In this document: positions 1-64,000 of the stretch, in pieces
How the letters are laid out: each line of letters starts with the position of its first letter
Position numbering within the stretch: the stretch's first letter is position 1
NCBI GenBank assembly: GCA_964016885.1
Contig: OZ024743.1
Span: forward strand, 258,168,001-258,232,000
Length of the DNA stretch: 64,000 bases
From: Eledone cirrhosa
Lineage: Eukaryota
Reading direction: 5' to 3'
The notes under the pieces: generated by a model
What the model was told of the DNA's origin: nothing
Databases searched by the model: none
Seen by the model: the letters and a program-made list of their open reading frames with translations, nothing else
Made by a program: the position numbers and the translations under genes

Positions 1-3000
1 TAAGAGTGTTTAAATATCGAACATAAACAGTTCGAATAACGGTGAAATGGAGACTAGAACGTCATGTGACAGACTCTCACCCAACAGGTTCCCCCTGGCT
101 CAGCAGCAGGAACCTGACTGTCAACCAAATACTGCTGATGTTGGAGGAAGAAGAAGGAAAGGGGCCAGAACCAACTGGACGAAAGAATTGAATAGAACTG
201 TTATGCAATGCTACCTGAAAAGTAACCCCAAGGAGAGGGGCTACAGGAGACGGATGCATAACATCTGGAACGAGATTGGTTTATTTAAATTAGATAAACA
301 AAAATTGGCCGGGCAGGCTCGGGTAATAAGAACTAATGGGTGGATAAGCGAGCTGGAACTGGAGGAACTGAGCAGAGAGAATCGCTTGGAGATGGCGGGT
401 GTAGTATGCCAGACAAGCGAGCCGGTGGGAAATGAAGGTGAGGAGGTCCTGAGAACGGAGGAACCACCCGAAGCAGACAATGATCTGAATACTGAGATAA
501 ATAATACCTGGAACAGAGATACGGCCACTGAGGAGATGAATACTGACGGGCTAGGACAAGATTCGGTTGACATCCTAAATTTAGTGGTAGATGAATTGAA
601 CAATGATAGTGGGAGACCTATGAACCTAAGATTTGTAGACAGGAAAAAGTTAAAAGAAACAACAGCTAAGGTAAACAAAGTCATCCCATACCTTGAGACG
701 AGGAGCCTTCACCAGTGCAACAATATCCTCAAAGCAACAGCAAATACGGTGAGGAAACTACTTGGTATAAAAGCGAGAGGAAACAACAGACAAGAAAGAG
801 CAGAGCCGTGGTGGAAGAAGCGACTGAGTGGGCAAATCGGGGAAATGAGAAATGACATAGGAAAGCTTGAGTCACTACTGAATGGGACACTAAAAAACAT
901 AGGCACTAAAAATAGACTGGAAATAAAATACAAAACTAGGAGTAAAAAGCTAAATATTATCATAGAGGAATTGAAGCAACGCATTGTAGCAAAGAGTGCA
1001 AAAATCAGGCGATACGAGAACAGAGTCAGTCAGTATAAACAGAACCGCATGTTCGACAACAACCAGAAGATGCTGTTTGGACAGCTTGAGGGGAAAGAAA
1101 GAGGCAACGACTTGATCCCTGGGGCGGAACAAACTAAAACATTCTGGAGAGGAATATGGGAGCAGGATGTTAGACACAATGCCCAGGCAGGGTGGATTGA
1201 GACAGTACAAAGGGAGATCGGTGAGCAGGCACAGCAACAGACTGATTTGAGTATCACAGTTGAAACTCTTAAGGGGCAAGCCAAAAAACTAACCAACTGG
1301 AAATCACCAGGCCCAGATGGTGTGCAGGGGTATTGGATTAAACATTTAACATCCCTCCACCCGAAGCTGACGGCCATGTTCAATGACTGCTTGGTGTCGG
1401 GTGAGGTGCCAGAGTGGTTGACAAAAGGTACCACAGTTCTGATAATGAAAGACCGAATCAAGGGTAATGATGTTACCAACTATAGACCTATCACATGTCT
1501 GCCCGTAATGTGGAAACTGTTGACGAGCATTGTGTCTGAGGAAATCTACCATCACCTCCACACAAACAACTTGTTACCGGACGAACAGAAAGGATGCCGA
1601 AAGAAGTCACGTGGTACAAAGGACCAGTTGCTTATTGATAAGATGGTAATGGGGAATTGCAGGAGGAGACACACTGATCTTGCCATGGGATGGATAGACT
1701 ACAGAAAGGCATTTGACATGGTGCCTCATTCCTGGATCACCAAAAGCCTGGAGATCTTCAGGGTGGCGGATAACATCAGACAGTTGCTAGGCAGGAGTAT
1801 GGGGTCCTGGGAGACAGAGTTGACATCAACTTCGGGAAAAGTGAGAAGGAGTTGGATGTGCTTGTTGACACTGTCCGTATTTTCAGCAGTGATATATGTA
1901 TGCAGTTTGGTATTGGTAAATGTGGAGTCATTGTGATGAAGAGGGGTAGGTTGAGCAGAAGTAACGGGATCCAGATACCAACAGGTGAGATGATAAAGGA
2001 AATTGACTCTGAGGAAGGATACAAGTATTTGGGCGTTCTGGAGGCTGATGGCATAAAGAACAAAAAAATGAAGGAATTGTTAAGAACTGAATACATTCGG
2101 AGAGTAAGGAGCGTATTGAAGTCACATCTGAACAGCAGAAATGCCATAAGCGCAGTAAATTCTCGAGCTGTGTCTATTATTAGGTACAGTGCGGGAATTC
2201 TGAGATGGAATGTTGCTGAACAAAAAGAAATGGATAGGAAGACTAGGAAGCTATTGACTATCTACAACATGTTCCACAAGAGGAGTGATGTCGATAGACT
2301 CTACCTAAGGAGATCTGAGGGTGGAAGAGGTCTTATCAGCATAGAGGACTGTGTTCAGATGGAGAAAAACAACCTATACAAATACGTGACCTATAGTAAG
2401 GAGCCAATGCTCAGAACTGTACTGAAGGAGGGGACAGTAGGCCAGGGGATGTCCAAGGAGGAAATAACATCAAGGAGGAAGAGCAGCCTTAAGGGAAAAT
2501 CCCTTCATAGTACCTTCTTTGAGAAAACTGAATTTAGAGATCCACAGACATGGAACTGGTTGAGAAGAGGAGACCTCAAAAAGGCTACAGAAGGAATGCT
2601 AATGGCTGCGCAGGAGCAGGCCCTCAAAACGAAGTGGTTGAAGCACCATATCTACAAGGAGGAGGCTAGCCCACTGTGTAGGATCTGTGGAGAGAGAGAG
2701 GAGACTGTGGCTCACATTGTGTCCGAGTGTAAACACCTAGCCCAGACCCACTATAAGGGCTGGAGACACGATGTGATGGGCAGGGTGATCCACTGGCACC
2801 TGTGCAAAGTAAACAATCTACCACATTCTGAGAAATGGTATGAGCATAGGCCAGAGGCGGTGATGGAGAACAATCAGGTGAAGGTGCTGTGGGATTTTAG
2901 GATACAGACGGACAAAAAACTGGAACACAATAGACCGGACCTGGTGGTTGTGGACAAAGAAAAAAGATCGTGCCTGATTGTGGATGTGGCCTGCCCGTTC

Positions 3001-3356
3001 GACACGAGAGTGCAAGAGAAGGAGAGGGAGAAAATTAACCGATACCAGGACCTAAAGTGGGAGGTGAAAAGGATTTGGAACTGCCATGAAGTCAAAGTGA
3101 TCCCGATTGTCATAGGCGCACTGGGGACTATCTCCAAAAGTTTCCAGGGATGGTTAAAGAAAATCGGCCCCTTCACGCTTTTTGGAACGCTTCAAAAGGC
3201 ATGCTTGCTTGGAACAGCAAGAACCCTCCGATACGTCCTGAATATCTGAGGCTGCAGGTAGTGGCTTGATATTCAATCCAACGGACTTTCCAGTTAACCA
3301 ACATCAATGACTGAGATTCAAGGAATAACAATAACAATAATAATAATAATAATAAT
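1..3356 (+). mobile_element. R4/Dong-clade non-LTR retrotransposon (RT plus C-terminal restriction-like endonuclease), near full length, with (TAA)n tail
   Basis: ORF 47-1936 has RT motifs KSPGPDG, NYRPITCL, EQKGC, WIDYRKAFD. ORF 1852-3249 has YKYLG, CCHC knuckle CRICGEREETVAHIVSEC, RHD and RPDLVVVD endonuclease motif. 3' end runs into AAC/AAT repeats at 3325-3356. Confidence 0.9.
47..3249 (+). pseudogene. RT-RLE polyprotein broken by an internal deletion and frameshift near 1828
   Basis: WETELTS is joined out of frame to FGKSEKELDVLV; the expected QGDSLSP and (F/Y)MDD segments are absent. Confidence 0.85.
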
Positions 3357-4173
3357 GTCCATTTACAATTGTTTCGCTACTCCATATAATGTTTCTGGAT
3401 CAAATGATCATTATTGATCTGGTTCAGATGAAGAAAAGTAGCTTAGGTAAAAATTATGGAGCGGCTGGTTCTTCAGAACTTCAAAAGAGATAATGAAAAT
3501 ATTGATAACGATACGATGGAATAAGGAATATAAAGTAAGGTAAAGAAAGATGGTTACATGAATGTAATGTTCCATATATTGGTATTTCACGACGGTGTGC
3601 TGGGCCTATCTATTGTCTGCTATAGGCAAGCATTATTCTTCTGTCGAGGCTGTATTAAGCAAGATCTGCCTATGCGTAACAAAATGGCCACCTAAGGACA
3701 TTTACCTTACCAATTAGTGACGGGTTTCAAGGGAAGTAACTCCTTGAGAATTTAGAAATTGTAGGTCATTTATAGCTAAGAAGTGCTAATGAGCTTAAGT
3801 GAGAGACAGTGTAGTGGAGGTAACGTATAATTATCCAAGTCTGGGTTAAATATTTAACATGTTAGCTATAAGTAAAAGTGAGATTAGATGACTATGTTGG
3901 GTTGAATATTCTGTTGGCGAAGAAATTTGCCCTTTGATGTTTAGTAAGGTAAATGTCCTTAGGTGGCCATTTTGTTACGCAAAGGCAGATCTTGCTTAAT
4001 ACAGCCTCGACAGAAGAATAATGCTTGCCTGTAGCAGACAATAGGTAGACCCAGGACACCGTCGTGAAATACCAATATATGGAACATTACATTCATGTAA
4101 CCATCTTTCTTTACCTTACTTTATATTCCTTATTCCATCGTATCTTTATCAATATTTTCATTATCTCTTTTGA
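3357..4173 (-). mobile_element. ORF-less Penelope-type pseudo-LTR with an inverted partial copy
   Basis: Inverted arms of about 230 bp (3481-3710 and 3944-4173, few mismatches) abut a minus-strand hammerhead-like motif. Confidence 0.55.
3361..3479 (-). ncRNA. Degenerate type I hammerhead with long stem II
   Basis: Minus strand reads gtt-CTGAAGA-acca-gccgctccata...tatggagtagc-GAAA-caattg-TA-aat; stem III is the palindrome ACAATTGT. Confidence 0.5.
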
Positions 4174-4690
4174 GTCCATCGTGAGGATTGCCCCGCCCTC
4201 TTCCTTTAGCCGGGAAGGGCAGGCAGATTTTATCTGTCTGGTGGCCATGGCGAAAGAGATAGTATGATGGACACGTTTGAAAGGGCTGAAGACGAGCACT
4301 TACCTCTTCGGTGATGCCTGATCGAAAAGGAAAATCAGGGTAGAGAGGGAACTGCTCTCTCCCCAGCATTGTGTTGAAAGAAGGGTGAGAGAGGCAAGAA
4401 TGGCCCGAGTGAATGGGCCTACTCTGAGTATGTGTCTGTAAATTAAAGGTGGAAAACTGGGAGAGGGCACTTGCCCTGGTGGTCAGGGTCACTGTGACTT
4501 TTTAATGGGCTTTCTCCACGAATGTCCCTCGGAAGTCTCCCCCCTATTGGGGAATTTTTTCATTGTTCTATTATTACATTCTTTGTTTCTTTTTTTTACA
4601 CGCAGAAATGCCCTTTTGTACCGTCCTGTATTGTCCTGTACTGTCCTTAATGTCTACTTTGTGTAAACCCTTGTGGTTAATAAAGAAAGC
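4172..4690 (+). mobile_element. 3' fragment of an L1/Tx1-like LINE
   Basis: Decayed C-terminal reading ESIVRIAPP..FICLVAMAKEIV*WTRLKG..RKIRVERE, then a T-rich 3' UTR ending near AATAAA (4679). Family call is from resemblance only. Confidence 0.45.
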
Positions 4691-4713
4691 ATTATTATTA
4701 TTATTATTATTAT

Positions 4714-5058
4714 TGTTCTTTGAGTCTCAGTCATTGATGTTAGTTAACTGGAAAGTTTGTTGAAATGAATATCAAGCCACTACCTGCAACCTTAGATATT
4801 CAGGACGTATCGGAGGGTTCTTGCTGTTCCCAGCAAGCATGCCTTTTGAAGCGTTCCAAAAAGCGTGGCGGGGCCAATTTTCTTTAACCATCCCTGGAAA
4901 CCTTTTGAGATAGTACCTAGTGCGCCTATGATAATCGGGACCACTTTGACTTCATGGCAATTCCAAATCCTTTTTACCTCCCACTTTAAGTCCTGGTATC
5001 GGTTAATTTTCTCCCTCTCCTTCTCTTGTACTCTCGTGTCGAATGGGCAGGCCACATC

Positions 5059-5060
<2 letters not shown>
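4714..5060 (-). mobile_element. 5'-truncated second copy of the R4/Dong element, inserted in a (TAA)n tract
   Basis: Near-identical to about 2981-3325 (DVACPFD...LRYVLNI* plus 3' UTR). (TTA)n lies on both sides, at 4691-4713 and 5060-5131. Confidence 0.92.
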
Positions 5061-5132
<72 letters not shown>

Positions 5133-5139
5133 CGTACAT

Positions 5140-5336
5140 AGGGCGGTGGATTGGCAGTATCGGTAGAGGGTCGGACGCCATGCTTTGATGCATAGAGTTA
5201 CGGCCCTTGCCATTCTGAGTTCAAATCCCGCCGGGGTTAACTTTGCCTTTCATCCTTATGGGGTCGATCAAATAAAGTACCAGTAATACACTGGGTAATT
5301 GCTGGCCTTGTGCCAAAAGTAGAAACAATTATTATT
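5140..5336 (+). mobile_element. tRNA-derived SINE, family A (resembles octopus OR-type SINEs)
   Basis: A-box-like TGGCAGTATCGG, B box GAGTTCAAATCC, body GCCTTTCATCCTTA.GGGGTCGAT..AATAAAGTACCAG; many copies in the window. Confidence 0.8.
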
Positions 5337-5599
5337 CCTTACATTAAACTGCAACTATGTTGACACTCTTTAAATAACGTCTTCCATGTGAAATTTGTGG
5401 TCTTGTTTTGCTTAACTAATGAATATTTCCAGCTCTGAGCACCTAATCTCTGAATGAACTCAGCCATCTAGTTGCCTTCTACTGTATATTGCACATTGAG
5501 CACATGCCTTTACGCTTTGGCTTCTAACAAATTCACCAATCTCTCTTCTCCTCTCCTATCTCCATCTCTCCCTTTAAGATTGGTTTACTCTTTAACCGT

Positions 5600-5821
<222 letters not shown>

Positions 5822-6162
5822 GGAGGCACATGGCTTAGTGGTTAGAGCATTGGGCTTGCAATCGAAAGTTTGTGAGTTCAATTCTCAGACCGGGTGATGT
5901 GTTGTTTCCTTGAGCAAGACACTTTATTTCACATTGCTCCAGTTTACTCAGCTGTAGAAATGAGATGATAGGGACTGGGGTCTCTATCATTCCACTACAA
6001 AGTGGTCGTGGAGGTGCCACACCAAAAAAGCACCCAGCACTCATTGTAAAGGAGGTTGGTATTAGGAAGGGCATCCAGCTGTAGAAATCAAGCCAGAATG
6101 AGTTCCCGTCCCACCCTTGCAAGCAGGGAAAAAGCGGACGTAAAATGAGATGATGATGATGA
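5822..6162 (+). mobile_element. tRNA-derived SINE, family B, with RTE-derived 3' tail
   Basis: A box TGGCTTAGTGG, B box GAGTTCAATTC, CCTTGAGCAAGACACTT core. The tail AGGAAGGGCATCCAGC...(GAT)n is shared with the RTE 3' ends in this window. Confidence 0.85.
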
Positions 6163-6508
6163 AATGATATATATATATATATGTATTGACCCCTCCCCAT
6201 CCACACACCCACACACACAGCCCACACACACCTTTTCCTGAACATGGAACCCCGTTCTTCCCCCAACTCTCACATTCACACACACACACGTACACCTACA
6301 CACACACACCACCTTCAGCTCTCCCTGCTCGGACACCCTGCCTCCTTCTCCCCACTCCACCCGCCCCTACATGCCCCACACCCTTTCACCACTTGTTTTT
6401 ATTATGCTTTTATATTTATTTTCATTTGTACCGTTTCCCCTATTTTCTAAATGTCTCTCCCCCACTCCCCTACACACCCTTGGAACTCTCTTCCCACACA
6501 CTTTTCGC

Positions 6509-6538
6509 CTGAAGAAGGGCTTATGCCCGAAACATCGT
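6509..6538 (+). ncRNA. Hammerhead core in a solo pLTR-like segment (about 6190-6630)
   Basis: CTGAAGA-a-gggc-ttat-gccc-GAAA-catcgt with a perfect stem II; no convincing stem I partner. Confidence 0.5.
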
Positions 6539-6623
6539 TCCCCACCACCACCCCACTCTCAAGAGCGTGAAACTAATAAACCTTTGTTCGTACTGCCTCT
6601 CTGTTTTGTTCCTGTTCAATTTT

Positions 6624-6672
<49 letters not shown>

Positions 6673-6839
6673 CAGTGTGAAGAAGATATGAATGGAGGAC
6701 ACATATATGGATATGTTTTCTTTCTTTCTCTTAAATTTGAGTTTATTTTCTTAGTGGCCACCTTCCCAACCTTGAGGTTGTGAAGAAAAGGAAATTTTCA
6801 TTATCTCAAGAGCAATCATTCCTCATTTGGATCATAAGA

Positions 6840-7100
6840 ATATTTTACAGAATTTGAAGTTTCCAGATGTCATGGGCATTTGTGTTGGGATTTTTTTACC
6901 ACAAATTCATATTCAGTCATACTTTGGTCCAGGGAAATTGGTATATATCATCCTATAACTCCAATAATACTTGCTGAACATTTATTTTGGGTACTGGATC
7001 TGCAAACTCTTCATCAATGATCCATAGATGTCCTCTCTCTTACTACATTAACACTAAGTGGGCAGCTGACTTCTACAACAAGGCATGTTTTTAATATGTG
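6840..7100 (-). pseudogene. Ancient RLE-endonuclease relic of an R4-like LINE
   Basis: Minus strand reads CLVVEVSCP..NV, then LQIQYPK, then IIGVIG*YIP, through stops and frameshifts. This is collinear with IVDVACP...IVIGALGTI in the 1852-3249 ORF. Confidence 0.45.
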
Positions 7101-9924
7101 GTTTCAAACAACAGTATCATGCCGCATTTCATTTGGTGGCAGTTTTAATTTTTAGTTTCCACCAGTATATGTGTATATACATGTATGTATATTGTAGCAT
7201 GGAAAATGATGTATGTATGTTTGCATGAGTGTGCACGTATGTATATGCGTGCTTGTGTGTGTGTGTGTTTGTGTATGTATGCATGATTGTAAGTATGTAA
7301 ATATATTTTCACTGATTTTGGTACTGAGACTATCACGTTTTATGCATTTACTTGTGTTTGTAATATTTAATATGGCTACATATAATGTATTTCAGGAAGA
7401 AAACAAAAATAAAACATGAAGTATATTGGTTTCATGATTTTCATTGATAGTGGAATGATTTTTCAGCACAAAGTCTTTATTTCCTTATCTGCCATACAAT
7501 CAATGTTCATTCATATTGAAAAGGTTTAGTTCAAAACCACCAACAACCAACCACTCAGCCAGCTGATCCAACACTCACCAGAGGCGTTCTATGTTCTTCG
7601 CTGAAGAATTTTGTTAGAAAGACAGCTAAGCTGAAAAACTGGTAATAATGGATGGCTGTAGTTAAAAACAGAAATTGATACTGAAAATTTTTGATTCTAA
7701 TATATTGACTGGAAGAAATATACATTGCTAATGGTAAAAAGATGACTAGAATTTGTCTGTAAGAAGCTACTTGATCTTAGAAAGTTCTTGACAGGCAGGC
7801 ATAGATAAGAGAATGACTTCAAATATGATTTAAAGATCATAGATTTTGATATCGGAGAGGTTAAAGTGATAGTGTCAAAGTCAGGAATCTTGTCTTGGCA
7901 AATGTCATAAGATGATAGATTGCTTAATGGGCTGAGATTGCTTCTAGAATTAGCAAGTTCACATCAACTACAGAAATAGCACAATCATTTCGGAGGACTC
8001 AAGATACACTAATTTAAGCAAGATTTGTGGAAATGTAGCATAAATAGTTATCCAGAAGGGATATATATATATATGTGTGTGTGCCTGTGTGAGTGTGTGT
8101 GTTTCCAATATAGTTTATTCACCAAGAAACAGAAAGTTATTTAAAAAGTTCTTTCAGTATCTATTACATCATCTTTTCTATTCAACATATGTCATATTAA
8201 CCCTAATGGATGGATTCTCCAGTCAGATATTCAAACAACTGAACATCCAACTCATTAATCTTTTTTTAATTGTTGAAATTGCTGTTAACTTAAAATAAAA
8301 GAAAGAAATTTAAAATTCATCTACATTTGCATATTAAAAAAAGAAAGAAAAGAAAAGAGAGAGAAAAATTTAAATAGTAAAAGTAAAAGAAATATGGGAG
8401 GAAGTGCCAGACTCTTCAGCCCAGTCTAGGTGGTATGTCTCAGCTGTAACCTTGCAGACAGAATTACATTGAATTAATATGTATTTTCTAATCACCATTT
8501 CCATTTACAACTGTGTAGTCTCTGTACGACAACTTGTCCAACCCATGCAAGCATGGAAAATAGATGTTAAACAGTGATGATCATGATATTTCAGCTGGTA
8601 TTTGAGAAAGCTGAAGATAGCCTTTTTTTTTAAAGCTAATTACTTCCCAATCGAGGCCAGACTGCTAGAGTATACTATCTGCCAGTCATAAATCGTTGTA
8701 GAAACCTCATCACTTTTCAGGTGAAAGGAGGCAGGATTTGAGCCCAGAAGCACAGAGTTAGAATGGATAACCACAGATAAAACTCTTCTAATAAACAACA
8801 AAATTCAACCATTAAACTATTTAAATTACAAAAAATGCCACCACAAGGTAACCTGCATTGATTAAGTTTCCCCATGTCTTCTTTTGATGTAGGCATTTTA
8901 TCTAAAAACATTTTGAGAATTAAACTCCTTCAAACTAAGATTCCAACAAATTTGTTATCATTATTTTCAACATTTAATGCTCTATTTGCACTGGAGCATC
9001 CTTCTACAAAATACTATTTTCAACATGTTTTGTGTTATAATGTCTTAGTCTCATATTTTAAACTCTAAAGAAACAATACAAAATCAAAAACAAAGGAAAG
9101 CATATAACCCACCACCATTGTTTTGAATTCTTTTGAATTTTCCTTATGATAAACTACAGAAACCACATGTCAAAATAATGGGGTAAAAAAACTTTAGTCT
9201 ATTCTCTGTCATTTCTTTATTTATTCTTATAGAATTTTAACTTATTGAATAATTATATGAATTACTTCTATATTTTTCAGATCATTTCTAGTTAATGTAT
9301 TCATTTAAATGAGTATTATCAGATTATCAATTTGAGAGCTGTTCCTCAATTAATTTACATATCAAGAAATTGGAGGTTTAGGCAAATACAAAAGCCTCTA
9401 TTATTGCGAAATCTCAAAAGAAAACATTTCAAAAGAAGTTTTTCTTTGCTTCGAAACAGAAATCCAAGTTATTTTTGGCTAAATGCCAGCCCAATCAATA
9501 TGATTTGACAATCAAGTCCTCGGAGAACTAGAGTTCTAATCTTACCACTTTCAGATGCACTTGTGTCATCTGAATTATTAACAAGATTATATAGTTGTTC
9601 AGTGATTAGACAATAGGATTAGAGCTCTTTTGAAGTGTTGCTGACTCTAGTGGAGCAGAGCGGAGGTTTTGCGTGTGATATATATGGCTTGTCAGATTAG
9701 TTTGCTCTTGTGACAAAAGATATTACAACAATGACTTCTTTTAACGAAGTTATTTAATTTTGGTGGTCATCTCTTACATAGTACCTGCTGCTACTTGAGT
9801 GGACATAACACGATAACTGAATTACGATTTTCAAGTTGGATTTTATAGAATTGTTTATATATGTATATGAATATGTGTGTGTATATGAATGTATACATGT
9901 GTGCGTGTATATGTATATGTATAA

Positions 9925-9968
<44 letters not shown>

Positions 9969-10792
9969 GTAAATATATGTGTATGTATATGTAAGTATAG
10001 CTATATGTATGTATATGTAAGTATATCTATATGTATGTATATGTAAGTATATCTATATGTGTATATATATATACATACATACATAAACACACACACACAC
10101 ACACATCTCGCTGCACCATATATCCTCACAAGTTTCCGTTTCAAGTAAATAGCCAGTGTTTTAGGTCCAGACAATTCTCTTCATTGAGAAATCTAGTCAA
10201 TGTTTCTTCATTAAATAGAAATAAATGTCGGCTGTCTTGAGATTATTTACCATCGAAGATACTGAGTAGCTGTTACAGTCAATTGCCAGTGAAAATCTCT
10301 GCTCTGATCAATGAAGTTTCACTACGTTGCTCCTTCCTAGAACAACTCTAACTGTTTATCAAAAGTTCTGTAGATACTTATATACTTGTACGACTGTACA
10401 ATATACTGAATTGTGTGGTAGTGATTTCAAATAATTTAAACTAACTCTTTTGTAAACTATACACATAAATAGTTTAGATAGTTGTAATTGTTCAATAAGT
10501 TCTGTATGACAAACAGAAATCTGGAAACTGATTTTAATAAGATTATATAGACTACTCTGGTAACAGAAGAAAAAAGAGTTAAAGGTAGTTCTTCCCAGCT
10601 ACTGAAGCAACAAAATAAGTATAAATAACCACACAACAAGACATCACATAGTATATTAAAGCCAACAAAGCCACACCAAACTATACATATTAGTACAAAG
10701 CCATTCAAGCAACCACATAATACCTTGTTTCAAGGCTGCCACAACCCTATGGTATCACACCAAGTTTTAGACCAATACAACCTACTGCCTTT

Positions 10793-10823
<31 letters not shown>

Positions 10824-11444
10824 AGTGATAATAGTGACATGTGCAGGTGCATAAGTTTCTTTGGGTTATACACACCAACTCATTCAGCCTGTTATATAAA
10901 TGAAAAATGGCTACCTCCACAGATTATTTTGAGATTTTAAAAAAATACATGACAGTTCTTCAAGAACAAGTAATTTTGAATTTAGCTATAAATAGTTTAG
11001 ATAATACAAAGGGAGGTAACTATCAAAAATCTACAAAGGGGGTAACTTGTGCAAAATTAGTAATTCAAAAAAATTATATACCTTGAAATTAAAATTTTCT
11101 TAGAATGAATTTCACTTTCTGTGTAGAGTGACTAAAGCAGTCATGATAGGTATTTAAGCAGTGTTTCTCTGAAGTTAATTGCGAGAGTATATTTCACTTT
11201 TCTGAGTTACATAGCCGGCAAAATTTCATTTCATTAATGTAGGGGTGAATATTTCTGATATACTCCATTTAATGGAAAATGTTGTGTTGGTATTTGTAAG
11301 GTTCCACACATTGTTTGAGAGCTGCGTGGCATGTTTCTTTTGTCAGGATGACTGGAGGCTCTTTCGTGGTTCATCTTTTGGAACAGCTCTCAAGCATTCC
11401 GACACAAGTTCAGGCTTCAATTTGGTGGTTCTGGTTTGAAGTGG

Positions 11445-11742
11445 TCGTATAAGAGTCACAACAAAAAGTGCCCTGTCCACACTGTAATGTGGTTGTGTTG
11501 GAGACATGACAAAAAGTGCCCAGTCCATGCTGGAAGGTGGTCGTGTAGGTGTCAGGACAAAAAGCACCCAGCACACACCGTAAATGTGGTTGCCGTTAGA
11601 AAGGGCATCCAGCTGTAGAAACCAAGCCAAAATCAGCCCTGTATGAGCAAAACATAGTCCTCTGACCTGATTTCTACTAAAGGGTCAGCCTGTCTTACCC
11701 ATGCTAGCATGGAAAATGAACGTTAAACGATGATAATGATGA
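11445..11742 (+). mobile_element. RTE-type 3' tail fragment
   Basis: Short internal repeats, AGGGCATCCAGCTGTAGAAA, CATGCTAGCATGGAAAA and a (GAT)n end. Confidence 0.65.
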
Positions 11743-11744
11743 CT

Positions 11745-12590
11745 TCTGCTTGATATATCACCCTTGGAATGTTGCACTGTTGATCAAATGGGTATGTCTC
11801 TGACCTTTTGCATGAGCATCCATAAGGTGGATAGCTTTTGTATTTGCCAATGTTGTGCACTTTTATGTTACTGGTACAAGATTGAATATCTGTTGGAATT
11901 TATATCCTACAGGGAAATGAAGATCTAGGAGGGCTAGACCTTTTCTACCTATATTGGTCTTCACTTTAAGTGTGTGTGTGTATGGTGGTGCAAACCACAC
12001 AACATCTGTATGTCTATTTTTTCCTTACTAGATGTATAGCAGTGATCTGGAGCGTAAGTGATTCTTTTGGAGAAGCTACTGTTGTTTACATCTGAGTTGT
12101 AGTAGGGTGCTGCCCTGTCAAAGATGGCTTTGCTAGAAGACATGTTGGATATGCTCTTACTGATGTTATTAATAAGACTTTTTAAAACTATAGTGGCGGG
12201 CTAGAGTCCTTATGAATGTACTTAAGTTTCTCACTAGGTTTATGGAATGGTCTGTATGTGTGTATACATAGGTTTAAATTAACGTGTTGGAGGTTAATAA
12301 TGGTGGGGTTGGTAGATATTTTAATTTTTAAGACTGGGCTGCTGAATGTAGTAATCAGGTTTTTTTCTAAATGTGTCATCGTCATAGCCACTTTTATGGC
12401 TTGTTAGTGCCAGACTGTCATCACGATATAGGCCCATATGGAAATCAGGGAATTTCTTACATAGTGAGTCTAAGATAAAAAGGCCCACCAAGTCACATAT
12501 ATCAGCACTGTCAAATGCTCCCATTGGCACATTGAATGGGTCATTGTTAGTGGATTTCTTTATCTAGTTGTCCTCATTATTAAAGAGTGA
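11745..12590 (-). pseudogene. Decayed Penelope-like RT/linker fragment
   Basis: MGAFDSADICDLVGLFIL..GLYRDD, YRPFHKP..LKYIHKDS and IFDRAAPYYN match the 36600-38421 element. Confidence 0.8.
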
Positions 12591-13629
12591 AAAAATACTG
12601 AATCAAAGATAGTTTCTACAAAAAGTCTAGCAGATATCTTTTATTTCTGAAACGCTGGTCTGCAGAATTATTTGGTTTTAAAGATTCTAATGAAAATCTT
12701 AAAATATAACAGATTAAGAGAAGTTTATCCACTTACATAATGGTTCTTCTACTGAGAGACATGAAATATATAATCCTTCATATACATACACATACATATA
12801 TACATACAATAAAAACATATATATATAATTCCCCATACACAAATCCAAAGGAAACATTCGTAGCCCCCTAAATTCATGCACACACATATACATATATACA
12901 ATTAGAAACGGTTGCCAACAAGCTGAGAGTGTCAGCAAGCAAGTGTTACTTGCTGTGTAATTACTTACTATGGTGATATCTATCTGTCTTTCACACACAG
13001 TCTCTCTCTCTCACTATATTTCTTTCTCAACATTTTGTTTGGGAAAAACAGTTTTGGTTCATGAACATTTAGGATGACAACAGCTCTCAAGAATGAATTA
13101 ACTTCATGTGCTGAGGTTCCACTGTATACAGATTTCTGTGGATGTGCATTTGTGCATTCACTAATTAGGTAAATTTTTCATAGCATCAGCATTAGATAAA
13201 TAGATGCAACTTGGCTGATTGGTTAAGAAGTTTGCTTTGCAAATTTAAGGCCTTGAATTTGATCCTAGTGTGTGGGGCATATAATGCTAGTATCATATAA
13301 CCTAACATCCAGTTGATTCAAACCCTGTGAGAGAATTTGGGTAGTGGAAATCTGCTTTCACTTATCAGATGGACTATTTCTGTAATTCAATAAGCTCAGT
13401 CCATACTGTAATGTGAATCATGCTGAGACGTACAATAAGAGTGTATATGAAATCTTAAGCCGCTAGCATGTTGCGCGGTCGATATAATAAAGTACCAGTA
13501 ATACACTGAGATAATTGCTGGCCTTGTGCCAAAAAGTAGAAACAATTATATATATATTCATACATGGATACATGTTTACAGTAATTAATATAGAATGAAT
13601 ATATATAGACATAATTATGAATATATATC

Positions 13630-16600
13630 ATCATCATCATCATCATCATCGTTTAACGTCCAACTTCCACGCTTGCATGGGTTTGGACGGGAATTTTCCC
13701 ACTTGAGGCAAGATTGGTTGTCTTGCTCGTATAGGACTGTCTGGCGGGTTTTCTACGGCTGGATGCCCTTTATATATATATCATCATCATCGTCATCATC
13801 ATCGTTTAACGTCCATCTTCCACGCTTGCATGGGTTTGGACAGGAGTTTTCCCACTTGAGGCAAGATTAGTTGTCCTGCTCGTATAGGAGTGTCTGGCGG
13901 GTTTTCTATGGCTGGATGCTCTTCCTAACACCAACCACGTTTGCAGTGTGGACTGGGAGGTTTTTACAGCGTTTCCTACACGGCCACATTACAGCGTGGA
14001 CTGTGTGTTTTTTGTCATGACACCTACACGACCTCATTTGTTTTGGACTGGATGTTGTGATACCAACATAACTTCATATTGAAGGGAGGGGGGTGTAGTG
14101 GACAGGGGTGTATTTTTGTTAGAGGTGCCTACTGACTGTAGGTTTCGCTTGGTACTTAGGCAAGGCGGGTCTTCTGTATTACTGTGTAGCGCCAAAGATC
14201 TCGGTCCAGTGACATTGTCTTGAAGAGGTGTAAATGTGTGAGGTCGGAATTTATCAAGTCGTCCCAGGTTTTTCTGGGTCTGCCTACTCCGTGGCTACCA
14301 TCTATTTTTATCGCCCTGCACTTTTTTATACAGCTGTCGTCTTTCATGCGCATCACGTGACCATACCAATGTAGTCTTCTCTCGAGTAAACAACATCTGA
14401 TCCCTCTTATTCCTAATTTCTCCCTTAGTTCGTTTATGCTTTGCCGTTCACGTATATTACTATTACACATCCAGCGGAGCATGCAAGCTTTGTTCCTCTC
14501 CAGTCTGCATATATCCTCTGCACACAATGCCCAGGTCTCACTTCCATGTAACATTGCTGTTCATATGCAGACATCATACAGCCTGCCTTTCATTTTTAGA
14601 GAGAACCCTTTAGCGGCCAATAGTGGTATAAGCTCTCTGAACTTTTTCCATCCCGTTCTGACTCTAGCTACTATACTTTCAGAGCACCCTCCCCTACTGC
14701 TGATTTTATCACCCAGGTAACGGAAGGTGTCTACTATTTCTATAGAAACATCTGTGCAATGGAATGAGCTAGTATTCCCTGGGCACTTGCTGCTACTTAT
14801 TGCACCAGAGCACCGGCAAACATATAAAATCTATATTCTTAGTTAGCTTACCTGTGATCCCCTACATCATTTATGCACCAATACTTTGCATTTGGGATAT
14901 AAAATGGAGTTTCTGCCTACCCCTTTCCTACACTGAGCATGGCCATTTCCCAGATGGGACCAGTGCCCTATTTTACAAACTAGAACTATAGTCTTAGACA
15001 AGTTAACTTTAAGGCCTTTTGATTCTAGGCCATGCTTCCATGTTTGGAATTTCTTTTCTAGTTCAGCCATTGATTCAGCTATGAGCGTTAGATCATCTGC
15101 ATATAGGAGTTCCCATGGGCAGCCGTTCTTGAACTCCTCTGTTATAGCCTGAAGGGCAATAATAAATAGTAGGGAGCTAAGAACAGAGCCCTGATGAACA
15201 CCAACTTTTACGCTAAACTCTTCACTATATTCGTTGTTAATTCTAACCTTGCTGACTGTTTCTTTATACATGGCTTGTATAGCTCTAACAAGTCATTCAT
15301 CAACACCTAGTTTCATCAACACCAGATAATGGAGTGGGGGACTCTGTCAAAGGCTTTCTCCAAGTCAACAAAAGCTAAGTATAGGGGTTTACTTTTAGCT
15401 AGGTACTTCTCCTGTAGTTGTTGTACAATGAAAAGAGCGTCTGTGGTACTTTTACCTGACACAAACCCGAACTGCATTTCATCTAGATCAATTTGTTCTC
15501 TGATTAGTTGCGCTATTACTTTTTCTGTGACCTTCATGACCTGGTCGATTAATTTAATGCCTCTATAGTTACCCTTATCTAGGGCATCTCCTTTACCCTT
15601 GTAGCAGTTAATGATGATGCTGCTACGCCAGTCCTTCGGAACGGCTCCATTCTGTATGACTTGGTTTACTATCCGAAGGCCCAGCCGCCTTACCCGTCTT
15701 CATATCTTTGATTGCCTTACTTATTATACTACCTTCAACTAGCACTGCTGGTCCCTCTATTGGATCGATGTGGGGGAGACTGTCTTTCTCCCATTTATTC
15801 TCCTCATTTAGTAGCCTTTCGTAGTGACACTTCCAAGCTACCTTCTTATCACCATCAGTGATGGCAAGTACACCATCATCATTAAGGACACACTTCTCCC
15901 CGACAATATCACGGTTTTCCTTGACACATTGCCTAACAATCCTGAACACCTCACGTTTTTGGTCCTCAAGTTGTAGAACATGCTTGAACTTTCTTTCCTC
16001 TACTTCCCTTCTTGCGAAGTACACTTGTCTCCTAGCTTCTCTCCTGGCTACTTGATAGTCTTCTCTACTTCCCCCATCCTGCCATACTTTCCAAGCCTGC
16101 TTTTTGGCCTTAATTGACTCCTCCACCTTACTGTTCCACCACCACGTTACTCTCCTCCTGCCTATAGGCCTGCTCCAGCCACAGACTTCATCTGCCGCCT
16201 TCAGCAGGTTAACTTTCAGGAATTACCACTGTTCCTCTATATTGTACGACTCTAATTGCTCTTCCTTACTGTCGAAAGCATCAAGTAATATGTTTTTAAA
16301 TTTGTTACTGGCTGTGGGGTCCTTTAGCTTCCATATTTTTCTCCTGAGAATAGTCCTCCTCTGTTGTCGAATACGTCTTGTCCTGATTATGAGGTCGCTG
16401 ACTATGAGTCTATGTTGGGAGGTGCATTCTTCATGGGGGAGGGATTTAGTGTTAACAACAGACACTCTGTCACGTCTTCTGGTAAGGATATAATCTACCT
16501 GGCTTCTGTGTTCCCCTGCTCTATAGGTAATCAAGTGATTGTCTTGTTTTTTGAAGTTAGTGTTACAGATAGTTAGGTTATTTGCGTCACAGAATTCCAG

Positions 16601-16971
16601 GATTCTGAAGCCTTCCTCATTTCTAGTACCAAACCCATAGCCTGCATGGATTCCGTCATAGCCGTCACAATGTTGTCCAACGTGACCATTTAGGTCGCCA
16701 GCAATAATTATGTAGTCACTGTCGGTTATTTGGGAGGTAGTGAGCATCAATGTCTTATAGAATCTGTCTTTTATAGCGCCAGGCAGTCCGGATTGGGATG
16801 CATACGCAGATATTACTGTCACAGTAGTTCTATTTAGGACAAGTCTTATTTTAATTATTCTGTCGTTCACTCTATTTACGTCTATTATTTTATCTACCCA
16901 TTTTTCTGCTAACATGATTCCTACCCCACCCAGCCCATTGTCATTTCCCACCCAGAAAAGTTTATAGCATC

Positions 16972-16972
<1 letters not shown>
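13630..16972 (-). mobile_element. RTE-clade LINE (APE, RT and PHD-like insert), 5'-truncated and decayed; last ~150 bp duplicated in tandem
   Basis: APE motifs GVGIML, SAYA, AGDLNGHVG, QVDYIL, SQHRL. RT motifs FVDLEKAFD, QGSVLS, LLYADD. C-terminal GRPRKTW and a (GAT)n tail. 13630-13770 repeats about 13787-13925. Confidence 0.93.
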
Positions 16973-16974
<2 letters not shown>

Positions 16975-17040
<66 letters not shown>

Positions 17041-17045
17041 TTTTT

Positions 17046-17080
<35 letters not shown>

Positions 17081-17383
17081 GTAGTGTGGAGGTATAAGTA
17101 TAGAGATATGTATGTATAAAAAAATATAGATCTATATATATATCCTTGATAGCAGGAAAAGCAGACATTTAACAATGATGAAGATGATGATGATTTTAAA
17201 CACACACACATATATATATATATATATACATACACACATATGTGTGTACATATATATGTGTATATATATATGTGTATATATATATATGTGTATATATATA
17301 TGTGTGTATATATATATGTGTATATATATATGTGTATATACACATATATATATATATATACACATATATATATATATATACAC

Positions 17384-17444
<61 letters not shown>

Positions 17445-17466
17445 TATATATACACATATATACATA

Positions 17467-17500
<34 letters not shown>

Positions 17501-17878
17501 CACATATATATACACATATATATATACACACATATATGTACACATATATATATGTACATATATGCATATATATGTGTATATATGTGTATATATGTACACA
17601 TATATGTATATATGTGTATATATATATGTGTGTATATATATATGTATATATGTGTATATATATATGTGTATATATATGTGTATATATATATATGTGTGTA
17701 TATATATATGTGTATATATATATATGTGTATATACACATATATATATATATACACATATATATATATATACACATATATATATACACATATATATACACA
17801 TATATATATACACACATATATGTACACACATATATATATGTACATATATGCGTATATATGTGTATATATGTACATATA

Positions 17879-17935
<57 letters not shown>

Positions 17936-17983
17936 ATGATATATATATGTGTATATATACATGTGTTTATATATATATGTGTG

Positions 17984-18041
<58 letters not shown>

Positions 18042-18050
18042 TACATACAC
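16975..18050. repeat. About 1.1 kb compound (TA)n/TACA/TGTA microsatellite
   Basis: Direct observation. Confidence 0.97.
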
Positions 18051-18415
18051 ATGCCCATACATATGCTTGTATGCATGTATCAAGGCCATTAGTTAGGAAT
18101 TATCTTCAATACATATCTTTTTCGCTTTCTTCTATCCTTTCCCTTCTACCTGTCCTCTTTCTCAACCTCTTTATCTCCCCTCAGCCCCCTGCCTTCTAAG
18201 CCTTTTAACTGCTCTGTTCCGATATTTACCATAGCTATTAATACGCAGCTCATATATATAGCGCACATATGCTCAGATATGCCATTAGTATATACAGCAC
18301 TAATATGAAAGCACCAGCAATATCATACAACCATTATCTCAACTATATTTTAATTCCCACAGATTGCTCTACTAACATTTCGCAATATTCAGCTCCTTAC
18401 ATGTTCTCCTCTTTA

Positions 18416-18454
<39 letters not shown>

Positions 18455-18574
18455 GTGTATGTGTGTTTATACATCCATGTATGTATACATGTGTATATGT
18501 ACACACACACATTTATATATACACATATATAAAGTACATATACATAGGTATAGGCATATATATATATATATATG

Positions 18575-20816
18575 CAGTGGCGTAGCTAGGGTAAACGGCG
18601 CCCAGAGCAAGCATCAAAATTGCCCCACCCCTCACTCCCTTGAAAAAGTCAAGATCCACAAAGACGAAATTGCGGTAGAATTTATAATAAAAAAACAAAA
18701 AACGGTTACAACTTTATTTTTCGGGCTTTTAATGAGGCAAACTGGTTGATAATTTCCTAGAAATCAGTTCGTTCAAACTCTTCGATTTGTACACTCAAAA
18801 GGGCGAGGTCAGTCAGCCGTTGTTGGCCCATTGAGGTTCGCAAATACGAATGTATTAGCTTCAGCTTGCTGAATGACCTCTCGTAACTGGCAATTGAAAT
18901 AGAAATCGTCAACATTATTTGAATGCTGATTCGCAAATTGGGATAAACACATTCATCGCCGTATTGTATGATGAATTGGAGAAGTGCCTCCGGCTTTAAA
19001 ATTAGGTCAGCTGTCCTAGTAGCCAGCAAAGATCGGCAGTCGAAGATTTCCTCATACAACTGCTCTCCGTCGATGTTGGAGTTGTATAGTTCCGCAACAC
19101 TGTTGCACCTTTGTTTAAGGACAAGGTTATCAGGAGCAGCCAAATAAAACAGATAGTTGACATCAAGAAGAAAGCCAAAACTTGAGTCGGTTTCCTTAAG
19201 TCGAATAAACAGTTCTTCCATTTCTGTTTGAAGACGATTGAGTGAACTTTGCATTGCTCTCTCTCTATCTCTTTTCTGGCAGCCACCTCGACGTCCTCAG
19301 TAATTTCGGTATTGGTTTGTCGTCTTCCTCGCCTCCTCGGAAAATCGACATTCCATTTCTGGCAGAGGTCGAAGCCCATTTCAAGAGACTCGTGGATTAA
19401 GGATGTTCCTTCTTCTTTAAAATAAAGTTGAAGGGCTCCTATATCAGTTGCAGCATCGTGAAAATTCATTCTTGGATCTTGAAGTCTCTTTTGAACCCAG
19501 TCAATTCGTGAGAGAATCGTGTTCCAGAATCCAATCAAGTTCAGGAATTCATAACTCAGTATCCGATTATGGAGATTACTGGCATCACTTCTACTCTCAC
19601 ATGTCTCTGTTTCATCATCACTAATTGTTTCGAGAACTTGAACAATCATCGTCAAATAATTCGCCACCGGTCTGACTACAGTACATCTAGCACTCCACTG
19701 CGTGTTGGAAGGATATTTAACAACCACTGGAGCAACTTTTTAAGTGCTTCCCATCGTCGTGTTGAACGAGAAAAGAAGTTGTATAACGAGTCAATGCAAC
19801 TGAAAAAGTTCATCATAGCAGAATCGTTTTTGGCTGCATAAGACCAGCCAGATTAAGTGAATGGTTATCGCAATTAATGAAGTGAAAAAAATTCTTCTTC
19901 TCTCTCATTCTCTGCTGAACCCTACTGCGGTGCCCAGCCATTATGGCAGCATTGTCATAGTTCTGCGGTGGTAGGTCATCTTTTTCTAACTCTTTCACGA
20001 TTGTCTCAACAAGGCTTGCGGTATCTTTTTTGATTACTTGAATGAATCCAAGAAAAGATTCCCTCACAACGACCGTCTTCATATTGAAATCAACATCGAC
20101 ATATCGCACAACTTTTGACAGTTGTTCTCGCGGTGCGCCTGGTCAGGGGTCGAATAAATCAGCAGACCATCGTATCTTGCTTTTTTGATACGATTTAGTA
20201 AATTCTGACGAACTGTAGAAGAAAACATTGAACCATCTAAACTGAAGTCAAATTGAATTCCTAATAGAAGCTATCCGATCCTATCTGGCCATTTGGATTA
20301 TGATACCTTTTCTATAAGTCTTATGTACCAGTTGTAAAAGACAAACTACTGTGTTTTGTAAACCAGCTTCATAATTATAATTATCTTGTATTGGACATTG
20401 CAATGCATTGCTAAAAATAGCGCCTACGTGTCCACCAGTTGCACGTCCAAAACTATGTCCCTTCAGCCAGTGTGTGTGGGGGAGGGGTTGTGAGGTCAAG
20501 TGAGGTATCCGCTGTTTTGCAATGTATAGCTAAAAATAGCGTCCGCATAATTGCAACCTACCCTGCTGTCAGTGTGGAGGAGGGGGAGGGCGGTGTTTTT
20601 GTGAAGTCAAATCAGACATCTGCTCTGTCTAGTGCACTAGACATGGCGTGGAAGTCGGTTATCAAGAAATCATATGCTTCATTTTTGGCTTATATTTTTA
20701 AAAATGATAAAAACGAAATGGATGTAAATCAATCTAGGTCGAAATTGCGCCCCCCCCCCCCTAAATATGGCGCCCCTGGCATGTGCCCTGCTTGCCACAC
20801 CCTAGATACGCCTCTG
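18575..20816 (-). mobile_element. hAT DNA transposon (Tip100/ZMYM-like), internally deleted, with transposase pseudogene
   Basis: TIRs CAGTGGCGTAGCTAGG and CCTAGATACGCCTCTG. 8-bp TSD TATATATG at 18567-18574 and 20817-20824. Motifs YDNAAIMAG, CDNHSLNL, TQWSAR and hATC ERSFSKLKLIHSYLRTSM are split across frames. Confidence 0.93.
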
Positions 20817-21079
20817 TATATATGTATAAATATATATATCTATGTATCTATGTAAAAAAATATATATATATACATACTCTTACCAACACACATATATATA
20901 TATATCTTCCTGACCGTAATTTTTCGGTCGTATGGTTGATTTTAGACATAATCTATGTGTGTTGGTATTTTAACGATAGTTATAGCTCTGATATCTCTGA
21001 ATTATTGAGCCCTCTGCCACTCATGTCGAATTTTGTTTATCGTGAACTCGTGAGCCGATTTTTCGATACTCGATTATTC

Positions 21080-21142
<63 letters not shown>

Positions 21143-21422
21143 TGATTCTGGCTTGATTTCTACAGCTGGATGCCCTTCCTAACACCAACCTCATTTACAG
21201 TGAGTGGTGGGTGCTTTTTTGCCGTGGCACCTCCACGACCACTTTGCAGTGGAATGATAGGGACCCCAGTCCCTATCATCTCGTTTCTACAGCTGAGTAA
21301 ACTGGAGCAAAGTGAACTAAAGTGTCTTGCTCAAGGAAACAACACATCACCCGGTCTGAGAATTGAACTCACAACCTTTCGATTGCGAGGCCAATGCTCT
21401 AACCACTAAGCCATGTGCCTCC
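21143..21422 (-). mobile_element. SINE family B
   Basis: Reverse complement of the 5822-6110 element. Confidence 0.85.
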
Positions 21423-22007
21423 ACATATGTATATATATGTATGTATGTATGTATATATGTATGTATATATATATGTCCCACTCTCTTAACCAAGATGATA
21501 TTTACCAAAAAGAAGAACAAGTCAACATCATTGGATACCATCAGGTTGCAGGTGTTATATCAGAGTTTTCCTTCTCCTAGAATTCTGCCTTGACAAAGGC
21601 TAAGGGGTCATCTCTCCCGGTGATTTTGGATGCCCATTATGGCCATTTGTGCAGTGCCTTTGCTCACTATAAAAGCTTCACAACATAGGCATTGCTTTAT
21701 ATCTGGAGACTTCTCTGCACTTGTCGTCACATGGTACCATGGGCCCAGCACTATTTGTCAATAATTGTCACAAGTGTAGTGTTTGTACCAGAGTTTTCAA
21801 GTCGCTGGCTGGACTAAAAAGTCACACTCGTTCAACGCATCGGTAGGGGTTCTCCTACATGGATATAAAGTAGTGGCCGTACTCGAAAACGAGTTGGCAG
21901 CCACCATATATATATGTATGTATATATGTATGTATATATGTATGTATATATATATATATATGTATGTAATATATATATGTATGTATATATATATGTGTGT
22001 GTAAATT

Positions 22008-22045
<38 letters not shown>

Positions 22046-22197
22046 ATAATATTGAGTTGAGGAACCGAGCATATTTAACAATGCCAGGACCGGTTGTATT
22101 TTAGCGTACTCAATAGATAATGTAGAGTACATTCCCAGAATATACACATAGTTAGTCGCTTCAATACAAAACACGTAAACGGGCGCCTATATTAATT

Positions 22198-22308
22198 CCC
22201 GGACTCAAGTTTCAGCCACACTTAATGCAGCAGTAGGGTGCACTGCACCCTCTGTCTGCATATATTATGCAACAATGCATAATTGGCGCATGTGGATTCA
22301 TCAGCGGG
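22198..22308 (-). ncRNA. Type I hammerhead with multibranched expanded stem II, in a solo pLTR-like segment (about 22045-22380)
   Basis: cccg-CTGATGA-atccacat...gtgtggct-GAAA-cttgag-TC-cggg; GUC cleavage triplet; two extra hairpins inside domain II. Confidence 0.8.
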
Positions 22309-22757
22309 TATCGCCTAATCAATAACCAATCGATCAACAGAATTAAAACTCCAGTCCATGCCAGCTATGACTGTTTGTGATATATATAGGCTTTTATCTT
22401 TCACTCTACTACTTGAGTTTCTTTCCTTTTTCGTTCATCAAATACATTTCTTATTCCATCATTTTCATTTATTTTATATTCCTTCTGACGGAAAAGAAAA
22501 AAGGAATGAAAGGAACTGAAGTTCCTTTTTTTCCTTCCCACTCACCATTATCTCATTCCTATAGTTTATTAATTCATGAATCATTGATTTCAAAGTTACC
22601 TAAAATATTCTCTTTCAGACAAAGGGCCAGTTCCAAAACATCAGTTCCTCATTGCATAGTATATTTGCAACTGTATTATTAATGAAATATACACTTTTTC
22701 CCAATGAAGTTATGAAGCATTTCCAAGGCATTTACTAAAATTCTTATTTATTTCATG

Positions 22758-22960
22758 ATTGGATTGGCAGTATCACTAGGGAATCAGACATGCGTTGTGG
22801 CATCTATTTGTGGCCCTTAACTATCTGAGTTCAAAACCTACCAAGGTTAACTTCGCCTTTCATTCATATGGGGCTGATAAAATAAAGTACTCTATCGATT
22901 TAACTGACATTCTTCTCCCTTCAGATTGTTGGTCTTGAGCTTAAATTAGAAAACATTATT
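22758..22960 (+). mobile_element. SINE family A, diverged
   Basis: GGATTGGCAGTATC...GAGTTCAAA...GCCTTTCAT...GATAAAATAAAGTAC. Confidence 0.7.
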
Positions 22961-23052
22961 TATTTCATGACTGAGATAGTAATTTAACATATGTTTCTTA
23001 TCCAAAATTATGTTGTATTTAGGTCAGAAAAATTCTCATTTTAAAATGTTTA

Positions 23053-24500
23053 TCGTCTTCTTCTTCTTCCTTTTCTTCTCACCCACTTAGTGGGGGTTGA
23101 ACCCACAAACACTCCTTCCAGCGGGTCCTGTCAGAAGCAACCATCTCAAACTGATCTGGCTGGATTCCCAAGCGAGACCAGCCAACCATCTTGCTTGAGG
23201 GTCTACCTCTGGGTCGTCTGCCAGTTAGTTTTTTTCCCCACAAAATCTGTCAAGTGGTTCTTTCCTGAGACATTCTCTCAATTCAGAGAAGTAGCAGCTC
23301 TACCTGGAGTGCCTCTCTGACCTCCGGGCTAGGCACTCTATCAAGTAATGTTACTCCAAAGACCCTTTAGAGGAACCCTATTTTGGCCACTTGTATTCAC
23401 AATCGTATTCTTTTGGTCATTACCCAAGATTCATGACCGTAGGTAAGGGTTGACTCAAATACCAAATTGAAGATAGCAAGTTTGGCTTTTACACCTACCT
23501 CCCTTTTTCTGATTACTGAATGCTGCATTACTCCACCAGCTCCTGCAATTCTTGCTCTCAATTCAGCCACTTGCCTTCCATCACTCGGGAGCACAGCCCT
23601 GAGATACTTGAATTTCTCTACCTGCTTCAGTAGAACTCCTTTTACATGTAGACTGCACTGTGCAGGCTTCTTTGAGAGGACGAGTGTCTCAGTTTTCACA
23701 GCACTGATTTTCATTCTAGTCATACAGAACTCAGCATTAAACCTATCAAGTTCAAGTTGAAGATCACTCTCTGTCGAGTTAAGTAACACCATGTTGTCTG
23801 CAAATTCCAGCCAACAGATTTACACCCACCAGTCATGATACCATTTCCAACTCAGCTGCGCATGTCAATCTTATTAATGTAAATAATGAACGGGAGATGT
23901 AACAGTACACGCCTTTTGGCAGAGTCCAAATCCCACAATGAATGGTTTTGATTTAGCACCATTTATCTGAATACAAAAACTCGAGCATTCATATAGAGAC
24001 ATCAAGACAACAAGGAGCTGACTATCGATCCCATACTGCTGTACAACTTTGCATAGCAGGTCCCAAGTTACGTGGTCATATGCCTTTTCAGGGTCAACAA
24101 AACAAGTATATACCTCTTGACACTACTTTCGCGACTTTTCGAAGACCTGCCGCAGTGTGAATATTTTGTCAGCTGTGCTGTGTCTGGGGCAAAAGCCAGA
24201 CAATCTCCCTGCATCTTAATGTCTGACACTTAGCATAGAGTTTAACAAGGAGGTAAATTGGGATTAGCACTCCTGATTGCCATTGCTTAGGTGCCTTTCC
24301 AAAGATCCAGACCACCCGCCACACATGAGTCAGCCAAAGAATACTTTCTCTATTTTAAGGCTTTTAACATCTCAGGACGGATTTCATTTTCCCCAGCAGC
24401 TTTGCTACATTTGAACTCTTTAACTGCTCTTGTGACCCCAGCCTATGAGAGATTAGTCACAGCTCCCAAATGCACCTCATGTAAATCAGAAGATGTTTAT
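23053..24500 (-). mobile_element. Decayed RTE-like LINE of a second family, with (GAA)n tail
   Basis: FVDPEKAYD-type motif near 24080-24105; ORF 23397-23792 has DLQ..LDRF, KISAVKTE, VEKFKYL and LTYGHESW. Confidence 0.8.
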
Positions 24501-24814
24501 CTTTATATTAAGATGTTATATAATTTTATTTTGGAAATCTTCAAGTAATGTTGTAAATATCAGTTTACTAATGAAAAAATAGTTATTCTATTAAAGTATT
24601 CCAAATTCATAGTTATTTTTTAAATTAATTGAACATATAGGCTATGTATTTCATTAGAAATGTAGTCATGAATAGGTTATAATGGGTGGTTTTGTTTCAT
24701 AATGACAATGATGATGATATTAGTAATGTTTTCTTAATAAGGCACAAGGCCAGCAATTTTGAGGGAAGGGGAAAATCAATTAAAACAATTCCAATACTAG
24801 ACAGTACAGCTCTC

Positions 24815-25110
24815 ATGAATTTTGGAAACATTTTTTCACGCTCAGAGTTGCTGACACATGGAACAAATTACCTGCATCAGTTGTTAGCTGTTGGGACTCT
24901 GCATCCTTCAAAACTTCTATATTTCCTGAAATTCGTCAACACTACGCCTGGTATTCCCTCTCTATACACACCTATGCATGTATGTGTGTATATTATGACT
25001 CATACACTGTTCACTTTCCTGATATTTGTACATTATTCTATGTACTATACATGCACCGTTGATGAGTTGTAGTGCACCTGAGCACTGTACACAATAATTT
25101 TCATTTTTTT
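24815..25110 (+). mobile_element. CR1-type 3' end fragment
   Basis: Similar to the reverse complement of 32598-32880 (FFTLRVA..WNKLPASVV plus 3' UTR). Confidence 0.7.
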
Positions 25111-25266
25111 TTATCAACTCCTGGTGGTGGTGTGGGGGGGGGGGGGGTAAATTTGCCTTCAGCAGAATGTAATGATGATGGTACATATTAATAATGAAGA
25201 CAACAATAATGGTGTTGAGGAATAGTAATGATGACAATGAAAATGATGATTAGAAATCTGTTGATA

Positions 25267-25392
25267 ATAATTGTTTCTACTTTTGGCACAAGGCCAGCAA
25301 TTACCCAGTGCATTACTGGTACTTTATTTTATCAACCCCGTAAGGATGAAAGGCAAAGTTAACCTCGGTGGGATTTGAACTCAGAATGGCAA
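25267..25392 (-). mobile_element. SINE family A, 3' half
   Basis: Matches the reverse complement of 5208-5335. Confidence 0.8.
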
Positions 25393-25819
25393 TATCTGTT
25401 GATAATAATGTTGATAATGATGAGAATAGTAGTTATTTTGATGATGATGATGGTACTGAAGATGGTGGAGATGATGCTGATGGTAATAATGCTGTTGATG
25501 AAGACAGTGATATGGAGAAATAGAAGGATTAGCATAAAATAATTTTGGTGAGATTCTATCGAATAAAATCTGGAATTTCCTAAAAATATCAGCATCACAT
25601 CAAAGAAATATGTGTGAGTGTCTGTCTGTCACTATATCTAAGAGAGACTGTGCCACTCTTTGACACTATATTTGAGTGTATATGAGAGAGGCTGTGTGTG
25701 TGTGTGGGCGTATCTATGTATCAGTATATATGTGCACATTTGTATATCTGGGGAAAACTCTGTGTTTGAGTATGCATTTGTGTCTCTCTGTGGGTCTCCA
25801 TGTATGTTGGTACACACTG

Positions 25820-25872
<53 letters not shown>

Positions 25873-26048
25873 TTGTATCTGTGTCACTACATCAGAGGTA
25901 GAGAGTCTGTGTTAGTGTGTCTGTCTGTATGTTTGTGTGTGTGGTGGTGGTGGGGGGGGGGGGGAGTGTGTGTCATTTTGTTTGAGCTTCTGTATATATA
26001 TATGTTTGTTTGTGCATGGGTGTCTGAGTTTGTCTGATCATTATATGC

Positions 26049-26089
<41 letters not shown>

Positions 26090-26325
26090 TGTACACACAC
26101 ATACATACATTCATACATATGGAAATCAGATGTTAAATGATTATGATATATATATATTTATATGTACATAAATATACATATGTATATTTACATGCATTTG
26201 CGTAAGTACATATATAGATATGTGAGACCATGTGTATGTCAGTATATATATATATATATATATGCATATGAATTTATATATCTATATTTACATGTATTTG
26301 TGTAAGTATATGTTTAAATCTGAGA

Positions 26326-26365
<40 letters not shown>

Positions 26366-27132
26366 GTATTTATGTTATCATCTTCATTTTCCATGCTAGC
26401 AAGAGTTGTGTGTGTGTATATATATATATTTCTATATATATATGTAAGTACATATATAAATATGCGTGTGTCCAAGTATTTATGTGAGTATGTACGTATT
26501 TGAATGTACTTATGTAAATATGCATATAAATTGCTGTGTGTCTATATATGTGTGTGTGTCTATATATGTGTGTGTGTAATATATTTCATGTTTCAATTTG
26601 CAATCCAAAGTTTTATGGTTGACTGAGAATCTTCCAAGATGTGTGCAGCAGCAACAAGCTGGTAGTTTCTTGACTCAAGATAAATCGGCTTCCTTCCTTA
26701 ATAGAATCAGTAAATTACCAATTCTTCCCTGCATCACCAAACGCCAAATCTCCACAGTCTAAAGCCAGGTTTATAATTTCAAAGATTTCAAAGTATGTTT
26801 GTATGTTTGAGTTTTTCATAAGAGAGTTGTAATGCTTGAGTAGAGAGGGCATCGTATTTATGTCTGTCTGCTTAATTTTGGTCAGGAGTATATATATATA
26901 TATAATTATACACACACTCACATGTGCATACATATATAATACATGTATGTGTGTATATATAATATTTATGTGTCTCAGAGAGTTGACCAAATACCTCTCA
27001 GAGTCTGTTAAACCCACCAGAAAAAGACATTTGTTCCACTGTCTAAGAAGGTCAGAAATATGAAAATGTGAGTAATCAGGAAATATAACCATATCAATAT
27101 ATATATATATATATAATATGTATAATATATAA

Positions 27133-27770
27133 TCTATATATATAAAACTGAGGATGTCTGTCTGTGTGTGTGTGTCTGTGAGTTTGAATCCCTAAAACTC
27201 GAGAAGTATCCAACCAACTTTTTTCAAACTTTACTTGTGTATTACTTCTGTTTCAGGGAGTGTTATGCACATTCAACTTTTTGATCCCCTAGGGCCCACA
27301 TTAGGTGATAAACTGCGTCTTTTCAGGTTTTTAGGGGTTTTTGAGGTGTTACGTCAAACTGATATCCTTGATATTGTAACTATGTATTAGTCAGTCTCTT
27401 CTTCATACCGTGAGCAAAGAAAATCCAACTTTTATATGGCTTAGGGCCCGCATTAGGTGAAAAACTTCATTTTTTCAGGTTTTTAGGGCTTTTTTTGAAG
27501 CGCTACATCTAGCTGATTTCCCCGAAATTTCAAGGCATATTATGCACATGAAAAAAATTCATTTTCTTGATCCCCTAGGGCCCGCATTAGGTGAAAACGT
27601 GCATTTTACCTGCTTCATCGAGGAAAATCTTAAAGATTATCCAGCCATCAGAGTATTCGGTTTATTTTCTTTACATATTGTCCAGGCATGCAGTTTTTCC
27701 CTGATTAGGTCTGTTGGCGGCCCGCATTCCAAAATACCTTATCCTGTGCAATGCCAGGTACCACTGCTAA
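27133..27770 (+). mobile_element. Non-autonomous Helitron
   Basis: A|TCTATATATATAAAA 5' end followed by GTCT/GT repeats. 3' hairpin CCTGTGCAATGCCAGG then CTAA|T (CTRR). Internal repeat TAGGGCCC.CATTAGGTGA occurs three times. Confidence 0.75.
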
Positions 27771-28138
27771 TATATAAAAAATATATAAAATATAATATAT
27801 ATATAATATATATATATATAACATATCAAAAATATATAATAAATGTAATATATAATATATATAATAAATATATATATATATATATAATATATATATAATA
27901 TACTTACGGTAAACATTGATGCAATTCATTTCAAGCACTCAACGTATTTTTCCATATAGGAAGATGGAGTATATTTAGATGAGAAAATGCGTCATTGAAA
28001 TATGTATCACACCATTATCAATAAAGGACTTAACATCTGAAACTACTTCACATTTTCTCATTCTATATATAACCCATGCTAGCATGGAAGAACGGACGTA
28101 AAACGGTGATGATGATGATAATATATATATATATAAAG

Positions 28139-30030
28139 AGACTGCCACGGTACACTGCAAGATTGGGCCACTCTTCCATAAAGACGGTTCATTAACCAAG
28201 AATGCCCAAGAGATAAGTGAAATACTGAACGAACAATACAAATGTGTGTTCACATGTCCACTGAGGCACATGCAAATAACAAAGCCAGAGGATTTCTTTG
28301 ATGCCACAACACTCCATGAAGAAATGACGACCATCAACCAAATAGACAAAATGGAGGAGGATGTGGTATACGCCATAGATGAAGTTAGAACAGACTCAGC
28401 TGCTGGACCTGATGGATTCCCAGCAGTCCTCTTAAAAACATGTAAGCAGGCCTTAGCAACTCCACTGACGGCGCTCTTCAGAAGCGCCTTGGCTAGTGGT
28501 AGACTAACCAGGGAGCTGAAAGAAGGCACAATATGCCCTATCCATAAAGGAGGTAGCAGTGCGGAGGCCAAAAACTATAAGCCAGTCTCCCTGACGTCAC
28601 ATATCAGTAAGGTCATGGAGTGAATCATCAGAAAGAAACTGATCACTTCCCTCGAGGAAAACAACCGCCTGACTAGCATGCAGCATGGCTTTCACCCAGG
28701 AAGAAGCTGCCTTACACAGATGCTACATCACTATGACTGGGTACTGAAACAACTACTAGATAGTGTACATGTGAATATGATATATCTTGACTTTGTGAAG
28801 GCCTTTGACAAGGTCAACCATGGAATGATATGTCACAAACTACACAGACTCAGCATAACTGGAAAAGTAGGTGAGTGGCTGCATGACTTCTTAAAGGACA
28901 GAAGCCAGACAGTCGCAGTAAATGGGGCCCTCTCAAAGGAAACATCAATAACAAGTGGGGTGTGCCAAGGAACAGTCCTGGGACCACTACTGTTTTTGGT
29001 GGCTCTCTCAGACTTGCCCTCTGTAGTACATACAACATCCCTCACTAGCTATGCTGATGACACTAAGGCAGCACAGGCAATCAAAGACCCGGCTGACGCT
29101 GCCTTTTTACAACAAGATCTGGATGCCATATACAAATGGGTGGAAGACAACAACATGAAGTTTAATGCTGGCAAATTTCAAGCCCTACAATACAAACCTG
29201 CAAACACAAATACAGTACAACACAGTTACACTGGACCAGGAGGGACCAATATTCCTGTTTTGAAATCGATACGAGACCTGGGTATAGACATGAGCGATGA
29301 AGCATCTTTTTCCTCACACATCATGAAAGTGGCGACAATGTGCAGACAACTTGCTGGCTGGATCTTGAGGACTTTCCGGACAAGAGACCGAGACACCATG
29401 TTGACACTATGAAGGACATTTGTCCTAAGCCGCCTGGACTGTTGCTCCCAGTTGTGGTCACCCCATAGTATCAAACTAACCACGGAGCTTGAGGCAATCC
29501 AGCAAAGCTACACCAAGAGGATTGCCACGATGAAGGAGATAAGCTACAGGGAGAGGCTAAAAGAAATGAACCTCTACTCCTTGGAACGAAGAGGGGAGAG
29601 ATACGCAGTGATCTACATGTGGAAAATGTTGGAGGGACTAGCACCAAACTTTGGCATTGGGAGCTGGACCAACCCCCGAACAGGACGTCACTGTGTGGTA
29701 CCAAAAGTCCCGTCTTCCACATTAAGAATAAGGAGCAGATATTGCAATAGGCTGGGGTTCAAGGGCCCTCAACACTTCAGCAAGCTGCTGAGGGATCTGA
29801 GAGATCTGCATGGTGTGGATGTGGATGTTTTCAAGAGACATCTCGACACCTTGCTATCCAGGATCCCGGATGAACCCACAGCAAGGCACGAGGGAAACCT
29901 AAGGGCAGCAGCAACGAACTCCCTCTTGCACGAGTGGCCAACCAATACAGGCTGGAGATAAAATGTGTAGCAACAAGGGTGGTGCCCCAGCATGGCCTCA
30001 ACCGGATGGCTGGGACAGACAGGTAAAAGA
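28139..30030 (+). mobile_element. CR1/L2-group LINE, 5'-truncated RT pseudogene
   Basis: AAGPDG, NYKPVSLTSH, QHGF, YLDFVKAFD, QGTVLGPLLF, YADD, RDLGI and WSPH in one frame with nonsense stops. Confidence 0.92.
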
Positions 30031-30096
30031 GTTCCCATCCCACCCTTGCAAGCAGGAAAAAGCGGACGTAAAATGAAAAAATATATATATATATAC

Positions 30097-31940
30097 AGTA
30101 ACAGATTTAAAGATATTCTACTCGACGCCTATGACAGTAAAGAAGAACAGATAGAGACATTCAATGTAGAAGAGCACTGGGAGTTCCTAAAAAATAACTT
30201 ACTAAGGGCGATGAACGAGATCTGTGGTTGGAGCAAGTCCACTGGGAGGAGGAGAGTGACTTGGTGGTGGAATAATAAGGTAGATGAGGCAGTTAAGGCT
30301 AAGAGACAGGCATGGAAAAATGGAAGAACGGGGGAAGCAGGGTACATTACATAGAGACCAGGAGGGAAGCTAGGCGACAAGTATACTTAGCTAGGGAAGC
30401 AGAGGATAGAAAATTCAAGCATGTTTTGCAACGTGAGGACCAGAAACAGGAGGTGTTCAAGATTGTGAGGCAGTGTGTCAGGAGAATTGGAGAGAAATGT
30501 ATCCGGAATAATACAGGTGAGCTTGCCCTCACAAGTGCTGAGAAGAAAGCTGCATGGAAGAGCCATTATGAAAGATTACTAAATGAAGAGAATGCATGGG
30601 AAAAAGAGATCCTACCCTAAGCGGGCCCTATAGAGGGGCCAGCAGTGCAAGTCAACAGCAGCGTAGTAAGTAAGGCAATCAAAGATATGAAGACTGGGAA
30701 GGCAACCGGTCCATCGGGTATAGCTGCCACGATGCTGAAGGCATCTAGGTCGGTAGGTCACACCATAACCACATGAATTGTTAACCAGGTAATACGAGAG
30801 GTTATCATATCAAAGGATTGGTGCAGCAGCATCATTGTCAACTGCTACAAGGGTAAAGGTGATGAACTAGATAGAGGAAACTATAGAGGTATAAAGCTGA
30901 CGGGCCAGGTCATGAAAGCAGCGGAAAGAGTTATAGCACAGTTGATTAGGGAGGGCTTGTCCCAGGAAAAGGCACCACTGATGCCCTCTTCTTTGTGAGG
31001 CAGTTACAGGAAAAGAACCTAACTAAAAGTAAGCCACTCTACCTGGCATTCGTCGATCTGGAAAAAAGCCTTCGACAGAATCCCCCGTGCTATAATCTGG
31101 TGGGCTCTTAGAAAATTAGAAGTAGATGAATGGCTTGTGAAAGCGGTACAAGCCATGTATAGAGGAGCAATCAGCAAAGTTAGGATTAGCAATGTCTATA
31201 GCAAAGAATTTAGCTTACAGCTCGGTGTCCACCATGGCTCTGTTCTTAGCCCTATCCTGTTCATTATAGTTTTGCAGACAATAACGGAGGAGTTTAAGAC
31301 CGGATGCCCATGGGAACTTCTATATACAGATGATCTTGCACTTATAGCTGAATCTATAGTGGAACTAGAGAAGAAATTCCAAACATGGATGCAGGGACTA
31401 GAAAGAAAGGGTCTCAAAGTCAACCTGACAAAGACAAAGGTTCTTGTAAGTAGACGAGAAAACAGAACCCAGATCCCCTCGGGGAAATGGCCTTGCTCAG
31501 TATGTAGGAAAGGTGTAGGTAGGAACTCCATCCTCTGCCCCAAATGCATAAAATGGGTATACAAGAGATGTAGTGGGATCTCAGGAAGCTTAAACTAAGG
31601 ATTTATAGATATGTAGCAGCTGCACTGGGACAGCAAGCAGCAAACGGCCACAGGAAACAAGCACCACCAAACTCTGGGAGGGCTCTGTAGAAACAGTAGA
31701 CAGCTTCTGCTACCTAGGTGACCGAATTAGCAGCGGAGGTGGGTGTTTGGAAAGTACAATAACTAGGGTAAGAACGGGATGGAAGAAGTTCAGGGAGCTA
31801 CTGCCACTGCTAGCTTAAAAATGCTTTTCCCTAAAGAAGACCTGCGTTGAGGTGATAAAAGCCCACTGCAAAGTGGTCATGGAGGTGCCACGGCAAAAAA
31901 GCACCCAGCCCACACTGTAAAGTGAACGTGTAGGCGCCAC
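30097..31940 (+). mobile_element. RTE LINE fragment, a divergent subfamily, decayed
   Basis: TWWWN, HGSVLSP, LLYTDD and WPCSVCRKGVG, with multiple stops and deletions. Confidence 0.9.
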
Positions 31941-32130
31941 TTTATAATATATATATATTATATATATATTATATATATATTATATGCTTATATCATATAT
32001 ATATTATATTTTTATATCATATATATATATATATTATATATATGTATTATATATATATAATGTATATATTTATATATATATAATATATATATTATATATA
32101 TATGTTATATATATATAATATATATATATA

Positions 32131-32318
32131 TAATTGTTTCTACTTTAGGCACAAGGCCAGCAATTACCCAGTGCATTACTGGTACTTTATTTTATCGACC
32201 CCGTAAGGATGAAATGCAAAGTTAACCTCGGCGGGATTTGAACTCAGATCATAAAGGGAGGTAACTCTATGCCTCAAAGCATGGCGTCCGACCCTTACCG
32301 ATACTACCAATCCACCGA
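32131..32318 (-). mobile_element. SINE family A
   Basis: Reverse complement of 5140-5335. Confidence 0.85.
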
Positions 32319-32597
32319 CTCTTTTATATATATATATAATGTATATATTTATATATATATATATATATATAAAATATATACGTCTAAACCCATGCTAGTG
32401 TGGAAGATAGACGTTAAACGATGATGATGATGATATACATAATATATATATATTGTATATATTTATCATATATATCATATATTATACATATATATATTAT
32501 ACATATATTATATATATGTTATATATATATTATATATATATTATATATTATATATTATATATTATATATTATATATATATTATATATATATAATAAT

Positions 32598-33398
32598 GAA
32601 AATATTGTGTACAGTCCTCAGGTGCACAACTCATCGAAAAGTGTATATATAGTACATAGGGTTATGTACAAACGTCAGGAAAATGAACAGTGCATAAGTC
32701 ATGATATACATGTGTGCATGTGTATGGAAGGGGTACATCAGGTGTAGTTTTGGCGAATTTCGGGAAGCATGAGGCTTTTAAAGGATGCAGTGTCTCGGCA
32801 GCTAACAACTGACGCAGGCAGTTTGTTCCATGCTTCAGCAACTTTAAGCGTGAAAAAATGATTCCGAAAGTCATGGGAGTTGTGCTGTTTTCTGATTTTG
32901 TAGGCATGTCCACATGTGTTAGACACATGGAGATCAAAAAGGTCCTCAGGGTTGTTGTTGGCGAGATGGTTAATAACTTTGTGGGTGTTTACCAAGTCCA
33001 TTGCCAGATGTCGGAGCTTCAATGAATCCATGCCCAGGGAAGCAAGGCGTTCAGAGTATGGAAGGTGTCTGATGGAGGGTATGCGCTTGGTTGCACGTCT
33101 CTGAACAGTTTCCAGGAGGTCAATGTTCTGAGCAAGATAGGGGTTCCAGACTGATGATGCGAATTCCAAGTGTGGTCGTACCATAGCTGTATACAGCTTT
33201 AAATAGATGGCTGGAGAGTGGCTAAGAAAGGTCTTGCTGAGTGATGCCAAGACACCTTCGGCCTTCTTGACAATCTTGTCCAATGCAAGTCGTTGTTGAC
33301 AGTAATGCCTAGGTCACGTTCACAAGAGGACTTCTTGATATCAGTGTTGTGGAGGGAGTATGTGGACACTGGATTTTTCCTCCCAAAACGCATGGTGT
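32598..33398 (-). mobile_element. CR1-type LINE 3' fragment
   Basis: ERDLGI, LYTAMVRPHLEFASSVWNP, LETVQRRATK and FFTLKVAEAWNKLP. Confidence 0.9.
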
Positions 33399-33637
33399 CA
33401 CGACAAAAAACACACAGTCCACGCTGTAATGTGGCCGTGTAGGTAACACGGTAAAAACCTCCGAGTCCACACTGTAAACGTGGTTGGTGTTAGGAAGGGC
33501 ATCTAGCCGTAGAAAATCCGCCAGACAGTCTTATGCAAGCAGGACAACCAATCTTGCCTCAAGTGGGAAAACTCCTGTCCAAACCCATGCAAGCGTGGAA
33601 GATGGACGTTAAACGATGATGATGATGATGATGATGA
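33396..33637 (+). mobile_element. RTE 3' tail
   Basis: Reverse complement of about 13785-14025; ends in (GAT)n. Confidence 0.85.
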
Positions 33638-33638
33638 T

Positions 33639-33670
<32 letters not shown>

Positions 33671-33749
33671 ATATTATATATATATATATATTATATATAT
33701 ATATTATATATATATATAATATATATATATTCATTCATTCATTCATTCA

Positions 33750-34002
33750 TTTCATTTTACGTCCACTTTTTCCCTGCTTGCAAGGGTGGGACGGGAACTG
33801 ATTCTTGTTTGATTTCTACAGCTGGATGCCCTTCCTAACACCAACCTCATTTACAGTGAGTGCTGGGTGCTTTTTGCCGTGGCAGCTCCACAACCACTTT
33901 GCAGTGGAATGATATGGACCTCAGTCCCTATCATCTCATTACTACACCTGATAAACTGGAGCAATGTGAAATAAATTGTCTTGCTCAAGGAAACAACACA
34001 TC
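33750..34002 (-). mobile_element. SINE family B, headless
   Basis: Matches the reverse complement of about 5895-6150. Confidence 0.8.
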
Positions 34003-34130
34003 ATATATATTATATATATAATATATATTATATATATATATATATATATAATATATATATATTTTGTATATATAATATATATATATAATTATATATAATA
34101 TTTATATATATAATATATATATATATAATA

Positions 34131-34657
34131 TTTCGTTTCTGAATTTGTTTAGCAAGATTTTGTATCTGAAAACGTGTGTTGAAACCGATATTGTTATTCT
34201 TTGGGAGGGTCATGTTGCCAATAAGAAACACACGCACCAGTTGCTTTCACTTCAATTTATTATAAATTAAATTCATAAATTTATAAATTTCCGGTTGGTT
34301 GGTTCCACAACCAGACGATTGTAAATAAACAAATAAGTAAACTAATATAAACACACACAGACACCTGGATGTAACACATGCGCAAACTAAGCACACAACA
34401 CACACAAAAACAAGATGGCATAGGTCAGAACAAAGGAGAGGCACAAAAACAAGAAAAGAATCCTCAGTCACTGAAGAGGTCACAGAATGTGAGACGAAAG
34501 AACTTTGACAATATATGAACAATCGTCTGGTTGTGGAACCAACCAACCAACCGGAAATTTATAAATTTATAAATTTAATTTATAATAAATTGAAGTGAAA
34601 GCAACTGGTACGTGTGTTTCTTATTGGCAACATGACTCTCCTAAAGTATAACAATAT
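34131..34657. mobile_element. Penelope pLTR plus inverted pLTR carrying only the ORF N-terminus
   Basis: Inverted arms about 34188-34322 and 34519-34657. The minus arm encodes MTLPKNNNIGFNTRFQIQNLAK, homologous to the N-terminus of the 40397-44817 element. Confidence 0.8.
34467..34509 (+). ncRNA. Minimal type I hammerhead
   Basis: gtca-CTGAAGA-g-gtcacagaatgtgagac-GAAA-gaac-TT-tgac. Confidence 0.7.
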
Positions 34658-35105
34658 ATATAATATATATCCTAAACGGACGGTAGTCCGTTTAGTAATA
34701 TTGTTGTGGTCGTGTTTTCGTTGGCAATCGTCTGTTTACGACAGTACAGCGCGGCTCTACTTTATTTAACTGAGATAAAACTTATATGAGCATGAACAGT
34801 AGATCATTACGCATCTTTTGGCTTAAAAATCTAGAAATTTGGTCCAGCGGGAAAAAGTTTATAATCAAAGTTTGCTGATAAATCTTGTGTTCAAGTGAGT
34901 GAGTAGTAAGCGTGACGCTAGGGGAGGTAATCCAGAAATGACGTAGCTTTGTCATTATGACGTAGCTTTGTCATTAAGCCAGTTGCCTCAACTAGATTGC
35001 AATTATACTCAAAAGAACTTTAAAATGTCAATCATTTGTCAGTAATTCACTATGATCATTTAATTATTAGATAGTTGTTGCTTGCATTGCCTTAAAAAAT
35101 AGTAG

Positions 35106-36130
35106 ACCAGATAGAAAAATGCGTACAGCAAAAAAAAGTAATATTGTTGGAATATAAACCTTTAAAAATACAGGACAAGAAACTAAAATAAAACTTTAAA
35201 AGAATAGGACAAGAATCTAAGATAAAACTTTAAAGAATTGGACAAGAAATAAAAAATTTTACAATAATATTAGTGGCAAAATTTTCTTATTCGTTTCCTG
35301 TGCTATGCCACAGTATCTTCTTGATTAGTGCATAATAATTGTCATGCTCTCATTGTGCGTTGCCCCTGAGCGGTTGGTTCTGGTTGGGGTTGGTTGGCTG
35401 AGCAGTTCTGCTCCGTCAGAATGACCATTGCAAGAAGAATTGGCCGATGCAGCTGCAGGTCTCCTCCAAAAATGCACTTCTGGTCCCGCAACACCAGACG
35501 AAGATGGAGAAGACGACCGGGACAAGATGTCGACTCTGACCACCGACTGCGGCACCTCCCTCAACCACCGGTCCTCCCTCCCTCTGTCCCGTCATCCCTC
35601 CAGTCCTCCTGCTCCCCCTTCCTGTACCAGAAAGCTGTGGCACGCATTCATCTGGACTGCCGGACTTGAACTCAAGGACAAGATGCAAAGAGAAGATGGA
35701 CGGGTTGGTCAAGATCAAGGATGAGCGGGACGACAAGACCGTCCGCTGCTACTCAAGATCTGTGCTCATGGGCCCATGGGTCCATTCACATTATGCATGA
35801 CACATGAGGCGTGTCGCCGAATGATGAAATACGGGTATGGTTATGGCCCAATTGGTGTTCAAACCAGGATCAAATGATCCCCCGGTCTGACGACGACCTC
35901 TGAATGTGGAACCCAGAGCCTATGAATGTGGAACTCGATTTTTTACCAATAAAAATTTTGCCACTAATATTATTGGAAAATTTTTTATTTCTTGTCCAAT
36001 TCTTTAAAGTTTTATCTTAGTTTCTTGTCCTATTCTTTTAAAGTTTTATTTATTTTCTTGTCCTGTATTTTTAAAGGTTTATATTCCAACAATATTACTT
36101 TTTTTTGCTGTACGCATTTTTCTATCTGGT
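35106..36130. repeat. Foldback element: about 185-bp inverted arms with ~31-bp subrepeats around a GC-rich core
   Basis: Arms about 35106-35290 and 35948-36130; GGACAAGAA recurs three times per arm. Confidence 0.8.
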
Positions 36131-36525
36131 TATATATATTATATATATATAATATATATTATATATAATATTTATATATATAATATATATATATAATATA
36201 TATATATATATAATATATATATATATAATATATATATTATATATATATAATATATATATAATATATATATAATATATATATATATAATATATATTATATA
36301 TATATAATATATATATATAACATATATATATAATATATATATATAATATATATATATAATATATATATATAATATATATATAATATATATATATAATATA
36401 TATATATAATATATATATATATATAATATATATATATAATATATATATATAATATATATATATAATATATATATATATATAATATATATATATATAATAT
36501 ATATATAATATATATATATAATATA
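36131..36525. repeat. (TA)n/TAA compound microsatellite
   Basis: Direct observation. Confidence 0.97.
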
Positions 36526-36599
36526 TCAAACCCAGACACAACCGATTCCTACAAAAACTCCGTAGCAACTTAACAGAGTATGATAACACCAATGACATC

Positions 36600-38421
36600 A
36601 TGGTGCATTCGGATAAAACTGGGAACCTATACTTTGTCAACCCTGACAGATACCACACACTGATCAGGAGCAGCCTAAACTCCACCTATAAAAAGGCCAA
36701 CCACTCATGCATCGAGGACATAAATCGAGATGGACAACAAATTACCTCCAGCCTCGGGGTCGCCGACCGCACGGAACCCCTAGACCCACGGACACCATAC
36801 TTCACACGGAAAGACAATAAATCCGATTTTGACCGTAAACCCTCTATCAGGCTTATTAACCCAACGAAGTCCGACATAGGGAGAATCAGCAAAAAAATCC
36901 TAGACCGTGTGATACCAAAAGTCAAGCAACACGCCCGACTTAGCCTATGGATCAACACCCAGGAAGTGAGCTCATGGTTCAGCAATATGGAGGATAAACG
37001 AGACACTAAATTCATACAGTTCGACATAGAGAGCTACTATGCTTCAATCACCTTACCGCTACTTACTGCTGCCTTGGACTTCGCCGAAACACTTGTGCCC
37101 ATCACCGACCAGGAAAGAAAAATCATCCTCCACGCCAGGAAGACAGTCTTACTCTTTGACAACTCTAAATGGATAAAAAGAGCTCCCAACTCACCCTTCG
37201 ACGTCAGCATGGGCGCCACGGATTCGGCGGAGGTCACAGATCTTATAGGATTATTCCTAATAGCCAAACTCACCGATATGTTTCCTGCATTCGGTGGTGG
37301 ATTGTACCGTGATGATGGGCTCCTTACCCTTAAAGGGTACAACCCCAGTAGTACAGATCGGGTCCGGAAACTATTAATTAGCTTCTTCCGCGACTGGGGA
37401 TTTAAAATAACCCTACAAACGTCCCTGACCCGAGTAAACTTCCTGGACGTGACCCTCGACCTCGAAAACGACCTGTACTACCCATACAGGAAACCTAATG
37501 ACAACCTGCACTACATCCACCGCCGATCAAACCATCCTAGGAACATCACAAACAACCTGGTCAAAAACATCTCCCTCCGCATATCCCGTTTGTCAGCTAA
37601 TGAGCGGATATTCGATGAACATGCGCCTTATTACAACCAGGCGTGGTTTCCGGGAGGAAATATCCTACTGTCCAGCTACCATTAGCGGAACCAGCAGGAG
37701 ACACCGCCGCTCACGCAATGTAACATGGTTCAATCCTCCCCACAACGCAGAGGTGACAACTCCCATCGGGAAAATATTCTTTAGGCTCATTGAAAAACAC
37801 TTCCCACTACAACACCACTACCACAACATAATTAACAAAAATACCATCAAACTCTCGTACAGCACTACACGAAACTTCGCACAAAACATCGTCTCCTCTA
37901 ACAACAAAAAACTCAACCCCGATAGAAGAAATAACCTAAATAGCAGTGGAGAGCCGACCAGGAGGTGCAACTGTCCGGATAGATCCATTTGCCCACTCAA
38001 CAATAGATGCAGAGACCGTAATGTGATCTACCAGTGCAACGTGAGGACGGAAACCTCCAACAAAGCTTATATAGGACTAACCGCATGTGACTTCAAGACC
38101 CGGCTATACCAACATAGACATACCTTCCGAAATCCGTCCCGGCGTCATGCCACTACACTTTCGGGCCACATATGGGACCTCAAGGACAACAACATCACCT
38201 ATGATCTCACTTGGAGATTACTGTCCAGAGCCAACTCTTACACGGGAGGACGCCGTTCGTGCAATTTATGCTCGGAGGAAACTTTACAAATGCTGTTTTC
38301 GACGGACCAACTCCTAAACAAGAAAGATGAACTGGTTACTGAATGTAAACATAGATTGCGTAGGACTTACCTCGCCCTCAAACCCCATAATGACCCGGGA
38401 GGGGGTAGACTAGGGCTATAA
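36600..38421 (+). pseudogene. PLE RT plus GIY-YIG endonuclease, one frameshift
   Basis: ORFs 36600-37685 and 37498-38421 join at APYYNQA/GFREEISY. Confidence 0.9.
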
Positions 38422-39541
38422 CACCCTACTTGCAGATTTTGCAATGGGTAACCCCTGCTTGCCAAGGGAGACGTAAGATCTTCTTTTTATTCTTTTATCG
38501 CTTCCTTTATTTCCTTCTTCCCCCATCCCTCCTTAGTCCTTCTACCCCAGTTCTTCTTCTTTGTCGGCGTCTTTTTCTCGCCCACCCGAGGCTGCCCTTT
38601 GGCCCCTTGTAGCTTCAGTACCCCCACCCCTCCCCTAGTCTATGATAGATTTGGCGGACTCCGCTTTTTATAGCAGTTGTGTTAGACCTCGGATACTTGC
38701 CCCCTTTTCCGACCGCTACACTTTTTTCAGTGCCTTCTATATTTCTTAGTGGCACTTATGCCTTAATTTCTCGTTTCAGTATTTCTTTCTTCTCTTTTCT
38801 TTTGGGCGGGGTGGATTCTGAATTTATTTTTCCGTATTCTACCTTTACTTCGCACGAACTTTCATGTAGCTTGTATAAGAACTTTTGTAGCGTGGCGGTA
38901 CCTTTAGAGTTAGCATTAGTATATTTTTTTCGGGACTCAGAATTATTATCTCGTACTAGTTTACTTTACTGCACTGGGTGGTTGCTGGCCTTGTGCCCGG
39001 GGTAGAAACCTTTATTATTTATTTCGTGGTAGTTTCTTTAGTATTTTGGCCCCATTTGTTGACCCGTCACCGTATGATTTACGTACTTATACTTCTTAAA
39101 AGGGTCCTTTCCTATTCCGTCCCACCTAGTTTATTTACTTATTTCGTTATTTCTTTATTTATTTCTTTATTACTTTCTTTCTTTATTTATTTATTTATCT
39201 AGCCTAACAATAGCTAGAGACTTAGGTGGTAGAACTTGCTTATATATTCTTTTTTCTTTACACTTATTCGCTTTTCATCACTCTCAGTATTTTTTCTTTC
39301 ATATATATATTTTTACCCCTCATTGTTCTACCTACCGTTTCGACTTCCTCCCCGTCCCCCTCCCCAGTATCTTCTTTGACCTCATGCCCAGCTATAGCAG
39401 GCACTACCAACGCATGATTGGGTCTACTGCACCCCCTCCACTTTTCTCCTACTGGCAGGTTTAGCCACCATCTCCCCTACTAATTTGCCATCACAGAATT
39501 ACTACTAACTTTTGACAATCACTTTGACCATATATGGAATT

Positions 39542-39635
39542 ACCCCTTGAGAAGCTCGGCTATTTAAATACCAGGATAAATTTTCATTTAGTCCAGGATT
39601 AGCCGTCGAAACGGCTTGAGCAAATCCGTCGGGGT
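39542..39635 (+). ncRNA. Type I hammerhead with U3-A8 core variant
   Basis: acccc-TTGAGAA-g ctc ggcta...tagcc gt c-GAAA-cgg(cttgagcaaat)ccg-TC-ggggt; predicted cleavage after 39630. Confidence 0.75.
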
Positions 39636-39726
39636 CTTACTGGTTCCTATTACCCACTCTACTACCCTAAGTATCGAGTACTTTGGTGCGTTATGGTTCA
39701 CCTGGTTCCTTACCACATTTCCTTCG

Positions 39727-39765
<39 letters not shown>

Positions 39766-40082
39766 AACCAGTAAGACCCCGACAGCTGAGCTCAAGCCGT
39801 TTCGACGGCTAATTCTGGACTAAAAAAAATTTTTTTTAGTCCAGAATTAGCCGTCGAAATGGCTTGAGCTCAGCTGTCGCGGTCTTACTGGTCCCTATTA
39901 CCCACTCTACTACCTCAAGTATTGAGTACTTTGGTGCGTTATGGTCCACCTGGTTCCTTACCACACTTCCTTCGTTATATATATATATTTATATATATAT
40001 GATATATACTTATATATATTTTATATATATAATATATATTATATATTATATTTTTATATATAATATATATATAATATATATA

Positions 40083-40270
40083 TAATTGTTTCTACTTTTG
40101 GCACAAGGCCAGCAATTACCCAGTGCATTACTGGTACTTTATTTTATCGACCCCGTAAGGATGAAAGGCAAAGTTAACCTCGGCGGGATTTGAACTCAGA
40201 ATGGCAAGGGCCGTAACTCTATACGTCAAAGCATGGCGTCCGACCCTCTACCGATACTGCCAATCCACCA
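40083..40270 (-). mobile_element. SINE family A
   Basis: Reverse complement of 5143-5332. Confidence 0.88.
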
Positions 40271-40618
40271 ATATATATATATATATAATATATATATATA
40301 TTATATATATTATATATATATAATATATATATATATTATATATATATAATATATATATGATATATATATTATATAATATATATATATTAGATATATAATA
40401 TTGTTATATTTGGGGAGGGTCATATTTGCGTAATATTGCCAGAATTAATAACAGAACACACTCACTGTTTGGTTGGTTTTCGCTTCTCGCTGTCTTTTAT
40501 ATATATATATCTGCGATCTAACTTACTCGGTCCTCAATGTTGCCATTGACTGACCCGCGGCCAAAAATAATACAGATACAATATAGACACAAACACATAT
40601 ATATAGTTTACATAATTT

Positions 40619-40660
40619 ACATAAATCTTTCGTTGCACATCTGCAACATCGTCAGTGGTG
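40619..40660 (-). ncRNA. Minimal hammerhead in the 3' pLTR
   Basis: CTGACGA-t-gttgca-gatg-tgcaac-GAAA-gatt-TA; stems I and III are weak. Confidence 0.65.
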
Positions 40661-40923
40661 TTATATTCATTGTTCCTCCTGTTGTGTTGTATGTCTACGC
40701 CATTTTTTTTGTTCAGTCTGTCTATATATTTATTTATTTATTTGCTTGTTTGTTTATCTTATTTTATTTTGTCTTCTTTGCGCATGCGTTTGCGTGTGTG
40801 TATAGTGTTATGTGTGATGTGTGACTAGTGTGTATAGTGTTGTGTCTGCTGGGTGACTAGTGTGTGTTTATGTGCTTGTGTATGTATTTATTTATCTTAT
40901 TTTATTTTATTTTATTTACTTAT

Positions 40924-43900
40924 TTATACTTCTCTTAGGTCAGTGTTGTTTGTTTGGGTGTTGTTGTTGTTCCACTCATTCTTTCTGTTTAGCTTTGGTC
41001 TTCTAATTTCTATTTCACTGGCCTCTCTGATTTGCCTATCTGCTGGGTCATTCCTATGTTTAGATATTATTCTAATTTCTATGTTGTCTATGTTACCGTC
41101 ATGTTGTTGTCTAGCATGTTCGTATAGTACTGACCCGTTTTTTCGTCCTTTTAGTTCCCCCCAGTGTTGGTCTATCCTTTCACCTATGCTACGAGCTGTC
41201 TCACCTATGTATGTTGTTGTCATGTTTCTGCAAGTACCCTCTGTACATCTTATGCTATAGACTACGTTTCTAGTTTTACACATTATCCGGGGGTTCACCT
41301 TACATATGATACATTTCCTATTGGTACAGTGGGTTTTCTTAAAAGGGTAGGTTTTGCTGATCAGGGATTTTATGGTGGTTCCTGGCTTTTCTACCACCTT
41401 TATTTTTAAGTGGGTCTTTCTCAGGGCCTTTCTACACTGGTTAGCTAATTTCCCTCCAGGGGTGGCGTCCACAAACATGACACTCTGATATCTCTGGTTG
41501 TCGTACCATGATGTGGCCTTCCCTATCTTATGTCTAGCCCTATCTAAGCTATTCCATGATTTGCTCCTGTATAGTGGGCAAATTCCTTTCATGTCCAGTT
41601 CTATGAGGGTCTTATACTTTTCCATGGCTCCTTCGTATACTCTGACTCTGTCTCTTTGGTTGTAGCCAGAGAACTGCATGCGGTTGATGAAGTGTTGGAT
41701 GTGTCCTTCCATTTCTGTTGGGTCGCACATGCTGGACACATTCTTCATCACTCGTACCAAATCTGCGATCAGAATATTAAACTTAGCACTACTGGACATT
41801 GCTGAGTTTTTGAGTATCAGGTATTTGGAGGCCATGGGTTTAGCATAGTGTGAGTGGAGAATTTGGGCTCTCTCGTCTATAGTGTTAATCCAGAGTTCTG
41901 TGTCTAATACAGGTAGTCTATTGTTAGGGTGTTTGGAAGGGAAGTCTATAGTTACAGTTATACTCTGGTGTATGGAATTAGCTATCTGCTGGATGCTTTC
42001 CATCGTGCTACGTTCTAAATCAAACTTGTTAGTGCTCTGTAGTGGGGATGTTCTTATAACTATATTGATATCGTCTACATAACGAGAGTACATGATGAGG
42101 TCTATGGAGCTTTCATTAAGGAGATCTTTAAGTCTCCTTTCCCACCATACCATGAAAAGGTTGGCAACATCACCAGCTATGCTGACGCCGATGGCTGCTC
42201 CCTTATTTTGGGTGTAGATTTTCTCATTGAACTTAAATATGTGGCCCTTTAGGGTAGTTTTGATACTAGCCCCTATTGCATGTGCGACCATTTTTCTTAC
42301 CTGATCAGTGTTTTGGGGGGTCCGTATAGCTTTGGTCCACCCAATCCACCTTCCTATGGGAGTCTTTTTAGCCATTGAGGTTATGGTGGGGGGGTCTACC
42401 TCTTATAGGTCTACTAGGGCAGAAACATCTAAGGTCATGGCTGTCTAGGTAGTCAGTGTCGTAGGTAAGTCTAAGTAGGAGGCCCAGTTCGTCTGTGTCG
42501 ACGTCGCAGAACTCCACCTCACTCTCAATGATCATCTCCACACATCTTTTCACAGCAAAATCAATGTTAATGGATGGGTACAGTGACACCACATCCATGC
42601 TGCCTATTATGCAGTTGGATAGGCTCCTGTTTTTGTTGCACTCACTGATTCTGCTGAGGAGGTCCTCTGTACTTTCACATACATCTGGGGACATCTTGAT
42701 TATGAGGCGTATAACCATTGAGAGGAAGTAGGAGATCCTGTAGTTGCTAGCTATATTAGCTCCGCATACGGGTCTTGTTGGTGGTCCTGTTGTCGGGTCG
42801 TCGACTGTTTTGTGGTCTTTGCGGAGCCCATACAAGGGTGGTATGCCATTGTTAGACGCCTGGAAGTTGTTGGCAGTGCGTCTGCTTGGCTTTAGGATGT
42901 CAGTCCACATCATCATGTGAACGTTGAGGATTTTTTCTCTCCCATCGTGTGTTAGTTGTGCAACTTCGCTCGTGTTGGTGATGTGGGGTTGCATTGCCCC
43001 GATGTAGTTCGGCATGCTATCTATTGACATCCTACCAGACTTATCTGTGGGTAGACACACTACCTCACCATCCCTTGTGCGCTGCTTGAGGCTAACCAAG
43101 CCTTCTACAGGTTTTATCCCAAGTTGTTGGGTCTCTGGTCTGCTCTGTCTCATAGTGTACCTGTCTACTACTTGTCTAATCTTATTTCTAGCTATGGTGA
43201 ACTGTGCCTCCGTCTCGTCATCTATTTGCTGTGGTATGCAAACTCTTTTATTAAAGGGTAACCTCGTAGGATAGATATTACCCATCTTATATGTTTTGTC
43301 AGCTGGGTTGAAAAATAGTTTCTCTAAGGGGTTGTCGTTATTTCTATCGTCATAGTTGTGTGTGTTGCTATTATTGTTATCATGGTGGTTGTTGTTGTTT
43401 CTATCATTAGCATTAATATTATTATTGTTATGATTGCTAGATGTATTGTTGTTTACTTCACCGTTATTGTTGTTGTTGTTACTGCTATTTCTACCATTGT
43501 GGTTGTTACTATTATTATGTTTCTTGTTTTTGTTGATGTTGCTACATGTACTATTTCCATTATTACCACTGTGGTTATTGTTGTTGTTGTTCGTATTGTT
43601 ACCGTTATTACTACTGTGGTCACTGTTGCTGTGTCTGTGATTAACGTTTCTATTATTATTATTATTATTGTGGTTGTTGTTGTTCTGTCTATCGCTAGTA
43701 TTATTGCCATTATCACTATTTCTCACTTTCCTGCCATTGTTATGGATATGGCTGTTATTTCTATACCCAGAATTATTGTTTATATTACTACTACCGTTAT
43801 TATTGTTGTTGTTGTTTACCTTTGCATTCCAACGTATTTTTGTGAAACACTTTTCCAGCTCCGTTTTGCATTCCATAGGCTTAATCTTTTTGTAGATGGT

Positions 43901-44557
43901 AAATTTTGGTGGTAACTTTAGGATTTGTTGTTCTTGTTCACTGATTAAAGTGTTCCCATAGATATTTACTGTGTGGTCATTGGTAAATTCTTCCGGTAGT
44001 TTTACATCACTCATACGGATGTTGTCGATGTTATCTGGGTATTTTTGAGAATATTCGATTTTCCTTTCTTGTAGTTTTTTCTTATTCATCCATTCTAATT
44101 TCTTCTTGAAATGCCTACAGCATTCGTTTTGAGCATATTTCGTTTCGCGTCGGATGACGCTCATGAAGTCATCTCTCTCGTTTGCTGTGATGAGATTTCT
44201 GATTTCCTTACCGTTGATGCGTTTTTGTCTGTAGAGTGCGTTGACTTTTGTGTATGTTGTTCTTTTCATATTAACTGTTATTGTGTGTTTTAGCCGTTCA
44301 GCTTGTGTTTTGTTCAATAATAAATTATTTACTTGTTTTGATATGTTTGTTGTGTATGTTTTGGAGGAAACACAGTGTTTTAAGAAGCGGATTTGTTCTG
44401 TTGTTATTGTAGTTTTTATATAACAGAAAACAGTGTCTTTCAATAACCTTTCAGCTTGGCACAAGCTAATGCCATAGCGGCGATGAATTAGTTTTGCGAG
44501 GTTTTTTATATGAAATCGTGTGTCGAAACAGATATTGTTATATTTGGGGAGGGTTAT
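40924..44557 (-). pseudogene. PLE polyprotein of about 1210 codons (N-terminal domain, Asn-rich insert, RT, GIY-YIG), with one +1 homopolymer frameshift and an ATG>ATA start
   Basis: ORFs 42368-44464 and 40924-42375 fuse if the G7 run at 42388-42394 is G6. The frame stays open upstream to ATA at 44557, where sister pLTRs have ATG. Confidence 0.85.
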
Positions 44558-44741
44558 ATTTGCGTAATATTGCCAGAATTAATAACAGAACACACTCACT
44601 GTTTGGTTGGTTTTCGCTTCTCGCTGTCTTTTATATATATATATATATCTGCGATCTAACTTACTCGGTCCTCAATGTTGCCATTGACTGACCGGCGGTC
44701 AAAAATAATACAGATACAATATATATAGTTTACATAATTTA

Positions 44742-44781
44742 CATAAATCTTTCGTTGCACATCTGCAACATCGTCAGTGGT
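44742..44781 (-). ncRNA. Minimal hammerhead in the 5' pLTR
   Basis: Same core and stem II as 40619-40660. Confidence 0.65.
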
Positions 44782-44991
44782 GTTATATTTATTGTTCCTC
44801 CTGTTGTGTTGTATGTATATATAATATATATATATATAATATATATATAATATATATATTATATATATATATAATATATATATTATATATATATATATAA
44901 TATATATATTATATATATATATATAATATATATATATTATATATATATTATATAGATATATAATATATATATAATATATATATTATATATA

Positions 44992-45028
<37 letters not shown>

Positions 45029-45285
45029 AAATAATTAAGTCAAATATGTAAAATTTGGCTTTGTTTATTATAAATTATAGATATACTGCTATATATACAT
45101 TTCGGTGACAGTCATCATTAGCTGTGGTCTCTTCAGGTACTCCGAATTAGTGTGGGAAAAACAAGTACACATGTTGTTGAAGTGTTTTATTCCGTCAATA
45201 CACCAATATTTCCAGTTCTGGGTTGTGTTGTTATTCCTCTAAGGAACTGGGATCATATTATATATATATATATGTATACAAGATA

Positions 45286-45316
<31 letters not shown>

Positions 45317-45684
45317 GTATATAAAAGTAAGTCCATAGAATCATTAGATAAAATATATACAGTATTTCTTCTCCCAATCAGCATAAATCAACCACACAAA
45401 AAAATCATTTAAACGAGGCTATAAGTTTAAAATATACTTTTGAAGAAACAATAGATAAATGATATAGCTTTTTATCCGCGACTCACAGCTACAGAAAAAT
45501 TACCTAGTATTTCTGATGGCCTGTAGAAATTGATTAGACATATAGTTAACCATACATAATTAGGTACAAAATCAAAGTTAGAAAAAAAATATACATAAAC
45601 ATATCAAAATGATCAAAATATCTCTACCCCCTTAGGTTTCATTCCAATTTTGGATATATCCGATCTTGGATGAATCAACGAGGT

Positions 45685-45744
<60 letters not shown>

Positions 45745-45778
45745 TCTATATATATATATATATTCTTTATATATATAT

Positions 45779-45841
<63 letters not shown>

Positions 45842-45844
<3 letters not shown>

Positions 45845-45952
45845 TGAGATTCGACAGGACTAGAACTGTTTCATTCTTTAGAAATCATCAGGAATCAGAT
45901 TCCTGATGATTTCTAAAGAATGAAACAGTTCTAGTCCTGTAGAATCTCATCT
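45842..45952. ncRNA. Palindrome of two back-to-back type I hammerheads (minus 45848-45896, plus 45898-45946)
   Basis: gattc-CTGATGA-tttctaaagaat-GAAA-cag(ttctagtc)ctg-T[A/C]-gaatc on each strand; 55-bp arms with a 1-nt spacer. Confidence 0.8.
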
Positions 45953-46029
45953 ATATTAAAACTTTTATACTCTGCAATGTATTGAGTACCTTACTTACTG
46001 TGGTTACCACCGACTCAACCCGGAATAAC

Positions 46030-46440
<411 letters not shown>

Positions 46441-46605
46441 GGGATAACAAAATATCATTATAGGTAATCCAGTTAGAGGTTTTGAATACTTATTATTATG
46501 AATAGTTTTAGTGTACGGCGTTGTTTGACTCAACAAGAGGTTTACGTAAATGACGAGTTTAGGATTTCACTTGTATTCCTATGTAAGTTATCTTGGAGTA
46601 GTAAC

Positions 46606-46932
46606 ATTGAGAAAGTGGAGAATAACATGGTCAACAGTACAAAAAAAAAGGGATTTATTTACAGTCTGACAATTGTTTCTCTGATAAAGTTGTCTATAAA
46701 TTGCTGAACACTATAAGCAGTGCCACTCAATTTCAAATACGATGCTAGCTCGATCAGATCATCATCAACAGTTCCTGATGATCTCATCGAGCTACCATCA
46801 TATTCGAAATTGAGTGGCACTGCTTATAGTGTTCACCAATTTTTAGACAACTTTATCAGAGAAACAATTGTTAGACTGTAAATAAATCCCCTTTTTTGTA
46901 CTGTTGACCATGTTTTTCTCCACTTTTTCAAT
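46606..46932. repeat. About 160-bp-arm palindrome with a degenerate hammerhead core at the axis
   Basis: Arms meet near 46765-46775. CTGATGA at 46775, GAAA at 46806, then a long stem III-like hairpin. Confidence 0.75.
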
Positions 46933-47674
46933 TTTATATATATATCAACTAGAAATTGATTGACATACATATATATATATATATCTAAAATAAACATGAA
47001 ACAATCACAGAGAATAATTTGTAAAATTATGTAAGCACACACAACCAGGTAGGTAACTAATTAAAGTTTAACTAGAACTTTAAAAATGGATACCTTATAA
47101 ATTGACTAATCTTCCTTGTATATATTTCATTAAAGAAATATATTTCACCATTAATCGATCGGTAAACCACAGTAGCCAAATCCGTATTTTCAACAAGGGA
47201 GAAGATCTAACTATCTATGTTTACACAGCAAATTCAAATCTGCGAATGACTAGCAGCACGTGTTGCATTTTTCAAAAATACACACATCGTACCAGCTTTA
47301 TCCCAGTGGCGTGAATAGGGTTATTGACAATTAGAAATAGCAGCCGCGTCCTTTCAACTAAGTTAGCTCTAATTAAGGGGCCGTGTATATATCCAAAATT
47401 AAATTAAGGGTGTCATGTCAGAGAGACATGCGCCATATCCACCGTAGAATATGCTCCAAGATTCCAATGAATAGATCCTATTCATTGCTCTCACCACCTC
47501 CGCCCAAGATTTTCGTGGTCTACCGCTACTGCGTCTTCCTTCTACTGGGATTTTTTGGCACTTCTTTACCAACGGTCATACTCCATGCACATCATATATC
47601 CATACCATCTCAGCCTTCTCTCCTGCACACCACAACTTATCCCTCTTGTACCCAGTTTCTTTCTCAACTCGTTT

Positions 47675-47859
47675 ATAATATATATATATATAATATATAT
47701 AATATATATATAATATATATAATATATATATATATATATAATATATATATATATAATATATATATAATATATATAATATATATATATATAATATATATAT
47801 ATATAATATATATATAATATATATAGTAATAATAATAATAATATATATAATATATATAT

Positions 47860-47923
<64 letters not shown>

Positions 47924-47939
47924 TATAATATATATATAT

Positions 47940-47974
<35 letters not shown>

Positions 47975-47984
47975 AATATATAAT

Positions 47985-48033
<49 letters not shown>
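47675..48033. repeat. (TA)n/TAA microsatellite
   Basis: Direct observation. Confidence 0.97.
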
Positions 48034-48034
<1 letters not shown>

Positions 48035-48410
48035 CATCATAATCACCGTTTTATATCTGTTCTTCCACGCTAGCATGGGTTAGATGTGTTGTCCTGTTGT
48101 GGGCAGTGTCTGGTCGGCTGACCTTGTCTTGCTCATACGGGAACTAATTCTGGCTTGATTTCTACAGCTGGATGCCCTTCCTAACACCAACCTTATGTGC
48201 TGAGTGCTTTTTTTCCATGGCGCCTACACCACCACTTTGCAGTGGAATGATAGGGACCCCAGTCCTATCATCTCATTTCTACAGCTGAGTAAACTGGAGC
48301 AATGTGAACTAAAGTGTCTTGCTCAAGGAATCAACACATCACCCGGTCCGAGAATTGAACTCACAACCTTTCCATTGCAACCCCAATGCTCTAACCACTA
48401 TGTGCCTTCA
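48035..48410 (-). mobile_element. SINE family B with RTE tail
   Basis: tRNA-like head near 48340-48408; tail matches 48800-48960. Confidence 0.82.
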
Positions 48411-48527
48411 TATATATATATATAATATAATATATAATATAATATATAATATATATATATTATATATATATATAATATATAATATATATATATATATATT
48501 ATATTATATATATATATTATATATTAT

Positions 48528-48680
48528 GCGGTGGATTGGCAGTATCAGTAGAGGGTCGGACGCAATGCTGAGTTCAAATCCCGCCGAGGTTAACTTTGCC
48601 TTTCATCCTTACGGGGTCGATAAAATAAAGTACCAGTAATGCACTGGTGAATTGCTGGCCTTGTGCCAAACGTAGAAACA
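48528..48680 (+). mobile_element. SINE family A with internal deletion
   Basis: Matches 5143-5328 but lacks the middle of the head. Confidence 0.82.
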
Positions 48681-48779
48681 TAATATATATATAATATATA
48701 TATATATAATATATATATATGTAATATATATATATATATAATATATATATATATGTAATATATATATAATATATATAAT

Positions 48780-48780
<1 letters not shown>

Positions 48781-48813
<33 letters not shown>

Positions 48814-49462
48814 CCGTTTTACGTCCGTTCTTCCACGCTAGCATGGGTTAGACGGGTTGTCCTGTTGTGGGCAGTGTCTGGTCGGCTGACCATGCCTTGC
48901 TCATACAGGAACTGATTTGGCTTGATTTCTACAGCTGGATGCCCTTCCTAACACCAACCTCATTTACAGTGAGTGGTGGGTGCTTTTTCGTGGTGCCTAC
49001 ACATCCACTTTACAGTGTGGGCTGGGTGCTTTTTTGCCGTGGCACCTCCACGACCACCTTGCAGTGGGAGCGTGTGGGGGCATATTGTCTATATGCTTCA
49101 GCTTGTACCCATGGGAGGTCGGGTACTCTGTATTACTGCGTGACGCCAGAGGTCACGGTCGTGTGTCATCGCCTTTGAGAGGTGTAATTGTGTAAGTTCG
49201 GCTTTTATCACCTCATCCCAGGTCATCTTGGGTCTCCCCACTCCGCGGTTTCCATCGACTTCTAGTGCTCTGCACCATTATATGCAGCTGTCATCCTTCA
49301 TACACATCACATGTCCATACCAACACAACCGCCTCTCCTGCACACAGCATTTGATTCCTCTTATGCCCTGTCTCTCTCTCAATTCATTTATGCTTTGTCG
49401 TTCGCATGTATTACTATTAAACATCCATTGGAGCATGCAGGCTCCGTTTCTCTCTAATCTAC
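48781..49462 (-). mobile_element. RTE 3' fragment
   Basis: MLQWMFNSN...GRPKMTW C-terminus, 3' UTR and (GAT)n tail. Confidence 0.85.
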
Positions 49463-49500
<38 letters not shown>

Positions 49501-49503
<3 letters not shown>

Positions 49504-50909
49504 TTTTGCGAGGTTTTTTATATGAAATCGTGTGTCGAAACAAATATTGTTATACTTGGGGAGGGTCATATTTGTGTAATATTGCCAGAATTAATAACAG
49601 AACACACTCACTGTTCGGTTGGTTTTCGCTTCTCGCTGTCTTTTATATCGGTAATCTAACTTACTCGGTCCTCAATGTTGCCATTGACTGACCGACGGTC
49701 AAAAATAATACAGATACAATATAGACACAAACACATATATATATAGTTTATCATAAATCTTTCGATGCACATCTGCAACATCGTCAGTGGTGTTATATTT
49801 TCCTCCTGTTGTGTTGTATGTCTACGCCATTTTTATTCAGTCTGTCTATATATTTATTTATTTATTTGTTTGTTTGTTTATTTTATTTCGTCTTCTTTGC
49901 GCATGCGTTTGCGTGTGTATATAGTGTTATGTTTGCTGTGTGATGGGTGACTAGTGTGTGTTTATGTGCTTGTTGTTATTTGCTTGTGTATGTATTTATT
50001 TATTTATTTATCTTATTTTATTTACTTATTTATACTTCTCTTAGGTCAGTGTTGTTTGTTTGGGTGTTGTTGTTATTCCATTCATTCTTTCTGTTTAGCT
50101 TTGGTCTTCTAATTTCTATTTCACTGGCCTCTCTGATTTGCCTATCTGCTGGGTCATTTCTATGTTTAGATATTATTCTAATTTCTATGTTGTCTATGTT
50201 ACCGTCATGTGGTTGTCTAGCATGTTCGTATAGTACTGACCCGTTTTTTCGTCCTTTTAGTTCCCCCCAGTGTTGGTCTATCCTTTCACCTATGCTACGA
50301 GCTGTCTCACCTATGTATGTTGTTGTCATGTTTCTGCAAGTACCCTCTGTACATCTTATGCTATAGACTACGTTTCTAGTTTTACACATTATCCGGGGGT
50401 TCACCTTACATATGATACATTTCCTATTGGTACAGTGGGTTTTCTTAAAAGGGTAGGTTTTGCTGATCAGGGATTTTATGGTGGTTCCTGGCTTTTCTAC
50501 CACCTTTTTTTTTAAGTGGGTCTTTCTCAGGGCCTTTCTACACTGGTTAGCTAATTTCCCTCCAGGGGTGGCGTCCACAAACATGACACTCTGGTCTCTC
50601 TGGTTGTCGTACCATGAGGTGGCTTTCCCTATCTTATGTCTAGCCCTATCTAAGCTATTCCATGATTTGCTCCTGTATAATGGGCAAATTCCTTTCATGT
50701 CCAGTTCTATGAGGGTCTTATACTTTTCCATGGCTCCTTCGTATACTCTGACTCTGTCTCTTTGGTTGTAGCCAGAGAACTGCATGCGGTTGATGAAGTG
50801 TTGGATGTGTCTTTCCATTTCTGTTGGGTCGCACACGCGGGACACATTCTTCATCACTCGTACCAAATCTGCGATCAGAATATTAAACTTAGCACTACTG
50901 GACATTGCT
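49501..50909 (-). mobile_element. 5'-truncated copy of the 40397-44817 Penelope (EN domain, pLTR with HHR at 49751-49790, 3' extension)
   Basis: ORF 50030-50909 is nearly identical to the C-terminus of ORF 40924-42375. Confidence 0.93.
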
Positions 50910-50925
50910 ATATATATATATATAT

Positions 50926-51722
50926 ATAAATGGAATATAATGAAACGAAATTTCATTTCTCACTCTTAGTACGGCACTTACTTAAATGTAAGTATGTATG
51001 TATGTATGTATACGTACATACATATATGTATACAGACGTACAGTAGTATGTATATATATACATACATGCACACATATATATATGCACGTATCGTTTTACT
51101 GAACATTTATTATAATGCTCGGTTTGTTTGTTTGTAAACAAACAGACAGCCCGAATTATGCCGTACAGCGTTTAGGCAACCACGTCACCTTTTTGTTCAA
51201 CACTGACACAGGAACGATGTACTAGTTTCAAGCTTATTAGCTATCGTCAGCATCGTATGCCTTCCTGCCAGATGTTTGAACGTCTGAAAGTATATACTTT
51301 CCTTATCTATATTAATGGCTGAGCAGCCTAATTTGCATATCAAGTGAGTTCAGTCGGCCGAGCACACCGAAAACGATAAATGGAATAGAATGAAACGAAA
51401 TTTCATTTCTCACTCTTAGTATGGCACTTACTTAAATGTAAGTATGTATGTATACGTACATACATATATGAATACAGACGTACAGTAGTATGTATACATA
51501 TGCATACATGCACACATATATATGCATGTATCGGTTTACCGAACATTTATTATAATGCTCGGTTTGTTTGTTTGTAAACAAACAAACCGAGCATTATAAT
51601 AAATGTTCGGTAAACCGATACGTGCATATATATATGTGTGCATGTATGTATATATATACATACTACTGTACATCTGTATACATATATGTATGTAAGTATG
51701 TATACATACATACATACTTATA
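50926..51722 (-). mobile_element. ORF-less HHR-bearing element: 450-bp-period direct repeat plus inverted end
   Basis: 50926-51144 repeats at 51376-51584; palindrome centred near 51575; hammerhead lies between the direct repeats. Confidence 0.65.
51214..51256 (-). ncRNA. Minimal type I hammerhead with palindromic stem III
   Basis: acgatg-CTGACGA-t agct aata agct t-GAAA-ctag-TA-catcgt. Confidence 0.8.
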
Positions 51723-51731
51723 TATATATAT

Positions 51732-54095
51732 AAAGCGAAACCTATAGTCAGTAGGCACCTCTTAACCAAATATACACCCCTATCCACTAGCCCTACCCTA
51801 TCCTCCCACTCCCACTAACACCACCCTCTCTCTGTAAAGTTGGTACTACAAGATCCAGTCCAAATAAATGAGATAATGAGAATGAGATCGAGAATGTGTA
51901 GGTGTCACGACAAAAAAAAAAAAAAAAGCACAGTCCACGCTGTAATGTGGCCATGTAGGTAACACGGTAAAAAGTTCTCAGTTCCACACTGTAAATGTGG
52001 TTGGTGTTAGGAAGGACATCCAGCTGTAGAAAACCTGCCAGATAGTCCTATATGAGCGAGATACTGTCAGCCGACCAACGTTGCCTCAAGTGGGACAACT
52101 CCCGTCTAACCCATGCTAGCGTGGAAGATAGACGTTAAACAAAGATTCTAATGATGATGATGATATATATATATATATCGTGAGGATCAAAAACGTGAGG
52201 TGTTGAGGAGTGCTAGACATTGTGTCAAGGAAAACTGTGATATTGTCATGGAGAAGTGAATCCATAATGATAATATTGTACTTGCCCTCACTGATACTGA
52301 TAACAAGGTAGCTTGGAAGTGTCACTACGAGAGACTACTAAATGAGGAGAATAAATAGGAATAAGATAGTCTGCCCCAAATCGATCCAATAGACGGACCA
52401 GCGATGCAAGTTAAAGGTAGTATAATAAGTAAGACAATGAAAGATATGAAGACAGGCAAGGCAGCTGGGCCTTTTGGAGATTGTTGCTGAGATGTTGAAA
52501 GCATCTGGAATGGTGGGACATACTATGGTCACCCATATAGTTAACCAAGAAATACAGAATGGGGTCATACCAAATGACTGGCGTAGCAACATCATCATTA
52601 ACTTCTTGATGCTCTAGATAGGGGAAACTATAGAGGCATTAAGTTAGTTGATCAGTTCATGAAGGTCACAGAAAGAGTTATAGCGAACTAATTGGAGAGC
52701 GAATTGATCTAGATGAAATGCAGTTTGGCTTTGTGTCAGGTAAAAGTACCACAGATACTCTTTTCCTTGTATGACAACTACAGGAGAAGTACCTAGCTAA
52801 AAGTAAACCCCTATACTTAGCTTTTGTAGACCTGGAGAAAGCCTTTGACAAAGTCCCCCGCTCCATTATCTAGTGGGCTCTTAGAAAACTAGGTGTAGAT
52901 GAATGTCTTGTGAGAGCTATACAAGCCATGTATAAAGAAACAGTTAGCAAGGTTAGAATTAACAATGAATATAGTGAAGAATTTAGTGTAAAAGTTGGTG
53001 TTCATCAAGGCTCTCTCCTTAGCCCCCTCCTATTTATTATTGCCCTTCAGGCTATAACAGAGGAGTTTAAGACTAGCTTCCTATGGGAACTTCTATATGC
53101 AGATGATCTAACTCTCATAGCTGAATCTATGGCTGAACTTGAGAAGAAATTCCAAACATGGAAGCATGGCCTAGAATCAAAAGGCCTTAAAGTTAACTTG
53201 TCTAAGACTAAAGTTCTAGTATGTAGGAAGGAAAATAGGGCACAGGTTCCCTCTGGGAAATGGCCATGCTCAGTGTGTAGGAAAGGAGTAGGTAGAAATT
53301 CTATTTTATGTCCCAAATGCAAACTATGGGTACATAAAAGATATAGTAGGATCACAGGTAAGCTATCTAAGAACGAAGATTTTATATGTGTCCGATGCTC
53401 AGGTGCAATAAGAAGCTAGTGCCCAAAGGATACTAGCTCCTTCTATTGCACAGATGCTTCTATAGAAATAGTGGACACTTTCCGTTACCTGGGTGACAAA
53501 ATCAGTAGTGGTGGAAGGTGCTCTGAAAGTACAGTAGCCAGAGTCAGAACGGGATGGAAAAAGTTCAGAGAGCTTATACCACTATTGGCCGCTAAAGGTT
53601 TCTCTCTAAAAATGAAAGGCTGATTGTATGATACCTGTATACGAACAGGAATGTTACATGGCCGTGAGACATGGGCATTTTGTGCTGAGGACTTGCGCTG
53701 ACTGGAAAGGAACGAAGCTTGCATGCTCCGTTGGATGTGTAATAGTAATATACGTGAACGGCAAAACATAAACGAACTAAGGGAAAAATTAGAAATAAGA
53801 GGGATCAGATGTTGTTTACTCGAGAGAAGACTACGTTGGTATGGTCACGTGATGGGAATGAAAGACGACAGCTGTATAAAAAAGTGCAGGGCAATCAAAA
53901 TTGATGGGAGTTACGGACTGGGTAGACCCAGAAAAACCTGGGATGATTTGATAAATTCCAACCTTACACACTTGCACCTCTCTAAGACAATGTCACTGGA
54001 CCAAGATCTTTGGTGTCACGCAATAATACAGAAGACTCACCTTGCCTATGTACAAAGCGAGATCTACAGTCAGTAGGCACCTCTTAACCAAATAT
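51732..54095 (+). mobile_element. RTE LINE pieces: 3' tail (51732-52163) placed upstream of a decayed body (about 52178-54095)
   Basis: RT ORF 52910-53419 (LLYADD) and C-terminal ORF 53723-54076; tail ends in (GAT)n. Confidence 0.9.
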
Positions 54096-54140
54096 CAATT
54101 TCATATTAGAACTTGTTTTCATGTTCCAAACACCTACTTA

Positions 54141-54246
54141 ATAATTGTTTCTACTTTAGGCACAAGGCCAGCAATTACCCAGTGCATTACTGGTACTTTA
54201 TTTTATCGATCCCGTAAGGATGAAAGGCAAAGTCAACCTCGGCGGA
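54141..54246 (-). mobile_element. SINE family A, 3' half
   Basis: Matches the family A body. Confidence 0.8.
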
Positions 54247-54639
54247 ATAATGATGAGAAAGATACTTTGCTAAATCCCTTCAAATTCTTGATTTTTTTCA
54301 AAATCATTTGAAAACTATACACAATGTCTTTTATTAGAAATATGATAACAAATGGGTTAACCAAATATTGTCATGATATCCATATATTTCAATCTGGTCT
54401 GATTCAACAAATTATGCACCAGGGGAATTAACTGGTAAAGATTCTTTTCATAAAAGAGACTGAAAGTTTTATATATAATAATAGTGAAACTTTTGTATAG
54501 CAACAAGAACGAGAGAACTTCCAATTGTCAAGGTGCCAGTTCATCAGTTTCTATAGCTTATTCCACAACACACTAATTTGTTGGGAACAGGGGAATACTT
54601 ACTCACATATTACACAAAAGTGTAACATTGGCCAGTGCA

Positions 54640-54643
54640 ATAA

Positions 54644-54711
<68 letters not shown>

Positions 54712-54820
54712 ACAACAGCAATAATAGTTATAATGATAAAAATAATATCAATAAAAACAACAGCAATAACAACAATAATAATGATAATAATGATAATAAT
54801 AATAATAATAACAATGGCAA
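54640..54820. repeat. (TAG)n then (AAT/AAC)n trinucleotide repeats
   Basis: Direct observation. Confidence 0.95.
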
Positions 54821-55452
54821 CAAAAATATTTGTAACCAAATGATTACATCACTTTTCTCAAAGGATTGCCGTCATGTTTGCACCATTGGTATTTTAATGA
54901 AGCCAATAAACTTGTGTCTCTTAGTGCTAACCAAATGTTTTCTTTCATTTGTCCATTTTCTTTGCCTTTCACCTAAATATTTTTTCCCAATTCAATAACA
55001 AGATAGATATATGAATGTGGATAAAAGAAGGAAAAAATATTTGGAGAAAAGTCAAGAATTGTATAAAAAGAATACTGAAAGTCCACATAGAAATTATTTC
55101 ATTATACAAAGTCAATTACTAGTTTAAGAATCGTATTTATTATAAGGATGTTAATGTGTTGACATGTATCTATTTAACCTAAAGAAAAAACATTTTCCTT
55201 TTCTATTACATAGACTATGTAAATCAAATCTTGCACTGACTCTAACTACAACCATCTCACTAAAATAATGTATACACGCGTCCTCAACTGATTGTAAGTT
55301 CAACCAGTCATGGAAGAGAAAATTTGTGAATAAGAGTGAGAGATGTAAATTATGAAAGATCACATTGAAAAATGTGGGCTTATCCACATATATATACAAA
55401 AATATCAAATAATACATATATATATATATTAGCTTGTCTTTTTGTGTGTGTG

Positions 55453-55539
<87 letters not shown>

Positions 55540-55588
55540 TTATTACGTTATCCATGTGCAACCTGCAGTATTCTTCTCCCCATTTTTT

Positions 55589-55632
<44 letters not shown>

Positions 55633-55634
<2 letters not shown>

Positions 55635-58102
55635 CATCATCATCATCGTTTAACGTCCATCTTCCACGCTTGCATGGGTTTGGACGAGAATTTTCCCACT
55701 TGAGGCAGAATTGGTTGTCTTGCTCGTGTAGGAGTGTCTGGTGGGTTTTCTACGGCTGGATGCCCTTCCTAACACCAACCACGTTTACAGTGTGGACTGG
55801 GAGGTTTTTACCGTGTTGCCTACACGGCCACATTACAGCGTTGACTGTGTGTTTTTTTGTCGTGACACCTACACGACCTCATTTGTTTCGGACTGGATGT
55901 TGTAGTACCAACATAACTTTACATCAAAAGGGGTGGTGTGGATGGGGTGGTGGTGGTGGGACAGGGTGTATTTTTGTTAAGAGGTGCCTACTGACTGTAG
56001 GTTTCGCTTTGTACTTAGGCAAGGAAGGTCTTCTGTATTACTGTGTAGCGCCAAAGATCTTGGTCCAGTGGCATTGTCTTGAGAAGGTGTAAGTGTGTGA
56101 GGTCGGAATTTATCAAGTCGTCCCAGGTTTTTCTGGGTCTGCCTACTCTGTGGCTACCGTCTATTTTTATCGCCCTGCACTTTTTTATATACTTTTTTAT
56201 GTGTCTTTCATGCGCATCACATGACCATACCAACGTAGTCTTCTCTCGAGTAAACAACATCTGATCCCTATTATTCCTAATTTCTCCCTTAGTTCATTCT
56301 GCCTTGCCGTTCACGTATATTACTATTACACATCCAACGGAGCATGCAAGCTTCGGTCCTCTCCAGTCTGCATATATCCTCTGCACACAATGCCCAAGTC
56401 TCACTGCCATGTAACATTGCTGTTCGTATGCAGGCATCATACAGCCTGCCTTTCATTTTTAGAGAGAAACCTTTAGCGGCCAATAGTGGTATAAGCTCTC
56501 TGAACTTTTTCCATCCCGTTCTGAGTCTAGCTACTGTAATTTCAGAGCACCCTCCACCACTGCTGATTTTGTCACCCAGGTAATGGAAGGTGTCCACTAT
56601 TTCTATAGAAGCATCTGTGCAATGGAATCAGCTAGTATTCTGTGGGCACTTGCTGGTACTTATTGCACCTGAGCACCGGCCACATATAAAATCTATAATC
56701 TTAGTTAGCTTACCTGTGATCCCACTACATCTTTTATGCACCCATACTTTGCATTTGGGACATAAAATGGAGTTTCTGCCTACTCCTTTCCTACACACGG
56801 AGCATGGCCATTTCCCAGATGGGACCAGTGCCCTATTTTCCTTCCTACAAACTAGAACTTTAGTCTTAGACAGGTTAATTTTAAGGCCTTTTGATTCTAG
56901 GCCATGCTTCCATGTTTGGAATTTCTTCTCTAGTTCAGCCATTGATTCAGCTATGAGCGTTAGATCATCTGTGTATAGGAGTTCCCATGGACAGCCAGTC
57001 TTGAACTCCTCTGTTATAGCCTGAAGGGCAATAATAAATAGGAGGGGGCTAAGAATGGAGCCCTGATGAACACCAACTTTTACACTAAACTCTTCACTAT
57101 ATTCGTTGTTAATAGCTAACCTTGCTGACTGTTTCTTTATACATGTATAGCCCTCACAAGCCATTCATCGACACTAGTATTCTGAGAGCCTACCAGATAA
57201 TGGTGCGTGGGACTCTGTCAAAAGCTTTCTCCAAGTCAACAAAAGCTAAGTATAGGGTTTTCCTTTAGCTAGGTACTTCTCCTGTAGTTGTCGTACAATG
57301 AAAAGAGTTTCTGTGGTACTTTTACCTGACACAAACCCGAACTGCATTTCATCTAGATCAATTCTCTCTCTGATTAGTTGCGCTATTACTTTTTCTGTGA
57401 TCTTCATGACCTGATCAATTAATTGAATGCCTCTATAATTTCCCCTATCTAGTGCATCACCTTTACCCTTGTAGCAGTTAATGATGATGCTGCTACGCCA
57501 GTCCTTCGGAACGACCCCATTCTGTATGACTTGGTTTACTATCCGGGGTCCATAGTGTGTCCCACCGTTCCAGATGCTTTCAGTATTTCAGCAACTATTT
57601 CCGAAGGCCCAGCCGCCTTGCCTGTCTTCATATCTTTGATCGTCTTACTTATTATACTACCTTCTACTTGCACACCTGGTTCCTCTATTGGATCGATGTG
57701 GGGCAGACTGTCTTTCTCCCATTTATTCTCCTCATTTAGTAGCCTTTCGTAGAGACACTTCCAAGCTACCTTCTTATCAGCGTCAGTGATAGCAAGTATA
57801 CCATCATCATTAAGTACACACTTCTCCCCGACAATATCACGGTTTTCCTTGACACATTGCCTACCAATACTGAACACCACACGCTTTTGGTCCTCGCATT
57901 GTAGAACATGCTTGAACTTTCTTCCCTATGCTTCCCTTCTTGCGAAGTACACTTATCTCCTAGCTTCCCTCCTGGCCACTTGATAGTCTTCTCTACTTCC
58001 CCCATCCCGCCATACTTTCCAAGCCTGCTTTTTGGCCTTGATTGACTCCTCCACCTTACTGTTCCACCACCAAGTTACTCTCCTCCTGCCTATAGGCCTG
58101 CT

Positions 58103-58105
<3 letters not shown>
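55633..58105 (-). mobile_element. RTE LINE, 5'-truncated, same family as 13630-16972
   Basis: QGSILSP, LLYTDD, intact PHD-like finger, FHYLG, GRPRKTW and (GAT)n tail. Confidence 0.93.
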
Positions 58106-58147
<42 letters not shown>

Positions 58148-58430
58148 ATATATATAAATATATATATATATTAATTAATATATATATATATATATATATT
58201 AATTTATATATATATATATATATATAGTATTAAGGATACTATTTATGGTTATGTATATACTAAAACTGTTTATAGTTATATATATTTTAAACCCTAAACA
58301 GTGAAAGACAGTAATTTATTACTACCTTATTACCAGTAAGATAAATAGCTCAATGTAATAACATCAGTTGTTCTACAGAGCAGTTATATAGAAATCACAT
58401 GAATCAAAGTTCTGTTCAAACCATTCATTA

Positions 58431-58475
58431 GCTTACAATTGTTTCGTCCAAACCGAGGTTTGGGATCTTCGGAGC
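58431..58475 (-). ncRNA. Hammerhead, C4 variant
   Basis: gct-CCGAAGA-tcccaaacctcggtttggac-GAAA-caattg-TA-agc. Confidence 0.65.
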
Positions 58476-60857
58476 AATTTTTCAATGATTGTTTACATAC
58501 ATGACCTCCTTTCCAACACATGTATATATCGATGCACAGTGACATCCATTATAATATTTTTGCATGGCAATTTAAATTCAAAAATTAAAATCATATTAAA
58601 ACATATTAAAACAAAATTAAAGTTAATATACAACATCGGCATTTTACGAAGATAATGCAAGAGGATAGTTTGTTAGTCAGTTGAAGTAGTTAGTGCATGC
58701 AATAGTTACACGTGGGGCATGCACGTGTTTCTTATTTATATATGATTATTGTGCAGCAAGGTGTGATATGCAATACAAGCACTTTAAGCGGGTAATCAAG
58801 AGTATTACGGGGGTTGTAGTGGTAAAGTATTTTTTGTGTATGATAAAGAAGTTTGTGTGCAGAGAAATATTATAAATGAGAAGCAAAATAATGTTATGGT
58901 TTTTGTATACACTACCATTTTCACAATCCAGGAAACGCAATATATAGTTTATATGTCCTTCACATAATTAACGATGATTCAGTATTGGATGTTTGATGTA
59001 TTAAGTTAAATTATTACAGCTTGTTGCGGCTCAGTGTTCTTTAATCCAATTTTATAGAGCAGGTTGTTTTTGTTGAGAGAATTTACATCATTTTATTTTC
59101 CGGAAGTATGTGTGTGATTAAGGGGAGTTAATGCGTGAGGGGATGTAACTAGCTGATTTCTATAACTAAATTTATTATTCCAATGTACATTAAAAGGTGT
59201 CTCAATTGAGTCCCTTATATATATGGTTATATACAGTTTCCAAATTTAAGTATCCTATCTTTAAATTACAGTCTACTCTATCAATAAGTAGTAAAGGTAT
59301 CTATATTAGGATGATTACTCCTTATCATAGAGTGCTACAACTGAATATTCCATACGAAGAGTCAGATCTCCATATCAATGTTCTTTGTAAATGTAGTCCA
59401 CTCACAGAACCTGACAGGGTCTTATTAGAACCATGTCTATATATAACCCCTGGTAAGCTCTGGGTCAGCGTATGGCTGATTGCATGGCAAAGTTAAATAT
59501 CTCTAGGGTAGACCAAAGAGCAGTTCTCACTTACAATGTCATTAACCTGTCTATCAAGTTATACATGTATGTATAACTCATATACCACTTACATAATTCA
59601 TTGTACTCAACATATAGGTTATATAGCTCTTTTATGTTAATAAATTAATCTTCTATTTATCTAATGATAGCACTCCATACATACAACAACATTTGCACAA
59701 ATAATTCAGTGTTTAAAGTTTACATATAATTATATAGTGATATAATGTAGTCTAAGTAATTGAAGGTAATTATACTAAAAGTAGGTGTACATGGGGATAT
59801 TTCTAGGGTAAAAGGTTTTAGATAGATGTCACGAATTGTGTTAAGATAGGGTGGATCATTGAGTGTGGAGTTGCGGTGTAAGGTGTGCCCTTGAGGTGTG
59901 TTGCTAGAAGTGGTGATGGGTTCAAGTCTGACATTGCTATATATTGGGTTTAAAGTTTTGGAAGGAGTGTCGGAAGCGGTGCTGGCATGACGCGAACACT
60001 TCTGATTTTTTATTAAGGAGGTTATGGTTTGAGAAGATAATAGTATGGGTCTCTAGTAGACAGGGGTTACAAAATTTATTAGGTGGTTTGTACGATGTCG
60101 CCTTACATATCACTTCCCATTTAAGTGTATAAGATCTATTTTTAGTTTTTAGATAGTGTATGTAGCTAGATAGTGAAGTGGAGTTGGCTAGACTGTGTTT
60201 TTTGAAAGAATGGAGGTGCGAAGTGTATCTGGTCTTGAAGCAGTTTGAAGTAGAGCCTATATAGGTTTCAGAAGAGTTGCTAGTTGTGACGGTTCATGAG
60301 TATATGATATCCTTGATTAAGCATTTTTTATCTAAAGGGCAGGTTCTATTAGATCTACAGTTACAATTATTTTGGAAGTTAGCCTGCCGGTTATAATGTT
60401 GTGTAGAAGTCTGGATGGTAGCTGTAGGATTATGGTTATGGGGGTTGTCGTTCCCAGCGTTATTGCTTACACTAGTGCTATTACTATTATTACTATTGTT
60501 ATCAGGGTTAGTTGATATAATGTTATTTTGAAGGTTGACACCCTGTTGTGATTTAGTTTGTTGGAAGTAAGAATTAATTTTTCTTTTATTGCTACTAGCT
60601 ATGTGGTATGCTATGTTAGGCATGGTAGAGTAGGAGATTTTAATTGTGTTTAAAAGGCTATGGTACTTGTGGCCAGATGGGAAGTTTTTATCTAGGAGTG
60701 AGAAGAAAGCCTTAGGTAGGTTGGTAGAGACGTTTAGATTGAAAGGAGGGTTGAAAAATGTATTATTTCTTCTTCTATTTTTGTTGTATTATAATGTATT
60801 ATTTCTTCTTCTATTTTTGGAAAGGAGGTCATGTATGTAAACAATCATTGAAAAATT

Positions 60858-60902
60858 GCTCCGAAGACTCCAAACATCGGTTTGGACGAAACAATTGTAA
60901 GC
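60858..60902 (+). ncRNA. Hammerhead, C4 variant, in the inverted pLTR
   Basis: gct-CCGAAGA-ctccaaacatcggtttggac-GAAA-caattg-TA-agc. Confidence 0.65.
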
Positions 60903-60958
60903 TAATTAGCTTACAATTAATTATAATTAATGGTTTGAACAGAACTTTGATTCATGTG

Positions 60959-61019
<61 letters not shown>

Positions 61020-61154
61020 GATAAATCTACCAAGAGTTTACGGTAGTGTCCAATCCGTATGAAGAACTCAATGTAATCCGGATATCATGGAAAGAAGAGA
61101 TGCAATGAAAAATCACTTTCGGTGAAAGATAAACGGAATACAGAGTCAAGATAG

Positions 61155-61842
<688 letters not shown>

Positions 61843-62156
61843 CATGGCTTAGTGGTTCTAACATTGGCCTTGCAATCGAAAGGTTGTGAGTTCAATTCTC
61901 AGACTGGGTAATGTCTTGTTTCCTTGAGCTAGACATTTTATTTCACATTCCTCCAGTTTACTCAGCTGTAGAAATGAGATGATAGGGACAGGGGTCCATA
62001 TCATACCACTGCAAAGTGGTCGTGGAGATGCCACAGCAAAAAAGCACCACCACTCACTGTAAATGAGGTTGGTGTTAGGAAGGGCATCCAGCTGTAGAAA
62101 TCAAGCCAGAATCAGTTCTCGTCCCACCCTTGCAAGCAGGGAAAAGAGGACACAAA

Positions 62157-62188
<32 letters not shown>
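61843..62188 (+). mobile_element. SINE family B
   Basis: TGGCTTAGTGG, GAGTTCAATTC, RTE tail and (GAT)n. Confidence 0.87.
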
Positions 62189-62478
62189 ATATATACATAT
62201 ATATATATGTATATATATATATATACACACACACACACATATATATATATGTGTGTAATATAATTCAAGAGAGATAAACACAGCAGATATATACACATCT
62301 GTGTTCAGATTGTAAGGGACCAGATTTGTTAGGGTGAATAGTATATTAACTGCCAGACTCAATTAATAGAAAGAATTAAGAAAAAAATAAACCGATATAT
62401 ATGTATATATATATATATACAAGCAAATTATAAACGTAAACATGTAAGTATGTTTTTGAAACGGTGCGCGAGTTTGAA

Positions 62479-62664
62479 ATTAGAAATTAGAAATTATAAG
62501 CTTTCACCGTATTTTAGACTAAAGAAATTTCTAGCCTGATAGTGGGGTTTATAACCCTCGGAGAAATGGAAAAAGATGAGTGTTGCCGTACATGTACGGC
62601 AACACTCATCTAGAAATTTCTTTAGTCTAAAATACGGTGAAAGCTTATAATTTCTAATTTCTAA
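62479..62664. repeat. Nested inverted repeat
   Basis: About 55-bp arms at 62479-62534 and 62610-62664; perfect 38-bp palindrome at 62574-62611. Confidence 0.85.
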
Positions 62665-63469
62665 TATATATATATGTATATATATAAATAATTATATATA
62701 TATGTATATATATGCATGTATCATCATCATCATAATTTATCATCCCTTTTCCTAATAGCAAGGGTTGGATGGATTTACATCGACCAAGCCAGTATTGAAG
62801 CAGGATTACTGCCCTCCCATACAGGGTGGCAAATCTGCATCTCACTTATGTACAGTTTTACATTCTATTGAGAGCCAAGAGGAGGGTATCATGATTTTGA
62901 CACAACTGAACAGTCCTTCCAATCCTTTGTTTGGCAAGCATTCTATGGCTGGATGCCCTTCCTATCACCAACAACTTTACAGTATGCACTGTGGATGTTT
63001 ATCAAGTAGATCACCAACACTGAAGGTTGTCTGTGACATGACTGAAGGGTTCTCTCAATCCTTTTTTTAGACGTGGTTTTTACAGAAGGGTGCCCTTTTT
63101 GTCACCAAGCACCTTATAGAGTGCATCAGGTTGTTTTTTTTTGTTTTTTTTTGTCCCAATGGACAAGCCCTTTCTCCTCTGTGAAGGTGGAGGCAATAAA
63201 AGAGAGATAAGTTTGAAGTTATGACAAATATGGTTGAATTTGATAGCATGATGAGTGGGAAGGGGATGTGTTGATGAGAATATTGGAGTGGTGGGAGTGT
63301 AGACTGGTGGATGGTTTGGTCATTAGTGCTGAGTTGGGGGGGGGGGGGGCACTCACCAGGGCTGTGAAAGTGGAACATGTAGTGTCAGAGAGAATAGCTA
63401 TCAAAGGTTTCATGGCCCAGTATTGGCCATATCTCCAGATTGTAAGAGGAATCAAAATTGTGACATAAT

Positions 63470-63605
63470 CTTTGTGTGTGTGTGTCTATTCATTTATGGA
63501 AGCACAAAAGTTGTAATGGGATTGCAGGCAGGCTAACGGAAAAGATAGACTTTGTATGTGGCAGATGCACAGGAGAAGTAAGCACTATGAGCACATGTCA
63601 AATCG
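63470..63605 (+). pseudogene. RTE PHD-like finger relic
   Basis: LWKHKSCNGIAGRLTEKIDFVCGRC resembles WVHKRCSGITGKL..FICGRC. Confidence 0.65.
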
Positions 63606-64000
63606 ATTCATCATCATCATCATCATCATTTTATGTCCGCTTTTCCCTGCTTGCAAGGGTTGGTCAGGTCCTATTCAGCACAGCATCTCTCCACTTGTCA
63701 CGGTCCTTCGTCATGTATATAGTGACAATTTTCATAAATCCTTTGTACATCAAAATATATTTGCAAAATGATAAGAATGTTTTGGTGGTGGGGGGACGGG
63801 GGGGGGGGGGTTATACTTTAATAATCAAATGTTTTACAATGTGTAGTTTGTTTTGTACACAATTGTACATGTAAAACATTTGATCATTAAAGAATAACAA
63901 CCACCAGAAAAATCATACTTATCATTTTTCAAATATATATGTATATATGCAAACTCAGCATATTCTGTAATGTGATTGGTATTCATAAGGACACATAGCT

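What the first reader, a model, noticed from the sequence alone, without database searches (positions are those of the whole stretch)
45842..45952. Palindrome made of exactly two back-to-back hammerheads, differing only at the cleavage nucleotide
Seen: 55-bp arms with a 1-nt spacer. Each strand reads a complete type I HHR outward from the axis (5-bp stem I gattc/gaatc, 4-bp stem III). The single arm mismatch is position 17 (GUC on minus, GUA on plus), and both are permitted cleavage triplets. Inference: this is a minimal foldback unit. Read-through transcription would sequester the ribozyme in a long hairpin, while transcripts starting at the axis could cleave in either direction. The single mismatch is at a CpG and could be chance.
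Basis: partly seen in the sequence, partly recalled or inferred. Interest (0 to 1): 0.75.

Follow-up and report, generated by a model that had tools for sequence, protein, structure and literature searches.

The report
Hammerhead-like palindrome inside an abundant repeat
This 111-base palindrome is one copy of a repeat found many thousands of times in the genome; each arm carries a conserved hammerhead-ribozyme-like motif that likely descends from retroelement ribozymes and is predicted to be locked in a hairpin in this copy.

Summary
The palindrome is real: 55-nt arms, a 1-nt spacer and one mismatch. It is not a self-contained unit. It is one copy of a ~190-200-bp interspersed repeat at 45842-46030, flanked by (TA)n. 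All 40 scored genome copies are 99-100% identical. Sampling suggests 10^4-10^5 copies across all subfamilies.

In 28 of 30 fetched copies the arms are perfect, with GUA on both. The GUC/GUA difference is therefore a private substitution.

The hammerhead reading holds up at family level. Across five subfamilies (A, B/C, D, E and a ≥193-kb satellite of 78-nt units) the core is invariant. The only varying positions between C3 and H17 are N7, loop 2 and one loop-3 base. Helix I covaries (A-U / C-G / U·G at 2.4/1.4).

The motif is non-canonical. It has a U·U mismatch at 10.1/11.1, and no arm reaches an Rfam hammerhead threshold, although the same genome holds Rfam-positive type I hammerheads. No cleavage or RNA evidence was obtainable.

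Best reading: a head-to-head, hammerhead-variant-bearing non-autonomous element of the retrozyme/Penelope kind, with the ribozyme masked in this copy. It is a new variant of a known kind, of moderate interest.

The parts
45687..45841 (.). (TA)n then (AG)n microsatellite next to the short arm. In this copy it replaces the 11-nt outer extension of the palindrome that most copies have.
   Evidence: TRF finds an AT array at 45687-45824. Sequence read. Comparison with 30 copies.
45842..45896 (-). Short (inverted) arm. The minus strand reads the hammerhead-like domain with H17 = C at 45853, a private T>G change on the plus strand.
   Evidence: 28 of 30 copies have T at this position.
45897..45897 (.). 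Central unpaired nucleotide (A here). In the family it is A or T in about equal shares relative to the body (flip/flop).
   Evidence: 13 A and 16 T among the 29 of 30 copies with an exact centre.
45898..45946 (+). Plus-strand hammerhead-like domain: helix I 5' strand GAUUC, then CUGAUGA, helix II UUUC/GAAU around loop UAAA, GAA, helix III ACAG/CUGU around loop UUCUAGUC, A17 at 45941, helix I 3' strand GAAUC.
   Evidence: Family conservation and helix I covariation.
45947..45963 (+). End of the long arm plus the AT-rich linker (ATATTAAAACT at 45953-45963). In other copies the short arm also ends in this linker.
45964..46030 (+). 3' body of the repeat unit. It includes the block 45977-46006, the second stretch that reads alike in copies of subfamilies A, C, D and E. 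The unit ends ...GGAATAACG(T) at the (TA)n array.
   Evidence: 3' ends abut microsatellites in 125 of 144 copies.
46031..46439 (.). (TA)n array of about 209 units flanking the 3' end of the element.
   Evidence: TRF.

Best explanation
The palindrome at 45842-45952 is one copy of a very abundant, microsatellite-flanked interspersed repeat in which two copies of a conserved hammerhead-like RNA domain are joined head to head. The domain is likely a true but non-canonical type I hammerhead of the retrozyme/Penelope-element kind, and in this copy it would be sequestered in a long hairpin.

Shown:
- The repeat unit in the window is 45842-46030: short inverted arm, 1-nt centre, long arm, AT-rich linker, and a conserved 3' body that ends at (TA)n.
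- There are at least five subfamilies, plus non-palindromic and tandem (78-nt satellite) forms.
- The hammerhead core is invariant between subfamilies. Variation sits at N7, loop 2 and loop 3. Helix I covaries.

Inferred:
- The family spreads through RNA as a non-autonomous element. It keeps a constant 3' end at (TA)n/(CA)n while the opposite end is variably truncated, and forms that lack one terminus still amplify.
- The ribozyme acts, if at all, in unmasked contexts such as single units or tandem arrays, possibly as a dimer through the self-complementary CUAG in loop 3.
- The head-to-head palindrome is a by-product of the integration or copying mechanism, as in Penelope-like insertions.
- The window copy itself is most likely an inert insertion. 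Its GUC/GUA difference is a private mutation.
For: Repeat nature:
- All 40 scored genome places match the 111 nt at 99-100%, out of 1313 first-look candidates.
- 8735 contigs of run X1 lie on the element at >=80% likeness.
- About 5 elements occur in ~132 kb of sequence not fetched for them, which extrapolates to ~10^5 copies.

Unit anatomy.

Hammerhead constraint:
- Between the majorities of the five groups, 6 of the 39 columns from C3 to H17 vary. They are N7, the four loop-2 bases and one loop-3 base, all among the 13 positions a hammerhead leaves free. Hypergeometric p is about 5e-4 (my arithmetic).
- On 150 arms, 79.7% of cells pair, against 36-55% with slid partners. The covariation score is 0.084 against 0.061 shuffled (0 of 500 shuffles reach it).
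- Pair 2.4/1.4 shows CG 48, AU 31, UG 23. Pair 2.6/1.6 shows AU 80, GC 14, GU 7.
- In 8735 contigs of X1, the only letters differing at >=5% inside the domain are in loop 2 and at helix I position 1.4 (table 3).

Other points:
- Helix I is 6 bp in the A, tandem, D and E forms. That matches the 6-bp helix I given for canonical metazoan type I hammerheads (passages of PMC4209133).
- A U.U mismatch at the base of helix II has a precedent that cleaves in vitro. Axolotl HHR_Amex2 cleaves 22% in 1 h as a monomer, and more as a dimer (passages of PMC7229834).
- The same genome holds Rfam-positive type I hammerheads (19 of 74 scored matches over the cut-off). They sit in short elements that also end at (TA)n and occur as inverted pairs.
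- It also holds many RT + GIY-YIG reading frames.
- Tandem form: 2101 pattern matches against 0 for the control, and an array of >=193 kb on C28.
- 3' ends abut microsatellites in 125 of 144 copies.
- Masking: -86.3 kcal/mol for the hairpin against -3.6 for the hammerhead fold.
Against: - No Rfam hammerhead model reaches its threshold. There was nothing at gathering in the window. There was nothing at E<=10 on the palindrome, on a D arm or on the non-palindromic unit. The only hit was Hammerhead_HH9 at 14.6 bits (gathering 52, E 0.8) in the tandem array, and in another register.
- 10.1/11.1 is unpaired (mostly U.U) in 145 of 150 arms. G10.1-C11.1 is described as highly conserved (PMC4209133).
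- Helices II and III never covary. They are simply invariant, as is most of loop 3, so part of the pattern could be block conservation for another reason.
- A second block, 45977-46006, reads alike in the copies of all subfamilies I looked at and has no ribozyme reading.
- The single arm does not fold into the hammerhead as its MFE, and it is no more stable than shuffles (z about 0).
- In the 634 satellite monomers, core positions vary about as much as their neighbours (about 0.02 against 0.03). Inactivating variants such as U16.1>C in 46 of 634 and G8>A in 31 of 634 are propagated.
- Many old copies carry CUGGUGA.
- No link to an autonomous element was found.
- No target-site duplications could be read.
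- No direct evidence of RNA or of cleavage exists.
- The 150 arms were fetched with family members as queries and anchored on helix III, so they are related and partly preselected.
Confidence: 0.7

Rival explanations
1. It is a foldback or MITE-type DNA transposon, and its long inverted repeats match the hammerhead consensus by chance. On this reading the arms are conserved because they serve transposition, not RNA catalysis.
For: - The oldest subfamily (C) is a ~290-bp palindrome over its whole length.
- The window holds another, unrelated long palindromic element at 46602-46936.
- My rough estimate is that a motif of this quality, without a helix II requirement, turns up by chance about 0.02 times per 64 kb. 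That is hundreds of times in 3 Gb (my arithmetic).
- Rfam models do not recognise it.
- Helices II and III show no covariation.
Against: - Forms that lack one terminus (A, B, D, E-short) have still amplified to near-identical copies.
- Non-palindromic units exist.
- One end is constant and the other is variably truncated.
- Variation between subfamilies falls only on hammerhead-free positions, and helix I covaries within an arm. Arm symmetry does not require either.
Confidence: 0.15
2. The 111-nt palindrome is itself a minimal functional unit: transcripts starting at the axis run outward in both directions, and each carries an active ribozyme.
For: - Both strands read the full motif outward from the axis.
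- In D copies the asymmetric centre gives a good helix I on one strand only, so the centre does matter for the fold.
Against: - The repeat unit is larger and asymmetric.
- The junction lies elsewhere in other members. In L182 it is 435 nt upstream.
- No promoter or RNA evidence was obtained.
- The position-17 difference is private to 2 of 30 copies.
Confidence: 0.06
3. The element's main product is a long hairpin RNA, a source of small RNAs or a substrate of double-strand-RNA enzymes. On this reading the hammerhead likeness is a relic.
For: - The hairpin is near-perfect and very stable (-86.3 kcal/mol).
- The arms are kept identical in 28 of 30 copies.
- There are generic matches to miRNA-precursor models, up to 42.9 bits.
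Against: - All miRNA matches lie far below their gathering scores of 60-90, and any long hairpin would give them.
- The reading does not explain the invariant core, the variable loop 2, the helix I covariation or the tandem and non-palindromic forms.
Confidence: 0.05
4. The palindrome is an assembly artefact (foldback chimera).
For: None was found. Long palindromes are a known assembly hazard (general knowledge).
Against: - The same palindrome lies at 40 of 40 scored places with different flanks.
- It is also present in contigs of runs labelled as three organisms from three studies.
Confidence: 0.01

Closest known systems
Metazoan non-LTR retrozymes: tandem repeats with type I hammerheads (Cervera & de la Pena 2020, PMC7229834, passages read; Li, Clavereau & Pollet 2026 preprint 10.64898/2026.07.22.740005, abstract and passages read)
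   Same: - Type I topology.
- Non-coding and AT-rich.
- Very high copy number, with monomers and multimers dispersed and a large tandem array.
- Coexistence with Penelope-like elements.
- A U.U mismatch at the base of helix II, as in axolotl HHR_Amex2.
   Different: - The main form here is a head-to-head palindrome, not a tandem.
- The tandem unit is 78 nt, against the ~170-400 nt reported.
- Helix III is long (4 bp with an 8-nt loop).
- Rfam models miss it.
- Expression, cleavage and circles are untested.
Hammerheads in the pseudo-LTRs of Penelope-like elements, and the PLE insertion architecture (Cervera & de la Pena 2014, PMC4209133; Craig et al. 2021, PMC8557442; passages read)
   Same: - Dual hammerheads on opposite strands close to each other.
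- Inverted head-to-head copies.
- Partial tandems.
- Insertion bias for (TA)n/(CA)n, so that target duplications cannot be read.
- RT + GIY-YIG frames are plentiful in this genome.
   Different: - Here the two motifs abut (0-5 nt apart), against the 100-700 bp reported.
- The inverted copy keeps the junction and loses its outer end, the opposite of a 5'-truncated inverted copy.
- There is no coding partner and no shared sequence with the PLE frames examined.
- Helix III is not minimal.
Rfam-positive type I hammerhead elements of the same genome
   Same: - Short non-coding elements that end at (TA)n and often lie as inverted pairs.
- The CC-CUGAUGA box.
- Loop 2 begins UAAA.
- GAAAC.
   Different: - They have G10.1-C11.1, a 4-bp GC-rich helix II, a 2-bp helix III and GUC, and score 33-38 bits.
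- Ours has U.U, an AU-rich helix II, a 4-bp helix III and GUA, and stays below threshold.
- Likeness beyond the core is weak. The alignment scores z = 5-7, but the core itself drives that score.
Schistosome Sm-alpha SINE-like hammerhead repeats and the hammerhead arms of avsunviroids (recalled, not read here)
   Same: - A ribozyme carried by a short, very abundant non-autonomous repeat.
- The ribozyme is inactive in the most stable fold of the full RNA.
   Different: No palindromic DNA organisation of this kind is recalled for either. This is recollection only.

Membership tests
Hammerhead ribozyme, type I | Conserved core: C3 U4 G5 A6 N7 G8 A9, G12 A13 A14, A15.1-U16.1, and H17 not G | tested here: met
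   Read directly in the window and found by my descriptor. The core is invariant in the majorities of the five subfamily groups, and only N7 varies.
Hammerhead ribozyme, type I | Three helices around the core, open at helix I | tested here: met
   Helix I is 5-6 bp (6-8 in D and E). Helix III is 4 bp. Helix II is 3 bp plus one mismatch.
Hammerhead ribozyme, type I | G10.1-C11.1 pair at the base of helix II | tested here: not met
   This pair is unpaired (mostly U.U) in 145 of 150 arms. A cleaving precedent with U.U exists in axolotl HHR_Amex2 (PMC7229834).
Hammerhead ribozyme, type I | Score at or above the gathering threshold of an Rfam hammerhead model | tested here: not met
   No hit. HH9 scores 14.6 bits against a gathering score of 52. 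In the genome-wide RF00163 search none of the 74 scored matches showed this family's motif; I printed 20 of them.
Hammerhead ribozyme, type I | Helices supported by compensatory changes | tested here: inconclusive
   Helix I is supported: pairs 2.4/1.4 and 2.6/1.6 change on both sides. Helices II and III are invariant, so they say nothing. The sequences are related, so the shuffle control overstates support.
Hammerhead ribozyme, type I | Self-cleavage 3' of H17 | not testable with these tools
   No RNA holder was listed, and the runs are held only as contigs.
Metazoan non-LTR retrozyme | Tandem repeats with a type I hammerhead in each unit | tested here: inconclusive
   Met by the array on C28 (>=193 kb, 128 units per 10 kb) and by 8 units on C1. 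Not met by the window copy or by the bulk of the family, which are palindromic single insertions.
Metazoan non-LTR retrozyme | Units of ~170-400 nt expressed as linear and circular RNAs | tested here: not met
   The tandem unit is 78 nt in 484 of 634 monomers. Expression is not testable here.
Penelope-like element (or its non-autonomous derivative) | RT plus GIY-YIG reading frame, or sequence shared with such an element | tested here: not met
   The element is non-coding. PLE-type frames exist elsewhere in the genome. The 12 loci examined share only microsatellite with the family.
Penelope-like element (or its non-autonomous derivative) | Insertion into microsatellites; inverted and tandem copy arrangements | tested here: met
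   125 of 144 3' ends are followed by (TA)n, (CA)n or the like. Head-to-head junctions appear, and tandems. The geometry of the truncated arm differs from the published scheme.
MITE / foldback DNA transposon | Both terminal inverted repeats needed and present; target-site duplication | tested here: not met
   Subfamilies A, B, D and E lack the outer ~77 nt on one side, yet they are abundant and young. Target-site duplications cannot be read in microsatellite flanks.
miRNA precursor families (Rfam hits MIR8001, mir-5365 and others) | Score at or above the gathering threshold | tested here: not met
   The best hit is 42.9 bits against a gathering score of 90. These are generic hairpin matches.

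The most novel reading that the evidence does not exclude
This is an unrecognised hammerhead variant, with U.U at 10.1/11.1, a long helix III and a self-complementary loop 3, invisible to the Rfam models. It is catalytically active and has colonised this genome in two forms. One is a head-to-head palindromic retroelement of about 10^5 copies, in which the mirror arm acts as a built-in off-switch. The other is a satellite of at least 193 kb made of 78-nt units. Those would be the shortest tandem hammerhead units known, and able to yield ~78-nt circular RNAs.
Probability: 0.3. Interest if true: 0.7.

Novelty: new variant of a known kind. Interest (0 to 1): 0.45.

Why it matters
- If the motif cleaves, covariance-model scans miss a whole hammerhead lineage that may outnumber the recognised hammerheads in the same genome. 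Ribozyme counts in animal genomes would then be underestimates.
- The family offers a natural series in one genome: a single unit, a tandem of 78-nt units and a perfect head-to-head palindrome. That series would allow a test of how genomic context switches a self-cleaving ribozyme on or off.
- The family could also show how Penelope-type integration creates inverted copies.
- About 10^5 near-perfect hairpins would be a large source of double-stranded RNA and of palindrome-driven instability next to (TA)n arrays.
- If the motif does not cleave, this is an ordinary abundant repeat with a relic motif.

Tried and rejected
- **RNA evidence.** No RNA holder was listed. All six runs are Logan contigs of unknown kind, so starts and ends cannot be seen.
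- **Folding.** MFE folding does not discriminate. The A arm does not fold as a hammerhead. The D arm gives helices I and III of the motif in its MFE, with z = 0.18. The Rfam-positive control from the same genome does not give its hammerhead as MFE either. I did not rely on folding.
- **Selection in the satellite.** The per-position variability of 634 monomers gave no clear difference between core and non-core positions.
- **Homology to the Rfam-positive element.** Local alignment scored 21-23 against shuffles of about 10-11 (1 of 500 and 0 of 500 shuffles as high). The shared core, which is why the motif was picked, drives the score. I treat it as a hint only.
- **Autonomous partner.** The 12 GIY-YIG loci share only microsatellite with the family. 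The long E form has a 435-nt leader and then TG/TA-rich sequence, with no reading frame.
- **De novo snap-back model.** I considered de novo snap-back synthesis at each insertion as the origin of the palindrome. The asymmetric centre inherited by D copies argues against it as the sole mechanism, and the question is left open.
- **Centre flip/flop.** I take this to be loop inversion by template switching in long palindromes. That rests on general knowledge and was not tested.
- **Earlier findings.** There was nothing near the window or by sequence. One remote note turned up by words.
- **Taxon.** The organism was not determined. The tools give coded names only.
- **Term error.** One search failed on a mis-formatted search term and was repeated.

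Full report
**1. The observation**

The palindrome exists as described. Its arms are 45842-45896 and 45898-45952: 55 nt, 98% complementary, with one base between them. As RNA it folds into a single hairpin of -86.3 kcal/mol. Shuffles give -23.7 +/- 3.1 (z = -20).

On the plus strand the right arm reads as follows:
- GAUUC
- CUGAUGA
- UUUC-UAAA-GAAU
- GAA
- ACAG-UUCUAGUC-CUGU
- A (45941)
- GAAUC

The left arm reads the same on the minus strand, except for C at position 17 (45853). Helix II has only three pairs plus a U.U mismatch at 10.1/11.1. The second motif follows automatically from the first in a palindrome.

**2. It is a repeat, not a unit of its own**

- The window lies in a genome of about 3.0 Gb (C4:258168001-258232000).
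- All 40 scored matches to the 111 nt are 99-100% identical and have different flanks. They come from 1313 first-look candidates.
- In the 30 fetched copies, 28 have perfect arms and T at the 45853 position. The GUC/GUA difference is therefore private to this copy and one other. These 30 are the best-scoring hits, so they lean towards near-identity.
- In 18 of 30 copies the palindrome runs 11 nt further on both sides.
- Every copy continues on one side only into the same ~77-nt body, which ends at (TA)n.
- In the window the element is therefore 45842-46030. Its outer 11 nt on the short-arm side are replaced by (AG)n/(TA)n, and a 409-nt (TA)n array lies beyond the body.
- Contigs of four public runs hold the sequence: 8735 contigs in X1 at >=80% likeness, 340 in X4, 2 in X5 and 16 in X6. 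The runs carry three coded organism labels.
- In about 132 kb of sequence that was not fetched for this family I found about five elements. That extrapolates to about 10^5 copies. The estimate is rough, and part of the sample is itself TA-rich.

**3. The family**

Searching with diverged copies found in the flanks gave these subfamilies:
- **C** is old, with copies about 80-86% alike. The whole ~290-bp element is a palindrome.
- **B** has one arm cut short at (CT)n(TA)n.
- **A** is the window's subfamily and is young.
- **D** and **E** are further subfamilies.

Related forms also exist:
- A tandem form has 2101 pattern matches, against 0 for the reversed control. It fills C28 from about 30,496,687 to beyond 30,690,000 with 128 units of 78 nt per 10 kb. 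It starts inside an A element. A second array of 8 units lies on C1.
- Non-palindromic units exist, such as L181, which has a leader, one arm and the body.
- A long E form has a 435-nt leader. In L182 it is itself joined head to head at a different point.

Three regularities hold across the family:
- The 3' end is constant and is followed by a dinucleotide repeat in 125 of 144 distinct copies: 95 TA, 28 CA, 1 TG and 1 CT. None was seen within 75 nt in 17, and it appears only later in 2.
- The other end is variably truncated.
- The short arm ends in the AT-rich linker.

**4. Is the hammerhead likeness more than chance?**

By itself the motif is not convincing:
- My rough estimate is about 0.02 chance matches of this quality per 64 kb without a helix II requirement. 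That makes hundreds per genome.
- Rfam finds nothing at gathering.
- Rfam finds nothing at E<=10 on the palindrome, on a D arm or on the non-palindromic unit.
- There is one weak Hammerhead_HH9 match (14.6 bits, gathering 52) in the array, in a different register.
- The single arm is no more stable than shuffles, and its MFE is not the hammerhead.

The family comparison changes the picture. I aligned 150 arms: 26 A, 35 B/C, 33 E, 31 D, 15 others and 10 array units. They were drawn at random from 233 distinct non-array arms and 264 array arms.
- Between the majorities of the five groups, 6 of the 39 columns from C3 to H17 vary. They are N7 (U, or A in E), all four loop-2 bases (UAAA, CUUC, UCAC, AUCU) and one loop-3 base.
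- All six lie among the 13 positions that the hammerhead consensus leaves free. Hypergeometric p is about 5e-4. This is a post hoc calculation of my own.
- Helix I differs between subfamilies yet stays paired. It reads AGAUUC/GAAUCU in A and the tandem, and AGCUUC/GAAGCU in D and E. In B/C it is a form with a U.G pair or a bulge.
- The count of structure pairs finds 79.7% of cells paired, against 36-55% for slid partners.
- Its covariation score is 0.084, against 0.061 +/- 0.004 in shuffles (0 of 500 reach it).
- Pair 2.4/1.4 has three pair types (CG 48, AU 31, UG 23). Pair 2.6/1.6 also has three (AU 80, GC 14, GU 7).
- This pairing lies within an arm, so palindromic symmetry does not impose it.
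- The same picture comes from 8735 contigs of X1. Inside the domain, only loop 2 and position 1.4 show other letters at >=5%.
- The loop-3 change in E lengthens the self-complementary core of loop 3 from CUAG to ACUAGU. That would favour the dimeric extended helix III described for metazoan hammerheads (my reading of the sequence; principle from PMC4209133).

Several facts count against:
- Helices II and III and most of loop 3 are merely invariant, so they give no covariation.
- 10.1/11.1 is unpaired in 145 of 150 arms.
- A second block, 45977-46006, reads alike in the copies of all subfamilies I looked at.
- In 634 satellite monomers the core varies about as much as its neighbours, and inactivating variants have been amplified.
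- Many old copies carry CUGGUGA.
- The aligned arms are related to each other and were anchored on helix III.

The U.U mismatch is not disqualifying. [quoted passage not shown] It cleaves 22% in one hour as a monomer, and much better as a dimer (passages of PMC7229834).

**5. Context in the same genome**

- RF00163 finds bona fide type I hammerheads: 19 of 74 scored matches are over the cut-off, and the best scores 37.8 bits.
- They sit in short non-coding elements that also end at (TA)n and often lie as inverted pairs a few hundred bases apart.
- GIY-YIG domains are very numerous: 150 of 150 scored matches are over the cut-off, from 10,595 candidates.
- Two of the three frames I translated read as RT motif, zinc-finger-like linker and GIY-YIG, the architecture of Penelope-like elements.
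- Published descriptions of PLE insertions fit the family's behaviour. They mention 5' truncation, partial tandems, an adjacent inverted copy, bias for (TA)n, and some elements that hold only a hammerhead core (passages of PMC8557442). They also mention dual hammerheads on opposite strands 100-700 bp apart (PMC4209133).
- There are differences too. Here the inverted arm keeps the junction and loses its outer end. I also found no sequence link to a coding element.

**6. How it most likely works**

Shown:
- The anatomy of the element.
- Its abundance.
- The pattern of conservation and covariation.
- The tandem and single-unit forms.

Inferred:
- The family is a non-autonomous element that spreads through an RNA copy primed at its constant 3' end in (TA)n/(CA)n.
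- The hammerhead-like domain is a real, non-canonical ribozyme lineage. It can act where it is not masked, that is in single units, in the tandem array, and perhaps as a dimer.
- The head-to-head palindrome arose through the integration or copying mechanism and is then inherited.
- In palindromic copies such as this one, the mirror arm would outcompete the ribozyme fold (-86.3 against -3.6 kcal/mol).
- The window copy is most likely an inert insertion.

Cleavage itself is untested.

**7. Verdict**

- The likeness to a hammerhead is very probably not chance, at about 0.75-0.8.
- That it cleaves is about even odds or slightly better.
- That this 111-nt stretch is a minimal functional unit is unlikely.

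It is a new variant of a known kind: hammerhead-bearing non-autonomous retroelements of animals. Whether repeat libraries for this organism already list the family could not be checked. My paper searches turned up no description of abutting head-to-head hammerheads or of a 78-nt tandem unit. They covered only the held library, and I did not see the supplements.

Noticed in passing
family-wide; window 45897: The centre of the palindrome occurs in both orientations relative to the 3' body, in about equal shares. In subfamily A it is 13 A to 16 T. In D it is 14 GGAGCTTCC to 11 GGAAGCTCC. In A the state looks unlinked to a body polymorphism. This is flip/flop of a hairpin loop in copies that are otherwise about 99% alike.
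   Followed up: partly
G000 C28:30496687 to beyond 30690000 (L132-L137); C1:350200250-350200830 (L138): A satellite of at least 193 kb is made of 78-nt units, each consisting of the hammerhead-like arm plus a 30-nt linker. It starts inside an A-type element at an inverted junction. A separate 8-unit array lies on another contig.
   Followed up: partly
L111-L130, e.g. L126:1450-1850: Rfam-positive type I hammerheads (33-38 bits) have a GUCC/GGAC helix II and a 2-bp helix III. They sit in short non-coding elements that end at (TA)n and often lie as inverted pairs 240-470 nt apart.
   Followed up: partly
L182:590-1660: This is a giant palindrome of the long E form. Two copies of a 435-nt leader plus the hammerhead-like domain are joined head to head around an 11-nt spacer. 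In six other loci the leader is preceded by about 1 kb of TG/TA-rich sequence and a 23-nt inverted repeat.
   Followed up: partly
window 46602-46936: An unrelated long palindromic, MITE-like element lies here. Its arms are 46643-46769 and 46771-46897 (127 nt, 92% complementary, 1 nt between), extended by a second pair at 46602-46646 and 46892-46936. It ends next to TA repeats.
   Followed up: no
window 5831-5888: A partial tRNA match (Rfam 29.6 bits, model positions 8-63) lies here. Similar tRNA-like pieces recur in the flanks of other loci, for example L026 and L188. It is probably a tRNA-derived SINE.
   Followed up: no
L199-L210 (e.g. L205, L210): Reading frames that read as RT motif, a zinc-finger-like linker and GIY-YIG fit Penelope-like elements. 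There are 10,595 first-look candidates for GIY-YIG in the genome, and all 150 scored matches are over the Pfam cut-off.
   Followed up: partly
old B/C copies, e.g. L035, L040, L042, L047, L054, L057, L085: CUGAUGA is repeatedly changed to CUGGUGA, or to the mirror TCACCAG on the other arm, and sometimes in one arm only. It is a recurrent A>G change inside the hairpin, and its cause is unknown.
   Followed up: no
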